Below, piece by piece: positions 1 to 64,000 of a stretch of DNA of 64,000 nt; the stretch's first letter is position 1, and every line of letters begins with the position of its first letter. The notes under the pieces were generated by a model that saw nothing but the letters and a program-made list of their open reading frames with translations, made no database searches and had not been told where the DNA came from. The stretch covers positions 84,211-148,210 of the forward strand of contig JASEEZ010000001.1 in the NCBI GenBank assembly GCA_030019215.1, written 5' to 3'. Position numbers and translations under genes: made by a program. The DNA comes from Actinomycetota bacterium. GTDB taxonomy: Bacteria; Actinomycetota; Aquicultoria; Subteraquimicrobiales; UBA9087.

Positions 1-343
1 CAGTCAAGGTGGCAATTCCCGAGAGATGTTGCAGGAAATTCAAGGCGGTGCGCTCGCCGAGCAAAATCACCTTGATGGATCCCTCCAGCTCGGCGATTAT
101 CTGTCCACCCTCGACTCTTTCCCCTTCCTCCACTCGAGATTGGAATGAAACCTCCCCCACGAGAGCAAAGACCCGGGTTGCGACCTCAATGCCGGCGATC
201 ACCCCCGAATCTCGGCAGAGGATGGCCGCCCTTACTTCCCTGGATGTCGGAAACAACGCTCTGGTGGTGATATCACCGACTTCGCCCAGGTCCTCTTCCA
301 AAGCCACCCGAATTATCTCGTCCAATTTTTGTCTCTCGATCAT
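1..343 (-). CDS. nadC: Nicotinate-nucleotide diphosphorylase (carboxylating), 5' part; runs off the window
   Basis: Not in ORF track; manual translation MIERQKLDEIIRVALEEDLGEVGDITTRA (ALxED..GDITT motif), downstream of nadA-nadB. Confidence 0.93.
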   Translation of the reverse strand, partial: MIERQKLDEIIRVALEEDLGEVGDITTRALFPTSREVRAAILCRDSGVIAGIEVATRVFALVGEVSFQSRVEEGERVEGGQIIAELEGSIKVILLGERTALNFLQHLSGIATLT

Positions 344-359
344 CCGCACTTCACGGATC

Positions 360-452
360 CTAACGGCGGCGCTTAAAGCGGGTTCTCTTCAGCATCTTTT
401 TATACTTGTGTCTGCGTATCTTCTTACGCCTCTTCCTTACGACCGAACCCAA
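360..452 (-). CDS. 30-aa basic protein, bS22 (AURKAIP1/COX24-domain) small ribosomal protein
   Basis: TTG start, GAGGAG RBS at about 465-470; MGSVVRKRRKKIRRHKYKKMLKRTRFKRRR resembles actinobacterial bS22 (MGSVIKKRRKRM..K.K.RK.L.RTR). Confidence 0.88.
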   Translation of the reverse strand: MGSVVRKRRKKIRRHKYKKMLKRTRFKRRR

Positions 453-499
453 ATTCTCTCACTTCTCCTCTTTCAAACTGTCGGTCGTCCGATGTTGGA

Positions 500-735
500 T
501 GTTCCTTGTTCCTTGTTCCTTGTTCCTTGTTCCTGGTTCCTGGTTCCTATTTAGCTTAGAGCTTGGAGCCAAGAGCTTAGAGAAAAATCTTTCGTCCTTC
601 GTCCTTCGCCCTTCGTCCTTCGCCCTTCGTCCTTCGCCCTTCGTCCTTCGTCCTTCGCCCTTCGTCCTTCGCCACCTGACTCTTGACCCATGTCCCATGA
701 CTCCTGGTAGCTGGAAGCTGGCCCCTGGCAGCTAC
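500..735. repeat. Mosaic heptanucleotide tandem repeat tract
   Basis: Successive 7-nt periodic blocks: TTCCTTG/TTCCTGG, GAGCTTA/GAGCTTG, TTCGTCC/TTCGCCC (about 12 units), TGACCCA-like, GGAAGCT-like. Confidence 0.9.
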
Positions 736-756
736 TCTCTTCCCCATTATAAACTA

Positions 757-2343
757 TCATCTCAAAATGATGTGCTTCTTCCAGTTCGCATCGTCCTTCT
801 CGGGAAAATCCTCCCGAAAATGCACCCCCCTGCTCTCCTCGCGCATCGAAGCAGCCCGAGCAATGAGTTTCGCCACGATGACCATGTTTTGCAGTTCAAA
901 GCCCTTGACCGAGGAGAACTCGACTTCCAAAATTTCTTCCAGGTCACCAAAAACCTCCAGGGCTTCCCCCAGACTCTCCCTGGAACGAGTGACACCCACC
1001 TTTTCCATCATGGTCTCCTGCAACAATCTCCTGCTTCCGTCGAGGTCGACCCAGACATCCCTTTTGGGGATGCTGCTCTTCACTCTCACCCCTCGCAGGT
1101 TATTCTGGGAAATCTCCTCCGTCTCCCGCCCCAGAACATCCACGATTCTCTTGCTGAACACCAAACCTTCCAGGAGTGAGTTGCTGGCGAGCCTGTTCGC
1201 CCCGTGAACACCCGTGGCCGCCACCTCCCCACTGACATAAAGACCTGGAAGGGTTGTCCTCCCATCCACATCCGCCTTAACCCCACCTATCATATAGTGC
1301 GCCGCTGGCAAGACTGGGATGAGATCGGTCGCCAGACTATATCCGCACTCCTCACACTTCTGCCAGATGGTCGAAAACCTTACCTTTAGTTTCTCGGTGG
1401 GAATGTGTGTGGCATCGAGATACACATGATCCGTCCGGCACCTCTCCATCACTTTGATCATCTCCCGAACGACCACGCCACGGGGCGCCAACTCGGCCAT
1501 CGGATGGACGCCGACCATGAATCTCTTACCCGAACAATCCCTCAAATAGGCGCCCTCTCCTCTCAGAGCCTCCGTTATCAGAAAGCGAGGCGAGTGCTCG
1601 GAGTCGAGGGCCGTGGGATGAAACTGCACAAACTCCATGTCCATCATCTCAGCACCAGCACGATAGGCCATGGACATGCCATCGCCCGTTGAAATCAAGG
1701 GGTTGGTGGTAACGCTGTAGATCTGCCCCGCTCCACCCGTGGCCAGAATCACCGCCCGGGCAAAGCAAAGACTAAATTCGCCGAGAGCTGGATCGAAAAC
1801 CAATAAACCCACGCAACGTCCCTCGGAGGTCAAAAGGTCCAGCGCAAATTGGTGCTCCTGGATTTCCAAACCGGAGCAGAGTTTGGCCATCCTGACCAGT
1901 GTCGCCTCGATAGCGCTCCCCGTAGCATCCCCGACGTGAAGGATGCGGGGAAGAGAATGTCCACCCTCTCTAGTCAATCTGATCTCCTCGCCAAGGCGAT
2001 CGAACTCTGCCCCCATATCGATGAGATCCATAACGCGCTCCCGCCCTTCGCTGACCAGAATTTTGACGACCTCCGGTTCACAGAGACCATCGCCGGCCCT
2101 CGTCGTATCCTCGAAGTGAAGTTCGGGAGAGTCGTGTTTGCCGAGGGCGGTCGCCACCCCGCCCTGAGCATACCAGGTGGTGGTCTCCCTGACCTCCCCT
2201 TTAGTTAAAAGGAGTGTTTTGTGGATATCACAAACTCGAAGGGCAGCGGTCAGCCCCGCTATCCCGCTGCCGACCACGATGAAATCGTAGAAGGACTTGG
2301 TCAACTTCTCGGAATCGAAATTCACCAGATATCGGGGGATCAT
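757..2343 (-). CDS. nadB: L-aspartate oxidase
   Basis: GSGIAG FAD motif, YAQGG, QFHPT, LITEALRGEG, AHYMIGG, HGANRLASNSLLE, ESRGVHFR. Confidence 0.97.
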   Translation of the reverse strand: MIPRYLVNFDSEKLTKSFYDFIVVGSGIAGLTAALRVCDIHKTLLLTKGEVRETTTWYAQGGVATALGKHDSPELHFEDTTRAGDGLCEPEVVKILVSEGRERVMDLIDMGAEFDRLGEEIRLTREGGHSLPRILHVGDATGSAIEATLVRMAKLCSGLEIQEHQFALDLLTSEGRCVGLLVFDPALGEFSLCFARAVILATGGAGQIYSVTTNPLISTGDGMSMAYRAGAEMMDMEFVQFHPTALDSEHSPRFLITEALRGEGAYLRDCSGKRFMVGVHPMAELAPRGVVVREMIKVMERCRTDHVYLDATHIPTEKLKVRFSTIWQKCEECGYSLATDLIPVLPAAHYMIGGVKADVDGRTTLPGLYVSGEVAATGVHGANRLASNSLLEGLVFSKRIVDVLGRETEEISQNNLRGVRVKSSIPKRDVWVDLDGSRRLLQETMMEKVGVTRSRESLGEALEVFGDLEEILEVEFSSVKGFELQNMVIVAKLIARAASMREESRGVHFREDFPEKDDANWKKHIILR

Positions 2344-3260
2344 ACCAGTTCCACCATCCGTTTGACCGCCTCTTCCGCCCTGAGACGAACGTCCTCGGGA
2401 ATGACTACGCGAGGTTCCAAGGTCTCCAGGCTCTTCACTATCTTTTCCAAGGTGATTAATTTCATATCGGGACAGATTGCGGTCTCAATAGGGTAAAACA
2501 CCTTCCCGGGGTTCTCTTTTTTGAGACGATAGACGATGCCCACTTCCGTCCCCACTATTATCTCACCGGCCACGCTTTCGCGCGCGTATCTGACCATCCC
2601 GGATGTCCCACAGACCTCATCCGCCAACCTCAAAACCTCCAGATGACACTCGGGATGAGCCATGAACCGAGCTCCTGGATGCTCTCTCTTGAGCTTGGTG
2701 ACCTGCTCCAGGGAGATCTTCGCATCGTGGACGTGACAGGCGCCATCCCAGAGGATAACCTCCTTGTCCACCCGAGAAGATACGTAGGCTCCGAGGTTCC
2801 TGTCCGGGACGAAGATAACCTTCTCCCCATCGAGAGACTCAACAATTCGGACCGCATTAGCCGAAGTGCAACAGACATCGCTCTCGGCCTTGACCGCCGC
2901 CGAGGAGTTCACATAGCAAACCACCTTTGCATCCGGATACTCCCTTCGCTTTTCCCTCAGCGCCTCCGCTGTGATCATATCCGCCAAAGGGCAACCGGCC
3001 TTGAGATCAGGTAGAATGACTATTTTCTCGGGACTGAGAATGAAGGCCGTCTCAGCCATGAAATGCACACCGCAGAAGACGATAACCGCCGCATCGGTGG
3101 CCGCCGCCAGCCGGGAGAGCTCCAGCGAATCGCCCACGTAATCAGCGATGTCTTGAATCTCACCGGGTTGGTAGTTGTGAGCCAGAATGACCGCATTTTG
3201 CCTTCTCTTCAGCTCCTCAATTCTGTCGATCAACTTCATTTCCATCCCCACATTCCTCAT
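2340..3260 (-). CDS. nadA: Quinolinate synthase A
   Basis: LAHNYQ, FCGVHFMAETA, AGCPLA, CYVNS, CCTSANA, AHPEC, CPDMK. Confidence 0.97.
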   Translation of the reverse strand: MRNVGMEMKLIDRIEELKRRQNAVILAHNYQPGEIQDIADYVGDSLELSRLAAATDAAVIVFCGVHFMAETAFILSPEKIVILPDLKAGCPLADMITAEALREKRREYPDAKVVCYVNSSAAVKAESDVCCTSANAVRIVESLDGEKVIFVPDRNLGAYVSSRVDKEVILWDGACHVHDAKISLEQVTKLKREHPGARFMAHPECHLEVLRLADEVCGTSGMVRYARESVAGEIIVGTEVGIVYRLKKENPGKVFYPIETAICPDMKLITLEKIVKSLETLEPRVVIPEDVRLRAEEAVKRMVELV

Positions 3261-3337
3261 CTCGACTCAGCAGAGATCGAACTCCTCATGATAGTCGCCA
3301 TATCGATGACCCGATTCTCCTCATCGACCAAGACATA
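3257..3337 (-). pseudogene. panD: Probable 3' remnant of aspartate 1-decarboxylase
   Basis: Reads YVLVDEENRVIDMA...SR*, like the PanD C-terminal strand VxVDExNRI; TGA overlaps the nadA ATG (ATGA); no start codon or N-terminal part. Confidence 0.5.
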
Positions 3338-3350
3338 GGATAAGACAATA

Positions 3351-3443
3351 AAGTCTTCTTGCGACCAAAAGGAGACTTAAGCGTAAGACTCAACCATTTC
3401 TTTATCAAAACCGTCCCGGTCGCCGAAGAATCCAAGCGGTTCT
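3351..3443 (-). promoter_or_regulatory. pan-like RNA leader followed by an attenuator hairpin
   Basis: Minus strand AACCGCTTGGATTCTTCGGCGACCGGGACGGTT resembles the bulged pan motif hairpin; then hairpin AAGTCTCCTT/AAGAAGACTT plus T-rich tail (3351-3378). Confidence 0.6.
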
Positions 3444-3460
3444 GGGAATAATTTTGCAAA

Positions 3461-3489
3461 AGTATAGCACTAATCCTTCAGATCTCCAA
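3461..3489 (-). promoter_or_regulatory. sigma70-type promoter for the pan-leader/nad transcript
   Basis: TTGGAG-N17-TATACT with extended -10 TG. Confidence 0.6.
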
Positions 3490-3970
3490 TTCTGACGGCT
3501 CTTTGAGGAAGAGAGTCGTCGAGGAACTCGCGGATGGAAACACCCGAGGGCATCTTTTCCTCGGGAGATATCTCCAAGAGGGGAGCGAGCACGAAAGCCC
3601 GTTTAAGCATCTCCGGATGGGGAATGACGATACCTGGCTCCCTGACCTCTTTTTCGCCATAGAGGAGGATATCAACATCGATCGCGCGCGGTCCCCACTT
3701 CACCTGCCTCTTTCGCCCCAGGATATCCTCGATAAAATGGCAGACACCGAGCAGTTCAGTAGGGGACAAGTCCGCTTCTATTTCGGCAACTATATTATAG
3801 AACTTACGCTGGTCGGCATACCCTTCCGGCTCAGTTTCGTAGACGGAGGAGATTTTGATCAGATCGATGCCCCCGTGAGCCTCGAGGATTTTAATGGCCG
3901 CTCGTAGATAGGCCTTTCTATTACCAATGTTCGATCCCAAACTCAAGTACACCCTGGGCATAAGAATCAC
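3470..3970 (-). CDS. folK: 2-amino-4-hydroxy-6-hydroxymethyldihydropteridine diphosphokinase
   Basis: YLSLGSNIG, SSVYETEP, WGPRAIDVDIL, IPHP..RAFVL. Confidence 0.96.
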   Translation of the reverse strand: MILMPRVYLSLGSNIGNRKAYLRAAIKILEAHGGIDLIKISSVYETEPEGYADQRKFYNIVAEIEADLSPTELLGVCHFIEDILGRKRQVKWGPRAIDVDILLYGEKEVREPGIVIPHPEMLKRAFVLAPLLEISPEEKMPSGVSIREFLDDSLPQRAVRIGDLKD

Positions 3971-3974
3971 TTCG

Positions 3975-4213
3975 TCTCTAGTCGAGAGTCTCTCAGTCGG
4001 CAGTCAGCAGTTTTTAGCTCCCAGTCTCCAGCTTCCAGCCGCTAAAATTGGAATTTAAGAACTAAAAATGAAGAATGATTTAAGGATTTAAAAACATTCT
4101 TAATTTTACGTTGCGTAAAGCAACGTTGTTGCCACGCAACTTTACGTTGTAATTTTTCACTTTTCATTCTCCATTTTTCATTAACTCCGACTCCCTACTC
4201 CCGACTACCGACT
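3975..4213. repeat. Nested inverted heptamer arrays with a central 36-bp palindromic micro-element
   Basis: Outer AGTCGRS-like units facing CTCCGAC-like units, middle AAAATGA-like units facing TTTTCAY units, centre element at 4111-4149. Confidence 0.75.
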
Positions 4214-5416
4214 TCTCACCATCGCATCCGTCATCCGCGCCACCCGGACCATTTCCTTCACGTCGTGCACCCTGACAATGTTTGCCCCTTGAGCGATGGC
4301 ATAAGCCACCGTGGCGGCGGTGCCCTCCAGTCTTTCCTCCACCGGTAAATCGAGAGTAAGCCCGATGAACGATTTCCTCGACGTTCCTACTAGGATGGGA
4401 AAGCCAAGGCTTTTGATCTCAGAAAGCCGACGCATTATCTCCAAATTGTGCTCCCTCGTTTTACCAAAACCGATCCCGGGATCAAGGATGATGTTCTCCC
4501 GCCGCACCCCGGCTTCCAGGGCAACTTGAGCTCTCTGTCTCAAGAACGAGATTATCTCCCCCATGAGACATTCGTATTGGGGATTTAACTGCATGTCTCT
4601 GGGCGTACCCTGCATATGCATGATGCACACGGGAACGCCTCTCCGAGCAATCAGCTCGATCATCCTCTCATCGCGAAGCCCGTTGATGTCGTTGACAATA
4701 CTCGCCCCGGCATCCAACGCTCGCTGGACTACCTCGGGCTTGTAGGAATCGATGGAGATTGGCTTATCGATCTTAGAGCTCAGCGCTTCGATGACCGGGG
4801 TCACGCGGTTTAGCTCCTCGTCCAGGCCCACGGGTTCTGCCCCCGGCCGAGTGGACTCCCCACCCACATCGATGACGTCTGCTCCCTCCTCCGCCATCTT
4901 CAAAGCGTGGGCAACCGCCCGATCCAATCGGAAGAACTTTCCACCGTCCGAGAAGGAGTCCGGAGTGACGTTCAGTGCACCCATTACGTGGGTGCGTCTC
5001 CCGAGATCGAGCTCATGCCCTCCAGCTCTCAGAACGGGTGGGGTGGATGAATAATTTTCCAATACCTCTTTTATCTCCTCGGCAACCTTGGCCAATCCAA
5101 AGGCCTGCTCGACCATTTTGGCGCAGAGCTCCTCATATTGCCTCGCGGTCCCCAGGAGGATGGCATCAGTAGTCTCCTTTTTGGTGAGATAGTAAACCCC
5201 TTTAGAGATGGCCGCCTCGCCATCCAGGGCCAACATCTCCTGTTTAAGGATGTTGGCAGCGCGGGGCTCCAGGGCCTCCAGCTTCACCAATCTGTGGACG
5301 GCCTTCGGCGCCATGATCTCTATGCCCCGCTCGTCGACTCCGGCTTTCCGCATCGCCAGCTTTATCCCAGCGATATCGGCGAGAGCCAGTACTCGGGCAT
5401 TGTGATTCGCATTCAT
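4205..5416 (-). CDS. folP: Dihydropteroate synthase with about 130-aa N-terminal extension
   Basis: MGALNVTPDSFSDGG, IDVGGESTRPG, DPGIGFGKT, GTSRKSFI, IVRVHDV. Confidence 0.96.
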   Translation of the reverse strand: MNANHNARVLALADIAGIKLAMRKAGVDERGIEIMAPKAVHRLVKLEALEPRAANILKQEMLALDGEAAISKGVYYLTKKETTDAILLGTARQYEELCAKMVEQAFGLAKVAEEIKEVLENYSSTPPVLRAGGHELDLGRRTHVMGALNVTPDSFSDGGKFFRLDRAVAHALKMAEEGADVIDVGGESTRPGAEPVGLDEELNRVTPVIEALSSKIDKPISIDSYKPEVVQRALDAGASIVNDINGLRDERMIELIARRGVPVCIMHMQGTPRDMQLNPQYECLMGEIISFLRQRAQVALEAGVRRENIILDPGIGFGKTREHNLEIMRRLSEIKSLGFPILVGTSRKSFIGLTLDLPVEERLEGTAATVAYAIAQGANIVRVHDVKEMVRVARMTDAMVRSR

Positions 5417-6007
5417 CTACTCCTCCAAACCCCTTACCCGTCCCTTGATGAGAGAGAGAACCTCTTCACGGGAAGCCTCATTTGTGCGGAAAATTCCTCG
5501 AACAGCTGAGGTCACCGTGGTCAAACCGGGGGCGCCAAGTGCATGAACCCCCCTCATGCTCATGCAGAGATGTTCGGCTTCGACGACCACCATGACTCCC
5601 AGGGGATCGAGGGCAGTAACCAAAACATCAGCGATAGTTGAGGTGAGCCTCTCCTGAAGCTGGGGCCTCTTGGCTCCCACATCGACCACCCGAGCGAGTT
5701 TGCTGAGACCGGTAACCCTGCCGCTCTCGCCCGGAATGTAGGCCACGTGAGCCCTGCCCACAAAGGGAATAAGGTGATCTTCGCAGATGGCATAGAGGGG
5801 TATATCTTTTACTAGAACCATTTCGTCGTGATCTTCGGTAAAGGTCACGGTGATCGCGCCTAGGGGCTTTACATCGACTCCGGCAAAGATCTCCTCGTAC
5901 ATATCAGCAACGCGAGCGGGGGTATCCCTCAATCCTTCTCTGTCGGCATCCTCCCCAATTCCCTCGATGATTAAACGGATACCCTGCTTGATCTTCTCCT
6001 TATCCAT
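5417..6007 (-). CDS. folE: GTP cyclohydrolase I
   Basis: [41 protein letters not shown]. Confidence 0.96.
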
Positions 6008-6027
6008 CCTTCACTCGCTGTCTAACC

Positions 6028-6058
6028 AAAAAGCCCCCGATGTATCGGGGGCTTTTTT
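6028..6058. terminator. Bidirectional terminator-like hairpin built on a CCCCCGA-N4-TCGGGGG palindrome
   Basis: AAAAAGCCCCCGATGTATCGGGGGCTTTTTT directly after the ftsH stop. Confidence 0.7.
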
Positions 6059-7961
6059 ACCCTTCGGCGGGCCGCAACTTGCCCGGTATCTTCTCCACCT
6101 TCCGGCTAGATCTCTCGCGTCTCACGGTCTCCTTCTTGGTCCTCTCCGCAACCTCTGGTGTGGGCTCGACGACGTCGCCCGCCCCCAAGAGCTTTTCCAG
6201 CTCCTCCCTTTCCAAGGTTTCCTTCTTCATCAGGTTTCTGGCAATCTCATCGAGCTTCCCTCTCTCCTTCTCGATAATCCGCTTGGCCTTACCCCAGGCC
6301 TCGTCAACGATGCGCCGGATCTCCTTGTCTATTTCATAGGCGATCTCTTGGCTATAGTCCGGTTGCGCAGCGAAATCACGCCCGAGGAATACCTCCTTCT
6401 GTTTCTGACCCAAGGTCAAGGGACCGAGCTTGTCACTCATCCCGTACTCGCAGACCATCTGGCGAGCTATCTTGGTGGTCCTCTCCAGATCGTCCTGGGC
6501 ACCGGTGGTCACATCATGGAAGATTATTTCCTCAGCCACCCGTCCACCCAAAAGCATCGTCAACTCGTCCGTGAGCTCGGATTTGGTGACCAGATAACGA
6601 TCCTCCGTGGGAAGGGTCAAGGTATAACCGAGTGCTCTCCCCCGAGGAATGATGGAGATCTTATGCACGGGATTGGTATTGGGCAAGACGTGAGCCACCA
6701 GGGCATGACCGGCCTCGTGGTGAGCGATTATCCCCTTCTCCCTGTCGCTGATAAGTCTGGCTTTTCGTTCGGGCCCAGCGATGACCCTATCGATCCCCTC
6801 CTCCAGCTCCTCCATATCAATTTGCTTCTTACCATGGCGAGCGGCCAGGAGAGCAGCCTCATTGACCAGGTTCGCTAGATCGGCACCGGTAAAACCGGGG
6901 GTTCGCCTGGCCAGTATCTCCAGATCAACATCCTTCGTCAAGGGTTTGTTCTTCACGTGAACCTCGAGTATCCCCACTCGCCCTCTGAGATCAGGTCGGT
7001 CGACCACGATCTGACGATCAAACCTACCCGGTCTAAGAAGAGCGGGATCGAGGATATCGGGGCGATTTGTCGCGGCGATGATGATGACGTTGTCCTTGAC
7101 ATCGAAGCCATCCATCTCCGCCAGCAACTGGTTGAGGGTCTGTTCCCTCTCATCGTGACCCCCGCCCAATCCGGCACCGCGATGCCGTCCCACGGCATCT
7201 ATCTCGTCCACAAAGATGATGCACGGGGCGCTGGTCTTGGCCTGCTGGAAAAGATCTCTAACCCGGGAGGCGCCAACCCCGACAAACATCTCCACGAACT
7301 CGGAGCCGCTGATGGAAAAGAAGGGCACCCCCGCCTCGCCGGCCACCGCTCGGGCAAGCAACGTCTTGCCCGAACCAGGTGGTCCGTAGAGGAGCACTCC
7401 CTTGGGTATTTTCGCACCGATTGTCTGGAATTTGCCCGGATTGGCCAGAAATTCCTTTATCTCCTCAAGTTCCTCGACGGCTTCATCAAGACCGGCAACA
7501 TCCTTGAAGGTAAGCCGGGGCTGATCCTTGGTCACCTTCCTGGGCCGACTCTTGCCAAAGGACATAACCTTGCTTCCGCCCCCCTGCATCTGCTGCACCA
7601 GGAACACCCAAACCCCAAGGATCAACACAAAGGGCAAGAGATTGGCGACAACAGACCACCACAACTTCTCCTGCTGAGGATCGACACTTGTTTTGACCTT
7701 GTGCTCAAGCAGAACTTCGGAGATATCGTAGCCTTCTTGATATGCGACTTCGAACTGCGTGCCATCCTTTAGCTTTCCCCTGATGATGTTGTCCTTATCG
7801 TAGATGGTAACGCTGCCGACCTTACCCCCTTCCACAAAGGTAACGAACTTGCCGAAATCGAGTTTTTCCTGGGCCGGGCGGCTGAAATAGCTCTGAGCGA
7901 AGAAAAGGATAAGAATCAAGAGGAGAAAGTAAAAGCCGGCGCTCTTGAGTACTCTCTTCAA
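6057..7961 (-). CDS. ftsH: ATP-dependent zinc metalloprotease FtsH
   Basis: Two TM segments, [39 protein letters not shown]. Confidence 0.98.
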
Positions 7962-8210
7962 AAAAATTCCCCCCCTTAAAGGACTAGTGCAGTTACAACT
8001 ATTTCTTATGCCACTTCTTTCAAATAATACCTTTCACCTTTTGTTTGTCAGCTGACCGACTTTTTGGGAGATCAGCCATGCACCTTCTATGTCTTTTTCT
8101 ACTAAAAAAGACGTAGATTAGTTGACAAAACGTTCTATCTTAAAGTTGTAACGGTACTAGCCTAATGATACCATAATCAGAGGGTAGGAGACAATTTGAC
8201 CGAGTGGCGG

Positions 8211-8753
8211 TCAAGCTTCACGGCAAATCTCGGGTTTAAGGGCATAAATGCAGGGGAAATACCGATACTTTTGGGCAAAGTCGAGACCGTAGCCGACCAC
8301 AAATCGATCGGGGACCTCAAAACCAAGGTACTTTATCTCCAAGGGAACCCGCTGCTTCCCCTTCTTGCTGAGAAAAGCACACACCTGAAGACTTGCGGGA
8401 TGTCGGGCCTTCAGGCTTTTCAGAAGATAACTGAGGGTCAATCCCGTATCCACGATATCCTCCACCACGAGGACATGTCGGCCCCTGATATCCTCGTCCA
8501 GATCCTTCAAGATACGCACTACGCCAGAGGATTTTGTGGCCTGACCATAACTGGAGATGGCCATGAAATCGATCTCCACGGGAACGGTCAACTCCCTCAT
8601 CAAATCGGCCAAAAAAACAATGGCCCCCCTGAGCACCCCTACCAATAGCGGGGATTTTCCTCGATAATCCCGGGAAATCTCCTCCGCCAACTCTTTGACC
8701 CTCTTCTTGATCGCCCTCTCGCCGATCAAAACCTCACCGATTTCCCCCTTCAC
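8211..8753 (-). CDS. hpt: Hypoxanthine phosphoribosyltransferase
   Basis: VLVVEDIVDTGLTL, FVVGYGLD; probable GTG start at 8753 (longer ORF-track start lies in a repeat). Confidence 0.95.
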   Translation of the reverse strand: MKGEIGEVLIGERAIKKRVKELAEEISRDYRGKSPLLVGVLRGAIVFLADLMRELTVPVEIDFMAISSYGQATKSSGVVRILKDLDEDIRGRHVLVVEDIVDTGLTLSYLLKSLKARHPASLQVCAFLSKKGKQRVPLEIKYLGFEVPDRFVVGYGLDFAQKYRYFPCIYALKPEICREA

Positions 8754-8780
8754 AACACTCCCCCTTCGTTGATTATGGAA

Positions 8781-8916
8781 GGATTCGAGGGGTCGAGGAT
8801 TCAAGTGTCGCATTTTTCTAAGATTTTCACTTGACCCCTTGATCCCTGGAATCCTTGAATCCTAAAGCTCTCTTTACGCTTTACTCACCGTAGTGGTTTT
8901 TACCCACTATTTTTGG
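8781..8916. repeat. Octamer-repeat palindromic element plus adjacent MITE fragment (copy 1; copy 2 at 30188-30429)
   Basis: GGATTCGA/GGGGTCGA units facing CTTGACCC/CTTGATCC/CTGGAATC units, then TAAAGCTCTCTT...TACCCACTATTTTTGG, which supplies the last codons of tilS. Confidence 0.85.
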
Positions 8917-10338
8917 TTTTAAATTCTCGACTTTCAACCTTAAAACCTTCCTCGTCTCGTCGGTCACTTTGAACCTATCATCGATCCTGTATCCCACAAC
9001 CCAGACGATCTGGCCATTCATCTCCAAGATGGGAACCCTATCCCTCCTCCTCCTGGGAACTTTCTCATCGACAAAAAAATCCTGAAGTTTCCTGCTGCCC
9101 TTCATCCCCAGGGGCCTGAAACTGTCCCCGGGTAAGCGGGTGCGAATCTTGAGGGTCTCGACTCTGGGGGGTCTCCGACCCTGAAGGGGGGCCTTCAGCT
9201 CATCAGCATCCAGGTAAGCTACTTCCTTTTCCTCGGAAGGCTTAAAATCTCGCGCACTACCGAGATCGGCAATGAACTTTACCCCCAACTCCCTCACCTC
9301 GGTCGCCCCGGGAATATCGAGTAAAACCCCGCCAACGGCGGGGCTTTTGAGTTTCTTTTTTTGGGCAACGATGATCGCACCATACTCACTGAAGGCCACC
9401 AGACCATGGGGTAGATCAACCTGCAGTTTCCCCTTCCCCAAGGCCACATAATCGGAGATAGCCTCGATGTGCTTGAACTCAATTCCGGTTAGATCACCCT
9501 TGACAAAGCGGATACCCTCTCGAATGACCCTCCGTCGAATCGCCAAAGGCAACTTAAGAAGAGCGGAGCGGGTGAGTTTGACCAGTTTCTCTTCAGTCAC
9601 AGCTATTCTCGTGAATTCCTCCTCGGTCACCTCCTCAAGAAACACCTGATCCGCAGCGAGGATTTCGATGGTCTTGAGGGCATTTTCCCTGAACCCGGGG
9701 CTGTACTCTTGAAGAGCAGGTATAAGCCGATGACGAACCCTATTGCGCAGATAAGAGAGGTTTAGATTGGAGGCGTCCACCCGAAACTCTATCCTCTCCT
9801 CCCGACAGTAGGCCTCGATCTCCTCTCTGCCCACCTCGATGAGGGGACGAATGTATCTGTTCCGGACAGGGGGAATTCCTCCCAAACCCTCCATCCCGGC
9901 TCCCCTTAAAATCCGCATAATGAAGGTCTCCACCTGATCGTTGGCCTGATGACCAAGAGCGATCTTGCTTGCTCCCACTTCTTCGGCGACCTCGTCCAGG
10001 AGCATGTATCTCACCTCACGTGCCCCCTCTTCGGGAGAAAGATCCCTCTCATCAATATAGGCGGGAACATCGAAGGAGCGAATCGTACAGGGCAAACCGA
10101 GTTCGCCAGCCAGTTCCTTCACGAAGAGGGCATCCCGCTCCGAAGCCTTCCCCCGCATCATGTGATTGAGATGAAAGACGTGGAGTTCAAGATCCAGGGT
10201 CTCGCGGAGGTCAAACAATACATGAAGCAAGGCTACGGAGTCCGGTCCCCCCGAAACAGCCACCAGGACCCTGTCTCCAGGAGCAAGCATCGAGTACTTT
10301 TGAATTGTCGCAAGGACTTTTTCCTTCACGCCCATCAT
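8881..10338 (-). CDS. tilS: tRNA(Ile)-lysidine synthetase
   Basis: AVSGGPDS PP-loop, HLNHMMR, AREVRY, GHQANDQVET, RNRVRH, C-terminal RLPGD..KLQDFF domain. Confidence 0.97.
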   Translation of the reverse strand: MMGVKEKVLATIQKYSMLAPGDRVLVAVSGGPDSVALLHVLFDLRETLDLELHVFHLNHMMRGKASERDALFVKELAGELGLPCTIRSFDVPAYIDERDLSPEEGAREVRYMLLDEVAEEVGASKIALGHQANDQVETFIMRILRGAGMEGLGGIPPVRNRYIRPLIEVGREEIEAYCREERIEFRVDASNLNLSYLRNRVRHRLIPALQEYSPGFRENALKTIEILAADQVFLEEVTEEEFTRIAVTEEKLVKLTRSALLKLPLAIRRRVIREGIRFVKGDLTGIEFKHIEAISDYVALGKGKLQVDLPHGLVAFSEYGAIIVAQKKKLKSPAVGGVLLDIPGATEVRELGVKFIADLGSARDFKPSEEKEVAYLDADELKAPLQGRRPPRVETLKIRTRLPGDSFRPLGMKGSRKLQDFFVDEKVPRRRRDRVPILEMNGQIVWVVGYRIDDRFKVTDETRKVLRLKVENLKPKIVGKNHYGE

Positions 10339-10382
10339 CCCCCTTTAGACAAAAGTGACCCTTCAAGGGCCACTTCAATTGC

Positions 10383-10412
10383 AGTATATTTCGTTTCAAA
10401 AGAGATTGTCAA
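10383..10412 (-). promoter_or_regulatory. sigma70-type promoter upstream of tilS
   Basis: TTGACA-N18-TATACT. Confidence 0.6.
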
Positions 10413-10428
10413 CATGAGCTCACAAGCA

Positions 10429-11337
10429 TCAAAACAGCTTATCGAGAATGTAGCCCACGCAAATCAACAACCCAACGCTTAAGTGAAGGGCGATCGTTGA
10501 GGCCATCGCCGGGATGATTTTCTGGGGCTCCGAATGGTGGGCTCTGGCCACACCAGCGGCCTTCACCGCTACGGGGGTAGTCACCAGGGCTATCAAGGCG
10601 AGCATAGGCATAATTCCCCATAACACCCCCGCAATTATCGTAAGATAAGTGAGAGCTAGAATAAAGTAATACCCACCGACGGCCTTTTCCGGCCCCAATC
10701 TGACTATCAGATGATTCTTGCCCACGGCCTTATCCGGTTCGTAATCGGGAAATTCGTTGACATAAAGTATTCCCGCCACCAGCAAGCCAACGGGCAAGGA
10801 AGCCCAAAAGCTTCCGAGGCTGAAACGCTGAGCCTGCACGTAGTACGAGCCCAAGACCACCAGTGGGCCCAGGGTCACCCCCACCAGCAGCTCTCCCACC
10901 CCACGGTAACTGAACTTCAAGGGCTCGGCGGTGTAGAAATAACCGATGAAGAGACCGATTGCCCCCAGTATCAGCACGGGCAAACCCCTAGTCAAACCGA
11001 GATAAAGCCCAATCAACAGAGCCACGGTGAAGAAGAGCAGGGCACCAATGTAGACCTCCCGAGCCGAAAGAAGTCCTTCCTGGATGACCCTGCTGCCTCC
11101 AGAGAACGGTGTAATGCTCCTATTGATATCATCATCTCGACTCAGGTGGTCGTAATAGTCGTTAGCCAGATTGGTACCGCCATTTATGGACACTACTCCC
11201 ACAAGCGTGAGGAGGAATAGGCCGAGATGAAATACCCCCTCGTGCCAGGCAACGATCGCCCCCACCGTGGCTGGAATCGCCGCCGCCTGGAAAAATGGCG
11301 CCCGGATGGCCTTTAGCCAAATCTTGATCTTACTCAT
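10429..11337 (-). CDS. menA: 1,4-dihydroxy-2-naphthoate prenyltransferase (UbiA/MenA family)
   Basis: NLANDYYD, GGSRV, YTAEP..YRGVGE, NEFPDYEPD..GK; multi-TM. Confidence 0.85.
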   Translation of the reverse strand: MSKIKIWLKAIRAPFFQAAAIPATVGAIVAWHEGVFHLGLFLLTLVGVVSINGGTNLANDYYDHLSRDDDINRSITPFSGGSRVIQEGLLSAREVYIGALLFFTVALLIGLYLGLTRGLPVLILGAIGLFIGYFYTAEPLKFSYRGVGELLVGVTLGPLVVLGSYYVQAQRFSLGSFWASLPVGLLVAGILYVNEFPDYEPDKAVGKNHLIVRLGPEKAVGGYYFILALTYLTIIAGVLWGIMPMLALIALVTTPVAVKAAGVARAHHSEPQKIIPAMASTIALHLSVGLLICVGYILDKLF

Positions 11338-11357
11338 ACCATCACCTCCTCTTTAAC

Positions 11358-11612
11358 TAAACTCTTGCGTTCTTAGACAAGAAAGCTTCACTCATCGCAA
11401 ATAATTAAGATTTAACCTAAAGCAAAGGTTAGGCCTCAAGAAAACCGTCTCGGAGGCCGAGCGGGCATGGTTTCCCCGCCGACGGCGGGGAAGAGCAAGG
11501 CCGAGAGCCGAGCAGTGACCGCCTCGCTGGGGCAGGCAACTGCGTGTTTTCGGAGGTCTGGCCTTTGCCAAAGTCAACCGTTTATCTATAGATTTAAAAA
11601 CGCAAAAGTTTA
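11358..11612. mobile_element. MITE family 1, copy A
   Basis: Terminal inverted repeats TAAACTCTTGCGTT / AACGCAAAAGTTTA; ends shared with 40090-40242, 42370-42410 and 18650-18716. Confidence 0.8.
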
Positions 11613-11615
11613 ACT

Positions 11616-12773
11616 TTAAGTTTCGTCAAGATATTCGACGATCCCATTGAACAATCCTTGTGCGGCTTTGTCTTGAAATTCACCGGTGTTCAGCAACCTG
11701 TCCTCCTCCGGATTGCTCAGGAAACCTATCTCCGTTAGAACAACTGGCACCTCCGACCAGTTGAAACCGGTGATATCGCTTCTGGCATATATGCCATTAT
11801 CCCTCAGGCCAGTCGATTTGGCCAACTCTCTCTGGACCAGTTGAGCAGCCCGGCGACTGCTCGCATGAATAGGAACAGTCCAGGAAGCATTGGCGGGGTA
11901 GAGGGTACACACGCCTCCAAGAGAGGGATTTGAGCTGCCGTTGTGGTGAATGCGGACGAAAAGGTGAGCGCCAGCCTCGTTAGCAATCTTTGCCCGCTCG
12001 ATGTTGCTTATGTCGACATCGTGCGTTTCCCTGGTCATAACCACGGTGACGCCTTTTTTCTCCAGCAAAGCCCTCAATTTCAGGCCAACTTTAAGAGTTA
12101 TCCTGTGCTCAGGGGTGCCCGAGGACACACCCGTGGCGCCCCCCCGGCATTTCTCCTTGGTTTGAGAGGAGCCCGGCCCAATAGGCTCGCGCTCCAAATT
12201 GGCCTTGGCCTGATGACCAGGGTCGATACAGATCACCTTTCCCCCCACCGTCGGCGGGGTGGTGACGGAAGTCTCGGTGGATGTAGAATCAGTTGAAGGT
12301 GGTGGGGCTGCCGGAGTGGGTAAAACTGGTACTGAGGTCCCCGCCGTCGGCGGGGTCGATGTGGTCTCCGAAGAAACCTCGGGGGACACATCCTTCCCTA
12401 CCCCTAGAGCAACTGGCTCGACTTTTATGGGCCTGGAGCCCTTGCTCACAACGACCTTTACAAGGCTGCCCTTCCTGACCCTGCTTCCTCCGGCCGGTTC
12501 CTGGGAGATTACTGTTCCCTCGGGATGAGTCTCGCTGAAAACCTCCTTTGCGATAGAAATCTTAAGCTTCGCGGAGGAGGCAAGAGACTTTGCCTCTTTG
12601 AGATCCTTTTCCGTGCACCGTGGGACCCTGGTTTGAGAAAAAGCAAGGGCCTGAAAAGCCACCAGGCCAAACAGGACCAACAGACACAGGGCAGTAAAGA
12701 GGGTCAAACTCCGCCGACGGCGGCGCCGACTGTGGCATCTTTCCAATCTTGATCGAGGCGGGAAATTGGTCAA
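11616..12773 (-). CDS. N-acetylmuramoyl-L-alanine amidase (Amidase_3) with N-terminal TM, PASTA domain and Pro/Thr linker
   Basis: GTVISQEP..GS.VKVVVSKG PASTA; ICIDPGH, VMTRE, RIHHN, VLTEIGFLSN. Confidence 0.9.
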   Translation of the reverse strand: MTNFPPRSRLERCHSRRRRRRSLTLFTALCLLVLFGLVAFQALAFSQTRVPRCTEKDLKEAKSLASSAKLKISIAKEVFSETHPEGTVISQEPAGGSRVRKGSLVKVVVSKGSRPIKVEPVALGVGKDVSPEVSSETTSTPPTAGTSVPVLPTPAAPPPSTDSTSTETSVTTPPTVGGKVICIDPGHQAKANLEREPIGPGSSQTKEKCRGGATGVSSGTPEHRITLKVGLKLRALLEKKGVTVVMTRETHDVDISNIERAKIANEAGAHLFVRIHHNGSSNPSLGGVCTLYPANASWTVPIHASSRRAAQLVQRELAKSTGLRDNGIYARSDITGFNWSEVPVVLTEIGFLSNPEEDRLLNTGEFQDKAAQGLFNGIVEYLDET

Positions 12774-12780
12774 AGACTCC

Positions 12781-13032
12781 TCACTCCGAAGAAATGGTCA
12801 CCGATTCTTCCCGGGAAAGCCTGTTCACTTCGCCCAAGATGCTCTCCAAGGAAGAGATCACCCCAGCAACGTCCTCCTGTGCCTTCTTGAGTTCCTCAGA
12901 AAGAAACTCTGAACCGAGGTGCCCGGTCACGTGCTCCCATTGCTCCAGGCTTTTTCCGTAGAGCCTCCCCTGTTCAATTAGCTGGTGGATGGAGATCTTC
13001 AGTTGAGAGTAGTTAACCCCATGTGTACACAA
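12781..13032 (-). CDS. Hypothetical helical protein
   Basis: 83-aa ORF with GAGGAGG RBS and upstream promoter; no recognised motif. Confidence 0.65.
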   Translation of the reverse strand: MCTHGVNYSQLKISIHQLIEQGRLYGKSLEQWEHVTGHLGSEFLSEELKKAQEDVAGVISSLESILGEVNRLSREESVTISSE

Positions 13033-13065
13033 ACCCTTCGCCCTCCTCTCGCACCGACTACTGAA

Positions 13066-13094
13066 ATTCTACATCCCTGCCATCCATCCTGCAA
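13066..13094 (-). promoter_or_regulatory. sigma70-type promoter
   Basis: TTGCAG-N17-TAGAAT. Confidence 0.55.
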
Positions 13095-13109
13095 ATATCA
13101 GACGACCAT

Positions 13110-13137
13110 TAAAGTTTCTTTAATTTCTTGCCGATAA
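13110..13137 (+). promoter_or_regulatory. sigma28-family (FliA/SigD/WhiG) promoter
   Basis: TAAA-N16-GCCGATAA just upstream of the riboswitch. Confidence 0.8.
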
Positions 13138-13148
13138 TGAAATTGAAG

Positions 13149-13273
13149 ACCCCTGATAAAGGCAAACTCCGAGAAATCGGGGGACGCAAAGCCGCGGGCC
13201 TAAAGTCGCCGCAAGCCCCCGACGCTGTCGGGGGAGGGGCAGGGTGAATATGGCAGCCAGGTTGCCGGGGGGT
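13149..13273 (+). ncRNA. c-di-GMP-I (GEMM) riboswitch
   Basis: GGCAAAC..GAAA..GGGACGCAAAGCC.CGG.CCTAA....ATGGCAGCC.GGTTGCC; G at the G20-equivalent position (c-di-GMP rather than c-AMP-GMP). Confidence 0.92.
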
Positions 13274-13285
13274 GAAAGATGCAAT

Positions 13286-13332
13286 TGGCCCTTTCAACCG
13301 GCAATCAAAGCAGGTTGGAAGGGCCAGTTTTT
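13286..13332 (+). terminator. Riboswitch expression-platform terminator
   Basis: TGGCCCTTTCAACC...GGTTGGAAGGGCCA followed by GTTTTT. Confidence 0.8.
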
Positions 13333-13343
13333 AAGGAGAGGAA

Positions 13344-13529
13344 ATGAGCGAGGAAACCAAAAGGGGCCGTAGGATGTGTAAGAAAATAAACTGCGAGTTC
13401 TTGAGCGCCAGTGGTTTCTTCTGTCTCAAGGGTGTACCGGCGAGGAGATGCTTGAGACTAAAAACTAAAGGGGAAAGCATCGACTTCAGGAAACTGGGTA
13501 AGATCAAAGAAAAAGAAGACTGGATCTAA
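13344..13529 (+). CDS. Small Cys-rich basic protein of unknown function
   Basis: AAGGAG RBS, directly behind the riboswitch; C-x4-C-x9-C-x8-C. Confidence 0.7.
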   Translation: MSEETKRGRRMCKKINCEFLSASGFFCLKGVPARRCLRLKTKGESIDFRKLGKIKEKEDWI

Positions 13530-16513
13530 TTTACCTTTTGCTTCGCCTGCCCAGAACGCCTCCTTGTGCTCTTGGATGGCTCAACCATCAGACCAGCTTC
13601 CTTGAATCTCTTTCCAAATTGAGGTTTCTCCAGAACTTCACAAAAGGCTTCTACGACCTTGGGATCAAACTGGGAACCGGCATTCCTCTTCAACTCCCCG
13701 ACGGCTTCAGTAAAGCTCAAGGCAGAGTGATAGGGCCTCTCCGAGATCATGGCATCAAAGGCATCGGCAACCGCCAATATTCTGGCCCCCAGGGGAATCT
13801 CCTCTCCCGCCAACCCATCCAGATAACCATTTCCATCGTAGCGCTCGTGATGGTGGGCGATGATGGGAATTACATCGGCCAAAAGTGGAATCTGCTCCAC
13901 TATTTTAGTGGCAATCAAGGGGTGCATCTTGACTATCCGATATTCCTCATCGGTCAGACTGGTGGTCTTGTTCAGGATTTCCTCCTTTACCCCTATCTTC
14001 CCCACATCATGCAGGAGGGCAGCCGTGCGGATGTCTTCCATATCCCTGCCTGAGAGACCCAACCTTTCGGCCATGGCCAAGGAGAAACTGGTAACCCTCT
14101 CAGAGTGACCACGGGTGTAGGGATCCTTGGCCTCAATGGCGGCCACAAAGGCTTTCACGGTCGCCAGGTATAACTCCTCCAATTGAGTAAACAACCGAGC
14201 GTTGTGGATGGCGATGGCAGCCTGGCCGGCCACTGTGGAAATTATCCTCAAATCACCCTCGGTGAACATATGAGGACAGACGGCTCCCACATTGAGGACA
14301 CCGATCACCATACCCTTAACCTTCAAGGGAACACACAGAGCGGAGCAGATATCCTCCCTTTTCCTCACACCCTTAAACCTCGGATCCTTAGATATGTCCG
14401 AAATAAGAAGGGGCTCTCCCTTCTCGGCAGCCAAGCCAGCTATCCCCTCCCCGAGCTTCAGCCGAGTTTGTTTGATAGCTTCCTCGCTCAAACCAGCCGC
14501 GGCCTCAATGGTGAGTTCTCCCTTCTCCTCGTCCAGGAGCATGATGGAAGCCTTATCGCCCCCGAGCATATCCAGACTCAGATGCAAGATGAGATCCAGA
14601 AGGGATTTTATCTCGAGTGTGCCACCCAGGGCCTTGCTCATCTCATAGATCGAACGGAACTCCACCGCTGCCCGTTTGGCATCGACGTAAAGTTGAGAGT
14701 TCTCGATGGCCACCGCCACCTCATCGGCTACGGCAGAAAGCAGGGAAATCTCCTCGGTAGTCCAGGGATGAGGTCTTTGCGTGCCCAGGACAAGGACGCC
14801 AACAACTTCGCCCTTGGTCATCAAGGGAAGGACAACCTGATTTTTAAGTTCGGGTTTTCTTGCAATTACGCCGCAGAGTCCCGCCTCACAGGAGGAACCC
14901 TCGGCCGTCGTCGGCCTGCATTCCAAGAGGGCTTGACCGCAGAAGCTCTCCCCTATTCCTATCTCCACATCCTGGACGGATCTTTCATCCAGACCGCAAA
15001 CGACAGCTGGCTTCAGTTTTATGCCTTTAAACAGGGGGCACCTGGCACAACAGGCCCTGATTTTATCCTCGATTTTTTCATGGACCTCATCGCGGCAGAT
15101 GGTTCCGGGGATTGCCCAGCACTCCAGATTATCGGAGCCGTAAGCGGGACACTCCTTTTTTCCGCATTTCATAAACTCCCAGCACTTCACCAGCTCCCTC
15201 ATATCCAGAAGAAAAAATCCACCAGCCTGGGCCTTGATGAGGGGAAGAACCGTATCGAGTATCTTTTTGAGCAGTTCCTCCAGCTCAAGAGTGGAGCTGA
15301 CGACCTTTGACACCTCAAACAGGGTCGTGAGCTCCTTAACCCTGTGCCTTATCTCCTCCGTCCTTTCTCCCACCTTCTGTTCTAAGGTCTTGCCCCACTC
15401 CTCCAGCTCCTCCTTCGACCTCTTCAAGCTCTCGCTCATCCGGTTGAACTCTTCCGCCAGCTCCTCAAGTTCGTCACCGGTCTTGACCTCTATTCTATGC
15501 TCCAGATCCCCTTTCTCGATTATTTCCGCCCCCTCGTAAAGGACCTCAATTGGTTTTGCAATCCGGCGAGCATAATAAATGCCCATGAACAAGGCCACCG
15601 CCAAGGTCGCCAGAAGCAAGCCCAAAGTGCGCAACCTCATCTGGTTGAGGGAGGCGTAGGCCTCGGCCGTCGGCTGCTCGACGATGATGCCCCATCCCAG
15701 CTCCTCCACAATCAGATGACTGCCGACCACGGACTCACCGCTCTCGCTGAGATACTCCTTGTAAAGGGTGTCCGACTTCCCGGCCCGAATCTCCCCGACG
15801 TGGGGATTGTCTATGATCGTTTCCTTTAAAACCAGGGAGACATCCGGGTGAGCGACGATCCTGCCTCCCTTGTCCACCACATAGACATAACCGCTCTCCC
15901 CAACCCTTAAATCGGAGACCAGGTCCCACAGGGGCTTCAAGTGGACTTCCGCTGAGAGTACTCCCATTATCTCCTTCTCGGTTAACCTCACGGGGACGGC
16001 TATGGTCAAACAGGGCTCAGCCGATTCCGATATCCAAACGGGGCTTACATAATTTTTTCCCTTGATGGCGGTGGTGAACTCATCCGCACCCGCTCGGTCA
16101 CGCAAATCCTCCGGGGTGATCAACCGATAGCGAGAAATTTTGATTTTTTCCCTACCAACCTCATCGATCAGAGAAAGCTCGATGATGTTCTCATAGCTCT
16201 TGGGGAGTTTCTCCAGGATGACCCTCTGGCGCTCCTCGTCTCCCTCCAGGAAGCCCTTTGTCTGGGTTGAGCTGGCCAAAGCCTTCGCTATACATCCCAC
16301 GATGTGGTCAGCCTCGCCGGCTACTCTGTTGGCCACCTCCAGCTGTATGCTTTTGATGTCCCTTCGAAGCACATTCTGGCTCGTTTGGATGAACAAGAGC
16401 CCGGCCACGGACAGCGGAACAGCCGCCAAAAGGAGGATCAATAGAAGTAACTTCCTCCCTATTCTGCTCCGCCTCCACAACGCAGGTTTTAGAATTTCGC
16501 CCCTCTCCGTCAT
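13526..16513 (-). CDS. Membrane c-di-GMP phosphodiesterase-like sensor: dCache-HAMP-GAF (with two-CW Cys-rich insert)-GAF-HD-GYP
   Basis: Two TM around a Cache domain, HAMP (GDLEHRI..GDELEELA), CWEFMKC..CPAY..CW..GTIC, KDPYTRGHSERV, LLHDVGKIG, HHERYDGNGYL. Confidence 0.9.
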   Translation of the reverse strand: MTERGEILKPALWRRSRIGRKLLLLILLLAAVPLSVAGLLFIQTSQNVLRRDIKSIQLEVANRVAGEADHIVGCIAKALASSTQTKGFLEGDEERQRVILEKLPKSYENIIELSLIDEVGREKIKISRYRLITPEDLRDRAGADEFTTAIKGKNYVSPVWISESAEPCLTIAVPVRLTEKEIMGVLSAEVHLKPLWDLVSDLRVGESGYVYVVDKGGRIVAHPDVSLVLKETIIDNPHVGEIRAGKSDTLYKEYLSESGESVVGSHLIVEELGWGIIVEQPTAEAYASLNQMRLRTLGLLLATLAVALFMGIYYARRIAKPIEVLYEGAEIIEKGDLEHRIEVKTGDELEELAEEFNRMSESLKRSKEELEEWGKTLEQKVGERTEEIRHRVKELTTLFEVSKVVSSTLELEELLKKILDTVLPLIKAQAGGFFLLDMRELVKCWEFMKCGKKECPAYGSDNLECWAIPGTICRDEVHEKIEDKIRACCARCPLFKGIKLKPAVVCGLDERSVQDVEIGIGESFCGQALLECRPTTAEGSSCEAGLCGVIARKPELKNQVVLPLMTKGEVVGVLVLGTQRPHPWTTEEISLLSAVADEVAVAIENSQLYVDAKRAAVEFRSIYEMSKALGGTLEIKSLLDLILHLSLDMLGGDKASIMLLDEEKGELTIEAAAGLSEEAIKQTRLKLGEGIAGLAAEKGEPLLISDISKDPRFKGVRKREDICSALCVPLKVKGMVIGVLNVGAVCPHMFTEGDLRIISTVAGQAAIAIHNARLFTQLEELYLATVKAFVAAIEAKDPYTRGHSERVTSFSLAMAERLGLSGRDMEDIRTAALLHDVGKIGVKEEILNKTTSLTDEEYRIVKMHPLIATKIVEQIPLLADVIPIIAHHHERYDGNGYLDGLAGEEIPLGARILAVADAFDAMISERPYHSALSFTEAVGELKRNAGSQFDPKVVEAFCEVLEKPQFGKRFKEAGLMVEPSKSTRRRSGQAKQKVN

Positions 16514-16525
16514 CTTCCCATCCTA

Positions 16526-17509
16526 TCAGTCAATGAGCCTATCGGCTCTGGCCACAACCTCCATGGGCAGATCCAAACCTATTTCCTCGGCGGTTTTAAG
16601 ATTTATAACGAATCTTATCTTCTCCGGATTCTCTATGGGGATATCCGTGGGCTCCGTCCCCTCGAGCACCTTCTTGGCCAGCCTGGCCGATTGCTTCCCC
16701 GACTCGTAATAGTTCGCTCCGTAGCCGGCCAGGGCACCTGCCTCCACCGCCTCCTCCATAGAGGTCATCAAGGGAAGGCGCTCCCTCCTCGCCGCCTCTA
16801 TCAGCAACCGGTTGTTGCTCATGCTCAAAACATCGCAGACCATGAAGATGGCATCGACTTCCTCCTTTTTGACCAGCTTAAGAACCTCCTTAAGCTCGGC
16901 GATGTTTCGAGCTCGTGCCTCCTTCAACTGCAAGCCAAGTTCTTCCGCCGCCTCCCTAGCTTGCTTTATGGCAAGCATAGCAGCTTTATCCCTGGGATTG
17001 TACACGATGTAAACCTTCTCGATACTGGGCTTCATCTCCTTCAGCAACTGCAAACGCTTTCCCGTGAGCTCCAAAGCCATATTGATGACCCCGGTGATGT
17101 TGTTGCCCGAACTCCGTCTGCTCTTGACCAGCCCTGTGCTCACCGGATCGCAGAGAGTCATGAAGACGATTGGCGTATCCTCGGCGATCTCGGCTACGGC
17201 CTTCGTTCCCCTCACAGAAACCGTGCAGATGCAGTCCACCTCTTCCTCGACGAGCTCCCGAGTAAAGCTCCTCAAAGCGTTGTAGTCCCCTTTGACGTTT
17301 TTGACCTTGTAGGTTACGTTCTCTCCCTCCACGTAGCCGAGGGAGATGAGCCCATCCTTCAGGCCATCCACGGTCGGAAGGGAAGCATCTCCCAAGATTA
17401 CGGCCCCCACCTTATAAACCTTCTTCTCCTCAGCCATCCGAGCACAGCCGGCCATGCTCGGCACCAATAGGCCGAGGAAGATTAAAAAGACCAACGCTCT
17501 CTTAAACAC
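16526..17509 (-). CDS. ABC-type substrate-binding lipoprotein (ABC_sub_bind family), no permease adjacent
   Basis: Lipobox MAGC; PIVF..DPV..GLV.S...GNNITG, INLKTA..IGL. Confidence 0.88.
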   Translation of the reverse strand: MFKRALVFLIFLGLLVPSMAGCARMAEEKKVYKVGAVILGDASLPTVDGLKDGLISLGYVEGENVTYKVKNVKGDYNALRSFTRELVEEEVDCICTVSVRGTKAVAEIAEDTPIVFMTLCDPVSTGLVKSRRSSGNNITGVINMALELTGKRLQLLKEMKPSIEKVYIVYNPRDKAAMLAIKQAREAAEELGLQLKEARARNIAELKEVLKLVKKEEVDAIFMVCDVLSMSNNRLLIEAARRERLPLMTSMEEAVEAGALAGYGANYYESGKQSARLAKKVLEGTEPTDIPIENPEKIRFVINLKTAEEIGLDLPMEVVARADRLID

Positions 17510-17542
17510 AAGGCGCCCCTCCTTAAAGTCAATCCCCTTTAT

Positions 17543-17570
17543 TTATCGGCAGTTGAGCTCGAAAGCTTTA
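17543..17570 (-). promoter_or_regulatory. sigma28-family promoter for the SBP/HD-GYP operon
   Basis: TAAA-N16-GCCGATAA on the minus strand. Confidence 0.8.
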
Positions 17571-17643
17571 AAATTTCCAGGATTTTTCCCAAAAAATGGG
17601 TAGAAGTTTAACGCAGAGCCCCAAAATATGGTATCTTGGTGCT

Positions 17644-17997
17644 ATGATCAAGGAGATTTTCTTTCCCGTGATAGAAGAAGCGATCTCCATTCTGGAGGTG
17701 CTCGGCCTAGTCGTCATCGTCTACGGCTCCGCCATGGCCATAGTCCAGTTCGTCAGGAATCTGGGCCGAGCCGAAAATGGGGTCGCCCGATATCTTACAA
17801 GGTATCTGACCTTAGGCCTAGAATTCCTCGTCGGAGCGGAAATTTTGAGGACGGTCGTCGTCCGCACCTTTGATGAGCTGATCAAGCTCGGAGCGATCAT
17901 CGCCCTCAGGGGTCTTCTGGGCTTCATCATTCAAAGGGAAAGGGAGACCAGGCCGGGGTTAACGGAGCCAAATCAAGAAATTCCCAAAACGGGTTGA
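17644..17997 (+). CDS. DUF1622-like membrane protein
   Basis: LTLGLEFLVGAEILRTV..T.DEL..LGAII.LR; probable ATG at 17644. Confidence 0.8.
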   Translation: MIKEIFFPVIEEAISILEVLGLVVIVYGSAMAIVQFVRNLGRAENGVARYLTRYLTLGLEFLVGAEILRTVVVRTFDELIKLGAIIALRGLLGFIIQRERETRPGLTEPNQEIPKTG

Positions 17998-18504
17998 CTA
18001 AAGCGGGGGCTCCCGAAACCGCTTAAGGTAGAAGTGCGCGTAGCCCAGAAGAAGAACCGAGACGGACGCCAGTCCAATTAGCCACCAGCGAATCCGGCGG
18101 GAGATGACCCGCAGGTCATAGCTCTTCCCCAACCTTATGAGCCAGGTGGCCTTGTTTTTCTCCACCTGATCGGCGTTGGCGTAAATTATCTGTCCGGGGG
18201 CGGTCACGCTCAAGGAGACCGGTCCGGCGACCCCCTCTGGGACGCCCGACAAATCCATCTTCAATTTGCGTTCGTAATAGACGACGAAGGCAAAATCTCG
18301 CTTGATGAACTCGCCCGAGCCCATCTCCAGGGTGTAGACCCGATCGAAGAATGAGTCGGTACTCAAGCTGACCGCGGCATCGCCAAACTGGTCGATTCCT
18401 CCCTCGACCATCTCTCGGGTATAACCCCTGGGAGCCACAACAAACAGAATTAAAAGCAGGATAAAGCTTACCCAGTATAGGATGAGTATCGTTCTTTTTC
18501 CCAT
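17998..18504 (-). CDS. Hypothetical membrane protein (two TM, LppM-like middle region)
   Basis: GGAGG RBS; VTAPGQI..NAD.....ATW. Confidence 0.65.
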   Translation of the reverse strand: MGKRTILILYWVSFILLLILFVVAPRGYTREMVEGGIDQFGDAAVSLSTDSFFDRVYTLEMGSGEFIKRDFAFVVYYERKLKMDLSGVPEGVAGPVSLSVTAPGQIIYANADQVEKNKATWLIRLGKSYDLRVISRRIRWWLIGLASVSVLLLGYAHFYLKRFREPPL

Positions 18505-18649
18505 CGCGACCTCCGAGACAAAACAATTAACTACTTATTCCACCGAAGAAGCACGAAATCCTCTTGACGGAACGGGAATGATCGATGATCTCAATCCTAG
18601 TGGCACTCTCAAAGAGACTTCAGAAAATAGTGCCCCGCCGATGGCGGGG

Positions 18650-18716
18650 GTTTTTGGGAATCTGGCCTTTGCCAAAACTAATTGTCTGCCTATGAGTTCA
18701 AAAACGCAAAAGTCTA
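18650..18716. mobile_element. MITE family 1, right-end fragment
   Basis: TCTGGCCTTTGCCAAA...AAAAACGCAAAAGTCTA matches 11557-11612 and 40188-40242. Confidence 0.75.
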
Positions 18717-18724
18717 ATTCTGAT

Positions 18725-19171
18725 TTATTTCTCTTTTTTCTCCATTAACACGCGGCACAAATCGGCCCGTCTGACTATACCCACTAACCTGCCTTCTCTT
18801 ACCACGGGGACAATTTTTTTCTTCTCCCTCACCATCAATTCCGCAAGGTGTACATCGGTATCGCCCTCGGTGACACACACAGGTTCCCTGGTCATGAAGT
18901 CCTTTACTTGGCGTTCACCAACTTGGCTTAGTCGCACATAGGTCTGAGCCCAATTGCGTATAAAAATCATGTCAACAGCTCCACCCAATTGACCAGGAAA
19001 GGCTGATTCTATTAAATCCTTTTCGGAGATAAAACCAATGACCCGCTGCTCATCATCTACTACCGGGAGCCCAGCATATCTTCCCCGGGATAAAATCCGA
19101 GCAACCTCCTCCAAAGTGGTGGTTTCAGAGACTGCCGTGAGATCCTTAGTCATTATGTCCTTAACTTTCAA
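18725..19171 (-). CDS. CBS-domain protein
   Basis: VKDIMT, GLPVVD..GFISEKD, VPVV..LVGIV.RAD. Confidence 0.9.
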   Translation of the reverse strand: MKVKDIMTKDLTAVSETTTLEEVARILSRGRYAGLPVVDDEQRVIGFISEKDLIESAFPGQLGGAVDMIFIRNWAQTYVRLSQVGERQVKDFMTREPVCVTEGDTDVHLAELMVREKKKIVPVVREGRLVGIVRRADLCRVLMEKKEK

Positions 19172-20129
19172 AACCGCTCAGCTCCTTTAACTCTATTTTA
19201 CCAAGAAACTGTTCGACCTGTTCGCGGCTTCTGACCTTCGCTTCAACCTGCAGAGTACTAGCTGCGGAAGCCGCCGCTCCAACTCTGATTGCCTCGGACA
19301 ACTCTCCATCTTGAGCCAAAACATGTGCCAGGCCCCCAATAAAGGCATCTCCCGCACCAACAATGTTAACAGCCTCCTCGAGAGGAATTGCAACCTCCCA
19401 TGCCTTATCTTGAGTCGCCACTACCTGCCCCTCTCTGGTACCACCAACAATCGCTATTTGAGCACCCTCCTTCAATATCTTTCGAGCTAATTCCACTCTT
19501 CGGGGTGTGGTATTTGGTCTTATACCCAGCAGACTATCCATCGCTCGAATATCGGGTTTAACTATAGCGGGCTGGGCTTTGATTCCCTTCAAGAGAGCTT
19601 CGCCGGAGGCATTAAGAACTGTACGGATCCCCTTCCTGCTAGCCTTATTTATCAGCTCGGCATAAATACCCGAATCAACACCTCGAGGAAGACTTCCGGA
19701 GAGCACTATCATCCCTGATCGAGAAAGTATCCTTTCGAAACGTTTTTCGAAATCCTCCAGCTCTTCCAGGAAAATCTTGGGGCCTTTCTCGTTGATTTGA
19801 GCTAGGAGTCTATTATTCCTATTCAAAACGATGTAATTGGTTCTGGTTTCACCCTCTATGTGAACAAGATCGGTAGTAATCTCGGTCTTCCAAAGCTCCT
19901 CCTGGATAAACCTACCACTCATCCCACCGATAAGCCCCATTGCCACGACATCGGTCCCCAGAGCCTGTATCGCATAAGCGGTGTTGATGCCCCCACCTCC
20001 GGGAATGGTAGCAGCCACTTCTATTCGGTTAAGCCTCTCTATTTTCCGCCCCAGAAGGACAAGCATCTTATCGACAGCAGGATTTAAGGTTACAGTTGCT
20101 ATCATCTGATACACTCCTTCGCTCGCCAA
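19161..20129 (-). CDS. 1-phosphofructokinase-family (PfkB) hexose kinase
   Basis: TVTLNPAVD, GGGGIN, LSGSLP.G, VGAGDAF; probable start at 20105. Confidence 0.88.
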   Translation of the reverse strand: MASEGVYQMIATVTLNPAVDKMLVLLGRKIERLNRIEVAATIPGGGGINTAYAIQALGTDVVAMGLIGGMSGRFIQEELWKTEITTDLVHIEGETRTNYIVLNRNNRLLAQINEKGPKIFLEELEDFEKRFERILSRSGMIVLSGSLPRGVDSGIYAELINKASRKGIRTVLNASGEALLKGIKAQPAIVKPDIRAMDSLLGIRPNTTPRRVELARKILKEGAQIAIVGGTREGQVVATQDKAWEVAIPLEEAVNIVGAGDAFIGGLAHVLAQDGELSEAIRVGAAASAASTLQVEAKVRSREQVEQFLGKIELKELSGFES

Positions 20130-20211
20130 ACTAAAGTGTGTTTGCAGTGTTCATTATTCTTCTTCTGGACAAAATAATCCTTGCCCGATATCGGGAAATT
20201 TTAAGAGCGAA

Positions 20212-21395
20212 CTACGCAGAAGCCTCTCCAGAAGCAACGAGAGCAAATCTGGTACCCATCGGTCCTATCAACTCGCAGACCGTCACCGCCGCTATCTCTA
20301 CAGCAATTATGGGTGCGGCAATCTCTGGAAATCTTGATTGAACGAGTAAGACCAAACCAATGGTCACACCGGCTTTAGAGAACATTGCAAATCCCAGATA
20401 CTTTCGCACCACCTCTGGGGCACGGGACATGTGAGCACCCATAAATGCTCCTCCCACCTTCCCTATTCCCCTCGCTACAATGTAGATCACGGCCACAAAC
20501 CAATTAGCTACTAAAATATCCAAGTGCAAACTTGCTCCGGCCAAAGCAAAGAATATTACAAAAATGGGTAACTCTATATCCTCCAAAACAGCAAATATAT
20601 GAGGATCTTCGTGCAAGTTGACGACCACGAGTCCCATGACCATGGTAACCAATAGGGCTGAAAGTTCCAACTGCTGCGAAAGCGCGCTTCCCAAAAGTGC
20701 CATTCCAATTAGGACAACCACAATTTGATGCCTATCCATAATGAATTTGAATACCCCCACCAAAACAAGGCCCAATAAGGCCCCGGCGAATATCGAACCC
20801 CCAACTTCAGCAAAAGGTGCAATCAATGTTTCTGGCAATGTTTTTGGTCCCAACTTCTCAACTCCCGAGAGCATGCCCTCTACAACCACCGCTACCAGGG
20901 AAATAGCAGGATGCAAGCAGCATCATCCAGTCCCACTACCGCCAGGAGCGTGTTGGTCAAGGGCCCTCTGGCTTTGTATTCCCGAATTACGGCGACCGGG
21001 GAGGCTGGGGCCGTGGCCGAGGCCATTGCCCCAAGCAACAAGCAAATTGGGAGCGGGATTCCGAGAATAAACCTGGTGACAAAAAACACCACCACAAAAG
21101 CCCCGAAAACCTGAACGATGGTGATGACCAAAACACTTTTTCCAAGCTCTCTCAGTCCCTTAAAGTGCAACTCACCGCCGATGACAAGCGCAATTAGCCC
21201 CAGCCCCAATACTTTTACGAACTCCAGGCTTTCATTTAGGTGAGTTGTTATTATGTTTGTTACGGAAGGACCCAAGAGGATCCCCACAATGATATAGCCA
21301 GTAACCGCGGGGATCTTGAACTTTCTGGATATCCTTCCACCAATGAAACCGGCCAGTAACAGTATGCCGAGTCCGGTAACCAGATCTGGAGGCAT
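20212..21395 (-). pseudogene. Cation:proton antiporter split by a frameshift near 20900
   Basis: Two overlapping ORFs (ATAPAS..VIREY.A.GPL...LDDA; CELIGP) join if one T is restored in CTATTTCCCTGG. Confidence 0.8.
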
Positions 21396-21472
21396 TTATA
21401 AACTTCCACCACCTCAAAGAGCGTCTTTTCGCTTCTCTGAAAAGGAAACTCAAAACCGCGATTAATAAATTC

Positions 21473-21743
21473 GGACTGTTAACAAGTTTGGTTTACACCC
21501 CACCGTTGGTGACGTGAGGACCATGTGTCGAGAAGACCGTGTCGGAGCCCCGCCAGAAAAAGTCCCATAAAACCAGAAGTCCGCGGCGGGGCGAGACCCG
21601 AGCGGCCACGAAGGACTCGTTTCACTCGCCAACGGGGTAAACGGCCGTAACCGCGCTTGCCCCGTAGACGCGACAGCGTTCTTCGGGGTGTTTTCGGAGC
21701 ACTTCACCCCGACCATAGTGTCAACTCATCTTGTCGATAATCC
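21473..21743. mobile_element. MITE family 2, copy A
   Basis: First about 85 nt nearly identical to 37100-37185; imperfect TIR GGACTGTTAACAAG / CTTGTCGATAATCC. Confidence 0.8.
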
Positions 21744-21790
21744 AATATTTCTTATTCGATAACCAGCGACATTTTCCTTGATTTATCCTT

Positions 21791-23309
21791 TTAATCGGCT
21801 CCCTTTCTCTCCCCAAAACAGTAAAAATGTCCGTTCCTGGCGCCCACAAATATCTTGCCTTTCCAGACCACGGGAGTAGACTCGATAACGGCCCCGCCTG
21901 GAATTCTTGCCTCCCACACTTCTTTCGGTTCCACCCGTGGGTTTTTCACATCGTAGGCCCGAACGTACCCCCCAGCATCGCAGGTGATTAAAACATCGTC
22001 CACGACCGCGGGCGAGCTCCAAAAATGCGGGGGAAACTCCTTCTTCCAGAGGACCTCCCCTGTCTTCGCATCAACTGCCAGCAGATCGCCTGGATTAGTG
22101 GGCACGAAAAGGACACCCCTATGCAAAGCGGGCGTGGCCCAAACGCCTCCTTTAGCCTTGCCCCTCGCCGGCACACTGATTGACCAGACGACTGGGTTCT
22201 CGGACTTTTCGGGATCGAGTTTAACCACCTGGCCCAACTCCAGCGCCCGCGAGAGACCTCTTTCAAGTTCGGCGCAGACGTAAAGCTTGCCCTCATCATC
22301 AATGACCACTGAGGCATCAACATCGTCCCCCATCCAGAATTCGAATCTGACCGGAAATTCCCCCCACCCTTCCTTCAGGCCACCGATGTCGATCCCGTAG
22401 ACCATGCCCCCGCCATTGGCAAAATAAACCGTATCGCCGAAAAGAGCAGGGGAGTTCTCGATGCTCACGTTGCGATCTCTAATCTTTCGAAAGAGGTCAC
22501 GGTCAAAAGCGGGAAAGTCGAGGAGAATCTCCGGCTCGACCCCGACCTTGCCTTCAACGTCGTATCCGCGGTTGAGCTTGATGATGAAAAAGTGGCTGTT
22601 CTCTCCCCCCTCGAAGAGATGGTCGTCGAGAATCAGTGGACAGCAGTCCCAGTCGTCATTCCAGACCCTGTTTTTGACGGAATAGGCAGAGAGCTTCCAG
22701 AGCAAGGTGGGAGAATCGTGATCAAGGGCCACGATGCGGAAGTGGTTGTCGCGGGAGCCAAAATAGATCAGTGGATAGCCGTCGGGGTCAAAGGCCACCG
22801 AGCCCTTTATGATGTCACCGGTCTGAAAGGGCTTTAAAATGTCCTTTCCGGTTTCAGCATTCACAAAATGGACCGCTCCATCAAAAGCCCCAAAAATAAC
22901 CCACGTCTTATCTTCCCACTCCACAATCACCGGCTGACCCGTCCAACCCGTGCCCGCCCAACGTTTCGTCTCGGTTTTCAACGAGGAAAGGGAGCTCATC
23001 GGTTCGCCTACTGGATAGCTCCAAAGGATCTCCGGACTTCGCGGGACGGGGCCTTGACCGTAAAAGGTGTTGGTCGAATTACCTCGGAACCTCAAAACAC
23101 CCCTTACCGCCGGCGTTGTTTCTTCCCTCTCTTCTTTTTTGGCTGGAAAGGATTGGTCCCCCGCCGACGGCGGGGTCGTCTCCTCAATGACCTCGGGTTG
23201 AGAAGGTGGCTCCCGAGATGGTTTTTTGCTTTGAAAAGTAAAGGCAAGGAGAGAGAAGAGCAACGAAGACGACAAAGATACCCAGGCAAATCCACTTGAG
23301 GTTTTTCAC
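21791..23309 (-). CDS. PQQ-like beta-propeller exported protein; N-terminal anchor appears frameshifted
   Basis: FRGN..FYG, WTGQP, ATPA/SSPA/STPV repeats; RBS plus GTG 23309 encodes hydrophobic MKNLKWICLGIFVVFVALLS in a different frame from the main ORF (to 23275). Confidence 0.75.
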
Positions 23310-23345
23310 CTCAAGTTCTCCTTTCTGCCGATTGTCGGTATCCGC

Positions 23346-24017
23346 TCAACATCTGGCTGCTCTAGTTTTCACGTGCCTGACAAACCAATCTGCCGCAAGT
23401 CTTGCAACTTCTTCGAGCGCTCCTGGTTCTTCAAAGAGATGGGTAGCCCCCGGAACAATTACAAGCTCCTTTTCCGTATGGAGTTCCTCATAGGCCCGCT
23501 GGTTGAGCTCGATTACAGGCTCATCAAAACCCCCGACGATAAGAAGAGTCGGAGCCTTTACCTTTGGAAGATAAGGCATTGCTAAATCCGGGCGCCCGCC
23601 ACGAGAAACAATGGCAAAGACTGAGGTGTCCATTGCCGCGGCTTGTAAAGCAGCCGCGGCTCCCGTACTCGCCCCAAAATAGCCAATTCGCAAACTTTCA
23701 CTTTGAGGTTGATTTTTTAGCCAGCCGGTGGCCAAGATGAGCCGATTTGTAAGAAGATCGATATCGAAACGGGTTGAATAAACCAAATCTTCCTCTTCGG
23801 TGAGGAGGTCAAAAAGGAGGGTTCCAATGCCGGTCTCTCGCAAAACGCTGGCCACAAAGTTGTTTCTCGGGCTAAATCGGTCGCTACCGCTCCCGTGGGC
23901 AAAGAGCACAACGCCTTTTGCTCTCTCGGGCAAACTCAACATACCCTCAAGAAATTCAGAATCGATGGGGATTTTCACTAATTGTTCCCGGCTACCGGGA
24001 GCTCTTTTCTCTGCCAT
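23346..24017 (-). CDS. Dienelactone hydrolase-family alpha/beta hydrolase
   Basis: FAHGSGS.R.SPRN, GYFGASTG, VSRGGRPD, GATHLFEE. Confidence 0.9.
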   Translation of the reverse strand: MAEKRAPGSREQLVKIPIDSEFLEGMLSLPERAKGVVLFAHGSGSDRFSPRNNFVASVLRETGIGTLLFDLLTEEEDLVYSTRFDIDLLTNRLILATGWLKNQPQSESLRIGYFGASTGAAAALQAAAMDTSVFAIVSRGGRPDLAMPYLPKVKAPTLLIVGGFDEPVIELNQRAYEELHTEKELVIVPGATHLFEEPGALEEVARLAADWFVRHVKTRAARC

Positions 24018-24403
24018 AATATGCCCCTTTGAATATTTCCTTAATTAAAGAATAGGTCACTGCAAAGCAGAGTTCAAGGACCTTTAAATCTGCTAAAAAC
24101 CAGATAATTTACCATTTTTATATCTTTTTTGCTCCAAGCTAATTTTGCTCCCACAGAGCTTGTTTGAGAAGAGGTGGATCAAAGAAAAAGCAAAAAGAAG
24201 AATTTGGGGATGATTTGGCCGATGAGCCAGGGGACAAATTTGCAATTATGCCTGCCCGCCACTGCGAGGCACAAGCAGGCGGGACTTATCTTTTGCAAGC
24301 TTACAGGCCTGTGCAGTGTCGGGCACCATTTTCAGGGAATAAATGCTAAAATTTTGCTGAGAAAAATACCAACAGGCAGACAAGATGTTCGGGAAGGCTA
24401 AAA

Positions 24404-24799
24404 ATGATTTACTCGGTGCCGGCAGCAATAGTTGCTATTTTCCATGGTTTAGTTGTAGTGGTTCTTTTTGTCGGAGTCTTTTTCGCCTTGCTTAATAAAC
24501 TAAAAAGGTGGCCAGTTCTGGAAAAAACTTATTTATCCTTCGCCGTTTTAATGATTGTCTCTTATGTTTTTACCGGCGGTTGTTACCTGACGAATATCGA
24601 ACAGTGGCTGTGGAGAAAAGCTCACTCGCCCTTTGCCTATTCTGGCGGCTGTATTTCTCACTACCTCGGCTTGGTCAGAATTAAAGTAGATGACGACAGT
24701 GTTTACTGGGTGTTAGTTTCCAGTCTGATTCTCGGTTTAGGTTCTTATATCCTTCGGTATTGTCTGATGAGATTAAGGAGCAGTAAGCAGCGGGACTAA
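24404..24799 (+). CDS. DUF2784-like membrane protein
   Basis: H in TM1, GCYLTNIEQWL, Y.GGCISHY. Confidence 0.7.
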   Translation: MIYSVPAAIVAIFHGLVVVVLFVGVFFALLNKLKRWPVLEKTYLSFAVLMIVSYVFTGGCYLTNIEQWLWRKAHSPFAYSGGCISHYLGLVRIKVDDDSVYWVLVSSLILGLGSYILRYCLMRLRSSKQRD

Positions 24800-25279
24800 G
24801 GCCAGAGCATTTTGATCTCTTCTTTGGGTGAGGCTGTAGAGTTTGTAGAGGATTTGGTCGATGAGCCAGCTGGTTTGTCAAATCGTTCAAACCCGACCCC
24901 CTAACTCTACATACCGTAAGCCACGAAAAGGCTGGATAAAAACCACGTGACTTGTATAAACCATTGGATACAGTATGGAACCGAAGGTTTTCTGGTCCGC
25001 AAGTGCGGAAGGGGCGGCAGCAACAAAGCCAGGCCTTGATCCAGATGGGTGACTGGTGCAGTACGTCGCTGACACCGAGACTCTAAAGAAATAACGGGAG
25101 CGGTAAATGTCTTGTCAACATATATTGGGTAAGACTTGCAGGTGATAGAGAGTCGCTTATCGCTATGGGATATTTTTTGCTCTTGACAGGAGCCTTTTAA
25201 TGGGCGACCCCTTCAGGTTCGGGTTCAGGTTAAACATAAACGCATCATATAACAGTACCAGTTAAGTGGGAATCACCTT

Positions 25280-25319
25280 AAACAAAAAAGACTGCAGCTT
25301 GTGCAGTCTTTTTTGTTTT
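25280..25319. terminator. Bidirectional terminator after the RRM gene
   Basis: AAACAAAAAAGACTGCA-GCTTG-TGCAGTCTTTTTTGTTT. Confidence 0.8.
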
Positions 25320-25333
25320 GAACGCGAAGATAT

Positions 25334-25642
25334 CTAATATCTTCGCGGGCGGTAGCCGCCTTCCCTGTAGCCACGAGCTCCAGCCGGCCGTTCCTCGCGG
25401 GGCCTGGCTACACTGACATTAAGTTTGCGTCCTTCAAGCTCAGTATCATTCAGTTTCTCGATAGCTGCTTTGGCAGCCTCGTCGCTTTGCATCTCGATAA
25501 AACCGAAACCTTTGCTTCTACCGGTATGGCGGTCGGTGATCAGCGTCACTGATTCAACTGGCCCGACTTCAGAAAAGAGCTCACGCAGCTGCTCCTCGGT
25601 CGTATTGTATGATAGATTCCCGACATATAGCTTAGTTGCCAT
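25334..25642 (-). CDS. RRM RNA-binding protein
   Basis: RNP2 LYVGNL, RNP1 KGFGFIEM; AAAGGAGG RBS before ATG 25642; long 5' leader. Confidence 0.95.
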   Translation of the reverse strand: MATKLYVGNLSYNTTEEQLRELFSEVGPVESVTLITDRHTGRSKGFGFIEMQSDEAAKAAIEKLNDTELEGRKLNVSVARPREERPAGARGYREGGYRPRRY

Positions 25643-25794
25643 TCGAATTTCCTCCTTTCTCATAAATGAATTAATGCAGCCCAATGTAGAAGGCCTGAAG
25701 ACACTCGACGGAACTAAGACGCGGAACCTAGAGGATCAGCTTACGGCCAAATCATTAGCTCTGCACGAAAACCTACGATGTTATTATATCAGAG

Positions 25795-25943
25795 TTTGAC
25801 CCCCAAGAGCAACTAGTTGCTCTTGGGTCTTGTCTTGGGTCTTGGGGGTCATGTCTTGGGGGTCAAGTCTTGAATTGTCTTGGGGGTCATCTTGGGGGTC
25901 ATGAATCTCTTCTCTTGTCTTCTCTTGGGGGTCAAGTCTTGAA
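25795..25943. repeat. Scrambled array of RAYT end-sequence fragments
   Basis: Repeated TCTTGGGGGTCA / GTCTTGAATT pieces and palindrome CCCAAGAGCAACTAGTTGCTCTTGGG. Confidence 0.8.
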
Positions 25944-26860
25944 TTATCACTTTTCTGCGCTCGCTCCTCTATCGCTTTATCACTTTGCTAATAGTAGTAT
26001 AGTGTAGGCCTAGAAAGTCAGCAATTTCTTTCAAGGTGTAACCGTATTTCAGAGCAGCTTCGCGGATAATCTGGTTTCTCTGTTGTTTACCGCTTAACTC
26101 TTTCGACCCGAATAGCTTCCCTAGAGACGGTCTGGCAAGATATCTTTGGTTACGGGGAATCTCCTTTATGTTTTCTTTTCCCCAAAGCCTTTCTTTAAGC
26201 TCACCCATGAAGGCCTCGCTTCCCAAAAAGATCTGGCCTTTTACGCTGTCCCATGGGTTCTCCTCTTCAGAGGATAAAACAAATTCACGATATCTCTTCT
26301 GAGCAGTACTTTTCTCCTTTGCGAATTGGGCTAAGATCCAATCAACACTGAGATACTTGGCTGGTTTCCTAAAACCAGCCGTCTCCAAATAGCTACTCCA
26401 TTCATAATCTTCGGGACTCTCGACAAGTCTTGCCCGAACTGGATTAAGAACAATGTATCGAGAAAGAGATAGGAGATGGCTTTCTTTTTCCACCAAAATA
26501 GCTTTGTATCTTCCCTGAAAGACGTGGCCAACCCGATGGTTAACCTTGTTGAAGCGCTGGGTGTAGAGCCCGTTGAGGTGTCTCATCCCCTTAGAGAGGT
26601 TTCCTTCGGGGGTTTCAATTATGAGGTGATAGTGGTTGCCCATCAGACAGTAGGCGTGGCAAAGAAAGTTAAAACATCCAACAGTTAAAGAAAGAATGGT
26701 AAGGAAAAGCCGGCGATCCTCGCTGGAGAGAAAAATATCTTCTCTCGCGTTTCCTCGTGAGGTTATGTGATAGACGGCTCCAGGATACTCAAGGCGTAGT
26801 GGTCTAGCCATTTGAAATAGAGCTTAACAAAGAAAATCTTATATTTCAAGACCTGACCCC
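25928..26860 (-). mobile_element. RAYT element bounded by 16-bp inverted repeats
   Basis: GGGGTCAAGTCTTGAA (25928) and TTCAAGACCTGACCCC (26845), 15/16 complementary. Confidence 0.8.
25969..26811 (-). CDS. REP-associated tyrosine (Y1/HUH) transposase with C-terminal HTH
   Basis: MARPLR..YPGAVYHITSRGN, YCLMGNHYH, FQGRYKA, YIVLNPVRA, WSSY. Confidence 0.93.
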   Translation of the reverse strand: MARPLRLEYPGAVYHITSRGNAREDIFLSSEDRRLFLTILSLTVGCFNFLCHAYCLMGNHYHLIIETPEGNLSKGMRHLNGLYTQRFNKVNHRVGHVFQGRYKAILVEKESHLLSLSRYIVLNPVRARLVESPEDYEWSSYLETAGFRKPAKYLSVDWILAQFAKEKSTAQKRYREFVLSSEEENPWDSVKGQIFLGSEAFMGELKERLWGKENIKEIPRNQRYLARPSLGKLFGSKELSGKQQRNQIIREAALKYGYTLKEIADFLGLHYTTISKVIKR

Positions 26861-26880
26861 TACCAACCAACTGCAAATAC

Positions 26881-26911
26881 AAATAAACCCCGCCATTGGC
26901 GGGGTTTATTT
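26881..26911. terminator. Terminator after tRNA-Arg, built on CCCCGCCATTGGCGGGG
   Basis: AAATAAACCCCGCCATTGGCGGGGTTTATTT. Confidence 0.75.
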
Positions 26912-26915
26912 GTAG

Positions 26916-26988
26916 TGCGCTTGACAGGATTCGAACCTGCGACCTTGAGGTCCGGAGCCCCACGCTCTATCCCCTGAGCTACAAGCGC
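26916..26988 (-). tRNA. tRNA-Arg(CCG), CCA not encoded
   Basis: GCGCTTG acceptor stem, TAGCTCAG..GATAGAGC, anticodon loop CT-CCG-GA, GGTTCGAATCC. Confidence 0.95.
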
Positions 26989-26994
26989 AAACCC

Positions 26995-27681
26995 TTAGCG
27001 CTTCCCCCTCTTTCCTTTGGGGGCAAGCGATACCTTTATCGTTTTGACCCATCGCGAAAAGGTGGGGGTCAACTCCACCACAGGTTGTTCTTTAACCATC
27101 AGTACCGGCACGTCCTTCAACTGAGAAAACAAGACATCTTTTACATTTGCCTTCAGCAAGTTGGCCATCTTCTTGGGCGCATAAAATTCCAGCCCGATGG
27201 CTATACAGACAAGCTCTCTCTCCTCCTCTTTCACCTCTTTTGCCTCTTCCGCTTCCTTTTCTTCTTTTATCTCTTCGACTTCCTTCTCCTCTTCTATCTC
27301 TTCAACCTCTTCGACTTCCTCAACTTCTTTTACCTCTTCCTCCGCCTTCATCTCGGCAATTTTCTCCCGCTCTCTCACACGTTCCTTCTCCACCTCGACT
27401 ATGCCCAAATACCTTTGGATGTTCAAAATAGAACCCTCGGTTGCTCGAAAATGTCGCACGTCTTTAAGGGAAAAGCTCCCCTCCTTGGATTTGGGAAGAG
27501 ATTTATCTCCCTCCTTGGTATATTCAAACATTATCGTGCTCTCTCCAAAATCTTCATCCACGGCAAATTCTTTAACGGTTCCAAAGTAACTTCGACCGCT
27601 CTTGAGATACAAATCTCCCCGATCACACTCTTTAAAAAATTCCCTGAACTTCTTTTCATACCATTTCATGGCCGTCTCCAA
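26995..27681 (-). CDS. Hypothetical protein with Glu-rich central low-complexity linker
   Basis: 228-aa ORF collinear with neighbours; EEV/EEK repeats. Confidence 0.7.
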   Translation of the reverse strand: METAMKWYEKKFREFFKECDRGDLYLKSGRSYFGTVKEFAVDEDFGESTIMFEYTKEGDKSLPKSKEGSFSLKDVRHFRATEGSILNIQRYLGIVEVEKERVREREKIAEMKAEEEVKEVEEVEEVEEIEEEKEVEEIKEEKEAEEAKEVKEEERELVCIAIGLEFYAPKKMANLLKANVKDVLFSQLKDVPVLMVKEQPVVELTPTFSRWVKTIKVSLAPKGKRGKR

Positions 27682-27692
27682 TGAAGTTCCAA

Positions 27693-27992
27693 CTAATAAT
27701 ATCTGATATGGAAGGAGTCGAACTCGCCTTTATCGTAGGGCTCCCACTGGACTTTCACATCGGTAACGTAGGCTCCCGGCGGACCCAGACGACACCAATC
27801 GATCATCCGATGGACATCCTTCTCTTCCCCCTCCAAAACGGCTTCAACCTGCCCATCGGGGCAGTTTCTCACCCAACCGGTGATGCCTAGGCTTTCAGCC
27901 TGACGACGAGTGTATGAACGGAAATAAACTCCCTGAACTCTGCCCTCCACCCGGACATGAGCTCGGACCCTGCTCAATCGTTCAACCTCCAA
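27693..27992 (-). CDS. acyP: Acylphosphatase
   Basis: [27 protein letters not shown]. Confidence 0.95.
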
Positions 27993-28117
27993 GATCCCTC
28001 AGCTATAAGCTTACTAGAAAAACTTCGAATATCAAATTCTTCGGAAGATCGCTCATTTCCTCTTTCCAAGAATGATTTGGCAGAGGATGAGGCCGAAAAT
28101 TCTTGACGCAGGGAAGA

Positions 28118-28651
28118 TCAAGAAACCCGTTTCAAAAAGGGCTCGATGTACTGTCTTTGAATAGGGTCGGCGGATTGTCCGAGCAAGACGAGGACGATAT
28201 AGCGGGGCTCGAAGGGGGTAGCTCGGGGATACATCTTAGCCTCGTAGGGAAGTCTATCTCCCTTCTTGTAATTGCAAAGGGAACAGGCGGTGGTAACATT
28301 GTCCCAACTATCCATGCCACCTTTGGAAATCGGCTTGACGTGTTCCCGGCTTAAATGCTCTCCCTTCCTGAACTCGCTCTTGTGACGACCACAATACTGG
28401 CAGGTATAGTGATCGCGGGCAAAGAGTATGGAGTTGGTCACCACCCCACGCAATCTGCGGGGGATCTCTATGTACTTGACGAGCCTTATAACTAGCGGAT
28501 AGGGAAACTCGCATTTCTCCGAGCGAATGCGCCTCTCCACATGCTCCTCGATAACTTCAGCCTTCTCCTTTAAAACTAGAACGACGGCGCGCCTAACGGA
28601 GACAAAAGCTAGAGGCTCCGCGCTAGCATTAAGGATCAATGTCTTTCCCAT
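28118..28651 (-). CDS. HNH endonuclease (McrA-like)
   Basis: LILNAS.EPL, RD.YTCQYCG, EHVKP.SKGG..SWDNVTTAC..CN. Confidence 0.92.
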   Translation of the reverse strand: MGKTLILNASAEPLAFVSVRRAVVLVLKEKAEVIEEHVERRIRSEKCEFPYPLVIRLVKYIEIPRRLRGVVTNSILFARDHYTCQYCGRHKSEFRKGEHLSREHVKPISKGGMDSWDNVTTACSLCNYKKGDRLPYEAKMYPRATPFEPRYIVLVLLGQSADPIQRQYIEPFLKRVS

Positions 28652-28740
28652 TTCTTCCTCGCTAGACTAGCTTGCTTACTTCTCCTATAATATGCCTAAA
28701 GAAAGTTGTCAAGTCCAATTTATGACTGCAAGGGGGGAAG

Positions 28741-29403
28741 ATGGTCGCCTCAGCAAAGAAAAAGAGGGACAAGCAAGATTATGAAGTGCTTGAGCTCTTC
28801 GGCATCAGACTAAAGGTCAAAAATCCTCAGCTCGCCGATCTTTTAACTATGGAGGCCAAAGAAGCACTCACATCCGACATCTCTGTTCTATCACAGAAGC
28901 TTCACGCGCCCGGTGAGGCCGTGGAGGAAATCATCGAAGAGGAGATACCGCTCATCTCGGAAATAGAATCTTACGACGACTACAGGCAAGCGATAAACAC
29001 CGTAGGAGAGAAACTGGGATTCGATGTTGGGCTGGGAGGACTGTGGAAATCGCCCACGAACGTTTATATCTTGATCAGAGCCATAAAAGAGGATCTTGAA
29101 TTCGAGGAAGCAAAAAAATACGTCCGCGAGCTGGAAGGACAACAAAAAAAGCTAACCAACGAAAATGTTGGCCTCTTCGTCGTGGGTAGCAATTTGGGCT
29201 GCGATATGTTTAAGGCAGCTATCCGGGGTCTAAACCTCTACAATAAAATGAGGGTCATCTCCTACGAGAACCTCAATCAGATCCTACGGTTTAAGGAGAG
29301 TGGCTACCTGGGGCACAAGGAAGTGGCAACCCTAATGGTCCCTCTGGACAATGTGGATGTCGGAGAACTGATAAACGTGATAAAAGCCGTGGTCTCCTCT
29401 TAA
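28741..29403 (+). CDS. Hypothetical protein
   Basis: 220-aa ORF with G-rich RBS, divergent from the HNH gene. Confidence 0.75.
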   Translation: MVASAKKKRDKQDYEVLELFGIRLKVKNPQLADLLTMEAKEALTSDISVLSQKLHAPGEAVEEIIEEEIPLISEIESYDDYRQAINTVGEKLGFDVGLGGLWKSPTNVYILIRAIKEDLEFEEAKKYVRELEGQQKKLTNENVGLFVVGSNLGCDMFKAAIRGLNLYNKMRVISYENLNQILRFKESGYLGHKEVATLMVPLDNVDVGELINVIKAVVSS

Positions 29404-29409
29404 TTTCCT

Positions 29410-29937
29410 TCAATAACTGGCGAGTGTCTGTGCGATCATCTCGCCAAACCGTTCGGCGGCTTCCGGACCATTAGCGGTGATAATATTCTCATCCTTCTCG
29501 ACACTATTACCAGTATAGTAAGCGCCACACGAGCCCACTTTCCCCGCCTCCGAGGGCCAGACGGTTACCCTTTTGCCAGCCAAAGCCCCCGCATTGGCCA
29601 GCGTTACCGGAGCAACACAGATCGCCCCCAAAATCTTGTTCTTCTCCATCGCCTGTTGAACAATTGAATGAGCGGTGGGATCGCCCCAAAACTCGGAAGC
29701 TCCCGATCCTCCAATGAAGATGACCGCATCAAAATCGTCCGGGGTCACTTCCTGCAGAAGGACATCTGGTTTTACCTTGAGACCAAACATTCCCGTGGCG
29801 GTTGAAGTCACCGACGAAGCCACGGTTACAGAAGCTCCCTTCCCCGTCAAAATGCTTCGAGGTTTCTGGTACTCCTCATCCCGAAAATTCCTGCTGGCTA
29901 TCACGATCAATACCCGCTTGTCAGATAAATCCACCAT
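29410..29937 (-). CDS. DJ-1/PfpI family protein
   Basis: FRDEE, FDAVIFIGG.G, GAICVAP..LA.AG, IITANGP. Confidence 0.92.
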   Translation of the reverse strand: MVDLSDKRVLIVIASRNFRDEEYQKPRSILTGKGASVTVASSVTSTATGMFGLKVKPDVLLQEVTPDDFDAVIFIGGSGASEFWGDPTAHSIVQQAMEKNKILGAICVAPVTLANAGALAGKRVTVWPSEAGKVGSCGAYYTGNSVEKDENIITANGPEAAERFGEMIAQTLASY

Positions 29938-30187
29938 TGTAACTCACCCCTTCTTATCTTAACTCCATCCCTTCCATGATTCAACTTTAAAAAAATCGCT
30001 ATTTGTAAATTATTTCCTTGATTTCACTGAGAAAGAGGGGTTAAATTAAAGTTGTCCCGAGAAGGAAGGAGAAACTTCGAAAGAAGGCACTTCAACCTAC
30101 TCGGGACATTTCTTTCTTTGGTTCTTCTCCATTTTTAGCGGGTAAACTTTTAATCTTGTTCTTTTCTCAAAAGAGCTACGCATTAAA

Positions 30188-30429
30188 GGGTTCGAGGGGT
30201 CGAGGATTCAAGGATTCGAGTGTTGTATTTTTTAACCCTTCGAATCCCTCAGGGTTACCTTGAGTTTATCGAAAGGTAAGATTTTCACTTGACCCCTTGA
30301 TCCCTGGAATCCCGTATAGGGACGTTGTCCCCACGGGACTTTACGTCCCTGAATCCTAAAGTTCTCTTCGCGCCTTACTACACCGATGGTAGGGTGATTT
30401 CTACCCACTATTTTTGGAGAAGAGCTTTA
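30188..30429. repeat. Octamer-repeat palindromic element plus MITE (copy 2) with two nested insertions
   Basis: Collinear with 8781-8916 apart from extra 41 bp (30236-30276, TAA duplicated) and 36 bp (30313-30348, TCC duplicated). Confidence 0.85.
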
Positions 30430-30446
30430 TTTTTATAGCTTTGGGT

Positions 30447-30474
30447 TCAACCAAATAGCTCAAAATGCCGATAA
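30447..30474 (+). promoter_or_regulatory. sigma28-family promoter
   Basis: TCAA-N16-GCCGATAA. Confidence 0.6.
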
Positions 30475-30643
30475 GATTAATGGAAGGAAATCCGAGAGTT
30501 TTGGCGAAGTAAAAAGTGACCCGAGAATTTGAGCCGACTCCGCCGAGAAGATCTCGGAAAAGTTACCGCAGGCCATTAATCTCGGGTCTTTTTTTGCCGG
30601 CAGTAAATAGCCGCCAGCTATCTGCCATCAGCCATCAGCTAAA

Positions 30644-30720
30644 TGGTGGCGCATGCGGGAGTCGAACCCGCGATCTCCGCCTTGAGAGGGCGGTGTCCTA
30701 GGCCACTAGACGAATGCGCC
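30644..30720 (-). tRNA. tRNA-Glu(CTC)
   Basis: GGCGCAT acceptor stem, CCGCC-CT-CTC-AA-GGCGG, GGTTCGACTCC, CCA. Confidence 0.96.
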
Positions 30721-30752
30721 ACAAAATTTTTGGAACAAAAATTTTGAGTTCT

Positions 30753-31406
30753 CTACTTTTTATTTTCGCCTGAAAGTATCCTTCTTATGGATTCTGCCTT
30801 CTTTCTGCCAACTCCTTCAACGCATTGTAAATCGTCCTCGGAGGCATAGACTACCTTCTCAATGCCGCCAAAATGCGATAGTAAAACTCTAGCGAGTTGA
30901 GGTCCTATTCCGGGAAAGGCCTCTAGAATGTGTACCTGCTGTTCAAGCGTATTCTTTGCCTTTTTCTTGGCGTGTAAGGAAACGTAATGCTTTAGACCCG
31001 ATTGCTCTTGTTTTGCAATTACACGCAGAAAACCTGCAGTATCTGTTGAATCTTTGGTAAAAAGTACGGGAATTCCGCGGACAACTGCAATGAGAGCAAG
31101 TGCGCCTCTAATAGCATCAGGGTGTATCTTTCTTCTACCGTATAGCAAATATCCTTCAATAATAAATAAAGGTTTTTCGTAGCTCTCTTTGAGATCGACA
31201 ATCTGTTTAAATAATCGCTTTTTTATTATAGAGCTCAAAAAATCATCTGCAGTCTTTCTCTCTACAGCGACTCTATCACTCAATATATAATCCCCAACCT
31301 CAAGTTCTTGAACAACCAGGGAAACTCTGCCATTTCTTAAGAGATCAGGGATTCCTGACCGCTCTTCTCCATAATCTGCGTAGATAACAAGCTCTGACTG
31401 GTCCAA
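30753..31406 (-). CDS. XPF/ERCC4 nuclease with C-terminal HhH2 (short archaeal-type)
   Basis: VGDYIL..VAVERKT.DDF, FIIEG, PGIGP and EGVGRKKA HhH; AT-richer than neighbours. Confidence 0.9.
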   Translation of the reverse strand: MDQSELVIYADYGEERSGIPDLLRNGRVSLVVQELEVGDYILSDRVAVERKTADDFLSSIIKKRLFKQIVDLKESYEKPLFIIEGYLLYGRRKIHPDAIRGALALIAVVRGIPVLFTKDSTDTAGFLRVIAKQEQSGLKHYVSLHAKKKAKNTLEQQVHILEAFPGIGPQLARVLLSHFGGIEKVVYASEDDLQCVEGVGRKKAESIRRILSGENKK

Positions 31407-31461
31407 ATAATTCCCTCACAAACTCTAATAAAGTCAAAATTTTTCCTTCGGAAAAATTTTG

Positions 31462-31535
31462 TGGCTGGGGAGGAAGGATTCGAACCCTCGCGCCAGGATC
31501 CAGAGTCCTGTGTCCTACCACTAGACGACTCCCCA
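31462..31535 (-). tRNA. tRNA-Gln(CTG)
   Basis: TGGGGAG acceptor stem, CAGGA-CT-CTG-GA-TCCTG, GGTTCGAATCC, CCA. Confidence 0.96.
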
Positions 31536-31611
31536 CTTAAACCTTGGTCAATCCCCGTCCTCAAAGATGATAACACACAAAAAATCCTGTGGACAAGGAT
31601 AACGTCTGACT

Positions 31612-33084
31612 CTAACCGATCTTGTCCGAAATCAAATTTCGGGCCTTCTTCAGCCTCTGCAGGGTCTGCTCTCTTCCCAGCAATTCAATGGATTCAAACA
31701 GGGGTGGACTAACCGTCTTGCCGGTCACAGCGACTCGAACTGGCTGAAGAGCTTTGGCCGGTTTGAGGGAAAGTTCCTCGCACATCCCCCGCAAGGCCCT
31801 CTCTATCCCGTCCTTCCGAAACCCGGGCAAGCTTGCCAATTTCTCCTCGGCCAGAGCCAAAACCCTTAGCGCCTCGTCGCTCTTCAGAACCCTTTCAACC
31901 GCCTGTGGGTCCAGTTTCACTTCCCCAAAGAGAAAATCAGTAAGAGTCACTACGTCCCCCAAGACCTTCATTCTATCTCGGATTGACACAACCACTCTCT
32001 CCAACCATGACAGCTCCTCCGCATCGGGAAAATCCTTGATCAAACCCGCCTCTCGCAGGAAGGGAACTATCCTTAGCGTCAACTCCTTGAGAGGAATCTG
32101 GCGGATGTAGTGGCCATTCATCCATTCTAACTTCGCCGGGTCCCAGATGGCCGGGCTCCGCGAAACATTGCCAAGGGAAAACTTTTCTATCAGTTCCTCG
32201 CCCGTGAACAGGGTCGTCTTCTCATCGTAGGACCACCCCAAGAGAGCGAGATAATTGAGGATTGCCTCGGGCAGGTAGCCATTCCTGCGATACTCCTCGA
32301 CAGAGGTGGCACCGTGACGCTTACTCAAAGGCTTTCTATCCGGCCCCAGAATCATCGGGAGATGGGCAAAGTCCGGGATGGGAAAACCGAGAGCCTGATA
32401 GAGAAGGATCTGTTTCGGGGTGTTTGGCAGATGATCCTCTCCTCTGATAACGTGTGATATCCTCATCGCATTGTCGTCAACGACCACGGCAAAGTTATAG
32501 GTGGGAAAGCCATCGGCGCGGAGTAGGATGAAATCATCAATCAATCTATTCTCGAACCTCGTCTCGCCCTTAATGAGGTCGTTTGCAACCGTTGTCCCCT
32601 CTCGAGGGCAGGCAAATCGAATTGCCGGTCTGCGCCCCTCCTTCTCAAACTCGTCTCTTTCCCGCGCGGTCAGTTCACGACAACGACCGTCGTATCCGGG
32701 GGTGCGACCCTCCTTCAAAGCAACCCGCCGTCTCGATTTCAACTCATCAGGAGTACAGTAACAACAATAGGTCTTCTTTTGAGCGAGCAAGCGCTGAGCG
32801 GTCTCTTCGTAAAGAGAAAGTCGCTCCGTCTGGCGATAGGGCCCAAAATCCCCTCCCGTCTCAGGGCCCTCGTCCCACTCCAAGCCCAACCAGTGCATGG
32901 AAGAGACGATAGCCTGAATTGCCTCCTCCGTTGAACGGCTGCGATCAGTGTCCTCTATCCTGAGGATGAACGCTCCTCCCTTTTGCCTGGCAAAAAGCCA
33001 GTTGTAAAGTGCAGTCCTGGCTCCTCCAATATGCAGAAAACCAGTGGGACTGGGAGCAAAACGCACCCGCACTCTTTCAGCCAT
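31612..33084 (-). CDS. gltX: Glutamate--tRNA ligase
   Basis: RFAPSPTG.LHIGG, LRIEDTD, HVIRGEDH, LSKRHG. Confidence 0.98.
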   Translation of the reverse strand: MAERVRVRFAPSPTGFLHIGGARTALYNWLFARQKGGAFILRIEDTDRSRSTEEAIQAIVSSMHWLGLEWDEGPETGGDFGPYRQTERLSLYEETAQRLLAQKKTYCCYCTPDELKSRRRVALKEGRTPGYDGRCRELTARERDEFEKEGRRPAIRFACPREGTTVANDLIKGETRFENRLIDDFILLRADGFPTYNFAVVVDDNAMRISHVIRGEDHLPNTPKQILLYQALGFPIPDFAHLPMILGPDRKPLSKRHGATSVEEYRRNGYLPEAILNYLALLGWSYDEKTTLFTGEELIEKFSLGNVSRSPAIWDPAKLEWMNGHYIRQIPLKELTLRIVPFLREAGLIKDFPDAEELSWLERVVVSIRDRMKVLGDVVTLTDFLFGEVKLDPQAVERVLKSDEALRVLALAEEKLASLPGFRKDGIERALRGMCEELSLKPAKALQPVRVAVTGKTVSPPLFESIELLGREQTLQRLKKARNLISDKIG

Positions 33085-33152
33085 AAAACTCCCCCAAAAT
33101 AAAAATGCCCAACCGGGACTTGATGAACCATTGGGTTAGTAGGAGGAAACCT

Positions 33153-33494
33153 TTAAATATCCAGTTCCCTACCGTAGTCGTCGGCCAACCGGCTGATATC
33201 ATCCTCAATGGAATAACCATAGGCAATTTCCAAAACCCTGCCCTTCTTACCGGTTGAGATTATGCGATGAACCTGACCAGCGGGGATGAGAAATTCCTCG
33301 CCCCGCTTGGCATCGTGAATTTCATCCCCTATTTGGACCCTCACTCCATTATCGAGAACAACCCAGGTGTCGGTCCTCAGATTGTGCCAGTGCAAGCTGG
33401 TCTCCTGATTGGGCTCGATGGTAATAAGCTTCACCGTACACACCTTGTTGAGGGCATATACCTTGTAATGCCCCCAAGGTTTGTCCATCCTCAT
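33153..33494 (-). CDS. Cupin (type II mannose-6-phosphate isomerase C-terminal domain-like)
   Basis: KPWG.Y, TSLHWH..R...W, HRI, LEI.YG...EDDI.RL.DDYGR. Confidence 0.85.
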   Translation of the reverse strand: MRMDKPWGHYKVYALNKVCTVKLITIEPNQETSLHWHNLRTDTWVVLDNGVRVQIGDEIHDAKRGEEFLIPAGQVHRIISTGKKGRVLEIAYGYSIEDDISRLADDYGRELDI

Positions 33495-33597
33495 TCACTC
33501 AACACCCGAGTCTACCTCACAAATAGGGTCTCTAAACCATTTATATAACGCCATGGTTCTTTTGTAAAGTCTCAGGGAATAATTCGGACAGCCCTCT

Positions 33598-34062
33598 TTA
33601 ACTCATGGTCTTCAAGAGATTCACCATCTCCATAGAGGACATGGCCGCCTGCCATCCCTTATTGCCAGATTTGGTGCCTGCCCGCTCCACCGCTTGTTCG
33701 ATGGTGTCGGCGGTGATGATGCCAAAGGCAGTGGGCACGCCGGTATCCAGATTTATCTTGGCGACTCCCTTGGCAGCCTCGCTACAGATGTACTCAAAGT
33801 GGGGTGTTCCTCCCCTCAATATCACCCCGAGGCAGATGAGGCCATCATATTTCTTGGACTCGGCCATCTTCTTCGCCACCAGGGGCATTTCAAAGGAACC
33901 TGGAACCCAGGCGACATTGATGTTCTCCTCGGAAGCTTCGTGACGCCTGAGGGCATCCAGCGCTCCCTCCAAAAGTCTGGTGCTCAAGAACTCGTTGAAT
34001 CGACTGACGACGATTCCAAACTTGAATCCCTTGGCGGTTAACTTTCCCTCATAAATCTTCAT
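33598..34062 (-). CDS. ribH: 6,7-dimethyl-8-ribityllumazine synthase
   Basis: [31 protein letters not shown]. Confidence 0.97.
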
Positions 34063-34080
34063 TCCATCTCCTTTCGGCGA

Positions 34081-35301
34081 TTATGACTCCTCCCATTCCA
34101 GCAAATGGGCAAGTTTTTCCCTTTTCGCCCGCAAGTAATCGATATTTTGAGAAGTCGGCTTGACCTCCAATGGAACTCTCTCTACAACCTTCAAGCCATA
34201 GCCCTCCAATCCAACAATTTTTGCCGGATTATTGGTCATCAGACGCATCGATGACAGACCCAAGTCAACCAAAATCTGGGCTCCAATGCCGTAATCTCTG
34301 AGGTCGGCTGGGAAACCCAGTTCCTCATTGGCCTCTACCGTATCCCTCCCTTCCTCCTGTAATTCGTAGGCTCTAAGCTTATTCAGAAAACCGATACCCC
34401 TTCCTTCCTGACCCAAGATGTAGAGGAAAACCCCCTTTCCCTCCTCGGCAATTCTTTTCAAGGCCTCCTCAAGTTGCGTTCCACAGTCACACCGGAGGGA
34501 GTGAAAGACGTCCCCCGTCAAACATTCGGAGTGGACTCTGACCAGAACATTCCTCTTTCCCTTGACTTCCCCCTTGATTAGAACGAGGTGATGCCTGCCA
34601 TCCAAGATGCTTTCATATCCAACGGCCTTGAACTCTCCATAGGGAGTGGGGAGATCGACCTCGGCGACTCGTCTGACCAGCTTTTCAGTGCGCCGACGAT
34701 AGCGAATCAGATCGGCCACGGTCATCATCTTGAGACCAAATCTCTTGGCCACCTTCTTCAGTTCAGGAACACGAGCCATCGTTCCATCTTCGTTCATGAT
34801 TTCGCAGATAACACCCGCCTGGAAGAGACCGGCCTGCTTGGCCAGATCGATGGCGGCCTCCGTATGTCCGGCCCGTTCCAAAACTCCCCCTTTCTTCGCC
34901 CTCAGGGGAAAAACGTGTCCGGGCATGGAAATGTCCTCGGGTTTGGTCTGGGAATCCACCACCGCTAAAATGGTGGCCGCTCGATCGTGAGCAGAAATCC
35001 CCGTGGTTATCTTGTGCTTGGCTCCAATGGAAACCGCGAAGGCCGTCTCATGCTCGGAGGTATTGGTGGAAACCATGACCGGTATTCTGAGCTCATCCAA
35101 CCTCTCGGGGGAGCAGGGCATGCAAATGAGCCCCCTTCCATACTTGGACATGAAATTGATTGCTTCAGGGGTTACTTTCTCCGCAGCCATCACGAAGTCG
35201 CCCTCGTTTTCTCTGTCCTCATTGTCGACGACGATGACCATCCTCCCACATCTTATCTCTTCTATTGCTTCCTCGATGGAGCTAAAAGGCACTACAACCA
35301 C
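34081..35301 (-). CDS. ribBA: Bifunctional DHBP synthase / GTP cyclohydrolase II
   Basis: [37 protein letters not shown]. Confidence 0.97.
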
Positions 35302-35304
35302 CTC

Positions 35305-35949
35305 TTAAATGAAGCCGTGTTCTCGGAGTTTGCTTAAAGTCAAATTTGAGCTTACACCGCTCGCAGTCAAAATTTTTTCGACGTACTTGCCTATGATATC
35401 CACCTCTATATTGACCCTCGCTCCTTTATCCTTAAACCCCAGGGTTGTTACCTTCGCCGTATGGGGGATTATAAAGACCGTAAAAGCCAAGCTCAGAACA
35501 TCAACAATGGTCAAACTTATTCCATCCACAGCCACGGACCCTTGGGGAACTAGATAGCGAGCAATGTTGGGGGACATCTCTATCCTTAAAAGAATTGCGT
35601 TCCCCTTCCTGGCCCTACTCGAAATCCTCCCTACACCATCTGTATGTGCGGTGACCAGGTGTCCTCCAAGCCGATCAGAAAATCTCAACGCCCTTTCAAG
35701 ATTAACCATGTCCCCGGCCTTCAGTTCGCCCAAGTTTGTCCTATCCAAAGTCTCGGGCATAACATCCGCCTTGAAACAGCTACCCCGCCTGTCAACAACG
35801 GTTAAACAAACTCCATTGACGGCTATGGAGTCACCAACCTCTAGCGCTTCGGTCACCTTTGGGGCCAAAACCTGGAGCTCGCAAGCCCCCCCACTCCTTT
35901 TCAGGGCTTGAACTCCCCCAAGCTCTTCAATGATGCCCGTGAACATCAA
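35305..35949 (-). CDS. ribE: Riboflavin synthase
   Basis: MFTGII, GDSIAVNGVCLT, VNLERAL, GSVAVDGISLT. Confidence 0.96.
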   Translation of the reverse strand: MMFTGIIEELGGVQALKRSGGACELQVLAPKVTEALEVGDSIAVNGVCLTVVDRRGSCFKADVMPETLDRTNLGELKAGDMVNLERALRFSDRLGGHLVTAHTDGVGRISSRARKGNAILLRIEMSPNIARYLVPQGSVAVDGISLTIVDVLSLAFTVFIIPHTAKVTTLGFKDKGARVNIEVDIIGKYVEKILTASGVSSNLTLSKLREHGFI

Positions 35950-35956
35950 ACCCTCC

Positions 35957-37081
35957 TCAACGATTTCCTATTGTCTCTGATCTTTTCGTCGGGTAGGCTT
36001 CGATCATCAAATCAGCGCCCACCCTTTCCACGCTGGCTATTTCAAAATCAGGATTTGAGGTGCAGTGATTCCATTCCATAAAATCCAGCGCTCCTTCTCC
36101 GATCAAAACCTTTGGAGCTATAAAAAATAGGAACTTGTCAACCAAACCCGCCTCGAGCATGGATGTGTTCAAGCACGCTCCACCCTCAAGAATCACGCTG
36201 CTTATCCTTCTCCTGCCCAGCTCGTCCATGAGCTCGAACAGATCAACCCCCGACACGTCGGGGGAACCTAAAATGAGCACCTCTACACCCGCCGCTCGCA
36301 GAACCTCTGCGGTGTTTTCGGGAACTTCCCTGGTCGTTGCCAGGATCGTGGGCACCTGTCGCGCTGTCTTCACCACATTCGCTCCCAGGGGTATAGAAGC
36401 CCCGGTGCTCACAATGAGCCGAATGGGATTCTTCCCCTCCACCATCCTCACGGTAAGCTCCGGGTCATCCGCCAGAACAGTCCCGGATCCGACCATTACA
36501 GCATCAAACTGGCTCCTCAAACTATGAACCCTCGCTTGTGCCTCCTGGCCAGTTATAATCGTTCTTCGCCCCCTCTTCTCGGCTATCTTCCCATTCAAAC
36601 TCATGGCGACCTTCATGAGCACAAATGGCCTTCCGGTGAGAACATACTTAATATAGACCTCATTTTGCTTCCTCACCTCACCCTCCAAAACCCCGCTCGC
36701 AACCTCTACTCCCGCTTTCTCAAGCTCCTCGATTCCCCTTCCGGAAACTTTCGGGTTGGGATCGACCATTCCAATGATCGCCTCGGAGATGCCAGCCTCT
36801 ATCAAGGCTTTTGTGCAGGGAGGTGTTCTTCCTTGAATGCAGCAGGGTTCAAGAGTTACATAAAGGTTAGCACCCCGCACATCTCCCGCATCCATCAAAG
36901 CATTGATCTCGGCATGGGGACCTCCTACCTTTTCGTGATAGCCCTCGCCGATGATTTCCCCATCCCTGACCAGCACAGCGCCGACAAGAGGATTGGGGTT
37001 GGTCTTTCCCCGACCACCCTCAGCCAATTCAATTGCCCTGCGCATAAATTTCTCGCAAATCATGACCCCAACCTCGCCCAA
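35957..37081 (-). CDS. ribD: Riboflavin biosynthesis deaminase/reductase
   Basis: PNPLVGA, HAE, TLEPCC..GRTPPC, GTVLADDP.L, LEGG. Confidence 0.96.
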   Translation of the reverse strand: MGEVGVMICEKFMRRAIELAEGGRGKTNPNPLVGAVLVRDGEIIGEGYHEKVGGPHAEINALMDAGDVRGANLYVTLEPCCIQGRTPPCTKALIEAGISEAIIGMVDPNPKVSGRGIEELEKAGVEVASGVLEGEVRKQNEVYIKYVLTGRPFVLMKVAMSLNGKIAEKRGRRTIITGQEAQARVHSLRSQFDAVMVGSGTVLADDPELTVRMVEGKNPIRLIVSTGASIPLGANVVKTARQVPTILATTREVPENTAEVLRAAGVEVLILGSPDVSGVDLFELMDELGRRRISSVILEGGACLNTSMLEAGLVDKFLFFIAPKVLIGEGALDFMEWNHCTSNPDFEIASVERVGADLMIEAYPTKRSETIGNR

Positions 37082-37099
37082 TAGTTCAACGCCCCAAGT

Positions 37100-37336
37100 G
37101 GACTGTTAGCAAGTTTGGTTTACACCCCACCGTTGGCGAAGTGAGGACCAAGTGTCGAGAAGACCGTGTCAGAGCCCCGCCAATAAAACCCTTGAACCAT
37201 CAAAGGATTCAGCGCGGGGCGAGACCCGAGCGGCGGCTAAGGGATAAGTCTTGATTAAACTATAAATGAGGCCGACCGCGTGTCTTCGAGACATTTGAGT
37301 CCAAACTATGTGTCAACTTATTTTTGTTAATAATCC
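37100..37336. mobile_element. MITE family 2, copy B (between the FMN riboswitch terminator and ribD)
   Basis: See 21473-21743; TIR GGACTGTTAGCAA / TTGTTAATAATCC. Confidence 0.8.
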
Positions 37337-37354
37337 ACCAAAAAAAACAAAGGA

Positions 37355-37384
37355 AAAAGCTAAGGGAGGAAGTCCTTAGCTTTT
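37355..37384 (-). terminator. FMN riboswitch terminator
   Basis: AAAAGCTAAGGAC..CCCTTAGCTTTTT on the minus strand. Confidence 0.7.
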
Positions 37385-37393
37385 CGCCGGTTA

Positions 37394-37548
37394 ACTTTCT
37401 CCCATCCAGACTATACTGTCGGCTCTGGAACTTTCCCAGATCAACCCCCGACACGTCGGGGGCTCGCGGACTTTTCCTCGACTAATTCGGGATTCACCGC
37501 CGGTCAGGAATTCCCCCGATATATCGGGGGTCACCTTGCCCCGAAAGT
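37394..37548 (-). ncRNA. FMN riboswitch with an 18-bp palindrome inserted in the P2 loop
   Basis: TTCGGGGCAAGGTGA[..]AATTCCTGACCGGCGGT..AGTCCGCGAG..GATCTGG..TTCCAGAGCCGACAGTATAGTCTGGATGGGAGAA. Confidence 0.93.
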
Positions 37549-37616
37549 TTCTCTATGCTTTTATGTTGTTTTATTTTAGCAAAATCCCCCAGGCTAAGCA
37601 ACCATACCAAAAGCAG

Positions 37617-38315
37617 TCAACGGGAAATTGCTCTTCTCAAACCCCTGATCGCCTCCGCTATATCAAAATGATTAAAGACGGCGGAGCCAGCAACCAGTAT
37701 ATCTGCTCCCGCCTTCACTACATCCAGAGCATTCTCGGGGCAAATCCCGCCATCGACCTCGATCTCGACTGAAAGGTTTCGCTCTTTGATCATATCCCTC
37801 AAAAGACAGATTTTCTTCAATGACTGCGGAATGAACTCCTGTCCTCCAAAACCGGGGTTGACGGTCATCACAAGGGCAAAATCTATCTCGTCCAAGACGT
37901 TGGCCAGATTCGTCAAAGCGGTGGCTGGATTCAGGGCCACTCCCACCTTAACCCCGTCGTAGGACTTAATCCTCTGAATGACCCGATGAAGATGCGTGCA
38001 GGCTTCGAGATGGACCGAAAGAAGATTTGCCCCGGCCCCGATGAAATCCTCGATGTAAAATTCGGGATTCGCGATCATCAAATGTACATCAAGGGGGAGC
38101 TTCGTACATCGCTTGACCGCAGAAACGACTAAGGGACCTACGGTAATATTGGGCACAAAGTGGCCATCCATCACATCGACATGGATATAGTCCGCCCCGG
38201 CCTTCTCGGCCTTCTTTACCTGTTCGCACAGGGCTGTAAAATCGGCGGAAAGAATCGACGGAGCGATCTTTGTCCCTCTTCGCCCCGCCGATGGCGGGGT
38301 AAATTTACGTTCCAC
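37617..38315 (-). CDS. rpe: Ribulose-phosphate 3-epimerase
   Basis: IAPSILSADF, HVDVMDGHFVPN, DVHLM, MTVNPGFGGQ, EVDGG; probable GTG start at 38315. Confidence 0.96.
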   Translation of the reverse strand: MERKFTPPSAGRRGTKIAPSILSADFTALCEQVKKAEKAGADYIHVDVMDGHFVPNITVGPLVVSAVKRCTKLPLDVHLMIANPEFYIEDFIGAGANLLSVHLEACTHLHRVIQRIKSYDGVKVGVALNPATALTNLANVLDEIDFALVMTVNPGFGGQEFIPQSLKKICLLRDMIKERNLSVEIEVDGGICPENALDVVKAGADILVAGSAVFNHFDIAEAIRGLRRAISR

Positions 38316-38350
38316 GGGAATCCCCTTAAACTCCTTTCGAAATTGCAGAG

Positions 38351-38504
38351 GTGGAGCCCCACGGACTGATGTCCGTGGCACCTCCACATGCTTCGTCAGG
38401 GCGGAACCCTTCCGAAGCGTACCCGCCTTCGCCGAGGCTACGGCGGGGTACCCTTTTCGCTTCATCCCCGCACTTACGTACGGGGCTTTCGCGAAGGAGG
38501 GTAA
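38351..38504 (-). mobile_element. Non-autonomous IS200/IS605-type element (PATE-like)
   Basis: Minus strand TTAC...AAAG-CCCCGTACGTAAGTGCGGGG (IS608-like target, guide, hairpin) and right hairpin CCACGGACATCAGTCCGTGG..CCAC; no ORF. Confidence 0.75.
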
Positions 38505-38554
38505 AAGAATTTTAGCATCAAGTCTCAGTTCAATTCAAGGAAAACAGGCGAAAC

Positions 38555-40021
38555 TCAACTTCGGAGAAGTCGAGCTATAAACATTCCATCGGTTCCATGT
38601 TTGTGGGGAAGAAGTTGAAACCCACCGTCAAAATTTGAATCCTGTGGCATATCCGGGACATCATCCAAGGAAAACTCTGGGTGCCCCTTCAAAAAACCCT
38701 TCACAACCTCGGTAGTTTCCTTCCTAGAGATGGTGCAAACAGAATAGACCAAAACCCCACCGGGCTTGACAAACCCTGCGGCGGACTCCAGTAGTCTCAC
38801 TTGCAAACGAGAAAGTTCCTTGATCTGACCGAGGTTTTTTCGCCACCTGGAGTCAGGGCGTTTGGCCAGAACTCCCAAACCCGAACAGGGGGCATCCACC
38901 AAGATCCTGTCCACCGGCTCTTTGATTACCCCTCCCAAGAGGGTACCATCGGCCTCAACTGTAGCTACAATCTCCACCCCCAGCTGCTTGCAGGTTCTCC
39001 TGAGCAACCTCAAACGCTGAGCATGAATATCCACGGCGATGATCAAACCCTGGTTCCCCATCAATTGGGCAAGGTGGGTGGTCTTTCCCCCGGGAGCAGC
39101 ACACACATCCAGAATCGTCTCACCGGCCTGAGGAGCTACAACTCGGCTCACCAAAATGGAGCTCTCACCTTGAACCGTAAACAAGCCCTGCTTGAACTCG
39201 GGAAGATTCAAAACCGATCTTCCTTCTCTGATGATGAGAGCCTCGGGGATCAGTTCGCTTCGAACAACCTTTAACTTTCTTTTCTCGAGAAGGGGGATTA
39301 GCTTTTCGGGGGATGTTTTTAGGGTGTTCACCCGCACTGAAAGCTTTGGGCGAAGATTATTTGCCTGACACAACTTCTCGGTCTCCTTCAAGCCTAACTC
39401 CTTCACCCACATCTTCACCATCCATCTGGGGTGCGAATACTTCAGCGAGATGAAATCGACGGGATTCTTATTGAAATCGGGCCAGGGGAGTTCGTCTTTC
39501 TTGGTGGCTACCCGTCTCAAAACGGCATTTACGAAATTCGCTATGCGCGGTGGGAAAAACTTCTTGGCCAGCTTCACCGACTCATTGCAGGCTGCATGAG
39601 CGGGGATTCTCTCGGTAAAAATCAATTGGTAGCCACCCATCCTCAGAATGTCCAAAGCCAGCGGGGAAACAGACTCCAAGCCATGAGGCAAAAATCGACC
39701 AATTATCCAATCCAGAGTGCCCTCCGACCTCAGCGTCCCATAGACAATCTCCGTTGCCAAAGCTCGGTCGCGAGCAGAAAGACTGCTCTCACTGAGCATA
39801 TGAGGCAGAAGGATGTTGGCATAGCCCTCCGTTTGATGAACCCTGTGAATTGCCTCCAGAGCCAACTCCCTGGCCGTCCTTTTGGGCTGACTTGTCCCAT
39901 CCCGCCATTGGCGGGGCCCAGTCCTTGCTTGTTCGCGGCCGGCTGGTTGCCTTTTCGCTTTTTGTCCTTTGTCGCTCGCCGTCCGCCGTCCGCCGACCGT
40001 CCTTCGTCTATCCGCCTTCAT
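38555..40021 (-). CDS. rsmB: 16S rRNA m5C967 methyltransferase
   Basis: NusB-like N-domain, DVCAAPGGKT, LVDAPCSG.G, YSVCT, DGMFIA; exact start uncertain. Confidence 0.95.
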   Translation of the reverse strand: MKADRRRTVGGRRTASDKGQKAKRQPAGREQARTGPRQWRDGTSQPKRTARELALEAIHRVHQTEGYANILLPHMLSESSLSARDRALATEIVYGTLRSEGTLDWIIGRFLPHGLESVSPLALDILRMGGYQLIFTERIPAHAACNESVKLAKKFFPPRIANFVNAVLRRVATKKDELPWPDFNKNPVDFISLKYSHPRWMVKMWVKELGLKETEKLCQANNLRPKLSVRVNTLKTSPEKLIPLLEKRKLKVVRSELIPEALIIREGRSVLNLPEFKQGLFTVQGESSILVSRVVAPQAGETILDVCAAPGGKTTHLAQLMGNQGLIIAVDIHAQRLRLLRRTCKQLGVEIVATVEADGTLLGGVIKEPVDRILVDAPCSGLGVLAKRPDSRWRKNLGQIKELSRLQVRLLESAAGFVKPGGVLVYSVCTISRKETTEVVKGFLKGHPEFSLDDVPDMPQDSNFDGGFQLLPHKHGTDGMFIARLLRS

Positions 40022-40089
40022 TTCCCGTCCTTCGCCCCGCTCGCTAGCTTTCATCCTCCACCGGATACCGAGTACATCAACTTCCCAGT

Positions 40090-40242
40090 TGAACTTTTGC
40101 GTTCTTAGAAAAAACCTCACTCATTCTGGCCGTACTGCACCTGCCCCGTGTCCCGACTTGTCGGGATTTTCGGGGTGTTTTCGGAGGTCTGGCCTTTGCC
40201 AAAATCAATTGTTTGCCCATAGTTTAAAAGCGCAAAAGTTTA
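40090..40242. mobile_element. MITE family 1, copy B with target-site duplication
   Basis: TIR TGAACTTTTGCG / CGCAAAAGTTTA flanked by CTTCCCAGT and CTTCCCAGC. Confidence 0.85.
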
Positions 40243-41186
40243 CTTCCCAGCTTTTCTCCCGCTTTAACTTCGTGTCCCCGACAAAACTCCGTCGCCGTCA
40301 TCGCCTGCCTGCCCTCAAGTTGAACCCGGCTCACCAGAAGCTCTCCTTGACCACAGGCAACTACAAATCCCCTCCTCGCATCGACCTCGAGGACAATCCC
40401 CGGTTTTAGGTCCTCCCGACTCGATACCCCACTCAGAGCCTCCCATATCTTCAACCGCTTCCCCTTATAAAATGTGTACGCCCCCGGCTGAGGGTTCAAT
40501 GCCCGAATGAGATTTCGAACGCTCTCCGCGGAAAGAGACCAGTCGATGAAGGCCTCTTCCTTCGCCACCTTTGGAGCATAAGTAGCGATCTTCTCATCCT
40601 GCTCCACCGGAGTTATCGCTTCCCTCGATAGGCCCTCGATGGTCGTCAGAAGGAGTTCTGCTCCCAACCTCGAAAGCCTCTCGCTTAAATCCCCAGCGGT
40701 ATCATCGGGGCCAACAGGAACGGCGGATTGCAAGAGGATATCCCCCATATCCAGGCCCTCGTCCATAAAAATCGTCGTAACACCGGTTATTTCACAGCCA
40801 TCCATTATCGCTCTCTGGATAGGAGCCGCGCCACGATACTTGGGGAGAAGAGAGGCATGAACATTCACACAGCCGTATCTGGGCAAACGCAAAAGCCAAC
40901 CGGGAATTATTTGCCCGTAAGCGACGACGACCACCAGATCCGGCCTCAGCTCATCAATCTTCCGCTTAAAGCTCTCATCGTTCAAAGTCGACGGTTGCAG
41001 GACGGGTAGGTGATTTTCCGATGCCAATTCCTTGACGGGAGAAGGAGAAAGATGAAGGTGTCTTCCCTTGGGGCGATCCGGCTGGGTGACCACCGCTACT
41101 ATCTCGTGTTCGCTCTCGAGAAGACCCCGAAGGCTCGGCACCGCAAATTCCGGTGTACCCATGAAGACTATCCTCAAGCAAATCAC
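40224..41186 (-). CDS. fmt: Methionyl-tRNA formyltransferase
   Basis: IVFMGTPEFA, VTQPDRP.GR, NVHASLLPKYRGAAPI. Confidence 0.97.
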   Translation of the reverse strand: MICLRIVFMGTPEFAVPSLRGLLESEHEIVAVVTQPDRPKGRHLHLSPSPVKELASENHLPVLQPSTLNDESFKRKIDELRPDLVVVVAYGQIIPGWLLRLPRYGCVNVHASLLPKYRGAAPIQRAIMDGCEITGVTTIFMDEGLDMGDILLQSAVPVGPDDTAGDLSERLSRLGAELLLTTIEGLSREAITPVEQDEKIATYAPKVAKEEAFIDWSLSAESVRNLIRALNPQPGAYTFYKGKRLKIWEALSGVSSREDLKPGIVLEVDARRGFVVACGQGELLVSRVQLEGRQAMTATEFCRGHEVKAGEKLGSKLLRF

Positions 41187-41827
41187 CCTCCGCGAGGAGA
41201 TCCCTTCAGCTTCTCCAGAATCCTCCCGATCGGCCTCAAGAGAATTCCAGTCACCTTGCCCATGACCGAAAGAGGACCAGCCTTCATAGATCGAGAAACC
41301 AAACCGGATGCCTTGCCCGGGGTAAAGGAATTAAGGCTAGTGACCTCCTCCAGATCCAGACGCGGTGGGGGCTTGGGGATCTCGGCGGGATAGCCCAAAG
41401 TAACCAGCCCCACCACGGCAAAATGATCGGGTATGTTTAGGATCTCCTTGACTCGCTCTTCATCGTATATTCCAATCCAACAACTCCCCAGACCGAGAGC
41501 ATGAGCCGCGATCATCAAGTTCTCCCCCGCTAAAGAACAATCAATCTTATACCAGTCCGATTTTCTCGTATCCCCGCAGATGACGATGAGAACGGGGACT
41601 TCCGAAACGTGATGGGACTTGAGAAAATAAAATCTAGCCCCTCTCCCTATCTCCTCCTTCAAACGAGGATCGGTGACCACCACAAATCTCCAGGGCTGCA
41701 GATTTCCCCCAGTGGGAGCCCAACGAGCCACATCGAGAATTTGTAAAATGGTCTCCCTTGAAACAGCCTTCTCTTTGTATCTTCGGACGCTTCGGCGAGA
41801 CTTTATTAGATGTAGCAGGTCAGTCAT
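41183..41827 (-). CDS. Nitroreductase family protein
   Basis: RRSVRRY, APTGGNLQPW.FVVV, GLGSCWIG, LGYP; probable ATG 41827. Confidence 0.9.
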   Translation of the reverse strand: MTDLLHLIKSRRSVRRYKEKAVSRETILQILDVARWAPTGGNLQPWRFVVVTDPRLKEEIGRGARFYFLKSHHVSEVPVLIVICGDTRKSDWYKIDCSLAGENLMIAAHALGLGSCWIGIYDEERVKEILNIPDHFAVVGLVTLGYPAEIPKPPPRLDLEEVTSLNSFTPGKASGLVSRSMKAGPLSVMGKVTGILLRPIGRILEKLKGSPRGG

Positions 41828-42362
41828 GAGATCCCCGGCGGAGAATTTCCTGTTGAGGAACGGTTTGGGCAAATCCGCTCATTTGCTGCAGAGTCTTTCT
41901 GCGTTCAGCCTTGCTCATCCGATCAAGGATGAGGATGCCATCAAGATGATCCACTTCATGCTGGATGACCCTGGCCAATAATCCCTCCGCCCTAAACTCC
42001 ACCTTTTTCCCCTCCGGTGTGAGTGCTCTCACTTTTATCTTCTCTGAACGCTTTATGGGCACTTTGATGTCGGGGACGCTCAAACACCCTTCTTCCTCTT
42101 CTTCCGTCTTCTTGCTTCGCCAGACTATCTCCGGATTGATGTAGGAGACGAGGCCCTCACCTAGATCAAATATAAATACTCGTTTGAGAACACCAACCTG
42201 AGGGGCAGCCAATCCTATGCCCTGTGCATCGTACATGATCTCGGCCAAGTTCTTGATCAGATCCCTGATTCCATGATCCACTTCCCTTACCGGAAGCGAC
42301 TTCTCATTTAACGCCGGATCGCCAAATCTCCTTATAGATAAAACAGCCATGTCTTCCTCCAC
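41820..42362 (-). CDS. def: Peptide deformylase
   Basis: GIGLAAPQVG, EGCLS, QHEVDHLDG. Confidence 0.97.
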   Translation of the reverse strand: MEEDMAVLSIRRFGDPALNEKSLPVREVDHGIRDLIKNLAEIMYDAQGIGLAAPQVGVLKRVFIFDLGEGLVSYINPEIVWRSKKTEEEEEGCLSVPDIKVPIKRSEKIKVRALTPEGKKVEFRAEGLLARVIQHEVDHLDGILILDRMSKAERRKTLQQMSGFAQTVPQQEILRRGSHD

Positions 42363-42369
42363 CTAAAAG

Positions 42370-42410
42370 TGAACTTTTGCGTTCTTAGAGAAGAAAGCCT
42401 CATTCATGCC
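42370..42410. mobile_element. MITE family 1, left-end fragment
   Basis: TGAACTTTTGCGTTCTTAGAGAAGAAAGCCTCATTCAT matches the 11358 and 40090 left ends. Confidence 0.75.
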
Positions 42411-42442
42411 AAACACTTTAAGATTCAACCCCACCATCCACG

Positions 42443-44953
42443 CTATAGCATCCAGACCGGGTCCACATCGATGGAAATATTCACATCCTCCGCACAATCT
42501 TCGGGCAACAGCCGCCTAAAATTCTCCCTTAAGAAACCTTTGACCACAGCAGGATCGCCTACCTTCAAGATTATATGCCATCTGAACTTGTTTTTTATCT
42601 TGGGGAGCGGAGCCGGAGCCGGACCAAGCATGCCCACCAGGCCATCGAGTTTAACCGAGGTGAGAAACTTACCCGCCTCACTCGCCGCCTTCTCCGTCCG
42701 AGCTTCATCCCTTCCCGAGATAAGGATGTTGACCAGATGGCAGAAGGGGGGATAGAGCAGCTCCTCCCTCAAGGGCAGCTCCTGAGAGTAAAAGTGATCA
42801 TAATCGCCCTGGGTTAGAGCCTGGATAGCATAGCTCTCGGGCAAATAGGTTTGGACAATGACCCTGCCGGGGCGTTTTCCTCGACCTGCCCTTCCGCTCA
42901 CCTGCATCAGCAATTGAAAAGTCCTCTCACCAGCTCGAAAATCGGGAAGGTTCAGAGCTGTATCGGCATTGATGACTCCCACCAAAGTAACCTCGGGAAA
43001 ATCCAGGCCCTTGGCGATCATCTGGGTGCCCAAAAGCACACTCACCTCTCGGCTCTGGAACTCCATCAACCTCCTACGATGCGATTCTCTCCGGGTGGTG
43101 GTATCAGCATCCATTCTTATCACAGCAAGTTCCGGGAAGAACCTCTTCAGCTCGTTTTCGACCTTTTGAGTCCCCACGCCGAAATACCCAATTCTATAAC
43201 CACCACATCGGGGACAAATTTCGGGAGCCGGTGCCACATAATTGCAGTGATGACACTTCAAAACCCTTTTGTCGGCATGATAAGTCAAGGAAACGGCACA
43301 CTTTTTACATTTTAGCACCAAACCACATTCCCTGCATAGGATGAAGCTGGAAAACCCCCGCCTGTTCAGAAAGAGGATCATCTTCCCCCGTGACCTTATG
43401 CACTCTTCCATCGCCTCTCGGAGACGCAAACTGAAGATGCCACGGTTACCGTTCTTCGTCTCATCGCGCATGTCCACTATCTCGATGTCAGGTAAAGGTC
43501 TATCCTCGATTCTCCTTGTCAACCTGGCCAGCTTGAACTGTCCTCTTTCGGCGCAGAACTTACTCTCCACAGCCGGGGTGGCGCTCCCCAAGATCACACA
43601 GGCGCCGCTCAACTGTGCCCTCTTCAATGCAACCTCACGGGCATGATATCTGGGATTCCGATTTTGCTTGTACGTGGTCTCGTGTTCTTCGTCCACAATG
43701 ATCAATCCCAGGTTTCGAAGGGGGGCAAAGAGCGCAGAGCGGGCCCCAACCACGACCTTGAAATCTCCCTCCTTTATCCTTCTCCACTGGTCAAACCTTT
43801 CTCCCATTCCAAGACCGCTATGAAGAACTGCCACGATTTCACCGAATCTTGCCCGGAATCGATGAACAGTCTGAGGGGTGAGAGCGATCTCGGAAACGAG
43901 AACGATGGCCGTTTTCCCCTTCGATAGGGCGTGGGCGATGGCCTGCAGATAAACCTCCGTCTTGCCGCTTCCGGTAACCCCTTGCAAAAGAAGGGTGGCC
44001 GAAATACCCTTGTCCAAAACATCTTTCACCTCACCCACGGCTTTCTCTTGTTCGCCGGTCAAGCTCGTGGGGAGCCGAACGACCTCAGGATAGTAGAAAT
44101 CCAGTTCCCGAAAGGTAGAGTATTCAAAAAGCTCAACGAGACTCTTGGTCACCAGAGAACTCAGAGAAGCACGCGGGGCATCGGCCAAGGAAAGTAGTTC
44201 GTGAACGGGCATTTGCTCGCCCTCCAGGAGTATCTCCAGAATTCTCTGTTGCTTGGGGGCCCTTGTCGTGAGATCGGAAACGACCTCCCTTGCCCTCGCC
44301 GGTGAGACCCCCAGCCTTATCCATTGTTCATGTTTGATATCAACCTTGGGCTCACTGACACAATACTTTCTGGAGACAAAGCCTTCTCCCTCAAGCTCGC
44401 CGATGAGGGAGGATGTCCGCTTTCCGAATGTCTTCCTGAGGGCTCCCGGGGAAGCCTTCCCGCCAAGCTCGGCCATCTTCCGCAGTACCTCTCGTCGTTG
44501 GCGAGCAGAGGCGGGAACCTTCTCGAGTAATTTACCGATGTCACCGTTCAGCAAAATATGTTGAGATACCCTCCTTCCCCTCCCGGGAGGAAGAGCAAGT
44601 TTAAGAGCCTCACCCAACGTGGAAAGGTAATAATCGGCGACCCAGCGGCAAAGATCGACCATCTCTCGATCGAAGGCGGGAGTCTCCTCGATGACCTCCC
44701 TGATTGGGCTGAGTCGCGGAAATAAACGTTCTGAGGTCAAAGCGATGACGTAACCTACCCTCAAGCTCGGACCAAAGGGGACCAAAACCGTGGAGCCTAT
44801 ATCAACCTTAGTGGATAGGGCAGAAGGGATGATGTATTCAAAGGGATGATCGACTTCCCGTACGGGGATATCAATAATAACCTGGGCATAGCGCTGCTCT
44901 GGAGTCAATGGGTGCGGTCCTCCATCAAGATATTTCCCGTTGATTATAACCAA
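42443..44953 (-). CDS. priA: Primosomal protein N'
   Basis: GVTGSGKTEVY, VDEEH, CxxC clusters, GTQMIAKGLDF, QVSGRAGR; possible TTG start at 44908. Confidence 0.97.
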   Translation of the reverse strand: MVIINGKYLDGGPHPLTPEQRYAQVIIDIPVREVDHPFEYIIPSALSTKVDIGSTVLVPFGPSLRVGYVIALTSERLFPRLSPIREVIEETPAFDREMVDLCRWVADYYLSTLGEALKLALPPGRGRRVSQHILLNGDIGKLLEKVPASARQRREVLRKMAELGGKASPGALRKTFGKRTSSLIGELEGEGFVSRKYCVSEPKVDIKHEQWIRLGVSPARAREVVSDLTTRAPKQQRILEILLEGEQMPVHELLSLADAPRASLSSLVTKSLVELFEYSTFRELDFYYPEVVRLPTSLTGEQEKAVGEVKDVLDKGISATLLLQGVTGSGKTEVYLQAIAHALSKGKTAIVLVSEIALTPQTVHRFRARFGEIVAVLHSGLGMGERFDQWRRIKEGDFKVVVGARSALFAPLRNLGLIIVDEEHETTYKQNRNPRYHAREVALKRAQLSGACVILGSATPAVESKFCAERGQFKLARLTRRIEDRPLPDIEIVDMRDETKNGNRGIFSLRLREAMEECIRSRGKMILFLNRRGFSSFILCRECGLVLKCKKCAVSLTYHADKRVLKCHHCNYVAPAPEICPRCGGYRIGYFGVGTQKVENELKRFFPELAVIRMDADTTTRRESHRRRLMEFQSREVSVLLGTQMIAKGLDFPEVTLVGVINADTALNLPDFRAGERTFQLLMQVSGRAGRGKRPGRVIVQTYLPESYAIQALTQGDYDHFYSQELPLREELLYPPFCHLVNILISGRDEARTEKAASEAGKFLTSVKLDGLVGMLGPAPAPLPKIKNKFRWHIILKVGDPAVVKGFLRENFRRLLPEDCAEDVNISIDVDPVWML

Positions 44954-45031
44954 TTTCTGACTCCCCCGATAGACTCCAAGATTTCAACTTCTGATATAAT
45001 CTTTTCACCAACTAACTATGGAGGGTTGAGA

Positions 45032-45979
45032 TTGGCAATCCTTTCGCCCCCAGACGCACGTTTACCCCGTAAGACCTTCGGTCTCTTATGGGGTAAACGG
45101 AGTGCATACAAACATTGGGCTGTGTTGATTGGTCTTGTCCTTGTTTTCTCCTGCCTGTCCTTTCCCACCCACTCTTCCGCCGTCACCCAAAAGGAAGTCG
45201 AGAAAGCCAAGACGGAGGCTTCTCGAGTAGACAAGCGCCTCGCCGAAATCATTGAAGAGTACACCGAGGCAACCGACGAGTTGGCAAAACTTCAAAGAAC
45301 AATCGAGCAGAATCAAAAACTCCTCAAAGAAGCCGAGATGAAATTGAATCGTGCCGTTCAAAATCTAAACCGTCGAGTCGTCAATCTGTACAAGGAAAAG
45401 CCCACCACCCTGCTCACAACCCTTCTGCACAGCCAAGACCTTCGGGAATTCCTTCTCAAGCTCGACTTCCTGATCAGAATCGCTCAGCAAGATGCAAAGT
45501 TGGTGAACTCCCTGAAGAACTCCCAGAAGGAAGTGGAAAAGGCAATCACACAAATGGAGAGCGCAAGGTTGAAACAGGAAGAAGTCGTGGATAGACTTCA
45601 GCGCCTCAAAGATCAACTCCAAAAGGAATTAGAGGCAAAGCAAGATAAAGTCGCCCACCTTCAAAGAGAACTGGAGCGCCAGCGCAAAGCAGAGGAAATG
45701 GCCAGAAAACTCACTGCCAGGAGAATTTCCATCCCTCCCCCCTCTGGGAAAACCGAGGAAGGGTGGGCCAGTTGGTATGGGATTGCGGGATATACCGCAG
45801 CTCACCGGACACTTCCCTTCAAGGCGAAAGTTAGGGTAACCAACCTCATTAATGGGAATCAGGTCGAGGTGACGATAGTGGATAGGGGACCCTTTACGTC
45901 TAGTCGAATCATTGACCTCTCCAGAGAGTCCTTCTCACAACTCGCTCCCCTAAGCCGGGGCTATGCTACGTGCGCCTAG
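45032..45979 (+). CDS. Coiled-coil plus RlpA-like lytic transglycosylase domain protein, C-terminus apparently truncated
   Basis: Signal-like segment, PcsB-like coiled coil, [26 protein letters not shown]. Confidence 0.8.
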
Positions 45980-47192
45980 AGGTTTTGTGACTCTTACAAC
46001 CCGCTTCTTTCCTCAAAACATCAGCCTTGTCCATTCGTTCCCAGGTAAAATCCTTGTCGGTTCGGCCAAAGTGCCCGTAACAAGCGGTTTTCTTGTAAAT
46101 CGGCCGCCTGAGATCCAAGTCTCTGATGATGGCCGCTGGACGGAGGTCGAAGTGCCCCATGATCAGTTCCTCTATCCATTTCGGATCTATCTTCGCCGTC
46201 CCAAAGGTGTCCACCATGAGAGAAACGGGATGTGCCACCCCAATGGCGTAGGCGATTTGAACCTCGCACTTATCCGCCAACCCAGCTGCAACCACATTTT
46301 TGGCCACGTAACGAGCGGCATAAGCACCTGAGCGATCGACCTTCGTCGGATCCTTGCCCGAGAAGCAACCTCCTCCGTGACGGGCCATACCACCATATGT
46401 GTCGACGATGGTCTTTCGACCGGTTACCCCAGTATCTCCCATCGGTCCACCGACCTCAAATTTTCCAGTGGGATTAACCAAGACCCTCACATTTTTGTAA
46501 TCTATCAATTCCTCCGGAATGACCGGTTTTATAACGTGGTCGATCAAATCGGGCTTTATTATTTGATCGACCCCTACACCGGGCCGGTGTTGGGCAGAGA
46601 TAAGAACTGTGCTCACCTTGAGGGGCTTTCCGTCCACATAATCCACTGTGACCTGTGTCTTTCCATCAGGCCTCAAGTACGGAAGTATCTTCGCCTTCCT
46701 CGCTTCAGCTAAGCGGTGGGCGAGTTTATGAGCCAGCATGATGGGCAAGGGCATGAGCTCAGGGGTCTCCCGGCAAGCGTAACCAAAGACCATACCTTGA
46801 TCTCCCGCTCCAAGCTTATCCAGCTCCCCATCTTCTACCTCACCGGTTCTATCCTCCAGAGCATGGTTGACTCCCACAGCAATGTCAGGTGACTGAGGAT
46901 CGATGGAGGTAATCACACCACAGGTGTCGCAGTCAAAACCATACTTTGCCCTCGTATAACCGGCTTCTCGAATCGTCTGCCTGATGATTTGGGGAATCTC
47001 CACATAGGTGCTCGTGGTTATCTCACCCGCTACTACAGCCAGACCTGTGGTAACAAGAGCCTCACAGGCCACCCTCCCCATGGGATCTTCGGTGTAGATG
47101 GCATCCAGGATAGCATCGGATATTTGATCAGCGATTTTATCCGGATGCCCCTCCGTCACCGACTCCGAGGTAAACTGATAGTGTTTCTTCAA
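45966..47192 (-). CDS. metK: S-adenosylmethionine synthetase
   Basis: [40 protein letters not shown]. Confidence 0.98.
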
Positions 47193-47229
47193 TTCGATCT
47201 CCTCCTCTTAAATGCTTTCCGATTTAAGC

Positions 47230-47263
47230 AAAAAAAATCCCTCTTCTGACAGGAAAAGAGGGC
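47230..47263 (-). terminator. SAM-I riboswitch terminator
   Basis: CCCTCTTTT..AGAAGAGGG followed by a T-run. Confidence 0.75.
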
Positions 47264-47271
47264 TATGTAAC

Positions 47272-47489
47272 CTCTCATCTCCCAGAAATTCTCTGCAGGA
47301 ATTGGCACCTTGTAAAAACAGTCAATGCCCATCCGCCTAAAGCAGACTGCGAAATCAATCAACCGCTCGCTCAATGGTCAAAAGTCAATTATTTCCCTTT
47401 TGACCAAGCTGGAGGCTGATTAACTCTTGACTGATTTACAGGTTGCCGAGGCTTCATCGGGCCAGTCCCTCCACCTCTCCAGATAAGAG
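47272..47489 (-). ncRNA. SAM-I riboswitch with enlarged P3
   Basis: CTCTTATC..GAGAGGTGGAGGGACTGGCCCGATGAAGCC.CGGCAACC...GGTGCCAATTCC...GATGAGAG upstream of metK. Confidence 0.94.
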
Positions 47490-47547
47490 TCTTTATGAAA
47501 TTTTCAAAAACAAACCAAGAGAAGCCTAGCAGACCAAGAAATCTCAG

Positions 47548-48747
47548 TCAACAATTTTTTAAGATTTTGGCCAACTCATCGACAATTAACCGGGCGAGCT
47601 TCGCCTTCGGCATCAAAGGCAACTCTCTCGACCTGCCCTGGGCATCTATCAAAACGGCTTCGTTTGAGTCTTCTCCAAAACCCGATCCGGGCTTTGTGAT
47701 ATCGTTGACGACGATGAGATCGAGGTTTTTCCCCTTCAACTTCCCCAGAGCATTTTCAATCAAATTTTCCGACTCCGCGGCAAATCCCACCAAGACCTGT
47801 CCCTTTTTCCTTTTACCCAGCTCCTCTAGTATATCGGGACTTCGCTCCAGCTTCAGCTCCAGCTTGGCCTCTCCCTTCTTTATCTTGCTTTGGCTATAGC
47901 TCGCCGGCCTGAAATCAGAAGCGGCGGCGGCCATGACTACCGCATCAGCTTGATCAAAGCGCTCCAACATGACATCATGCATCTCTAAAGCGGTTCCGAT
48001 GGGAATGAACTCAACCCCCCAGGGTGGACGGAGCTGTGTGGGAGCACTGATTAGGGTAACCTTAGCCCCCCTCCTCCTCGCCGAATCGGCGATGGCGTAG
48101 CCCATCTTTCCCGAGGAGCGGTTGCCCAGGAATCGAACAGGATCCAGGGGCTCCCGAGTGCCCCCGGCCGTTACAAAGATGGTCTTCCCCTTCAGATCCT
48201 CCACCTTCAAGAGCTCGGCTTCGACGATGCTAACGATTTCGCCCACCTCTGCCAATCTGCCAATTCCTTCCTCACCACAGGCGAGTTCACCCACGGTGGG
48301 CTCAATGATAACAAATCCCCCGTCTGCCAAAGTTGAAAGGTTCCTCTGAGTAATGGGGTTCAGGTACATCTTTGCATTCATGGCTGGAGCAAAGACGATG
48401 GATGCATCCGTGGACAAAAGTGTAGTGGAAAGAATGTCGTCGGCGATGCCATGGGCTACCTTAGCCAAAATATTTGCGGTTGCGGGGGCAACCAACACCA
48501 AATCCGCCTCTCGAGCTAAAGAGATATGATGAATCCTCCCTGCGGGTTCCTCATCAAAAAGAGAGGTGACCACGGGCTGTCGGGTCAAGATCCGAAAGGT
48601 TAGAGGAGTAATGAAGCGAGTTGCCGCCTCGGTCATGACAACTTTGACCACAGCCCCCGCCTCAATCAGTCGCCTGGCGATCTCAGCTGCCTTATACGCA
48701 GCGATACATCCGGTAACACCCAGAATGATGGTTTTCCCTTTAATCAT
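47548..48747 (-). CDS. coaBC: Phosphopantothenoylcysteine decarboxylase/ligase
   Basis: GVTGCIAAYK, APATAN, PAMN, TAGGTRE.LDPVRF.GNRSSGKMG, VGFAAE; probable ATG 48747. Confidence 0.96.
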   Translation of the reverse strand: MIKGKTIILGVTGCIAAYKAAEIARRLIEAGAVVKVVMTEAATRFITPLTFRILTRQPVVTSLFDEEPAGRIHHISLAREADLVLVAPATANILAKVAHGIADDILSTTLLSTDASIVFAPAMNAKMYLNPITQRNLSTLADGGFVIIEPTVGELACGEEGIGRLAEVGEIVSIVEAELLKVEDLKGKTIFVTAGGTREPLDPVRFLGNRSSGKMGYAIADSARRRGAKVTLISAPTQLRPPWGVEFIPIGTALEMHDVMLERFDQADAVVMAAAASDFRPASYSQSKIKKGEAKLELKLERSPDILEELGKRKKGQVLVGFAAESENLIENALGKLKGKNLDLIVVNDITKPGSGFGEDSNEAVLIDAQGRSRELPLMPKAKLARLIVDELAKILKNC

Positions 48748-48790
48748 GATTCCCCTTTTATGCCAGGTGTGAAAGCTAACAACCCGTGGG

Positions 48791-49033
48791 CTATTTGATT
48801 CCCTCCACCACGCGCTTGTAGGTGAGCTTGCCTTCGGCGATCTCCTCCAAGGCAATGGTGAGAGGCTTTCGGGAAATTGCCTCTACCTGAGGGGGGTTCA
48901 CAAGAGGCAACTCATGCCTGTGGATGCTACCAAAATAGTCGTTTATCTGCCTGGCCCTTTTTGCCGCAGCAATGACCAAAGTAAATTTGCTGTCCGTTTT
49001 CGTAAGTAGGTCGTCTATTTTAGGATAAAGCAC
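48791..49033 (-). CDS. rpoZ: RNA polymerase omega subunit
   Basis: IDDLL...DSKF.LV..AAKRARQINDY, KPL.IALEEI. Confidence 0.95.
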   Translation of the reverse strand: MLYPKIDDLLTKTDSKFTLVIAAAKRARQINDYFGSIHRHELPLVNPPQVEAISRKPLTIALEEIAEGKLTYKRVVEGIK

Positions 49034-49055
49034 TCGATTTCACCCATCACTTTCT

Positions 49056-49640
49056 CTACATAGTCGTTGGTTTTTTCTTGGCTCTTTCCTGCTTTACAAT
49101 ATTTACCAACCTCTCCGCTGCTCTTTCAACCTCGTCGTTTATTATAACATAGCCATATTTATCAGCGAATTTGATCTCGGCTTTAGCATTTTGAATTCGC
49201 CTCTCCACTGCCTCCTTCGTCTCCGTTCTACGTTTTTCCAGCCTCGCTTTCAATTCCTTCCAAGAAGGGGGGCTTATGAATATGAGGGCGGCTTCAGGAA
49301 CCCTCTCTTTCACCTGTAAAGCACCTTGAACGTCGATCTCCAGCACAACATCGTAGCCACCAGCCAGGAACTCTTTTACCTCATCGTAAAGGGTGCCATA
49401 CAGACAATCATGAACCTTCGCCCACTCTAAAAACTTTCCCTCCTCGACACCCTTTAAGAACTCCTCCTCGGAGAGAAAGTGGTAATCAACGCCGGGGATC
49501 TCGTCGGGACGAGGTTTTCGCGTGGTCGCCGAAACGGAAAGATGAAGATAGGGGACTCTGTTCATAAGTTTTACAACCAGTGTCCCCTTACCCGCACCTG
49601 ATGGTCCGGAGACAACAAAAATCCTGCCTTTAAACTGCAT
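49056..49640 (-). CDS. gmk: Guanylate kinase
   Basis: SGPSGAGKGT, SATTRKPR, YGT, LEIDVQG. Confidence 0.97.
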   Translation of the reverse strand: MQFKGRIFVVSGPSGAGKGTLVVKLMNRVPYLHLSVSATTRKPRPDEIPGVDYHFLSEEEFLKGVEEGKFLEWAKVHDCLYGTLYDEVKEFLAGGYDVVLEIDVQGALQVKERVPEAALIFISPPSWKELKARLEKRRTETKEAVERRIQNAKAEIKFADKYGYVIINDEVERAAERLVNIVKQERAKKKPTTM

Positions 49641-49652
49641 AAAAAACTTCCG

Positions 49653-49961
49653 CTACGAAAGCTCCTTCAGGAGAAGCTCACGCTGCCTGGAACCCAAGCC
49701 TTGTACTCGACGTGATGAATCGATACTCAGCTTCTCCATCAATCTTCTAGAGCGAGCCTTGCCGATACCCGGAAGGGACTCCAAAAGAGCGCTGACCTTC
49801 ATTTTTCCAACAATGGGATCAGAAGGCCTACTTAATACAGAAGACAGACTGGTTTGTCCTTTCTTGACGCTAGCCTTGAGTGCTGCTCTCTGTCGCCGCA
49901 CCTCCAAGGCCTTCCTCAAAGCAGCTTTCCTTTCAGCATCCGTAAGTCTTGGTAAAGCCAT
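49653..49961 (-). CDS. mihF: Actinobacterial integration host factor
   Basis: MALP.LT..ER.AAL.KA...R..RA, KMKVSALLESLPG.GK, SRRVQGLG..QR; between pyr genes and gmk. Confidence 0.95.
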   Translation of the reverse strand: MALPRLTDAERKAALRKALEVRRQRAALKASVKKGQTSLSSVLSRPSDPIVGKMKVSALLESLPGIGKARSRRLMEKLSIDSSRRVQGLGSRQRELLLKELS

Positions 49962-49999
49962 TCCAACTCCTCCTTTACTTTAATTTAAAGCTCACAGAC

Positions 50000-50028
50000 A
50001 TTATACATAGACAACAACGCGTTGACAA
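50000..50028 (-). promoter_or_regulatory. sigma70-type promoter of mihF
   Basis: TTGTCA-N17-TATAAT. Confidence 0.7.
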
Positions 50029-50072
50029 CCAAAAATAATTAACGCTGCAACTACAAACTCTTTCAACCCGAT

Positions 50073-50657
50073 TTAGTGTAACACCTCAAGCCTTCTGCTT
50101 CCCGGGATTTGTAGTGGGACTCCTTCTTTGCATAATGGGCACTCTCTGGGAGTGTACGATTCTGCTTTTACTTCTGCGAGAAAATAGAATGGTCCTCGGA
50201 AGACCCTTTTTTCACCCCTGCTCACCAGGCTACTTACTCCTATTACATCACCTCCCGCCTCCCTAACCAGATCGATGACCTGCCTTACCGACGCACCCGT
50301 GGTCACAACGTCCTCGGCCACCACAACTTTTTCTCCTTGGTTTATTCTAAATTCTCGCCTCAAGGCCATTTTTCCTGCTTCTCTTTCGGTAAAAATTATT
50401 CGACAACAAAAAATTTGGGCCAGGGCATATCCCAAGATGATTCCCCCCACCGCCGGGGCAACTACGAGATCCACCCGCTTATCCTGATAATGTTCGGCCA
50501 AGTTTAAGGCAAACATGTTGGTCAAGTCCGGATACTGAAAAATCACAGCACACTGAAGATAGGTGTCAGTGTGCCTTCCCGAAGAGAGCTCAAAATGTCC
50601 CTTTCTAATCGCTTTGTGCTCTCTTAAGATCGCAATTACTTCTTCCTCGTTTATCAT
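50073..50657 (-). CDS. pyrE: Orotate phosphoribosyltransferase
   Basis: GHF.LSSGRH..YLQC, AEDVVTTG.S. Confidence 0.94.
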   Translation of the reverse strand: MINEEEVIAILREHKAIRKGHFELSSGRHTDTYLQCAVIFQYPDLTNMFALNLAEHYQDKRVDLVVAPAVGGIILGYALAQIFCCRIIFTEREAGKMALRREFRINQGEKVVVAEDVVTTGASVRQVIDLVREAGGDVIGVSSLVSRGEKRVFRGPFYFLAEVKAESYTPRECPLCKEGVPLQIPGSRRLEVLH

Positions 50658-51394
50658 GAAATTGCCCCCTTTATTTCCTCCAGGATCTTAGAGACCGCCT
50701 CGACGGGATCGGCGGATTCGATGACCGGTCTCCCCACCACAACATAGGATGCACCCAATCGCACAGCCTGGGCGGGGGTGAGAACTCTTCGTTGGTCACA
50801 AGAGACAAACCACTCTGGACGCACACCCGGGGTGACCACAAGAAACTCTCCGCCCTCCCCACCAGTGGAAGGACCAAGGGCCTTCCTGATCGCCGATATC
50901 TCTTGAGGAGAAGCTATCACACCGTCCAGTCCAGCATCTTTGGCCAGGGTAGCCAGGTAAACAACTTGATCGGTTATTCCCCTCTCGACACCCCACTCCC
51001 GAAGTGCCGACTGATCTAGGCTCGTGAGGACCGTCACACCCAACATGAGCGGCGGAGGAACCTTTCTCTTTAAAGCTTCCGTTCTGGTGGCTTCCGCCGC
51101 CTTCTTCATCATCTCAAGGCCACCCATCGTGTGAAGGGTAAACATCTTCACACCCATTCCCACGATCTGCCAGCAGGCGCCAACCACCTGATTTGGGATA
51201 TCGCAGAGCTTGAGATCCAAAAAAACCTCCCCGCCGAGGGATTTGACAACTTGAATTATCTCCTGTCCACCCGAGAGGAACAACCGCAAACCAATCTTGA
51301 AGATTTTGACCTTGTCCTTGAGCCGATGGCAAAGCCGAATCGCCTCCTCGCTCTCGGAAACATCAAGCGCCACTATCAGCCGGTTCTCTGACAT
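50654..51394 (-). CDS. pyrF: Orotidine-5'-phosphate decarboxylase
   Basis: LIVALD, FLDLKL.DIPN, VTVLTS, VTPGVRP, DQRR, VVGRP. Confidence 0.96.
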   Translation of the reverse strand: MSENRLIVALDVSESEEAIRLCHRLKDKVKIFKIGLRLFLSGGQEIIQVVKSLGGEVFLDLKLCDIPNQVVGACWQIVGMGVKMFTLHTMGGLEMMKKAAEATRTEALKRKVPPPLMLGVTVLTSLDQSALREWGVERGITDQVVYLATLAKDAGLDGVIASPQEISAIRKALGPSTGGEGGEFLVVTPGVRPEWFVSCDQRRVLTPAQAVRLGASYVVVGRPVIESADPVEAVSKILEEIKGAIS

Positions 51395-52303
51395 CTACGC
51401 TTGCACCCTTCCTACAATCTCCCCGATACTTCTATACCCTTTTCCCCGTAAAAATCCTTCTAATCCCTCGATGATTTCCAGTGCGGCGGAGGGATTCATG
51501 AAGTTGGCCGTTCCCACAGCGATTGCCGTTGCCCCGGCGAGGAGGAATTCAACAGCGTCCCGCGCCTCAACGATTCCCCCCATCCCGATTATTGGAACCT
51601 CCACCGCCTGTGCCACCTGCCACACCATCCTTACTGCAATGGGTCGGATGGCCGGACCGGAGAGACCACCCGTGACGGTGGCGAGCCCTGGCTTGAAGCC
51701 GTCTGTATCGATGGTCATTCCCACTACGGTATTGATCAGGGAAAGAACATCAGCTCCAGCATCGACAGCACTGCGGGCCATCTCGGTGATATCGGTGACA
51801 TTTGGGCTCAACTTGACGATCAGTGGTACGCCAATAGCCTTTTTGACAGCCGAAACCACCTCCGCCACCGCCACCGCATCCGTTCCAAAAATCATCCCGC
51901 CCCGCTTCACATTGGGACAGGAGACGTTTAACTCCACGCCATCGACTTTGGCTTCACTAAGTCTTCTCGATACCGCCACATATTCCTCTATGTCGTCTCC
52001 GGCAACGTTTACGATCACGGGGATATCAAACCCCCTGAGAAAAGGGAGATCTTCCCGCAAAAAGCAATCGACTCCCTTGTTCTGCAAGCCGATCGAGTTC
52101 AGAATGCCGGATGGCGTCTCACAAATCCTCGGTGGAGAATTTCCCTCCCTCCTCTTCAGTGTGACCGCTTTTGTCACCACCGCGCCCAGCTTGCTAAGAT
52201 CGGTAATTTCGGAATACTCCCTGCCACACGCAAAGGTGCCCGAGGCCACCATCACGGGATTCTTCATCCTTATTCCGGCCAAATCAACGCTTAAATCAAT
52301 CAT
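51395..52303 (-). CDS. pyrD: Dihydroorotate dehydrogenase, catalytic subunit (family 1B)
   Basis: KNPVMVASGT, NSIGLQN, ELNVSCPNV, VKLSPN, GGLSGPAI; probable ATG 52303. Confidence 0.96.
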   Translation of the reverse strand: MIDLSVDLAGIRMKNPVMVASGTFACGREYSEITDLSKLGAVVTKAVTLKRREGNSPPRICETPSGILNSIGLQNKGVDCFLREDLPFLRGFDIPVIVNVAGDDIEEYVAVSRRLSEAKVDGVELNVSCPNVKRGGMIFGTDAVAVAEVVSAVKKAIGVPLIVKLSPNVTDITEMARSAVDAGADVLSLINTVVGMTIDTDGFKPGLATVTGGLSGPAIRPIAVRMVWQVAQAVEVPIIGMGGIVEARDAVEFLLAGATAIAVGTANFMNPSAALEIIEGLEGFLRGKGYRSIGEIVGRVQA

Positions 52304-52467
52304 CCTTCTTGCTCCCCGCTCTCTTCCTCGATGAGCCTCTTGGCCTCCTCTTTTAACTTGCTCCTCTTGTATTCGAGTTCGCCATGGATTCTGGTGCGAG
52401 GACTGATGAGCCACATCTTTCGGCGCTTCTTCGGTTTTATCCTGATCTTGTGCCGCTCCCGTCTCAC
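52300..52467 (-). CDS. Unannotated 55-aa basic protein between pyrK and pyrD
   Basis: GTG 5 nt after the pyrK stop; TGA overlaps the pyrD ATG; MRRERHKIRIKPKKRRKMWLISPRTRIHGELEYKRSKLKEEAKRLIEEESGEQEG. Confidence 0.65.
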   Translation of the reverse strand: MRRERHKIRIKPKKRRKMWLISPRTRIHGELEYKRSKLKEEAKRLIEEESGEQEG

Positions 52468-52472
52468 GTCAT

Positions 52473-53234
52473 CTACCAGATTATCTCCGAAGCATCAAAG
52501 ACCGGTCCATCCACGCAGACCCGCCTGTAGCCTTCCCTGGTTCTGCAGACACAGGAAAGACAGGCCCCGATACCACAAGCCATCTTTCTCTCCAGCGAAA
52601 CCTGGCAGGGAACCGTCCCAGCGGTCGATTCCGCCACCTTCCTCAGCATCTCCTCCGGACCACAGGCGAAGATCCGATCGGGATTATACTCCTGAAAAGC
52701 CTCGCCAAAGAACTCCGTCAACAATCCCTCGTAACCAAAGCTGCCATCCTCCGTCACTGAAAACACCTTCTGTACAACTGTACTCAAATCTTCGAGACAG
52801 ACGAGCCCCTCTCTCGTCGCCGCCCCGTAAAGAAAATGAGTCTCTTTCCCATCTTCTCTCAACCTCTCGGCGAGGAAAACGAGTGGAGCAACGCCGATGC
52901 CACCCGCCACGAGAAGGGACTTTTCGAAGTTGCCCGTAAACTCAAAACCCCGGCCTATGGGGCCCATTATGTCCAGAGCATCCCCCGATTCAAGTTGGGA
53001 CAAATAAGTGGTGCCTTTGCCCACCACCTGAATGAGAAGATCGAAGGAGCCATTTTGAACCCGATGGACGCTAAAGGGCCGACGCAGAATGTAATCCCTG
53101 TTCTCACCGCAGAGAACGTGCACAAACTGACCGGGCTCCGCTTCCAAAGCGATCTCGGACGAAGAGAGTCTTAATCGGTGAACGCCGTGAACAACCTTGG
53201 CATTTGACTCGACTCTCGCTTTAACCCTGTGCAT
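52473..53234 (-). CDS. pyrK: Dihydroorotate dehydrogenase electron transfer subunit
   Basis: PGQFV, LRRPFS, GGIGVAP, ACGP, MACGIGAC..C....VC.DGPVF. Confidence 0.96.
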   Translation of the reverse strand: MHRVKARVESNAKVVHGVHRLRLSSSEIALEAEPGQFVHVLCGENRDYILRRPFSVHRVQNGSFDLLIQVVGKGTTYLSQLESGDALDIMGPIGRGFEFTGNFEKSLLVAGGIGVAPLVFLAERLREDGKETHFLYGAATREGLVCLEDLSTVVQKVFSVTEDGSFGYEGLLTEFFGEAFQEYNPDRIFACGPEEMLRKVAESTAGTVPCQVSLERKMACGIGACLSCVCRTREGYRRVCVDGPVFDASEIIW

Positions 53235-53249
53235 CTCCCTCCTGGTTCC

Positions 53250-56200
53250 TCAACGCTTTCTTTTCTTCCTACGATGGTAGTCCTGAAGTGCATGAACCGA
53301 TAATTCCTTTGACTTCATGGCCTCAATCGCTTTTGCGGCAGCTGTGGCACCGGCGATCGTTGTAATCGAGGGAACGCCGCAAACCGAGGCCGCTGTACGG
53401 ATATAGTACCCATCGGTACGCGGGCCCCTGCCCCACGGTGTATTTACGACCAACTTTATCTCCCCATTTTTTATCAAATCAACGGCGTTAGGTCGCCCCT
53501 CGCGAACCTTCAAGATCTCCCTTACCTTTACACCGTTGGCGGCCAGCACCCCACCTGTCCCCCTGGTCGCAACCAATTCAAAACCCATCTCTACAAATTT
53601 TTTGGCTATGGGAACGATGGTCGGTTTATCACGGTTGCAGACGCTGATAAAGACCTTGCCCTCGGTCGGCAATTCTTGCCCGGCTGCCATCTGAGACTTG
53701 GCAAAGGAGAAATCGAAGGTCTTATCGATTCCCATTACTTCACCTGTGGATTTCATCTCTGGTCCCAGCACCGTATCCACCTCCGGGAATCGCCTGAAAG
53801 GAAGGACGGCTTCTTTCACAGCTATATGTTTTAGGATTGGAAGCTCCCCATCCCACTTATAGCCCAAATCCTCAAGCGTCTTGCCCATCATTAACCGCGT
53901 TGCTAGTTTCGCCAGTGGAACACCCACGGTCTTGCTTACAAAGGGCACCGTCCGAGACGCTCTGGGATTGACCTCCAGAACATAGACCACCCCATCCTTC
54001 ACAGCATATTGAATGTTTATGAGGCCAACCACGCTGAGCGTCTTGGCCAGTCTAACCGTGTACTCTTTTATCGTTTCAAGTTGCTCTTTTGCTAAGGAGA
54101 ATGGCGGCATAGCACAGGCACTGTCCCCGGAATGAACACCCGCTTCTTCGATATGCTCCATTATCCCTCCAATGAGCACATTCTTGCCATCACACAAGGC
54201 ATCTACATCTACCTCTGTTGCCCCTTCTAAAAACTTATCTATCAAGATCGGTCGATCGAAAGAAGCTTTTACCGCCGAGGCTATGTACGTCTCCAGCATC
54301 TCCTCCGAATAGACGATTTCCATTGCCCGTCCCCCCAGAACATAGGAGGGTCTCACTAGCAAGGGATAGCCTATCCTTCTGGCAACGGCCAGCGCCTCTT
54401 TGTAAGAAGTGGCGGTTCCATGGGACGGGGTGGGAATCTTCAGTTTCTTGAGAAGCTGGCTAAACCTCTTTCTGTCCTCGGCCAGATCGATGCTGTCTGG
54501 GGATGTCCCCAATATTTTTACGCCCGCTTCCTCAAGAGGAACGGCGAGCTTTAGGGGGGTCTGCCCGCCCAGCTGGATAATCACTCCTTCCGGTTCCTCT
54601 GCTTCAATCACGCTCATGACGTCCTCAAAAGTTAGGGGTTCAAAATAGAGTTTGTCCGCCGTATCATAGTCGGTGCTAACCGTCTCAGGATTGCAGTTGA
54701 TCATTATCGTCTCATAGCCATCTTCCTTCAAGGCGAAAACCGCGTGGACGCAGCAATAATCAAACTCAATTCCCTGGCCAATCCGATTGGGACCGCCCCC
54801 CAAAATCACCACCCGTTTTTTGGTCGACGGTTTCACCTCGGTTTCATTTTCATAGGTCGAATAGCGATACGCTGTGTAGACCTCCATTTCGCCACCGCAG
54901 GTATCCACAGCTTTGTAAGCGGGCTCAATCTTCTCCTTCTTCCTTTTCTCCCTAACCGCCTTCTCGCTAGATTTAGTAAGGTAAGCTATCTGGACATCAG
55001 AGAAACCAAATCTCTTCGCCTCCCGGAGCAAGTCCAAGGGCAAGTTGGAAAGGCGATGTCCTGTTATCTTTCCTTCCATCAAAACTATTTCGCGGATCTG
55101 ATTCAAAAACCACCAGTCTATCTTCGTGAGATCGTAGACCTCATCCACGGACATCCCCTTAAGAAATGCATATCTTATGTAAAACACCCGGTCGACATTG
55201 GGGATAGCCAGTTTTTTGTAAAGCTCCTCATCGGTCAATTCATCCCTACCATCTGCCCCTACCCCATACCTGTCTATCTCCAGAGACCTGATGGATTTCT
55301 GCAAAGCCTCCTTAAAGGTTCGCCCGAGGGACATCACCTCCCCCACCGACTTCATCCTTGTGGTGAGAGTAGCATTAGCCTCGGGAAACTTCTCAAAAGC
55401 CCAACGCGGCGTCTTGACCACGACGTAGTCAATAGCGGGCTCAAAGGCTGACGTTTTCCTGGTCATGTCGTTCATTACCTCATCAAGGGTATAGCCAACG
55501 GCTAGCTTCGTTGCCATTTTGGCTATCGGGTAACCCGTTGCCTTTGAGGCGAGAGCTGAGCTTCGGGAAACCCGAGGGTTCATCTCGATCACCACCATGC
55601 GTCCCGTCTCTGGGTGCACCGCAAACTGTATGTTGGACCCGCCAACGACATCGATTTCCCTCATGATATCGATGGAGGCATCCCGGGTGATTTCCCATTC
55701 CTTTGCCGTTATTGTCTGCGCTGGAGCCACCGCGATGCTGTCACCAGTGTGAACACCCATGGGGTCGAAATTCTCAATGGAGCAGACGGTGATGATATTG
55801 TCCCTGCAATCCCGCATCATTTCGGTTTCAATCTCTTTCCAACCAATGACCGATTCCTCGACGAGAACCTCAGAGATCGGGCTGAGTGCCAGACCATAGG
55901 CGACCATATCAATGAATTCCTCTTTGTAATAGGCGATACCGCTTCCCGTCCCTCCGAGCGTGAAACTGGGGCGAATCACAAGAGGGAAACCAAGCTCCTC
56001 AATCTGAGCAAGCGCCTCGTCCAAGCTGTAAGCAAAGCTACTGCGTGGTAAGTCCAGCCCAATTTTTTCCATGGCTTTCTTAAACAAGCTTCTGTCCTCG
56101 GCTTTTTTGATGGTCTCAAAGCTCACCCCGATCAACTCGACTTTGTATTTATCCAAGACGCCAGCTTCTGCCAGGGCAGCGGCAGTATTCAGGCCAGTTT

Positions 56201-56477
56201 GACCCCCCAGGTGAGGAAGGAGTGCATCCGGTCTTTCTTTTTTGATAACCTCCTCTAAGATCAGGGGCGTGATGGGCTCAACGTAAGTTCTGTCGGCAAA
56301 CTCCGGATCGGTCATTATCGTCGCGGGATTGCTGTTAACAAGCACTATTTCATAACCATCCTCCTTCAAAGCCTTGCACGCCTGTGTGCCGGAGTAATCA
56401 AACTCGCAAGCTTGACCAATGATGATCGGCCCAGAGCCAACTATCAAAATCTTTTTCAGGTCGGTTCTCTTTGGCAT
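53250..56477 (-). CDS. carB: Carbamoyl-phosphate synthase large subunit
   Basis: [40 protein letters not shown] domain. Confidence 0.98.
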
Positions 56478-56518
56478 ATATCCCCTCTTCCTCCTAAAAC
56501 TATTTTCGTATGCGAAAT

Positions 56519-57649
56519 CTAAGCATGCTTTTCCATAAGCTCAACGAATCCATCAAACGCAGTTTTTCCTCCCGGAACGCTCGGTCTCACCTTGGGGTAA
56601 AACTGCACCGAAAGAGCTGGCGTGTCCAAAAATCTCAAACCCTCGATCGTCCCATCGTGCAAATTCAGATGTGTGACTTCAACGCGCCCAGATTTAGATT
56701 CGATCGTCTCTGCAGTTTTACTCTTCACCTTCGGCGATGATTCGGCCTCCACTACAAACCCGTGGCTCTGCGTCGTTATCTCAATCTGATCCGTTTCGAG
56801 ATTTCTCACCGGACAGGAGCCGAAGTGCCCAACACGCATCTTCCCTGTCTTGAGATCAGCTGCCAAAGCGAGCAAAAGATGGCCCAGGCCAATTCCAAAG
56901 ACGGGCCTGTTGCCCAGCAAATTCTCAACTGTCTCGACTGCGTAGTTTAATGAAGTCGGATCGCCCGGCCCGCTAGAGAGAACAATTCCATCCGGCCTAA
57001 GTGAAAGTATCTCCTTCGCTGAAGTGCTCGCCGGCATCACCATAACTTTGCAACCAATTGATTCCAGACACCTCAGAATGCCCCGCGTGATGCCAAAGTC
57101 CAGGGCAACAACGTTAAAGCGCATCACCTTCTTCGTCTCCCACCAGATATAAGGTTTTTCCACCGTCACATCTTTGACCAGGTCTCTTCCCACAAGTCCA
57201 GCTGATTTTTTAGTCTTCTTCATCAGATTTTTGTGGTTGAGGTCCGTTGAGGATAAGACCGCTTTCATTGATCCCTTGTCTCGAATGTGTCTTGTCAAAG
57301 CGCGCGTGTCGATATCCTCTACACCCACTATGCCAAAATTTATCAAGAATTCCTCAAGTGATCCTTCAGCACGCCAATTACTGTACAACCGGGAATACTC
57401 TCGAACCACTAGTCCCTCCAAGAATGCCCCCCTCGATTCATAATCCTCGGAGTTTACCCCACAGTTTCCGATGTGAGGATAGGACATTGCCAATATGAGC
57501 CCCGCGTAAGACGGATTGGTTAAAATCTCCTGATAGCCAAGCATGCTCGTGTTAAAAACCACCTCACCGGCAGCCTCACCCAAAGCGCCAAAGGCAGTGC
57601 CTTCAAATATGGCTCCATCCTCTAAAACCAGGACCGCTTTCTTCTTCAT
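56519..57649 (-). CDS. carA: Carbamoyl-phosphate synthase small subunit with degenerate glutaminase site
   Basis: [28 protein letters not shown]; but GIGLGHL and QFYPK replace GICLGHQ and QxHPE. Confidence 0.93.
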
Positions 57650-58950
57650 GCAACCCTCCCATCCCTCAAAACCAACTTCCCATCGACTAAAACGTATTTT
57701 GCCATCCCGATCAACTCCCAGCCGCTAAGGGGAGAGTTCCTGCTCTTGGACTCGAACGAGCTTACATCAACCTTAACTTTAACTTTAGGGTCAAATACCG
57801 TAACATTTGCTGGGCTTCCGACAGATAAGGATCCTGCCTCGAGGCCCAAAATCCTTGCGGGGTTGCAACTCAACTTCTCAATGAGCTGGGTATAGCTCAA
57901 CTCGCCGCTCTCTACCAGCTCCGTTAGCATCAGAGGCAGGGTGGTCTCCAATCCAACGATGCCGAATGGTGCATAGTCAAACTCTCGCTCCTTCTCATGA
58001 AGGGCATGGGGAGCATGATCACTGGCGATGGCGTCTATCGTCCCCTCCTTTAGGCCTTCCCTTAGGGCCAGAACATCGACTTCCGTTCTGAGCGGTGGAT
58101 TCACCTTGTAATTGGTATCGTAGGATTCCAGAAGAGCCTCGGTGAGCACCAGGTGATGAGGGGTTGCCTCACAAGTCACCCTCACCCCCCTTTCCTTGGC
58201 CTGCCTGATTAACCTCACCGAACCCGCTGTGCTCACGTGAGTGATGTGAACTCTCGCCTCGATCATCTCGGCTAAGATCATGTCTCTAGCGATCATGATC
58301 TCTTCTGCGGCCACCGGGACACCTTTCAATCCCAGCAAGGTGGAGTAAAAACCTTCATTCATCTGTCCCCGCCCCGAGAGATTCATATCCTCTGCGTGAA
58401 CGATGATCAAGGCATCGAGCATCACAGAATATTCCAAAGCCCTCCTCATTACCTCAGCGTTCATCACCGAATTTCCGTCGTCCGAGAAGGCGACCGCACC
58501 AACTCTTATCAGCTCTCCCATCTCCGAGAGCTCTTCCCCCTTCAATCCCTTTGTGATGGCACCGACAGGGAGAACGTGGGCAACCCCCTCATTCTGTGCC
58601 CTTTCAAGGATGAGCTCAATCACCGAAGCGTTATCGACAACGGGATCGGTGTTGGGCATGCAAGCCACCGCGGTAAAGCCACCCTTCACCGCCGCCCTGG
58701 TACCGCTGGCGATGGTCTCCTCATCCTCCCTCCCGGGTTCCCTCAGATGCACGTGCATATCGATCAGACCCGGACAGACGATTAAGCCGGAGGCGTCGAT
58801 CACGTCCGCAGACTTCACCGAGATATCCTTTTTTACCATCTTGACCTTTCCGTCCTCGACCAGGACATCCAGAACAGCATCGGTCTTGTTCGCTGGATTA
58901 ATGACCCGCCCGCCTCTGATCAAAACATCAGGCACCCTCCCCACCCCCAA
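57646..58950 (-). CDS. pyrC: Dihydroorotase
   Basis: DMHVHLREPG, MPNT.P, HVST, KVNPPLR, ASDHAPH. Confidence 0.96.
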   Translation of the reverse strand: MGVGRVPDVLIRGGRVINPANKTDAVLDVLVEDGKVKMVKKDISVKSADVIDASGLIVCPGLIDMHVHLREPGREDEETIASGTRAAVKGGFTAVACMPNTDPVVDNASVIELILERAQNEGVAHVLPVGAITKGLKGEELSEMGELIRVGAVAFSDDGNSVMNAEVMRRALEYSVMLDALIIVHAEDMNLSGRGQMNEGFYSTLLGLKGVPVAAEEIMIARDMILAEMIEARVHITHVSTAGSVRLIRQAKERGVRVTCEATPHHLVLTEALLESYDTNYKVNPPLRTEVDVLALREGLKEGTIDAIASDHAPHALHEKEREFDYAPFGIVGLETTLPLMLTELVESGELSYTQLIEKLSCNPARILGLEAGSLSVGSPANVTVFDPKVKVKVDVSSFESKSRNSPLSGWELIGMAKYVLVDGKLVLRDGRVA

Positions 58951-59896
58951 TCAGGAGATATAGAATGGCCATTCTAACGGCTACCCCGTTGGCCACTTGA
59001 TCGGTAACTACAGACTGAGGTAGGTCAGCCACCTCCGCGGTTATCTCTATTCCCCGATTCATGGGACCCGGGTGCATGATTAAAGCATTTTTCTTGAGTC
59101 TGCCCGCCCGCTCCTCATTCAGACCAAATAAGGCAGCGTACTCCCTCAGTGATGGAAAGAGGGTCTCAGTCTGGCGCTCCAGTTGAATTCGCAGAGCATA
59201 GACCACGTCAGCCTGGCCCAAAACGGTGTCCAGATCATAGCTCACCTCACAGCCCATCTCCCCTATCCCCATGGGAATGAGAGTAGGTGGCCCCACGACC
59301 GTCACCCTCGCCCCCAGCTTAGTCAGAGCCAGGATGTTCGAGCGAGCAACCCGACTGTGGGCAATATCCCCAATGACGACAACTTGCAAACCCTCAATCT
59401 TTCCTAATCGCTCTTTGATCGTGAACAGGTCCAAAAGCGCCTGGGTGGGGTGCTCATGAGCTCCATCGCCCGCGTTAATCACCCCGCACTCAATCAACTT
59501 AGCGAGAAAATGGGGAGCGCCAGCGGCGGAATGCCTCATCACCACCAGGTCGGCATTCATTGCCTCGATGGTCTTGGCGGTATCTTTCAGACACTCCCCT
59601 TTGGCCACTGCACTGGCCCTAGCCGAGATATTTACCACATCAGCGCTCAGGCGTTTCCCTGCCAGTTCGAAAGACACCCTGGTTCTGGTGCTAGGCTCCA
59701 AGAAGAGACTGACAATGGTTCGACCGCGGAGAGTCGGGACCTTCTTTACCGCCCGGGTGGATATCTCCCTAAATGACTCCGCCGTATCCAAGATGAGTTC
59801 GATCTCCTCCCCATCCAACTCCCTGATGCCCAATAAATCCTTGCTTTTAAGCTGCATCCTGCCTCCAGTTTCCATAAAAATACCCCCGATGGACAT
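58928..59896 (-). CDS. pyrB: Aspartate carbamoyltransferase
   Basis: EPSTRTR.SFE, NAGDG.HEHPTQALLD, HSRVARS, MHPGPMNRG. Confidence 0.97.
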   Translation of the reverse strand: MSIGGIFMETGGRMQLKSKDLLGIRELDGEEIELILDTAESFREISTRAVKKVPTLRGRTIVSLFLEPSTRTRVSFELAGKRLSADVVNISARASAVAKGECLKDTAKTIEAMNADLVVMRHSAAGAPHFLAKLIECGVINAGDGAHEHPTQALLDLFTIKERLGKIEGLQVVVIGDIAHSRVARSNILALTKLGARVTVVGPPTLIPMGIGEMGCEVSYDLDTVLGQADVVYALRIQLERQTETLFPSLREYAALFGLNEERAGRLKKNALIMHPGPMNRGIEITAEVADLPQSVVTDQVANGVAVRMAILYLLIGGGEGA

Positions 59897-59903
59897 CGGG
59901 GGC

Positions 59904-60458
59904 TCAAGTCACTTCCTCTCCAAGGATAACGGCATCGATGCCGTCTTCTTCCTCAAGGTTCACCCTCACTTCCTCTCGCTGAGAGGTGGGGATGTTCTTC
60001 CCCACAAAATCGGCCCGAACGGGAAGCTCTCGATGCCCCCGGTCAATCATCACCGCCAACTGAATCGTGGTCGGTCTGCCGAGGTCAAATATCGCATCCA
60101 TGGCCGCCCGGACACTCCTCCCCGTGTACAGGACGTCATCCACCAGAATGATGTCTTTGCCCGTAACATCGAAAGTGATCTCCGTGACGGAGGCCTTCGG
60201 CTGAGGACGGGTGCCTATATCATCTCGGTAAAAGGTTATATCCAGTGCACCCAAAGGCGGGGTTATCCCCTCTATCTCTCCAATCTTTCGAGCCAACCTA
60301 CTGGCGAGATGCACTCCGCGACTCCTGATGCCAACCAGGGCCAAATTTTCAGCGCCTCCGCTTCTCTCCACAATCTCATGGGCAATCCTGGTCAAAGCCC
60401 TCTGAATGGCACCCCTATCCATGATGGTGGTCTTTTCCTTGAAAGCCATCTCAAACAC
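59904..60458 (-). CDS. pyrR: Pyrimidine operon regulator / uracil phosphoribosyltransferase
   Basis: [34 protein letters not shown]. Confidence 0.97.
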
Positions 60459-60469
60459 TCCCCATGCAT

Positions 60470-60562
60470 AAAAAAACGCCTCCTACGAGACGGCAAGAGG
60501 CATTTTGGTTTCGCATATTCTTTTCACTCTCCTTGCTAGCCTCACAGGACTAGACTTAAAGG
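60470..60562 (-). promoter_or_regulatory. PyrR-binding attenuator
   Basis: TTTAA..TAGTCCTGTGAGGCTAG binding loop, then terminator GCCTCTTG..TAGGAGGC-GTTTTTTT. Confidence 0.88.
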
Positions 60563-60567
60563 TTTTT

Positions 60568-61221
60568 TTAAGGATAGCAGAGAAACACCGAGACGTCAAC
60601 AAAAACAAGAACCTCACCAAAAAGGGCACCTTCCGGATTCCCGTCACGCTTTATCGCAGAACCTGAACTGATTGCTGCGGGGTCGATTGGCTGGCGTATC
60701 CGCTTGAGCCAGCTATCTAAGTCCAGTCCGGTTTCGTTGGACGCCGCTACAAGAATATGGGCGGCCGCTTTCGCATCTTCTAAAGCATCGTGATGCGTAA
60801 ATTCGTGCCCAAGCATTCTGCAAACATCATATAGGCCATATCCTTTCCATGCGCACTCTGTCCAAGTACGCCGGGCTACTCGCGCCGAATCGAGCCATAT
60901 GCATTCTGGCGCAGTGATCTCGTAGCGCTGGGCTGCCTGGAGGATCGCCACCCGATCAAAGTGCGTGTGGCAGACAACTACTGTGTCTACAAGATAAGAA
61001 CGAAGCGTATCGGCCAATTCCGGGAACGTTGGGGCACCCTTCACCGTAGACTCGTCGATCCCATGGATTGATACGTTTATATCATCGAAGTAGTCTTCTG
61101 GATCGATATAGCTTTTCCACTCGTCCGCAAGCAGGCCATTCTCGTACTTCGCAAGCCCGATCTGGCAAATCGATGCCATATCAGCATTTGCTGTCTCAAC
61201 GTCGATGGCAACGAAATTCAT
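60568..61221 (-). CDS. DEDDh 3'-5' exonuclease (DnaQ-like), truncated at the start of a BRCT domain
   Basis: FVAIDVETAN, H..FD, HHDALEDA; ends GNPEG.LFGEVLVF then runs into the pyrR promoter. Confidence 0.85.
   Translation of the reverse strand: MNFVAIDVETANADMASICQIGLAKYENGLLADEWKSYIDPEDYFDDINVSIHGIDESTVKGAPTFPELADTLRSYLVDTVVVCHTHFDRVAILQAAQRYEITAPECIWLDSARVARRTWTECAWKGYGLYDVCRMLGHEFTHHDALEDAKAAAHILVAASNETGLDLDSWLKRIRQPIDPAAISSGSAIKRDGNPEGALFGEVLVFVDVSVFLCYP
60571..60599 (-). promoter_or_regulatory. sigma70-type promoter of the pyr operon
   Basis: TTGACG-N17-TATCCT with extended -10 TG. Confidence 0.7.
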
Positions 61222-61245
61222 GGTTTGACCTTACTCCCGATTACT

Positions 61246-61489
61246 CTAAAAGTCAGAGGTAATTTCCAAGGTGGCAATGGTTTCCGATGCCGGACCCCTC
61301 TTGAACTTTAGATACGGAGTCCCATCGTCAAGACAAAGCCGTTCTGCCTCAGTCGTGCTAACAGCCAGGATATCGAACAGAATAAAGCCCCGACCTTCAA
61401 CCAAAAGCTTCTCGTCTTCGCTGTAGCACAAGCACGTCCAGTTCCGGATCAAGTTTGCTGAGCCGTTCCTGAAGCTCTCGAACCTTCAT
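61246..61489 (-). pseudogene. Frameshifted small hypothetical cassette gene
   Basis: GAGGAGG RBS plus MKVRELQERLSKLDPELDVL; continues as CYSEDE...ITSDF in another frame (one extra base near 61429). Confidence 0.55.
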
Positions 61490-61526
61490 TTGTCCTCCTC
61501 CCCTCATAGTGGGGTCGCTTCATACC

Positions 61527-61598
61527 GCCTAACGACCAAGCTCACCTGCCGCTATGGAGCGCAGCGGAATAGCGGTCGGCTGGAGCTCCTTGTTAGGA
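61527..61598 (-). mobile_element. Integron attC site
   Basis: TCCTAAC (R'') ... imperfect palindrome ... GTTAGGC (R'), 72 bp, just after a stop codon. Confidence 0.88.
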
Positions 61599-61604
61599 GG
61601 CTTT

Positions 61605-62012
61605 CTATCCAATTTCGAATTGAACTGACTTGAATGCCTCTTCAAAGTAACGCTTCGGTCGATCTCTGCTGATAATGTACTCGACCAAGTCGAACAGGAA
61701 CAAGATAAGGAAGAAGCCCGTGAAAAAACCCAGGATGAACCAAACCCACGGCCAGCCCCCTAGGGATGAATCACCGTCGACCCGATAGGTCAGTTGATTC
61801 CCTTCTATCTTGATCTTGGCCTCAGCCTTGGTTATCGCTCGTTCCCAAATGGACTTGAGATTGCCCTTTACAGTGATGCCTGTAGGCGTGATCGTGATAT
61901 TCTCGTCCTTGTAGTACTTGGCAAGACTGGTCTTGAGCAATTGGGCTATTGTGTCAACCGTTACGCCATCCTTCTTGATCTCGCATTTTCCGTACACTTC
62001 GAAGTTTGCCAT
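61605..62012 (-). CDS. Hypothetical membrane protein (gene cassette)
   Basis: Bounded by GTTAGGAGGC upstream and its complement GCCTCCTAAC downstream; one hydrophobic segment. Confidence 0.75.
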   Translation of the reverse strand: MANFEVYGKCEIKKDGVTVDTIAQLLKTSLAKYYKDENITITPTGITVKGNLKSIWERAITKAEAKIKIEGNQLTYRVDGDSSLGGWPWVWFILGFFTGFFLILFLFDLVEYIISRDRPKRYFEEAFKSVQFEIG

Positions 62013-62061
62013 TTCTCTTGCCTCCTAACAATAATTAGGTACGCATCATGGATGATTCACG

Positions 62062-62934
62062 CTACGACTCGGGCTCTGGCGCCACACGCCACGAGGCAAG
62101 GCTGGCCCGTGCTTCCTCTTTGGTCTTGAGCCAGCCGTACTCGTGGATCGCCGGTGACCGCCTGAATGTCTGAAGCATCTTCAGATTAAAGCCGAAGCGA
62201 AGGAAGAGTCTCCACTTCTTCCAACGGGTCAGGCGCTTGCCGCCCCCGCTCTTGAACGAGACCACCCGAAACGCATCGTCATAGGCGAAGACTGCGCATG
62301 CGAGGTACAGCACCGGGATGAACATCGCTGACATCACGAATGGCAAGCCAAACGCGAAGAGTGCTTGGGTGTTCAGTAGTTGTTCGTAGTTCCTGACGGC
62401 TTGCCACACCACATAGCCGATCAACGCGAAGCCAACGAATGCCTGAACCCCGCTGAGCAGTCGGTGGGCTGGCTCAGCTCCCTCTTGGCGCTCTGTGACC
62501 GCGACAAGCATCACGAGAATGGTGATTCCGGGAACCACAAGGAGGAATTCGATCCAGAAGTTGAACGGGAAGAGGTCGGACAGGAAGGCAAACAGGACCA
62601 TGACCTCGAGATTCACTAGAACAGTCTTGAGGAAGAACCGCAGGTCATACGTTACGCCTTGGGTAGCCGCGCGGGACACCGAGCCGACGGCGCCGACCGC
62701 GAAGAAAGTCAGCGTGTCGTAGAGCATCGTCGAATCCCAGTATCCAATCCGCCAGAGCCACCAAACCACGGCGACGTTGTAGGCGATGATGACTGTGAAG
62801 AGAGCTAGAAGCTTCGGCGAAAGAAGCGTCTTCAGTAATGACCCGATAGACGAACGAACGCCGTCCATGGTCAGTGCCCACACGATGAATATCGCGAGCC
62901 AAAGCACGATTGCGAGCTGGCGTGAGGTCAGCAC
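62062..62934 (-). CDS. Hypothetical multi-pass membrane protein (gene cassette)
   Basis: About 7 hydrophobic segments; follows an attC R' box. Confidence 0.75.
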   Translation of the reverse strand: MLTSRQLAIVLWLAIFIVWALTMDGVRSSIGSLLKTLLSPKLLALFTVIIAYNVAVVWWLWRIGYWDSTMLYDTLTFFAVGAVGSVSRAATQGVTYDLRFFLKTVLVNLEVMVLFAFLSDLFPFNFWIEFLLVVPGITILVMLVAVTERQEGAEPAHRLLSGVQAFVGFALIGYVVWQAVRNYEQLLNTQALFAFGLPFVMSAMFIPVLYLACAVFAYDDAFRVVSFKSGGGKRLTRWKKWRLFLRFGFNLKMLQTFRRSPAIHEYGWLKTKEEARASLASWRVAPEPES

Positions 62935-63016
62935 TACAGAACCCCCGTGCCGAATGATCGCTACCGCAACAGGATAGCGAGGTGCACTGACATCTCGCGG
63001 CCGGCACCAATGCTGT

Positions 63017-63074
63017 GCCTAACGGGCTGCTCAGCCGCAGCGTTTAAGCTGTCGGCTGGACTAGCGGGTTATGT
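63017..63074 (-). mobile_element. Integron attC site
   Basis: ACATAAC (R'') ..CAGCCG.CAGC-TTAAAC-GCTGCGGCTG.. GTTAGGC (R'), 58 bp. Confidence 0.88.
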
Positions 63075-63088
63075 GCTAAAAGATGGAA

Positions 63089-63844
63089 CTAATCAAGAAT
63101 GACGAATTTCTTCAACAATCCTTGTTGTTCAACATCAGCTTGAATATCGTATCGAATAGCAGCAATAAAAAATTTCGCTTTTCTTTGCCGACGGGAAATT
63201 ACGTTCTTTCCCCATTTCGAGACCAATTTACTGCAGCCTAGAGTACCCATTGGGCCAATACCAGAAAGAACCAATACAGTTTTTTTAGCATCCCACGGCG
63301 ATTCATGGCAAACTACTACACCTTCATTTCCAGAAGCAAATTGTTGCTCGTTCAAAACGAAAGCATTATATCCTTCTCCCCAACGAAAATGGTCGTTTAT
63401 GATTGGTTCCAACCGCCCGAAAATTTGACCCGAAATCATGTTAGAGGAGGGGCTTCCAAAGCAGATAAGGTTATTCTCGAAGCTGAAATTGGGATCAGAA
63501 TCATATGAAACAGTAAAAGTTTTTCGTAGGCTTCCCAAGGTATGCCCGAGCTCAACTTGCCCAATCGCATCCCATGTTCCTGTTACCGGATAGCCACTGT
63601 GTATAAGTACTGCTGATCCATCAGACCTTGGTTTTAATAAAGGAGCTGCTCTTAGGACGCCACCAGGAGTTGGGACTTCTGTGCCTTCCTGAAGCGCATA
63701 TAGATTGCTCGAAACTAAAGTAATTGGGCCTTTAAGTCTAGCGAGAGGATCCCGTTTTCTGAAAAGATTTACATGACTGGCTGCTGTGATCAATATAGGA
63801 GTAACATCAAATTCGATTTCTATATCATGATACCTTACAATCAT
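63089..63844 (-). CDS. Hypothetical protein (gene cassette, AT-rich)
   Basis: GAGAGG RBS; NLICFGSP.SN and SPW....VLVLSG....GT motifs; attC downstream. Confidence 0.75.
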   Translation of the reverse strand: MIVRYHDIEIEFDVTPILITAASHVNLFRKRDPLARLKGPITLVSSNLYALQEGTEVPTPGGVLRAAPLLKPRSDGSAVLIHSGYPVTGTWDAIGQVELGHTLGSLRKTFTVSYDSDPNFSFENNLICFGSPSSNMISGQIFGRLEPIINDHFRWGEGYNAFVLNEQQFASGNEGVVVCHESPWDAKKTVLVLSGIGPMGTLGCSKLVSKWGKNVISRRQRKAKFFIAAIRYDIQADVEQQGLLKKFVILD

Positions 63845-63875
63845 AATTTCCTCTCCCAGTTATGCGTTTCTCGAT

Positions 63876-64000
63876 TTATTTAAGGCCATAGTATTTCAAT
63901 GCAGCTTCACTCAATACCTTTGTGGCTACAGTTACACCCATTTTCCACGTGCCTTGAGCGGCCTTCTTTAAATTTAATGCAATCCAATTTTTTGCTTTCT
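63876..64000 (-). CDS. 3' end of a probable AbiTii-domain-type protein (partial)
   Basis: KAKNWIALNLKKAAQGTWKMGVTVATKVLSEAALKYYGLK*; followed by a lone GCATAAC R''-like box. Confidence 0.55.
   Translation of the reverse strand, partial: KAKNWIALNLKKAAQGTWKMGVTVATKVLSEAALKYYGLK

Follow-up and report, generated by a model that had tools for sequence, protein, structure and literature searches.

The first inverted-integrase integron to be described was that of Treponema denticola, a chromosomal integron in which intI is co-oriented with the cassettes. The superintegron of Vibrio cholerae has a divergent layout, and Vibrio arrays contain many attC sites that are nearly identical. Class 1 mobile integrons, in which integrase, attI and a short array have moved into a new genome as a single unit, have been reported on corynebacterial and mycobacterial plasmids. 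Closest to the locus studied here are the chromosomal integrons of Chlorobiaceae and Desulfuromonadales (Geobacter, Pelobacter group), in which intI and cassettes lie on one strand. The inverted-integrase group is paraphyletic according to the available part of Cury 2016 (PMC4889954), and the available parts of two genome surveys (PMC4889954, PMC9024848), which cover complete genomes, describe the Actinomycetota as a phylum without complete integrons.

The window (the whole 64,000-nt stretch of DNA that was analysed) ends within such a gene-capture platform, located in the chromosome of an uncultured actinobacterium. Positions 60604-64000 are very probably the far 3.4-kb end of a complete integron, chromosomal and with an inverted integrase, and the integron is a new case of a known type, not unique in Actinomycetota. 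An earlier note had read 60600-64000 as an integron cassette array in an apparent actinobacterium, with the integrase possibly past the right edge; that reading is borne out by the integrase, found 4.5 kb outside the window, by matches to attC models and by actinobacterial host markers.

Layout and cassettes

The whole insertion measures 9,014 bp (contig C11, 144814-153827). It includes an intact intI, an attI defined by comparison with other loci and some ten cassettes, with seven full and two remnant attC sites. Every integron part is on the minus strand, an arrangement called "inverted integrase". Features are listed in window numbering or, beyond its right edge, in coordinates of the extended locus L001 (L001 coordinate + 60000 = window-equivalent position).

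60568-61221, minus: truncated DEDDh (DnaQ-like) exonuclease gene, last gene of the array, with no attC after it
60595-60603, no strand: left 9-bp direct repeat GTCAACAAA; inserted DNA from 60604
61246-61489, minus: small ORF of the last cassette, apparently frameshifted
61527-61601, minus: attC_a; R'' GCCTCCTAAC (61601-61592), R' GTTAGGC (61533-61527)
61605-62012, minus: 135-aa cassette gene; hydrophobic stretch at the C-terminus
62020-62040, minus: remnant attC 'x'; R''-like ACCTAAT, 4 nt, R' GTTAGGA; between the 290-aa and 135-aa cassettes
62062-62934, minus: 290-aa cassette gene; many hydrophobic stretches; GC ~0.57
63017-63074, minus: attC_b; R'' ACATAAC, R' GTTAGGC
63089-63844, minus: 251-aa cassette gene; GC ~0.44
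63859-63865, minus: possible remnant R'' box GCATAAC, in the 31-nt gap after the AbiTii stop codon
63876 to window-equivalent 64796, minus: 306-aa AbiTii-domain gene (abortive-infection, phage-defence family); 3' end 63876-64000 in the window
L001 4835-4893, minus: attC_c; R' GTTATGC
L001 4897-5760, minus: DUF5677 gene
L001 5777-5836, minus: attC_d
L001 5864-6673, minus: 269-aa gene
L001 6718-6801, minus: attC_e
L001 6796-7347, minus: 183-aa gene
L001 7364-7431, minus: attC_f
L001 7462-7704, minus: 80-aa zinc-ribbon-like gene
L001 7944-8003, minus: attC_g
L001 8015-8260, minus: 81-aa membrane gene
L001 8300-8306, minus: attI core GTTATCT; attI region up to 8469
L001 8470-9528 (window-equivalent 68470-69528), minus: intI, 352 aa, intact open frame
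L001 9618-9626 (window-equivalent 69618-69626), no strand: right 9-bp repeat copy GTTAACAAA, outside the window

Read along the minus strand, the parts run from intI (352 aa) through an attI of ~170 nt, ending at G|TTATCT, and some ten promoterless cassettes to the truncated last cassette, the cassettes being separated by seven hairpin-forming attC sites and two apparently decayed ones. The ordinary integron mechanism would apply: IntI would catalyse exchange at G|TT between an attC folded from its bottom strand and either attI or a second attC; new cassettes would enter beside attI, and transcription would start from a promoter in or near attI.

The ORFs of the array had been described as co-oriented and of differing composition, and indeed all are on the minus strand, with GC values between 0.40 and 0.58 (400-nt windows, 60600-64000). 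At least one cassette belongs to a phage-defence family, its product matching AbiTii at 171.5 bits in Pfam and 137 bits in PADLOC. The 135-aa, 290-aa and 251-aa proteins have no family match in NCBIfam, Pfam, PADLOC or PHROGs; the 290-aa product is probably an integral membrane protein, judging from its sequence. The small ORF of the last cassette, also without a family match, begins at ATG 61489 with GGAGG upstream and stops after 31 codons, and its continuation lies in the frame of TTG 61452. For the exonuclease, residues 1-206 come from the inserted DNA and the last 11 from the host flank. It matches Pfam RNase_T at 60 bits and the PADLOC DEDDh and PDC-S48 families at ~80 bits, and its relatives (the 120 best listed) are mostly 288-291 aa long, and a BRCT domain is present in many. 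With P0001 it shares 90% identity over residues 1-208, the similarity ending at the junction. The array contains no resistance cassette, and none of its cassette proteins has a counterpart in any of the 86 IntI loci compared (tblastn, E<=1e-4).

Integrase, attI and attC sites

IntI matches the integron integrase model TIGR02249 at 481 bits (cutoff 265), while Xer profiles align to it in two separate pieces that skip residues ~218-267. It aligns over its full length with VchIntIA (PDB 2A3V; E 1.2e-87), including the IntI-specific segment. All six catalytic positions (R-K-H-R-H-Y) are kept in this alignment. W157 of VchIntIA, which we take to be a residue of relevance, aligns to R in the protein here. 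A genome-wide search finds this single IntI in the host, and its gene has a GC of ~0.53, close to the 0.51 of the genome.

Downstream of intI, the 16 closest IntI loci examined, including that of G010 (a genome from a different family of the same class) and those of Chlorobiaceae, share conserved sequence with the locus here up to ATTG|TT, beyond which all diverge. This comparison places a putative attI beside intI with its crossover at G|TT. As in the Chlorobiaceae and Desulfuromonadales integrons, the region has a hairpin after the intI stop, a repeated CTTATRC-type motif and an ATTG|TT crossover ~170 nt downstream. A consensus scan called no sigma-70-type promoter on the minus strand within attI (9 sites overall against 9.2 expected). 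By eye only, a TATAAT lies ~7 nt upstream of the attI core, partly conserved as TAGAAT in G010, and may belong to a cassette promoter.

The seven attC sites are 58-84 nt long, with extra unpaired bases on the R''-L'' arm of the ORF-sense strand. In their alignment 85.6% of cells pair, a share that drops to 23-39% on sliding the partners. Changes on both sides are seen in 8 of the 16 pairs, and none of 500 shuffles attains the observed covariation score; mean column identity is 54%. We used two covariance models, R1, trained on the seven sites of this locus, and R2, built from 45 attC sites beside IntI genes of other phyla only; the validation is partly circular, since both models are home-made and the R2 seeds were chosen by R1. 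Over 998,055 bases R1 gives 104 matches at E<=1. Of these, 95 lie outside the host genome, adjoining IntI genes of Chlorobiaceae, Cyanobium, Xanthomonadaceae, Verrucomicrobia and others; the window has none outside the array. R2 recovers all seven sites (E 2.5e-9 to 1.8e-3); with both strands searched, the 97,876 bases contain no further match, even at E<=10. When the complete 1.63-Mb genome is scanned with sequence-only HMMs, they match the array and, apart from it, one weak site (E 2.3). An Rfam scan of the window returned no attC family; IntegronFinder's attC model is not part of Rfam.

Both attC sites noticed earlier in the window are matched by the two models. The first, attC_a, scores 55.0 bits with R1 and 45.7 bits with R2 (E 2.1e-8). 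Its fold is an imperfect hairpin whose 5' arm carries the extra bases, and over 78 nt it has 86% identity with a site in the array of Chlorobium sp. KB01 (L036 13974-14050). The second, attC_b, scores 49.2 bits with R1 and 24.5 bits with R2 (E 1.8e-3), and its fold has a bulged A on the 5' arm. The remnant 'x' looks like an internally deleted attC; its R'' complements the preceding core at 5 of 7 positions, and it matches neither R1 nor R2.

The box GCATAAC at 63859-63865 had been taken as a leftover R''. Such a box is there, and its sequence exactly complements GTTATGC, the core at the start of its own cassette, which by our calculation would arise by chance with a probability of 25 positions x 4^-7 = 0.0015; as a generic box it is weak evidence, because RYYYAAC is expected ~3 times per strand in 3.4 kb, and it shows no structure and no match to R1 or R2. 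It is plausibly the remainder of an attC that once lay between the AbiTii and 251-aa cassettes.

The same relationship extends to the full array. The core at the start of a cassette complements the R'' of that cassette at 52 of 56 positions, whereas the R' of the same array site matches at only 45 of 56. The value of 52 is the maximum over 40,320 permutations and is reached by four of them, all swaps of identical entries. This is the hybrid-site signature of past recombination at G|TT. In the 135-aa cassette, the start GTTAGGAGGC (62029-62020, minus) complements the cassette's own R'' at 10 of 10 positions; the complementary ends claimed for this cassette, on the forward strand GTTAGGAGGC at 61592-61601 and GCCTCCTAAC at 62020-62029, are present, the first having been placed ~3 nt off.

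In an IntI tree of 80 rows (7 rows, short or with stops, were omitted), the host protein (G000) is sister to that of G010 (SH-aLRT 90). The pair falls inside a clade of Desulfuromonadales and Chlorobiota, which in turn lies within a 39-row group with Cyanobacteria and Spirochaetes (SH-aLRT 96). [quoted passage not shown] IntI is 70-81% identical to its Chlorobiaceae and Desulfuromonadales relatives, and the attC sites are of the same family; the host phylum differs, nucleotide identity of intI is 69-73%, and the unit here arrived by an insertion that can be dated, a sister species having the site empty. Spirochaetota IntI proteins are in the same 96%-supported group, and those fetched are 58-63% identical to the one here. 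The Vibrio superintegron has similar R''/L''-L'/R' hairpins with unpaired bases on one arm, but the locus here is co-directional and, unlike the Vibrio arrays, has only ~10 cassettes and dissimilar attC sites.

Three other classifications were rejected. A CALIN (an attC cluster without integrase) is excluded by the position of intI, 466 nt from attC_g, and a sedentary chromosomal integron by the small number of cassettes, the attC divergence and the absence of the unit from a same-genus genome. For mobile integrons of classes 1-5, the equivalog model of IntI1, NF011946, reaches 346.6 bits where its cutoff is 435. Family searches of the locus found no transposase among the ORFs, and the insertion has no terminal inverted repeats (the best local match being an internal 13-mer); its chromosomal location and inverted orientation also set it apart from class 1.

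Host and insertion site

The host is an uncultured bacterium of the Actinomycetota with a small genome and no WhiB, from a lineage resembling the Aquicultoria or Subteraquimicrobiales; it is represented by a 52-contig draft from a mixed sample (1.63 Mb, 94% complete, GC 0.51). The actinobacterial affiliation proposed for it is upheld. An actinobacterial-type IHF (mIHF) at window 49653-49961 scores 123 bits with NF041260 (cutoff 60), a model that among 14 control genomes matches only Corynebacterium glutamicum. The nearest named relatives of PyrC, a single protein, are in the same phylum (71% identity to Candidatus Subteraquimicrobiales, 68% to "Actinomycetota bacterium" and 61% to Candidatus Aquicultor secundus, as named in the source). 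The phylum is WhiB-bearing: WhiB occurs in 44 of its 81 sampled genomes (41 of 78 when G041, G057 and G085, positives flagged as unpublished, are excluded), among them genomes of 7.5-9.2 Mb with 10-11 copies, and among the controls in C. glutamicum only. Against the affiliation, WhiB has no match in the host genome, nor in any of the 7 genomes of its class, the host included.

One end of the 9,014-bp unit faces the stop of an amidohydrolase gene resembling aminofutalosine deaminase, the other the promoter and PyrR leader of the pyr operon. In a same-genus genome (G001, contig C16), the amidohydrolase gene and pyrR adjoin, 214 bp apart on a single contig; this genome is 76% complete, but the empty site lies within one contig nonetheless. 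The two genes are 91% and 96% identical, respectively, to those of the host (blastn, pairwise alignment). The alignment breaks at L001 603/604 and 9617/9618, so that the boundary suspected near 60600 falls at window 60603/60604; the junctions are based on the assembly and on comparison with G001. One 9-bp copy, GTCAACAAA, stands at the empty site between the two genes. The whole unit, intI included, would have been gained in the host lineage after its split from the sister species that keeps the empty site. The absence of the 9-kb insertion from the same-genus genome, together with the grouping of IntI with Chlorobiota and Desulfuromonadales, indicates an integron that is not native to the lineage.

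It is very improbable that the segment is an integron of another organism, e.g., of Chlorobiota or Desulfuromonadales, joined to host DNA by the assembler or mis-binned. The draft does come from a mixed sample in many contigs, IntI is 73-81% identical to Chlorobiaceae and Desulfuromonadales proteins, and the GC of the cassettes is unlike that of the flanks. However, the segment sits inside a contig of 167,875 bp, host genes bordering it on either side, both junctions fall in a 9-nt repeat, which is too short for assembler joining, and the flanks are exactly contiguous in the same-genus genome, where the single-copy empty site itself argues against a chimera. In addition, the nearest IntI in the tree belongs to a genome of the host's class (G010), nucleotide identity to all fetched foreign intI genes is at most 73%, and the GC of intI is near that of the host. 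It is unlikely, if less remote, that the ancestor of the genus already had the integron and that G001 has since lost it through a deletion between the 9-bp repeats. Such a deletion would leave exactly one copy, as found in G001, a single close relative is available for comparison, and the direction of change is unrooted since more distant relatives lack the pyrR-amidohydrolase adjacency. Against it, the similarity of the exonuclease to its full-length relatives ends exactly at the left repeat, as expected of an original insertion junction and a coincidence for a later deletion endpoint, and IntI scores above cutoff in none of the 7 same-order genomes searched (G001-G007).

The acquired integron might also be a decaying relic that keeps its architecture but no longer captures or shuffles cassettes in this host, a reading we consider somewhat unlikely. 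The two attC remnants, the truncated distal gene and the frameshifted ORF fit decay, as do the R aligned to VchIntIA W157 and the frameshift that splits the closest IntI (G010), and the available part of one survey suggests that integrons establish poorly in the phylum (PMC4889954). From the full-length open frame of intI with its six catalytic positions, the good scores of the seven attC sites with the other-phyla model R2, and the intact attI core and upstream motifs, we infer instead that the integron may be active at present.

Mode of insertion and occurrence in the phylum

Across the junctions the sequences are AATTTG|TTAACT and TTTTTG|TTGACG; at the empty site the sequence is AATTTG|TTGACG. 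These are the exact products of a reciprocal exchange within the shared TTTGTT, so that the single mismatch between the 9-bp copies needs no later mutation. The junction upstream of intI, TTGTTAACT, agrees at 8 of 9 positions with the attI core of the IntI clade (TTGTTATCT here, TTGTTAGCT in G010). The integron could conceivably have moved whole, as a circle recombining at a G|TT secondary site, possibly by its own IntI, and thus have been self-mobilising with no need of a transposon; we regard this as distinctly unlikely.

The rarity of integrons in Actinobacteria, also asserted earlier, holds for the complete-genome surveys in their available parts (PMC4889954, PMC9024848) but less well for our sample, in which 23 of 401 genomes of the phylum (one genome per species) carry an IntI above the TIGR02249 cutoff. 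Thirteen of the 24 IntI loci fetched have attC-model matches (E<=0.01) in an integron-consistent orientation, and in one genus of the phylum (g170) an integron is kept at one locus in two species.

The integrase and its attC sites

The locus is a genuine inverted-type integron, complete in its parts, which an uncultured actinobacterium acquired as a single 9-kb unit. Integrons of this kind are already known; the new elements are the lineage of the host, the clean empty site and a phylum-wide census. The window covers positions 84211-148210 of contig C11 in the host genome, G000, which comprises 1.63 Mb in 52 contigs (∼50% GC); C11 extends 19.6 kb beyond the window's right edge. The integrase gene that the earlier note had suggested might lie past this edge is indeed there, on the minus strand at 8470-9528 of locus L001 (C11:144211-164210; L001 coordinates are window coordinates minus 60000), and its presence rules out a CALIN reading.

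The predicted 352-aa integron integrase scores 481 bits against the IntI profile TIGR02249 (cutoff 265) and 346.6 bits against the class-1 equivalog NF011946, under the cutoff of 435, while Xer models match it in two pieces that skip residues ∼218-267. It aligns over its full length with VchIntIA (2A3V; E 1.2e-87) and retains all six catalytic residues (R, K, H, R, H, Y). Of two tryptophans with roles in VchIntIA, W219 is retained, and W157 aligns to R. A genome-wide search of G000 found no second IntI.

Seven attC sites, named from the distal end toward intI, make up the array:

attC_a: window 61527-61601, minus strand, RYYYAAC-type start box and GTTRRRY-type end box
attC_b: window 63017-63074, minus strand, RYYYAAC-type start box and GTTRRRY-type end box
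attC_c: L001 4835-4893, minus strand
attC_d: L001 5777-5836, minus strand
attC_e: L001 6718-6801, minus strand
attC_f: L001 7364-7431, minus strand
attC_g: L001 7944-8003, minus strand

RYYYAAC and GTTRRRY are the consensus words that bound attC sites, and attC_a and attC_b are the two well-formed sites already recognized within the window. All seven fold as imperfect hairpins whose surplus unpaired bases are on the minus-strand 5' arm (R''-L''). By an extrahelical-base rule that reportedly comes from structural work on VchIntIA-attC, the minus strand, with which the ORFs are co-oriented, is thus the top strand. In the seven-sequence alignment (A1), 85.6% of cells pair, versus 23-39% when the partners are slid by 1-3 columns, changes occur on both sides in 8 of 16 pairs, and none of 500 shuffles reached the observed covariation score.

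A covariance model built from these seven sites (R1) was run against 998,055 bases (the window, L001, L002 and 89 IntI loci), and gave 104 matches at E≤1. Nine are from this locus (seven sites, two counted twice), with none in the window's other ∼60 kb, and the remaining 95 adjoin IntI genes of other organisms, either downstream on the IntI strand (Chlorobiaceae, Cyanobium, Desulfuromonadales and others) or upstream on the opposite strand (Xanthomonadaceae, Verrucomicrobiae and others). A second model (R2), seeded with 45 sites that R1 gathered from 28 foreign loci having matches at E≤0.001, and with no G000 sites, recovers all seven attC sites (E 2.5e-9 to 1.8e-3), with no further match at E≤10 across 97,876 bases. 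The validation is reciprocal and not fully independent, because the R2 seeds were chosen by R1. Sequence-only HMMs (A1, A2) run on the whole genome found the array and one match in contig C17 (E 2.3), with no others. No attC family was matched in an Rfam scan of the window, and a generic repeat finder applied to 60400-64000 did not pick out the sites.

The insertion and the empty site

In G001, a genome of the same genus, a single contig carries the amidohydrolase gene (91% identity) and pyrR (96% identity) with 214 bp between them, and R1 has no match at this site. The alignment of the two genomes breaks at L001 603/604 and 9617/9618, which delimits an insertion of 9,014 bp, from ∼90 nt upstream of intI to inside an exonuclease gene. 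A short repeat flanks it in G000 (GTCAACAAA at the left end, GTTAACAAA at the right), and G001 has GTCAACAAA in single copy:

L001 595-603 (window 60595-60603): 9-bp repeat, left copy
L001 9618-9626 (past the window edge): 9-bp repeat, right copy, differing from the left at one base

The earlier note had raised a chimeric assembly near 60600. The flanks are contiguous in G001, and each junction here lies in the 9-nt repeat; judged from these sequences, a double assembly chimera appears very unlikely, because an overlap of 9 nt cannot drive an assembler join. A transposon origin of the 9-bp repeat is rejected for now, since the insertion has no transposase and no terminal inverted repeats. Of the two copies, the one upstream of intI (TTGTTAACT, minus strand) agrees at 8 of 9 positions with the attI core of its IntI clade. 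We speculate that the junctions, which fit such an event, may stem from a reciprocal exchange inside their common TTTGTT, possibly at G|TT. No known mobility mechanism explains how an integron could be inserted with ends like these. The PyrR leader at 60469-60566 (Rfam) is host flank, with its start 38 nt away from the distal end of the integron. Cassettes and pyr operon share a strand, so that read-through from the array would enter the PyrR attenuator.

Cassettes, remnants and attI

The cassette genes, counted from intI, are all on the minus strand:

1st: 81-aa membrane protein, minus strand
2nd: 80-aa zinc-ribbon-like protein, with a small membrane ORF ahead of it, minus strand
3rd: 183-aa protein, minus strand
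4th: 269-aa protein, minus strand
5th: 287-aa DUF5677 protein, minus strand
6th: 306-aa AbiTii protein (Pfam 171.5 bits, PADLOC 137 bits), minus strand
7th: 251-aa protein, minus strand
8th: 290-aa membrane protein, minus strand
9th: 135-aa protein, minus strand
10th: frameshifted small ORF behind attC_a, window 61246-61489, minus strand
11th: truncated DEDDh exonuclease, window 60568-61221, minus strand

The co-oriented ORFs of differing composition described in the earlier note extend on the minus strand from 60568 to 64000 (GC 0.40-0.58). Seven of the 11 cassette ORFs have no significant match in NCBIfam, Pfam, PADLOC and PHROGs scans, and a tblastn search of the 11 proteins against 86 IntI loci gave no match at E≤1e-4. 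The frame of the small ORF at 61246-61489 shifts ∼20 codons in, through a genuine frameshift or through an error in the assembly.

Insertion of cassettes by a G|TT exchange would leave the first bases of a cassette complementary to its own R'' rather than to that of the upstream site. Across eight cassettes, the starts complement their own R'' at 52 of 56 positions, versus 45 of 56 for the R' now in the same site as the R'', and only 4 of 40,320 permutations reach 52, all of them swaps of identical entries. The complementary cassette ends pointed out previously are the clearest case, the 10-mers at 61592-61601 and 62020-62029 matching at 10 of 10 positions. Two apparently decayed sites are also present:

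Window 62020-62040, minus strand: decayed attC site x, R'' plus 4 nt plus R' left
Window 63859-63865, minus strand: possible decayed attC box, R'' alone left

The second of these had been proposed as a remnant R'' box. As a generic box it is uninformative, about three being expected by chance per strand in 3.4 kb; what stands is that the 7-mer is the exact complement of its own cassette's starting core and is located in the 31-nt spacer past the AbiTii stop codon, a placement and complementarity with a calculated chance of ∼0.0015.

At the other end of the array, the 170 nt after the intI stop (the proposed attI, L001 8300-8469) are conserved with G010, a genome of the same class and another family, and the motif pattern is also kept in Chlorobiaceae and in a Nitrospira-labelled genome. 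In this pattern, a hairpin at the stop is followed by recurring copies of a CTTATRC-type motif and, last, by ATTG|TT, past which the sequences diverge in 16 of 16 loci compared. The attI core, GTTATCT at L001 8306-8300, and the complement of R'' in the first cassette agree at 6 of 7 positions. TATAAT lies just upstream of the core, where a consensus promoter scan calls no site, and inspection by eye found no convincing LexA-type box upstream of intI.

The truncated exonuclease has 90% identity to a relative over residues 1-208, and the similarity ends at the insertion junction. Of the 6,151 proteins that match it at E≤1e-10, the best 120 listed mostly have 288-291 aa and often carry a BRCT domain. 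Exonuclease-BRCT proteins labelled at source as Deltaproteobacteria, Chloroflexota, Nitrospirota, Planctomycetota, Thermoleophilia and a Methanosarcinaceae archaeon are 75-90% identical, and because such high identity spans phyla, the comparison suggests that the gene may be very mobile.

Integrase origin, host and distribution in the phylum

In one-genome-per-species collections, the closest IntI proteins are from Chlorobiaceae (≤81%), Desulfuromonadales (70-77%) and Desulfobulbaceae (73%), with intI DNA identity to those loci of at most 73%. In a quick maximum-likelihood tree of 80 rows (leaving out L030, L037, L045, L069, L080, L099 and L106, which are short or contain stops), G000 is sister to G010 (SH-aLRT 90), and the pair is nested in a clade of Desulfuromonadales and Chlorobiota, itself within a group that includes Cyanobacteria and Spirochaetes (SH-aLRT 96). 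The IntI of G009 has another position in the latter group, and those of G022 (two copies) and G030 fall in the tree's other half, so that the IntI of G000's class are polyphyletic. The closest IntI in the tree, that of G010 (L102, G010:C36 9022-9985), is split by a frameshift near residue 102. Matches to the attC model lie downstream of it.

An actinobacterial-type IHF is encoded at window 49653-49961 (123 bits, cutoff 60), by a model that among 14 control genomes is positive in Corynebacterium glutamicum alone. WhiB was found neither in G000 nor in 6 other sampled genomes of its class, and is present in 44 of 81 sampled phylum genomes (41 of 78 minus three positives flagged unpublished), including genomes of 7.5-9.2 Mb with 10-11 copies. 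The nearest named PyrC homologues are from Candidatus Subteraquimicrobiales (71%), "Actinomycetota bacterium" (68%) and Candidatus Aquicultor secundus (61%). Because of these three lines of sequence evidence, we read the host as probably belonging to an uncultured WhiB-less class of Actinomycetota. Several further families of the phylum likewise lack WhiB.

Elsewhere in the window, the minus strand encodes a 217-aa protein resembling the nuclease end of archaeal Hef/XPF (30753-31406; NF010337 247 bits, below the cutoff of 610; NF040956 155 bits), which is unusual for a bacterium, a REP-associated tyrosine transposase (25969-26811; 85 bits, cutoff 80) and, near the latter, a 177-aa ORF with a weak IscB-like HNH match (28118-28651; 51 bits, below the cutoff of 175). 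Rfam riboswitches are:

Window 13151-13269: c-di-GMP-I riboswitch
Window 37390-37552: FMN riboswitch
Window 47272-47489: SAM riboswitch

Complete-genome surveys (Cury et al. 2016 and Néron et al.; PMC4889954, PMC9024848) report no complete integron in Actinobacteria, and suggest an unknown barrier to integron establishment there. A 2026 permafrost-genome study still speaks of a "virtual absence" of integrons in Actinomycetota (PMC13323075), and a 2021 review lists Actinobacteriota among integron-bearing phyla (PMC8618304). Searches of a literature library found no paper pairing "Aquicultor" with "integron" and none combining integron, attC and Acidimicrobiia.

IntI scores above cutoff in 6 of 41 relatives (40 genomes plus G000). 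In a phylum census of species-level genomes, drawn evenly, it does so in 23 of 401 (21 of 399 minus the unpublished-flagged positives G116 and G178), and in 17 of 367 high-quality genomes. R1 was applied to 24 IntI loci; 13 (12 genomes) have attC matches at E≤0.01 in an integron-consistent orientation, 5 more have weaker matches (E≤1) and 6 have none. WhiB-positive IntI carriers include G047, G049, G061, G077, G089, G091 and G170. Two WhiB-less species of genus g170, another genus of the phylum, carry an integron at one common locus (L107, G245:C1; L108, G338:C10); the upstream flank (83%) and intI (81%) are conserved between them and the arrays differ, which is the pattern of a resident chromosomal integron. 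One of the two genomes is closed in a single contig (1.84 Mb), and G338 has 7 attC-model matches of ∼85 nt. The 23 carriers among 401 genomes and the same-locus integron in two species of one genus suggest that the survey gap is largely a sampling matter.

The present locus is a well-anchored counter-example, with an intact IntI, attI, seven attC sites and an empty site in a sister species, and its IntI clade is common to Chlorobiota and Desulfuromonadales. It makes testable both integron function in Gram-positive, high-level actinobacterial backgrounds and the entry of a whole integron into a new chromosome without a transposon.
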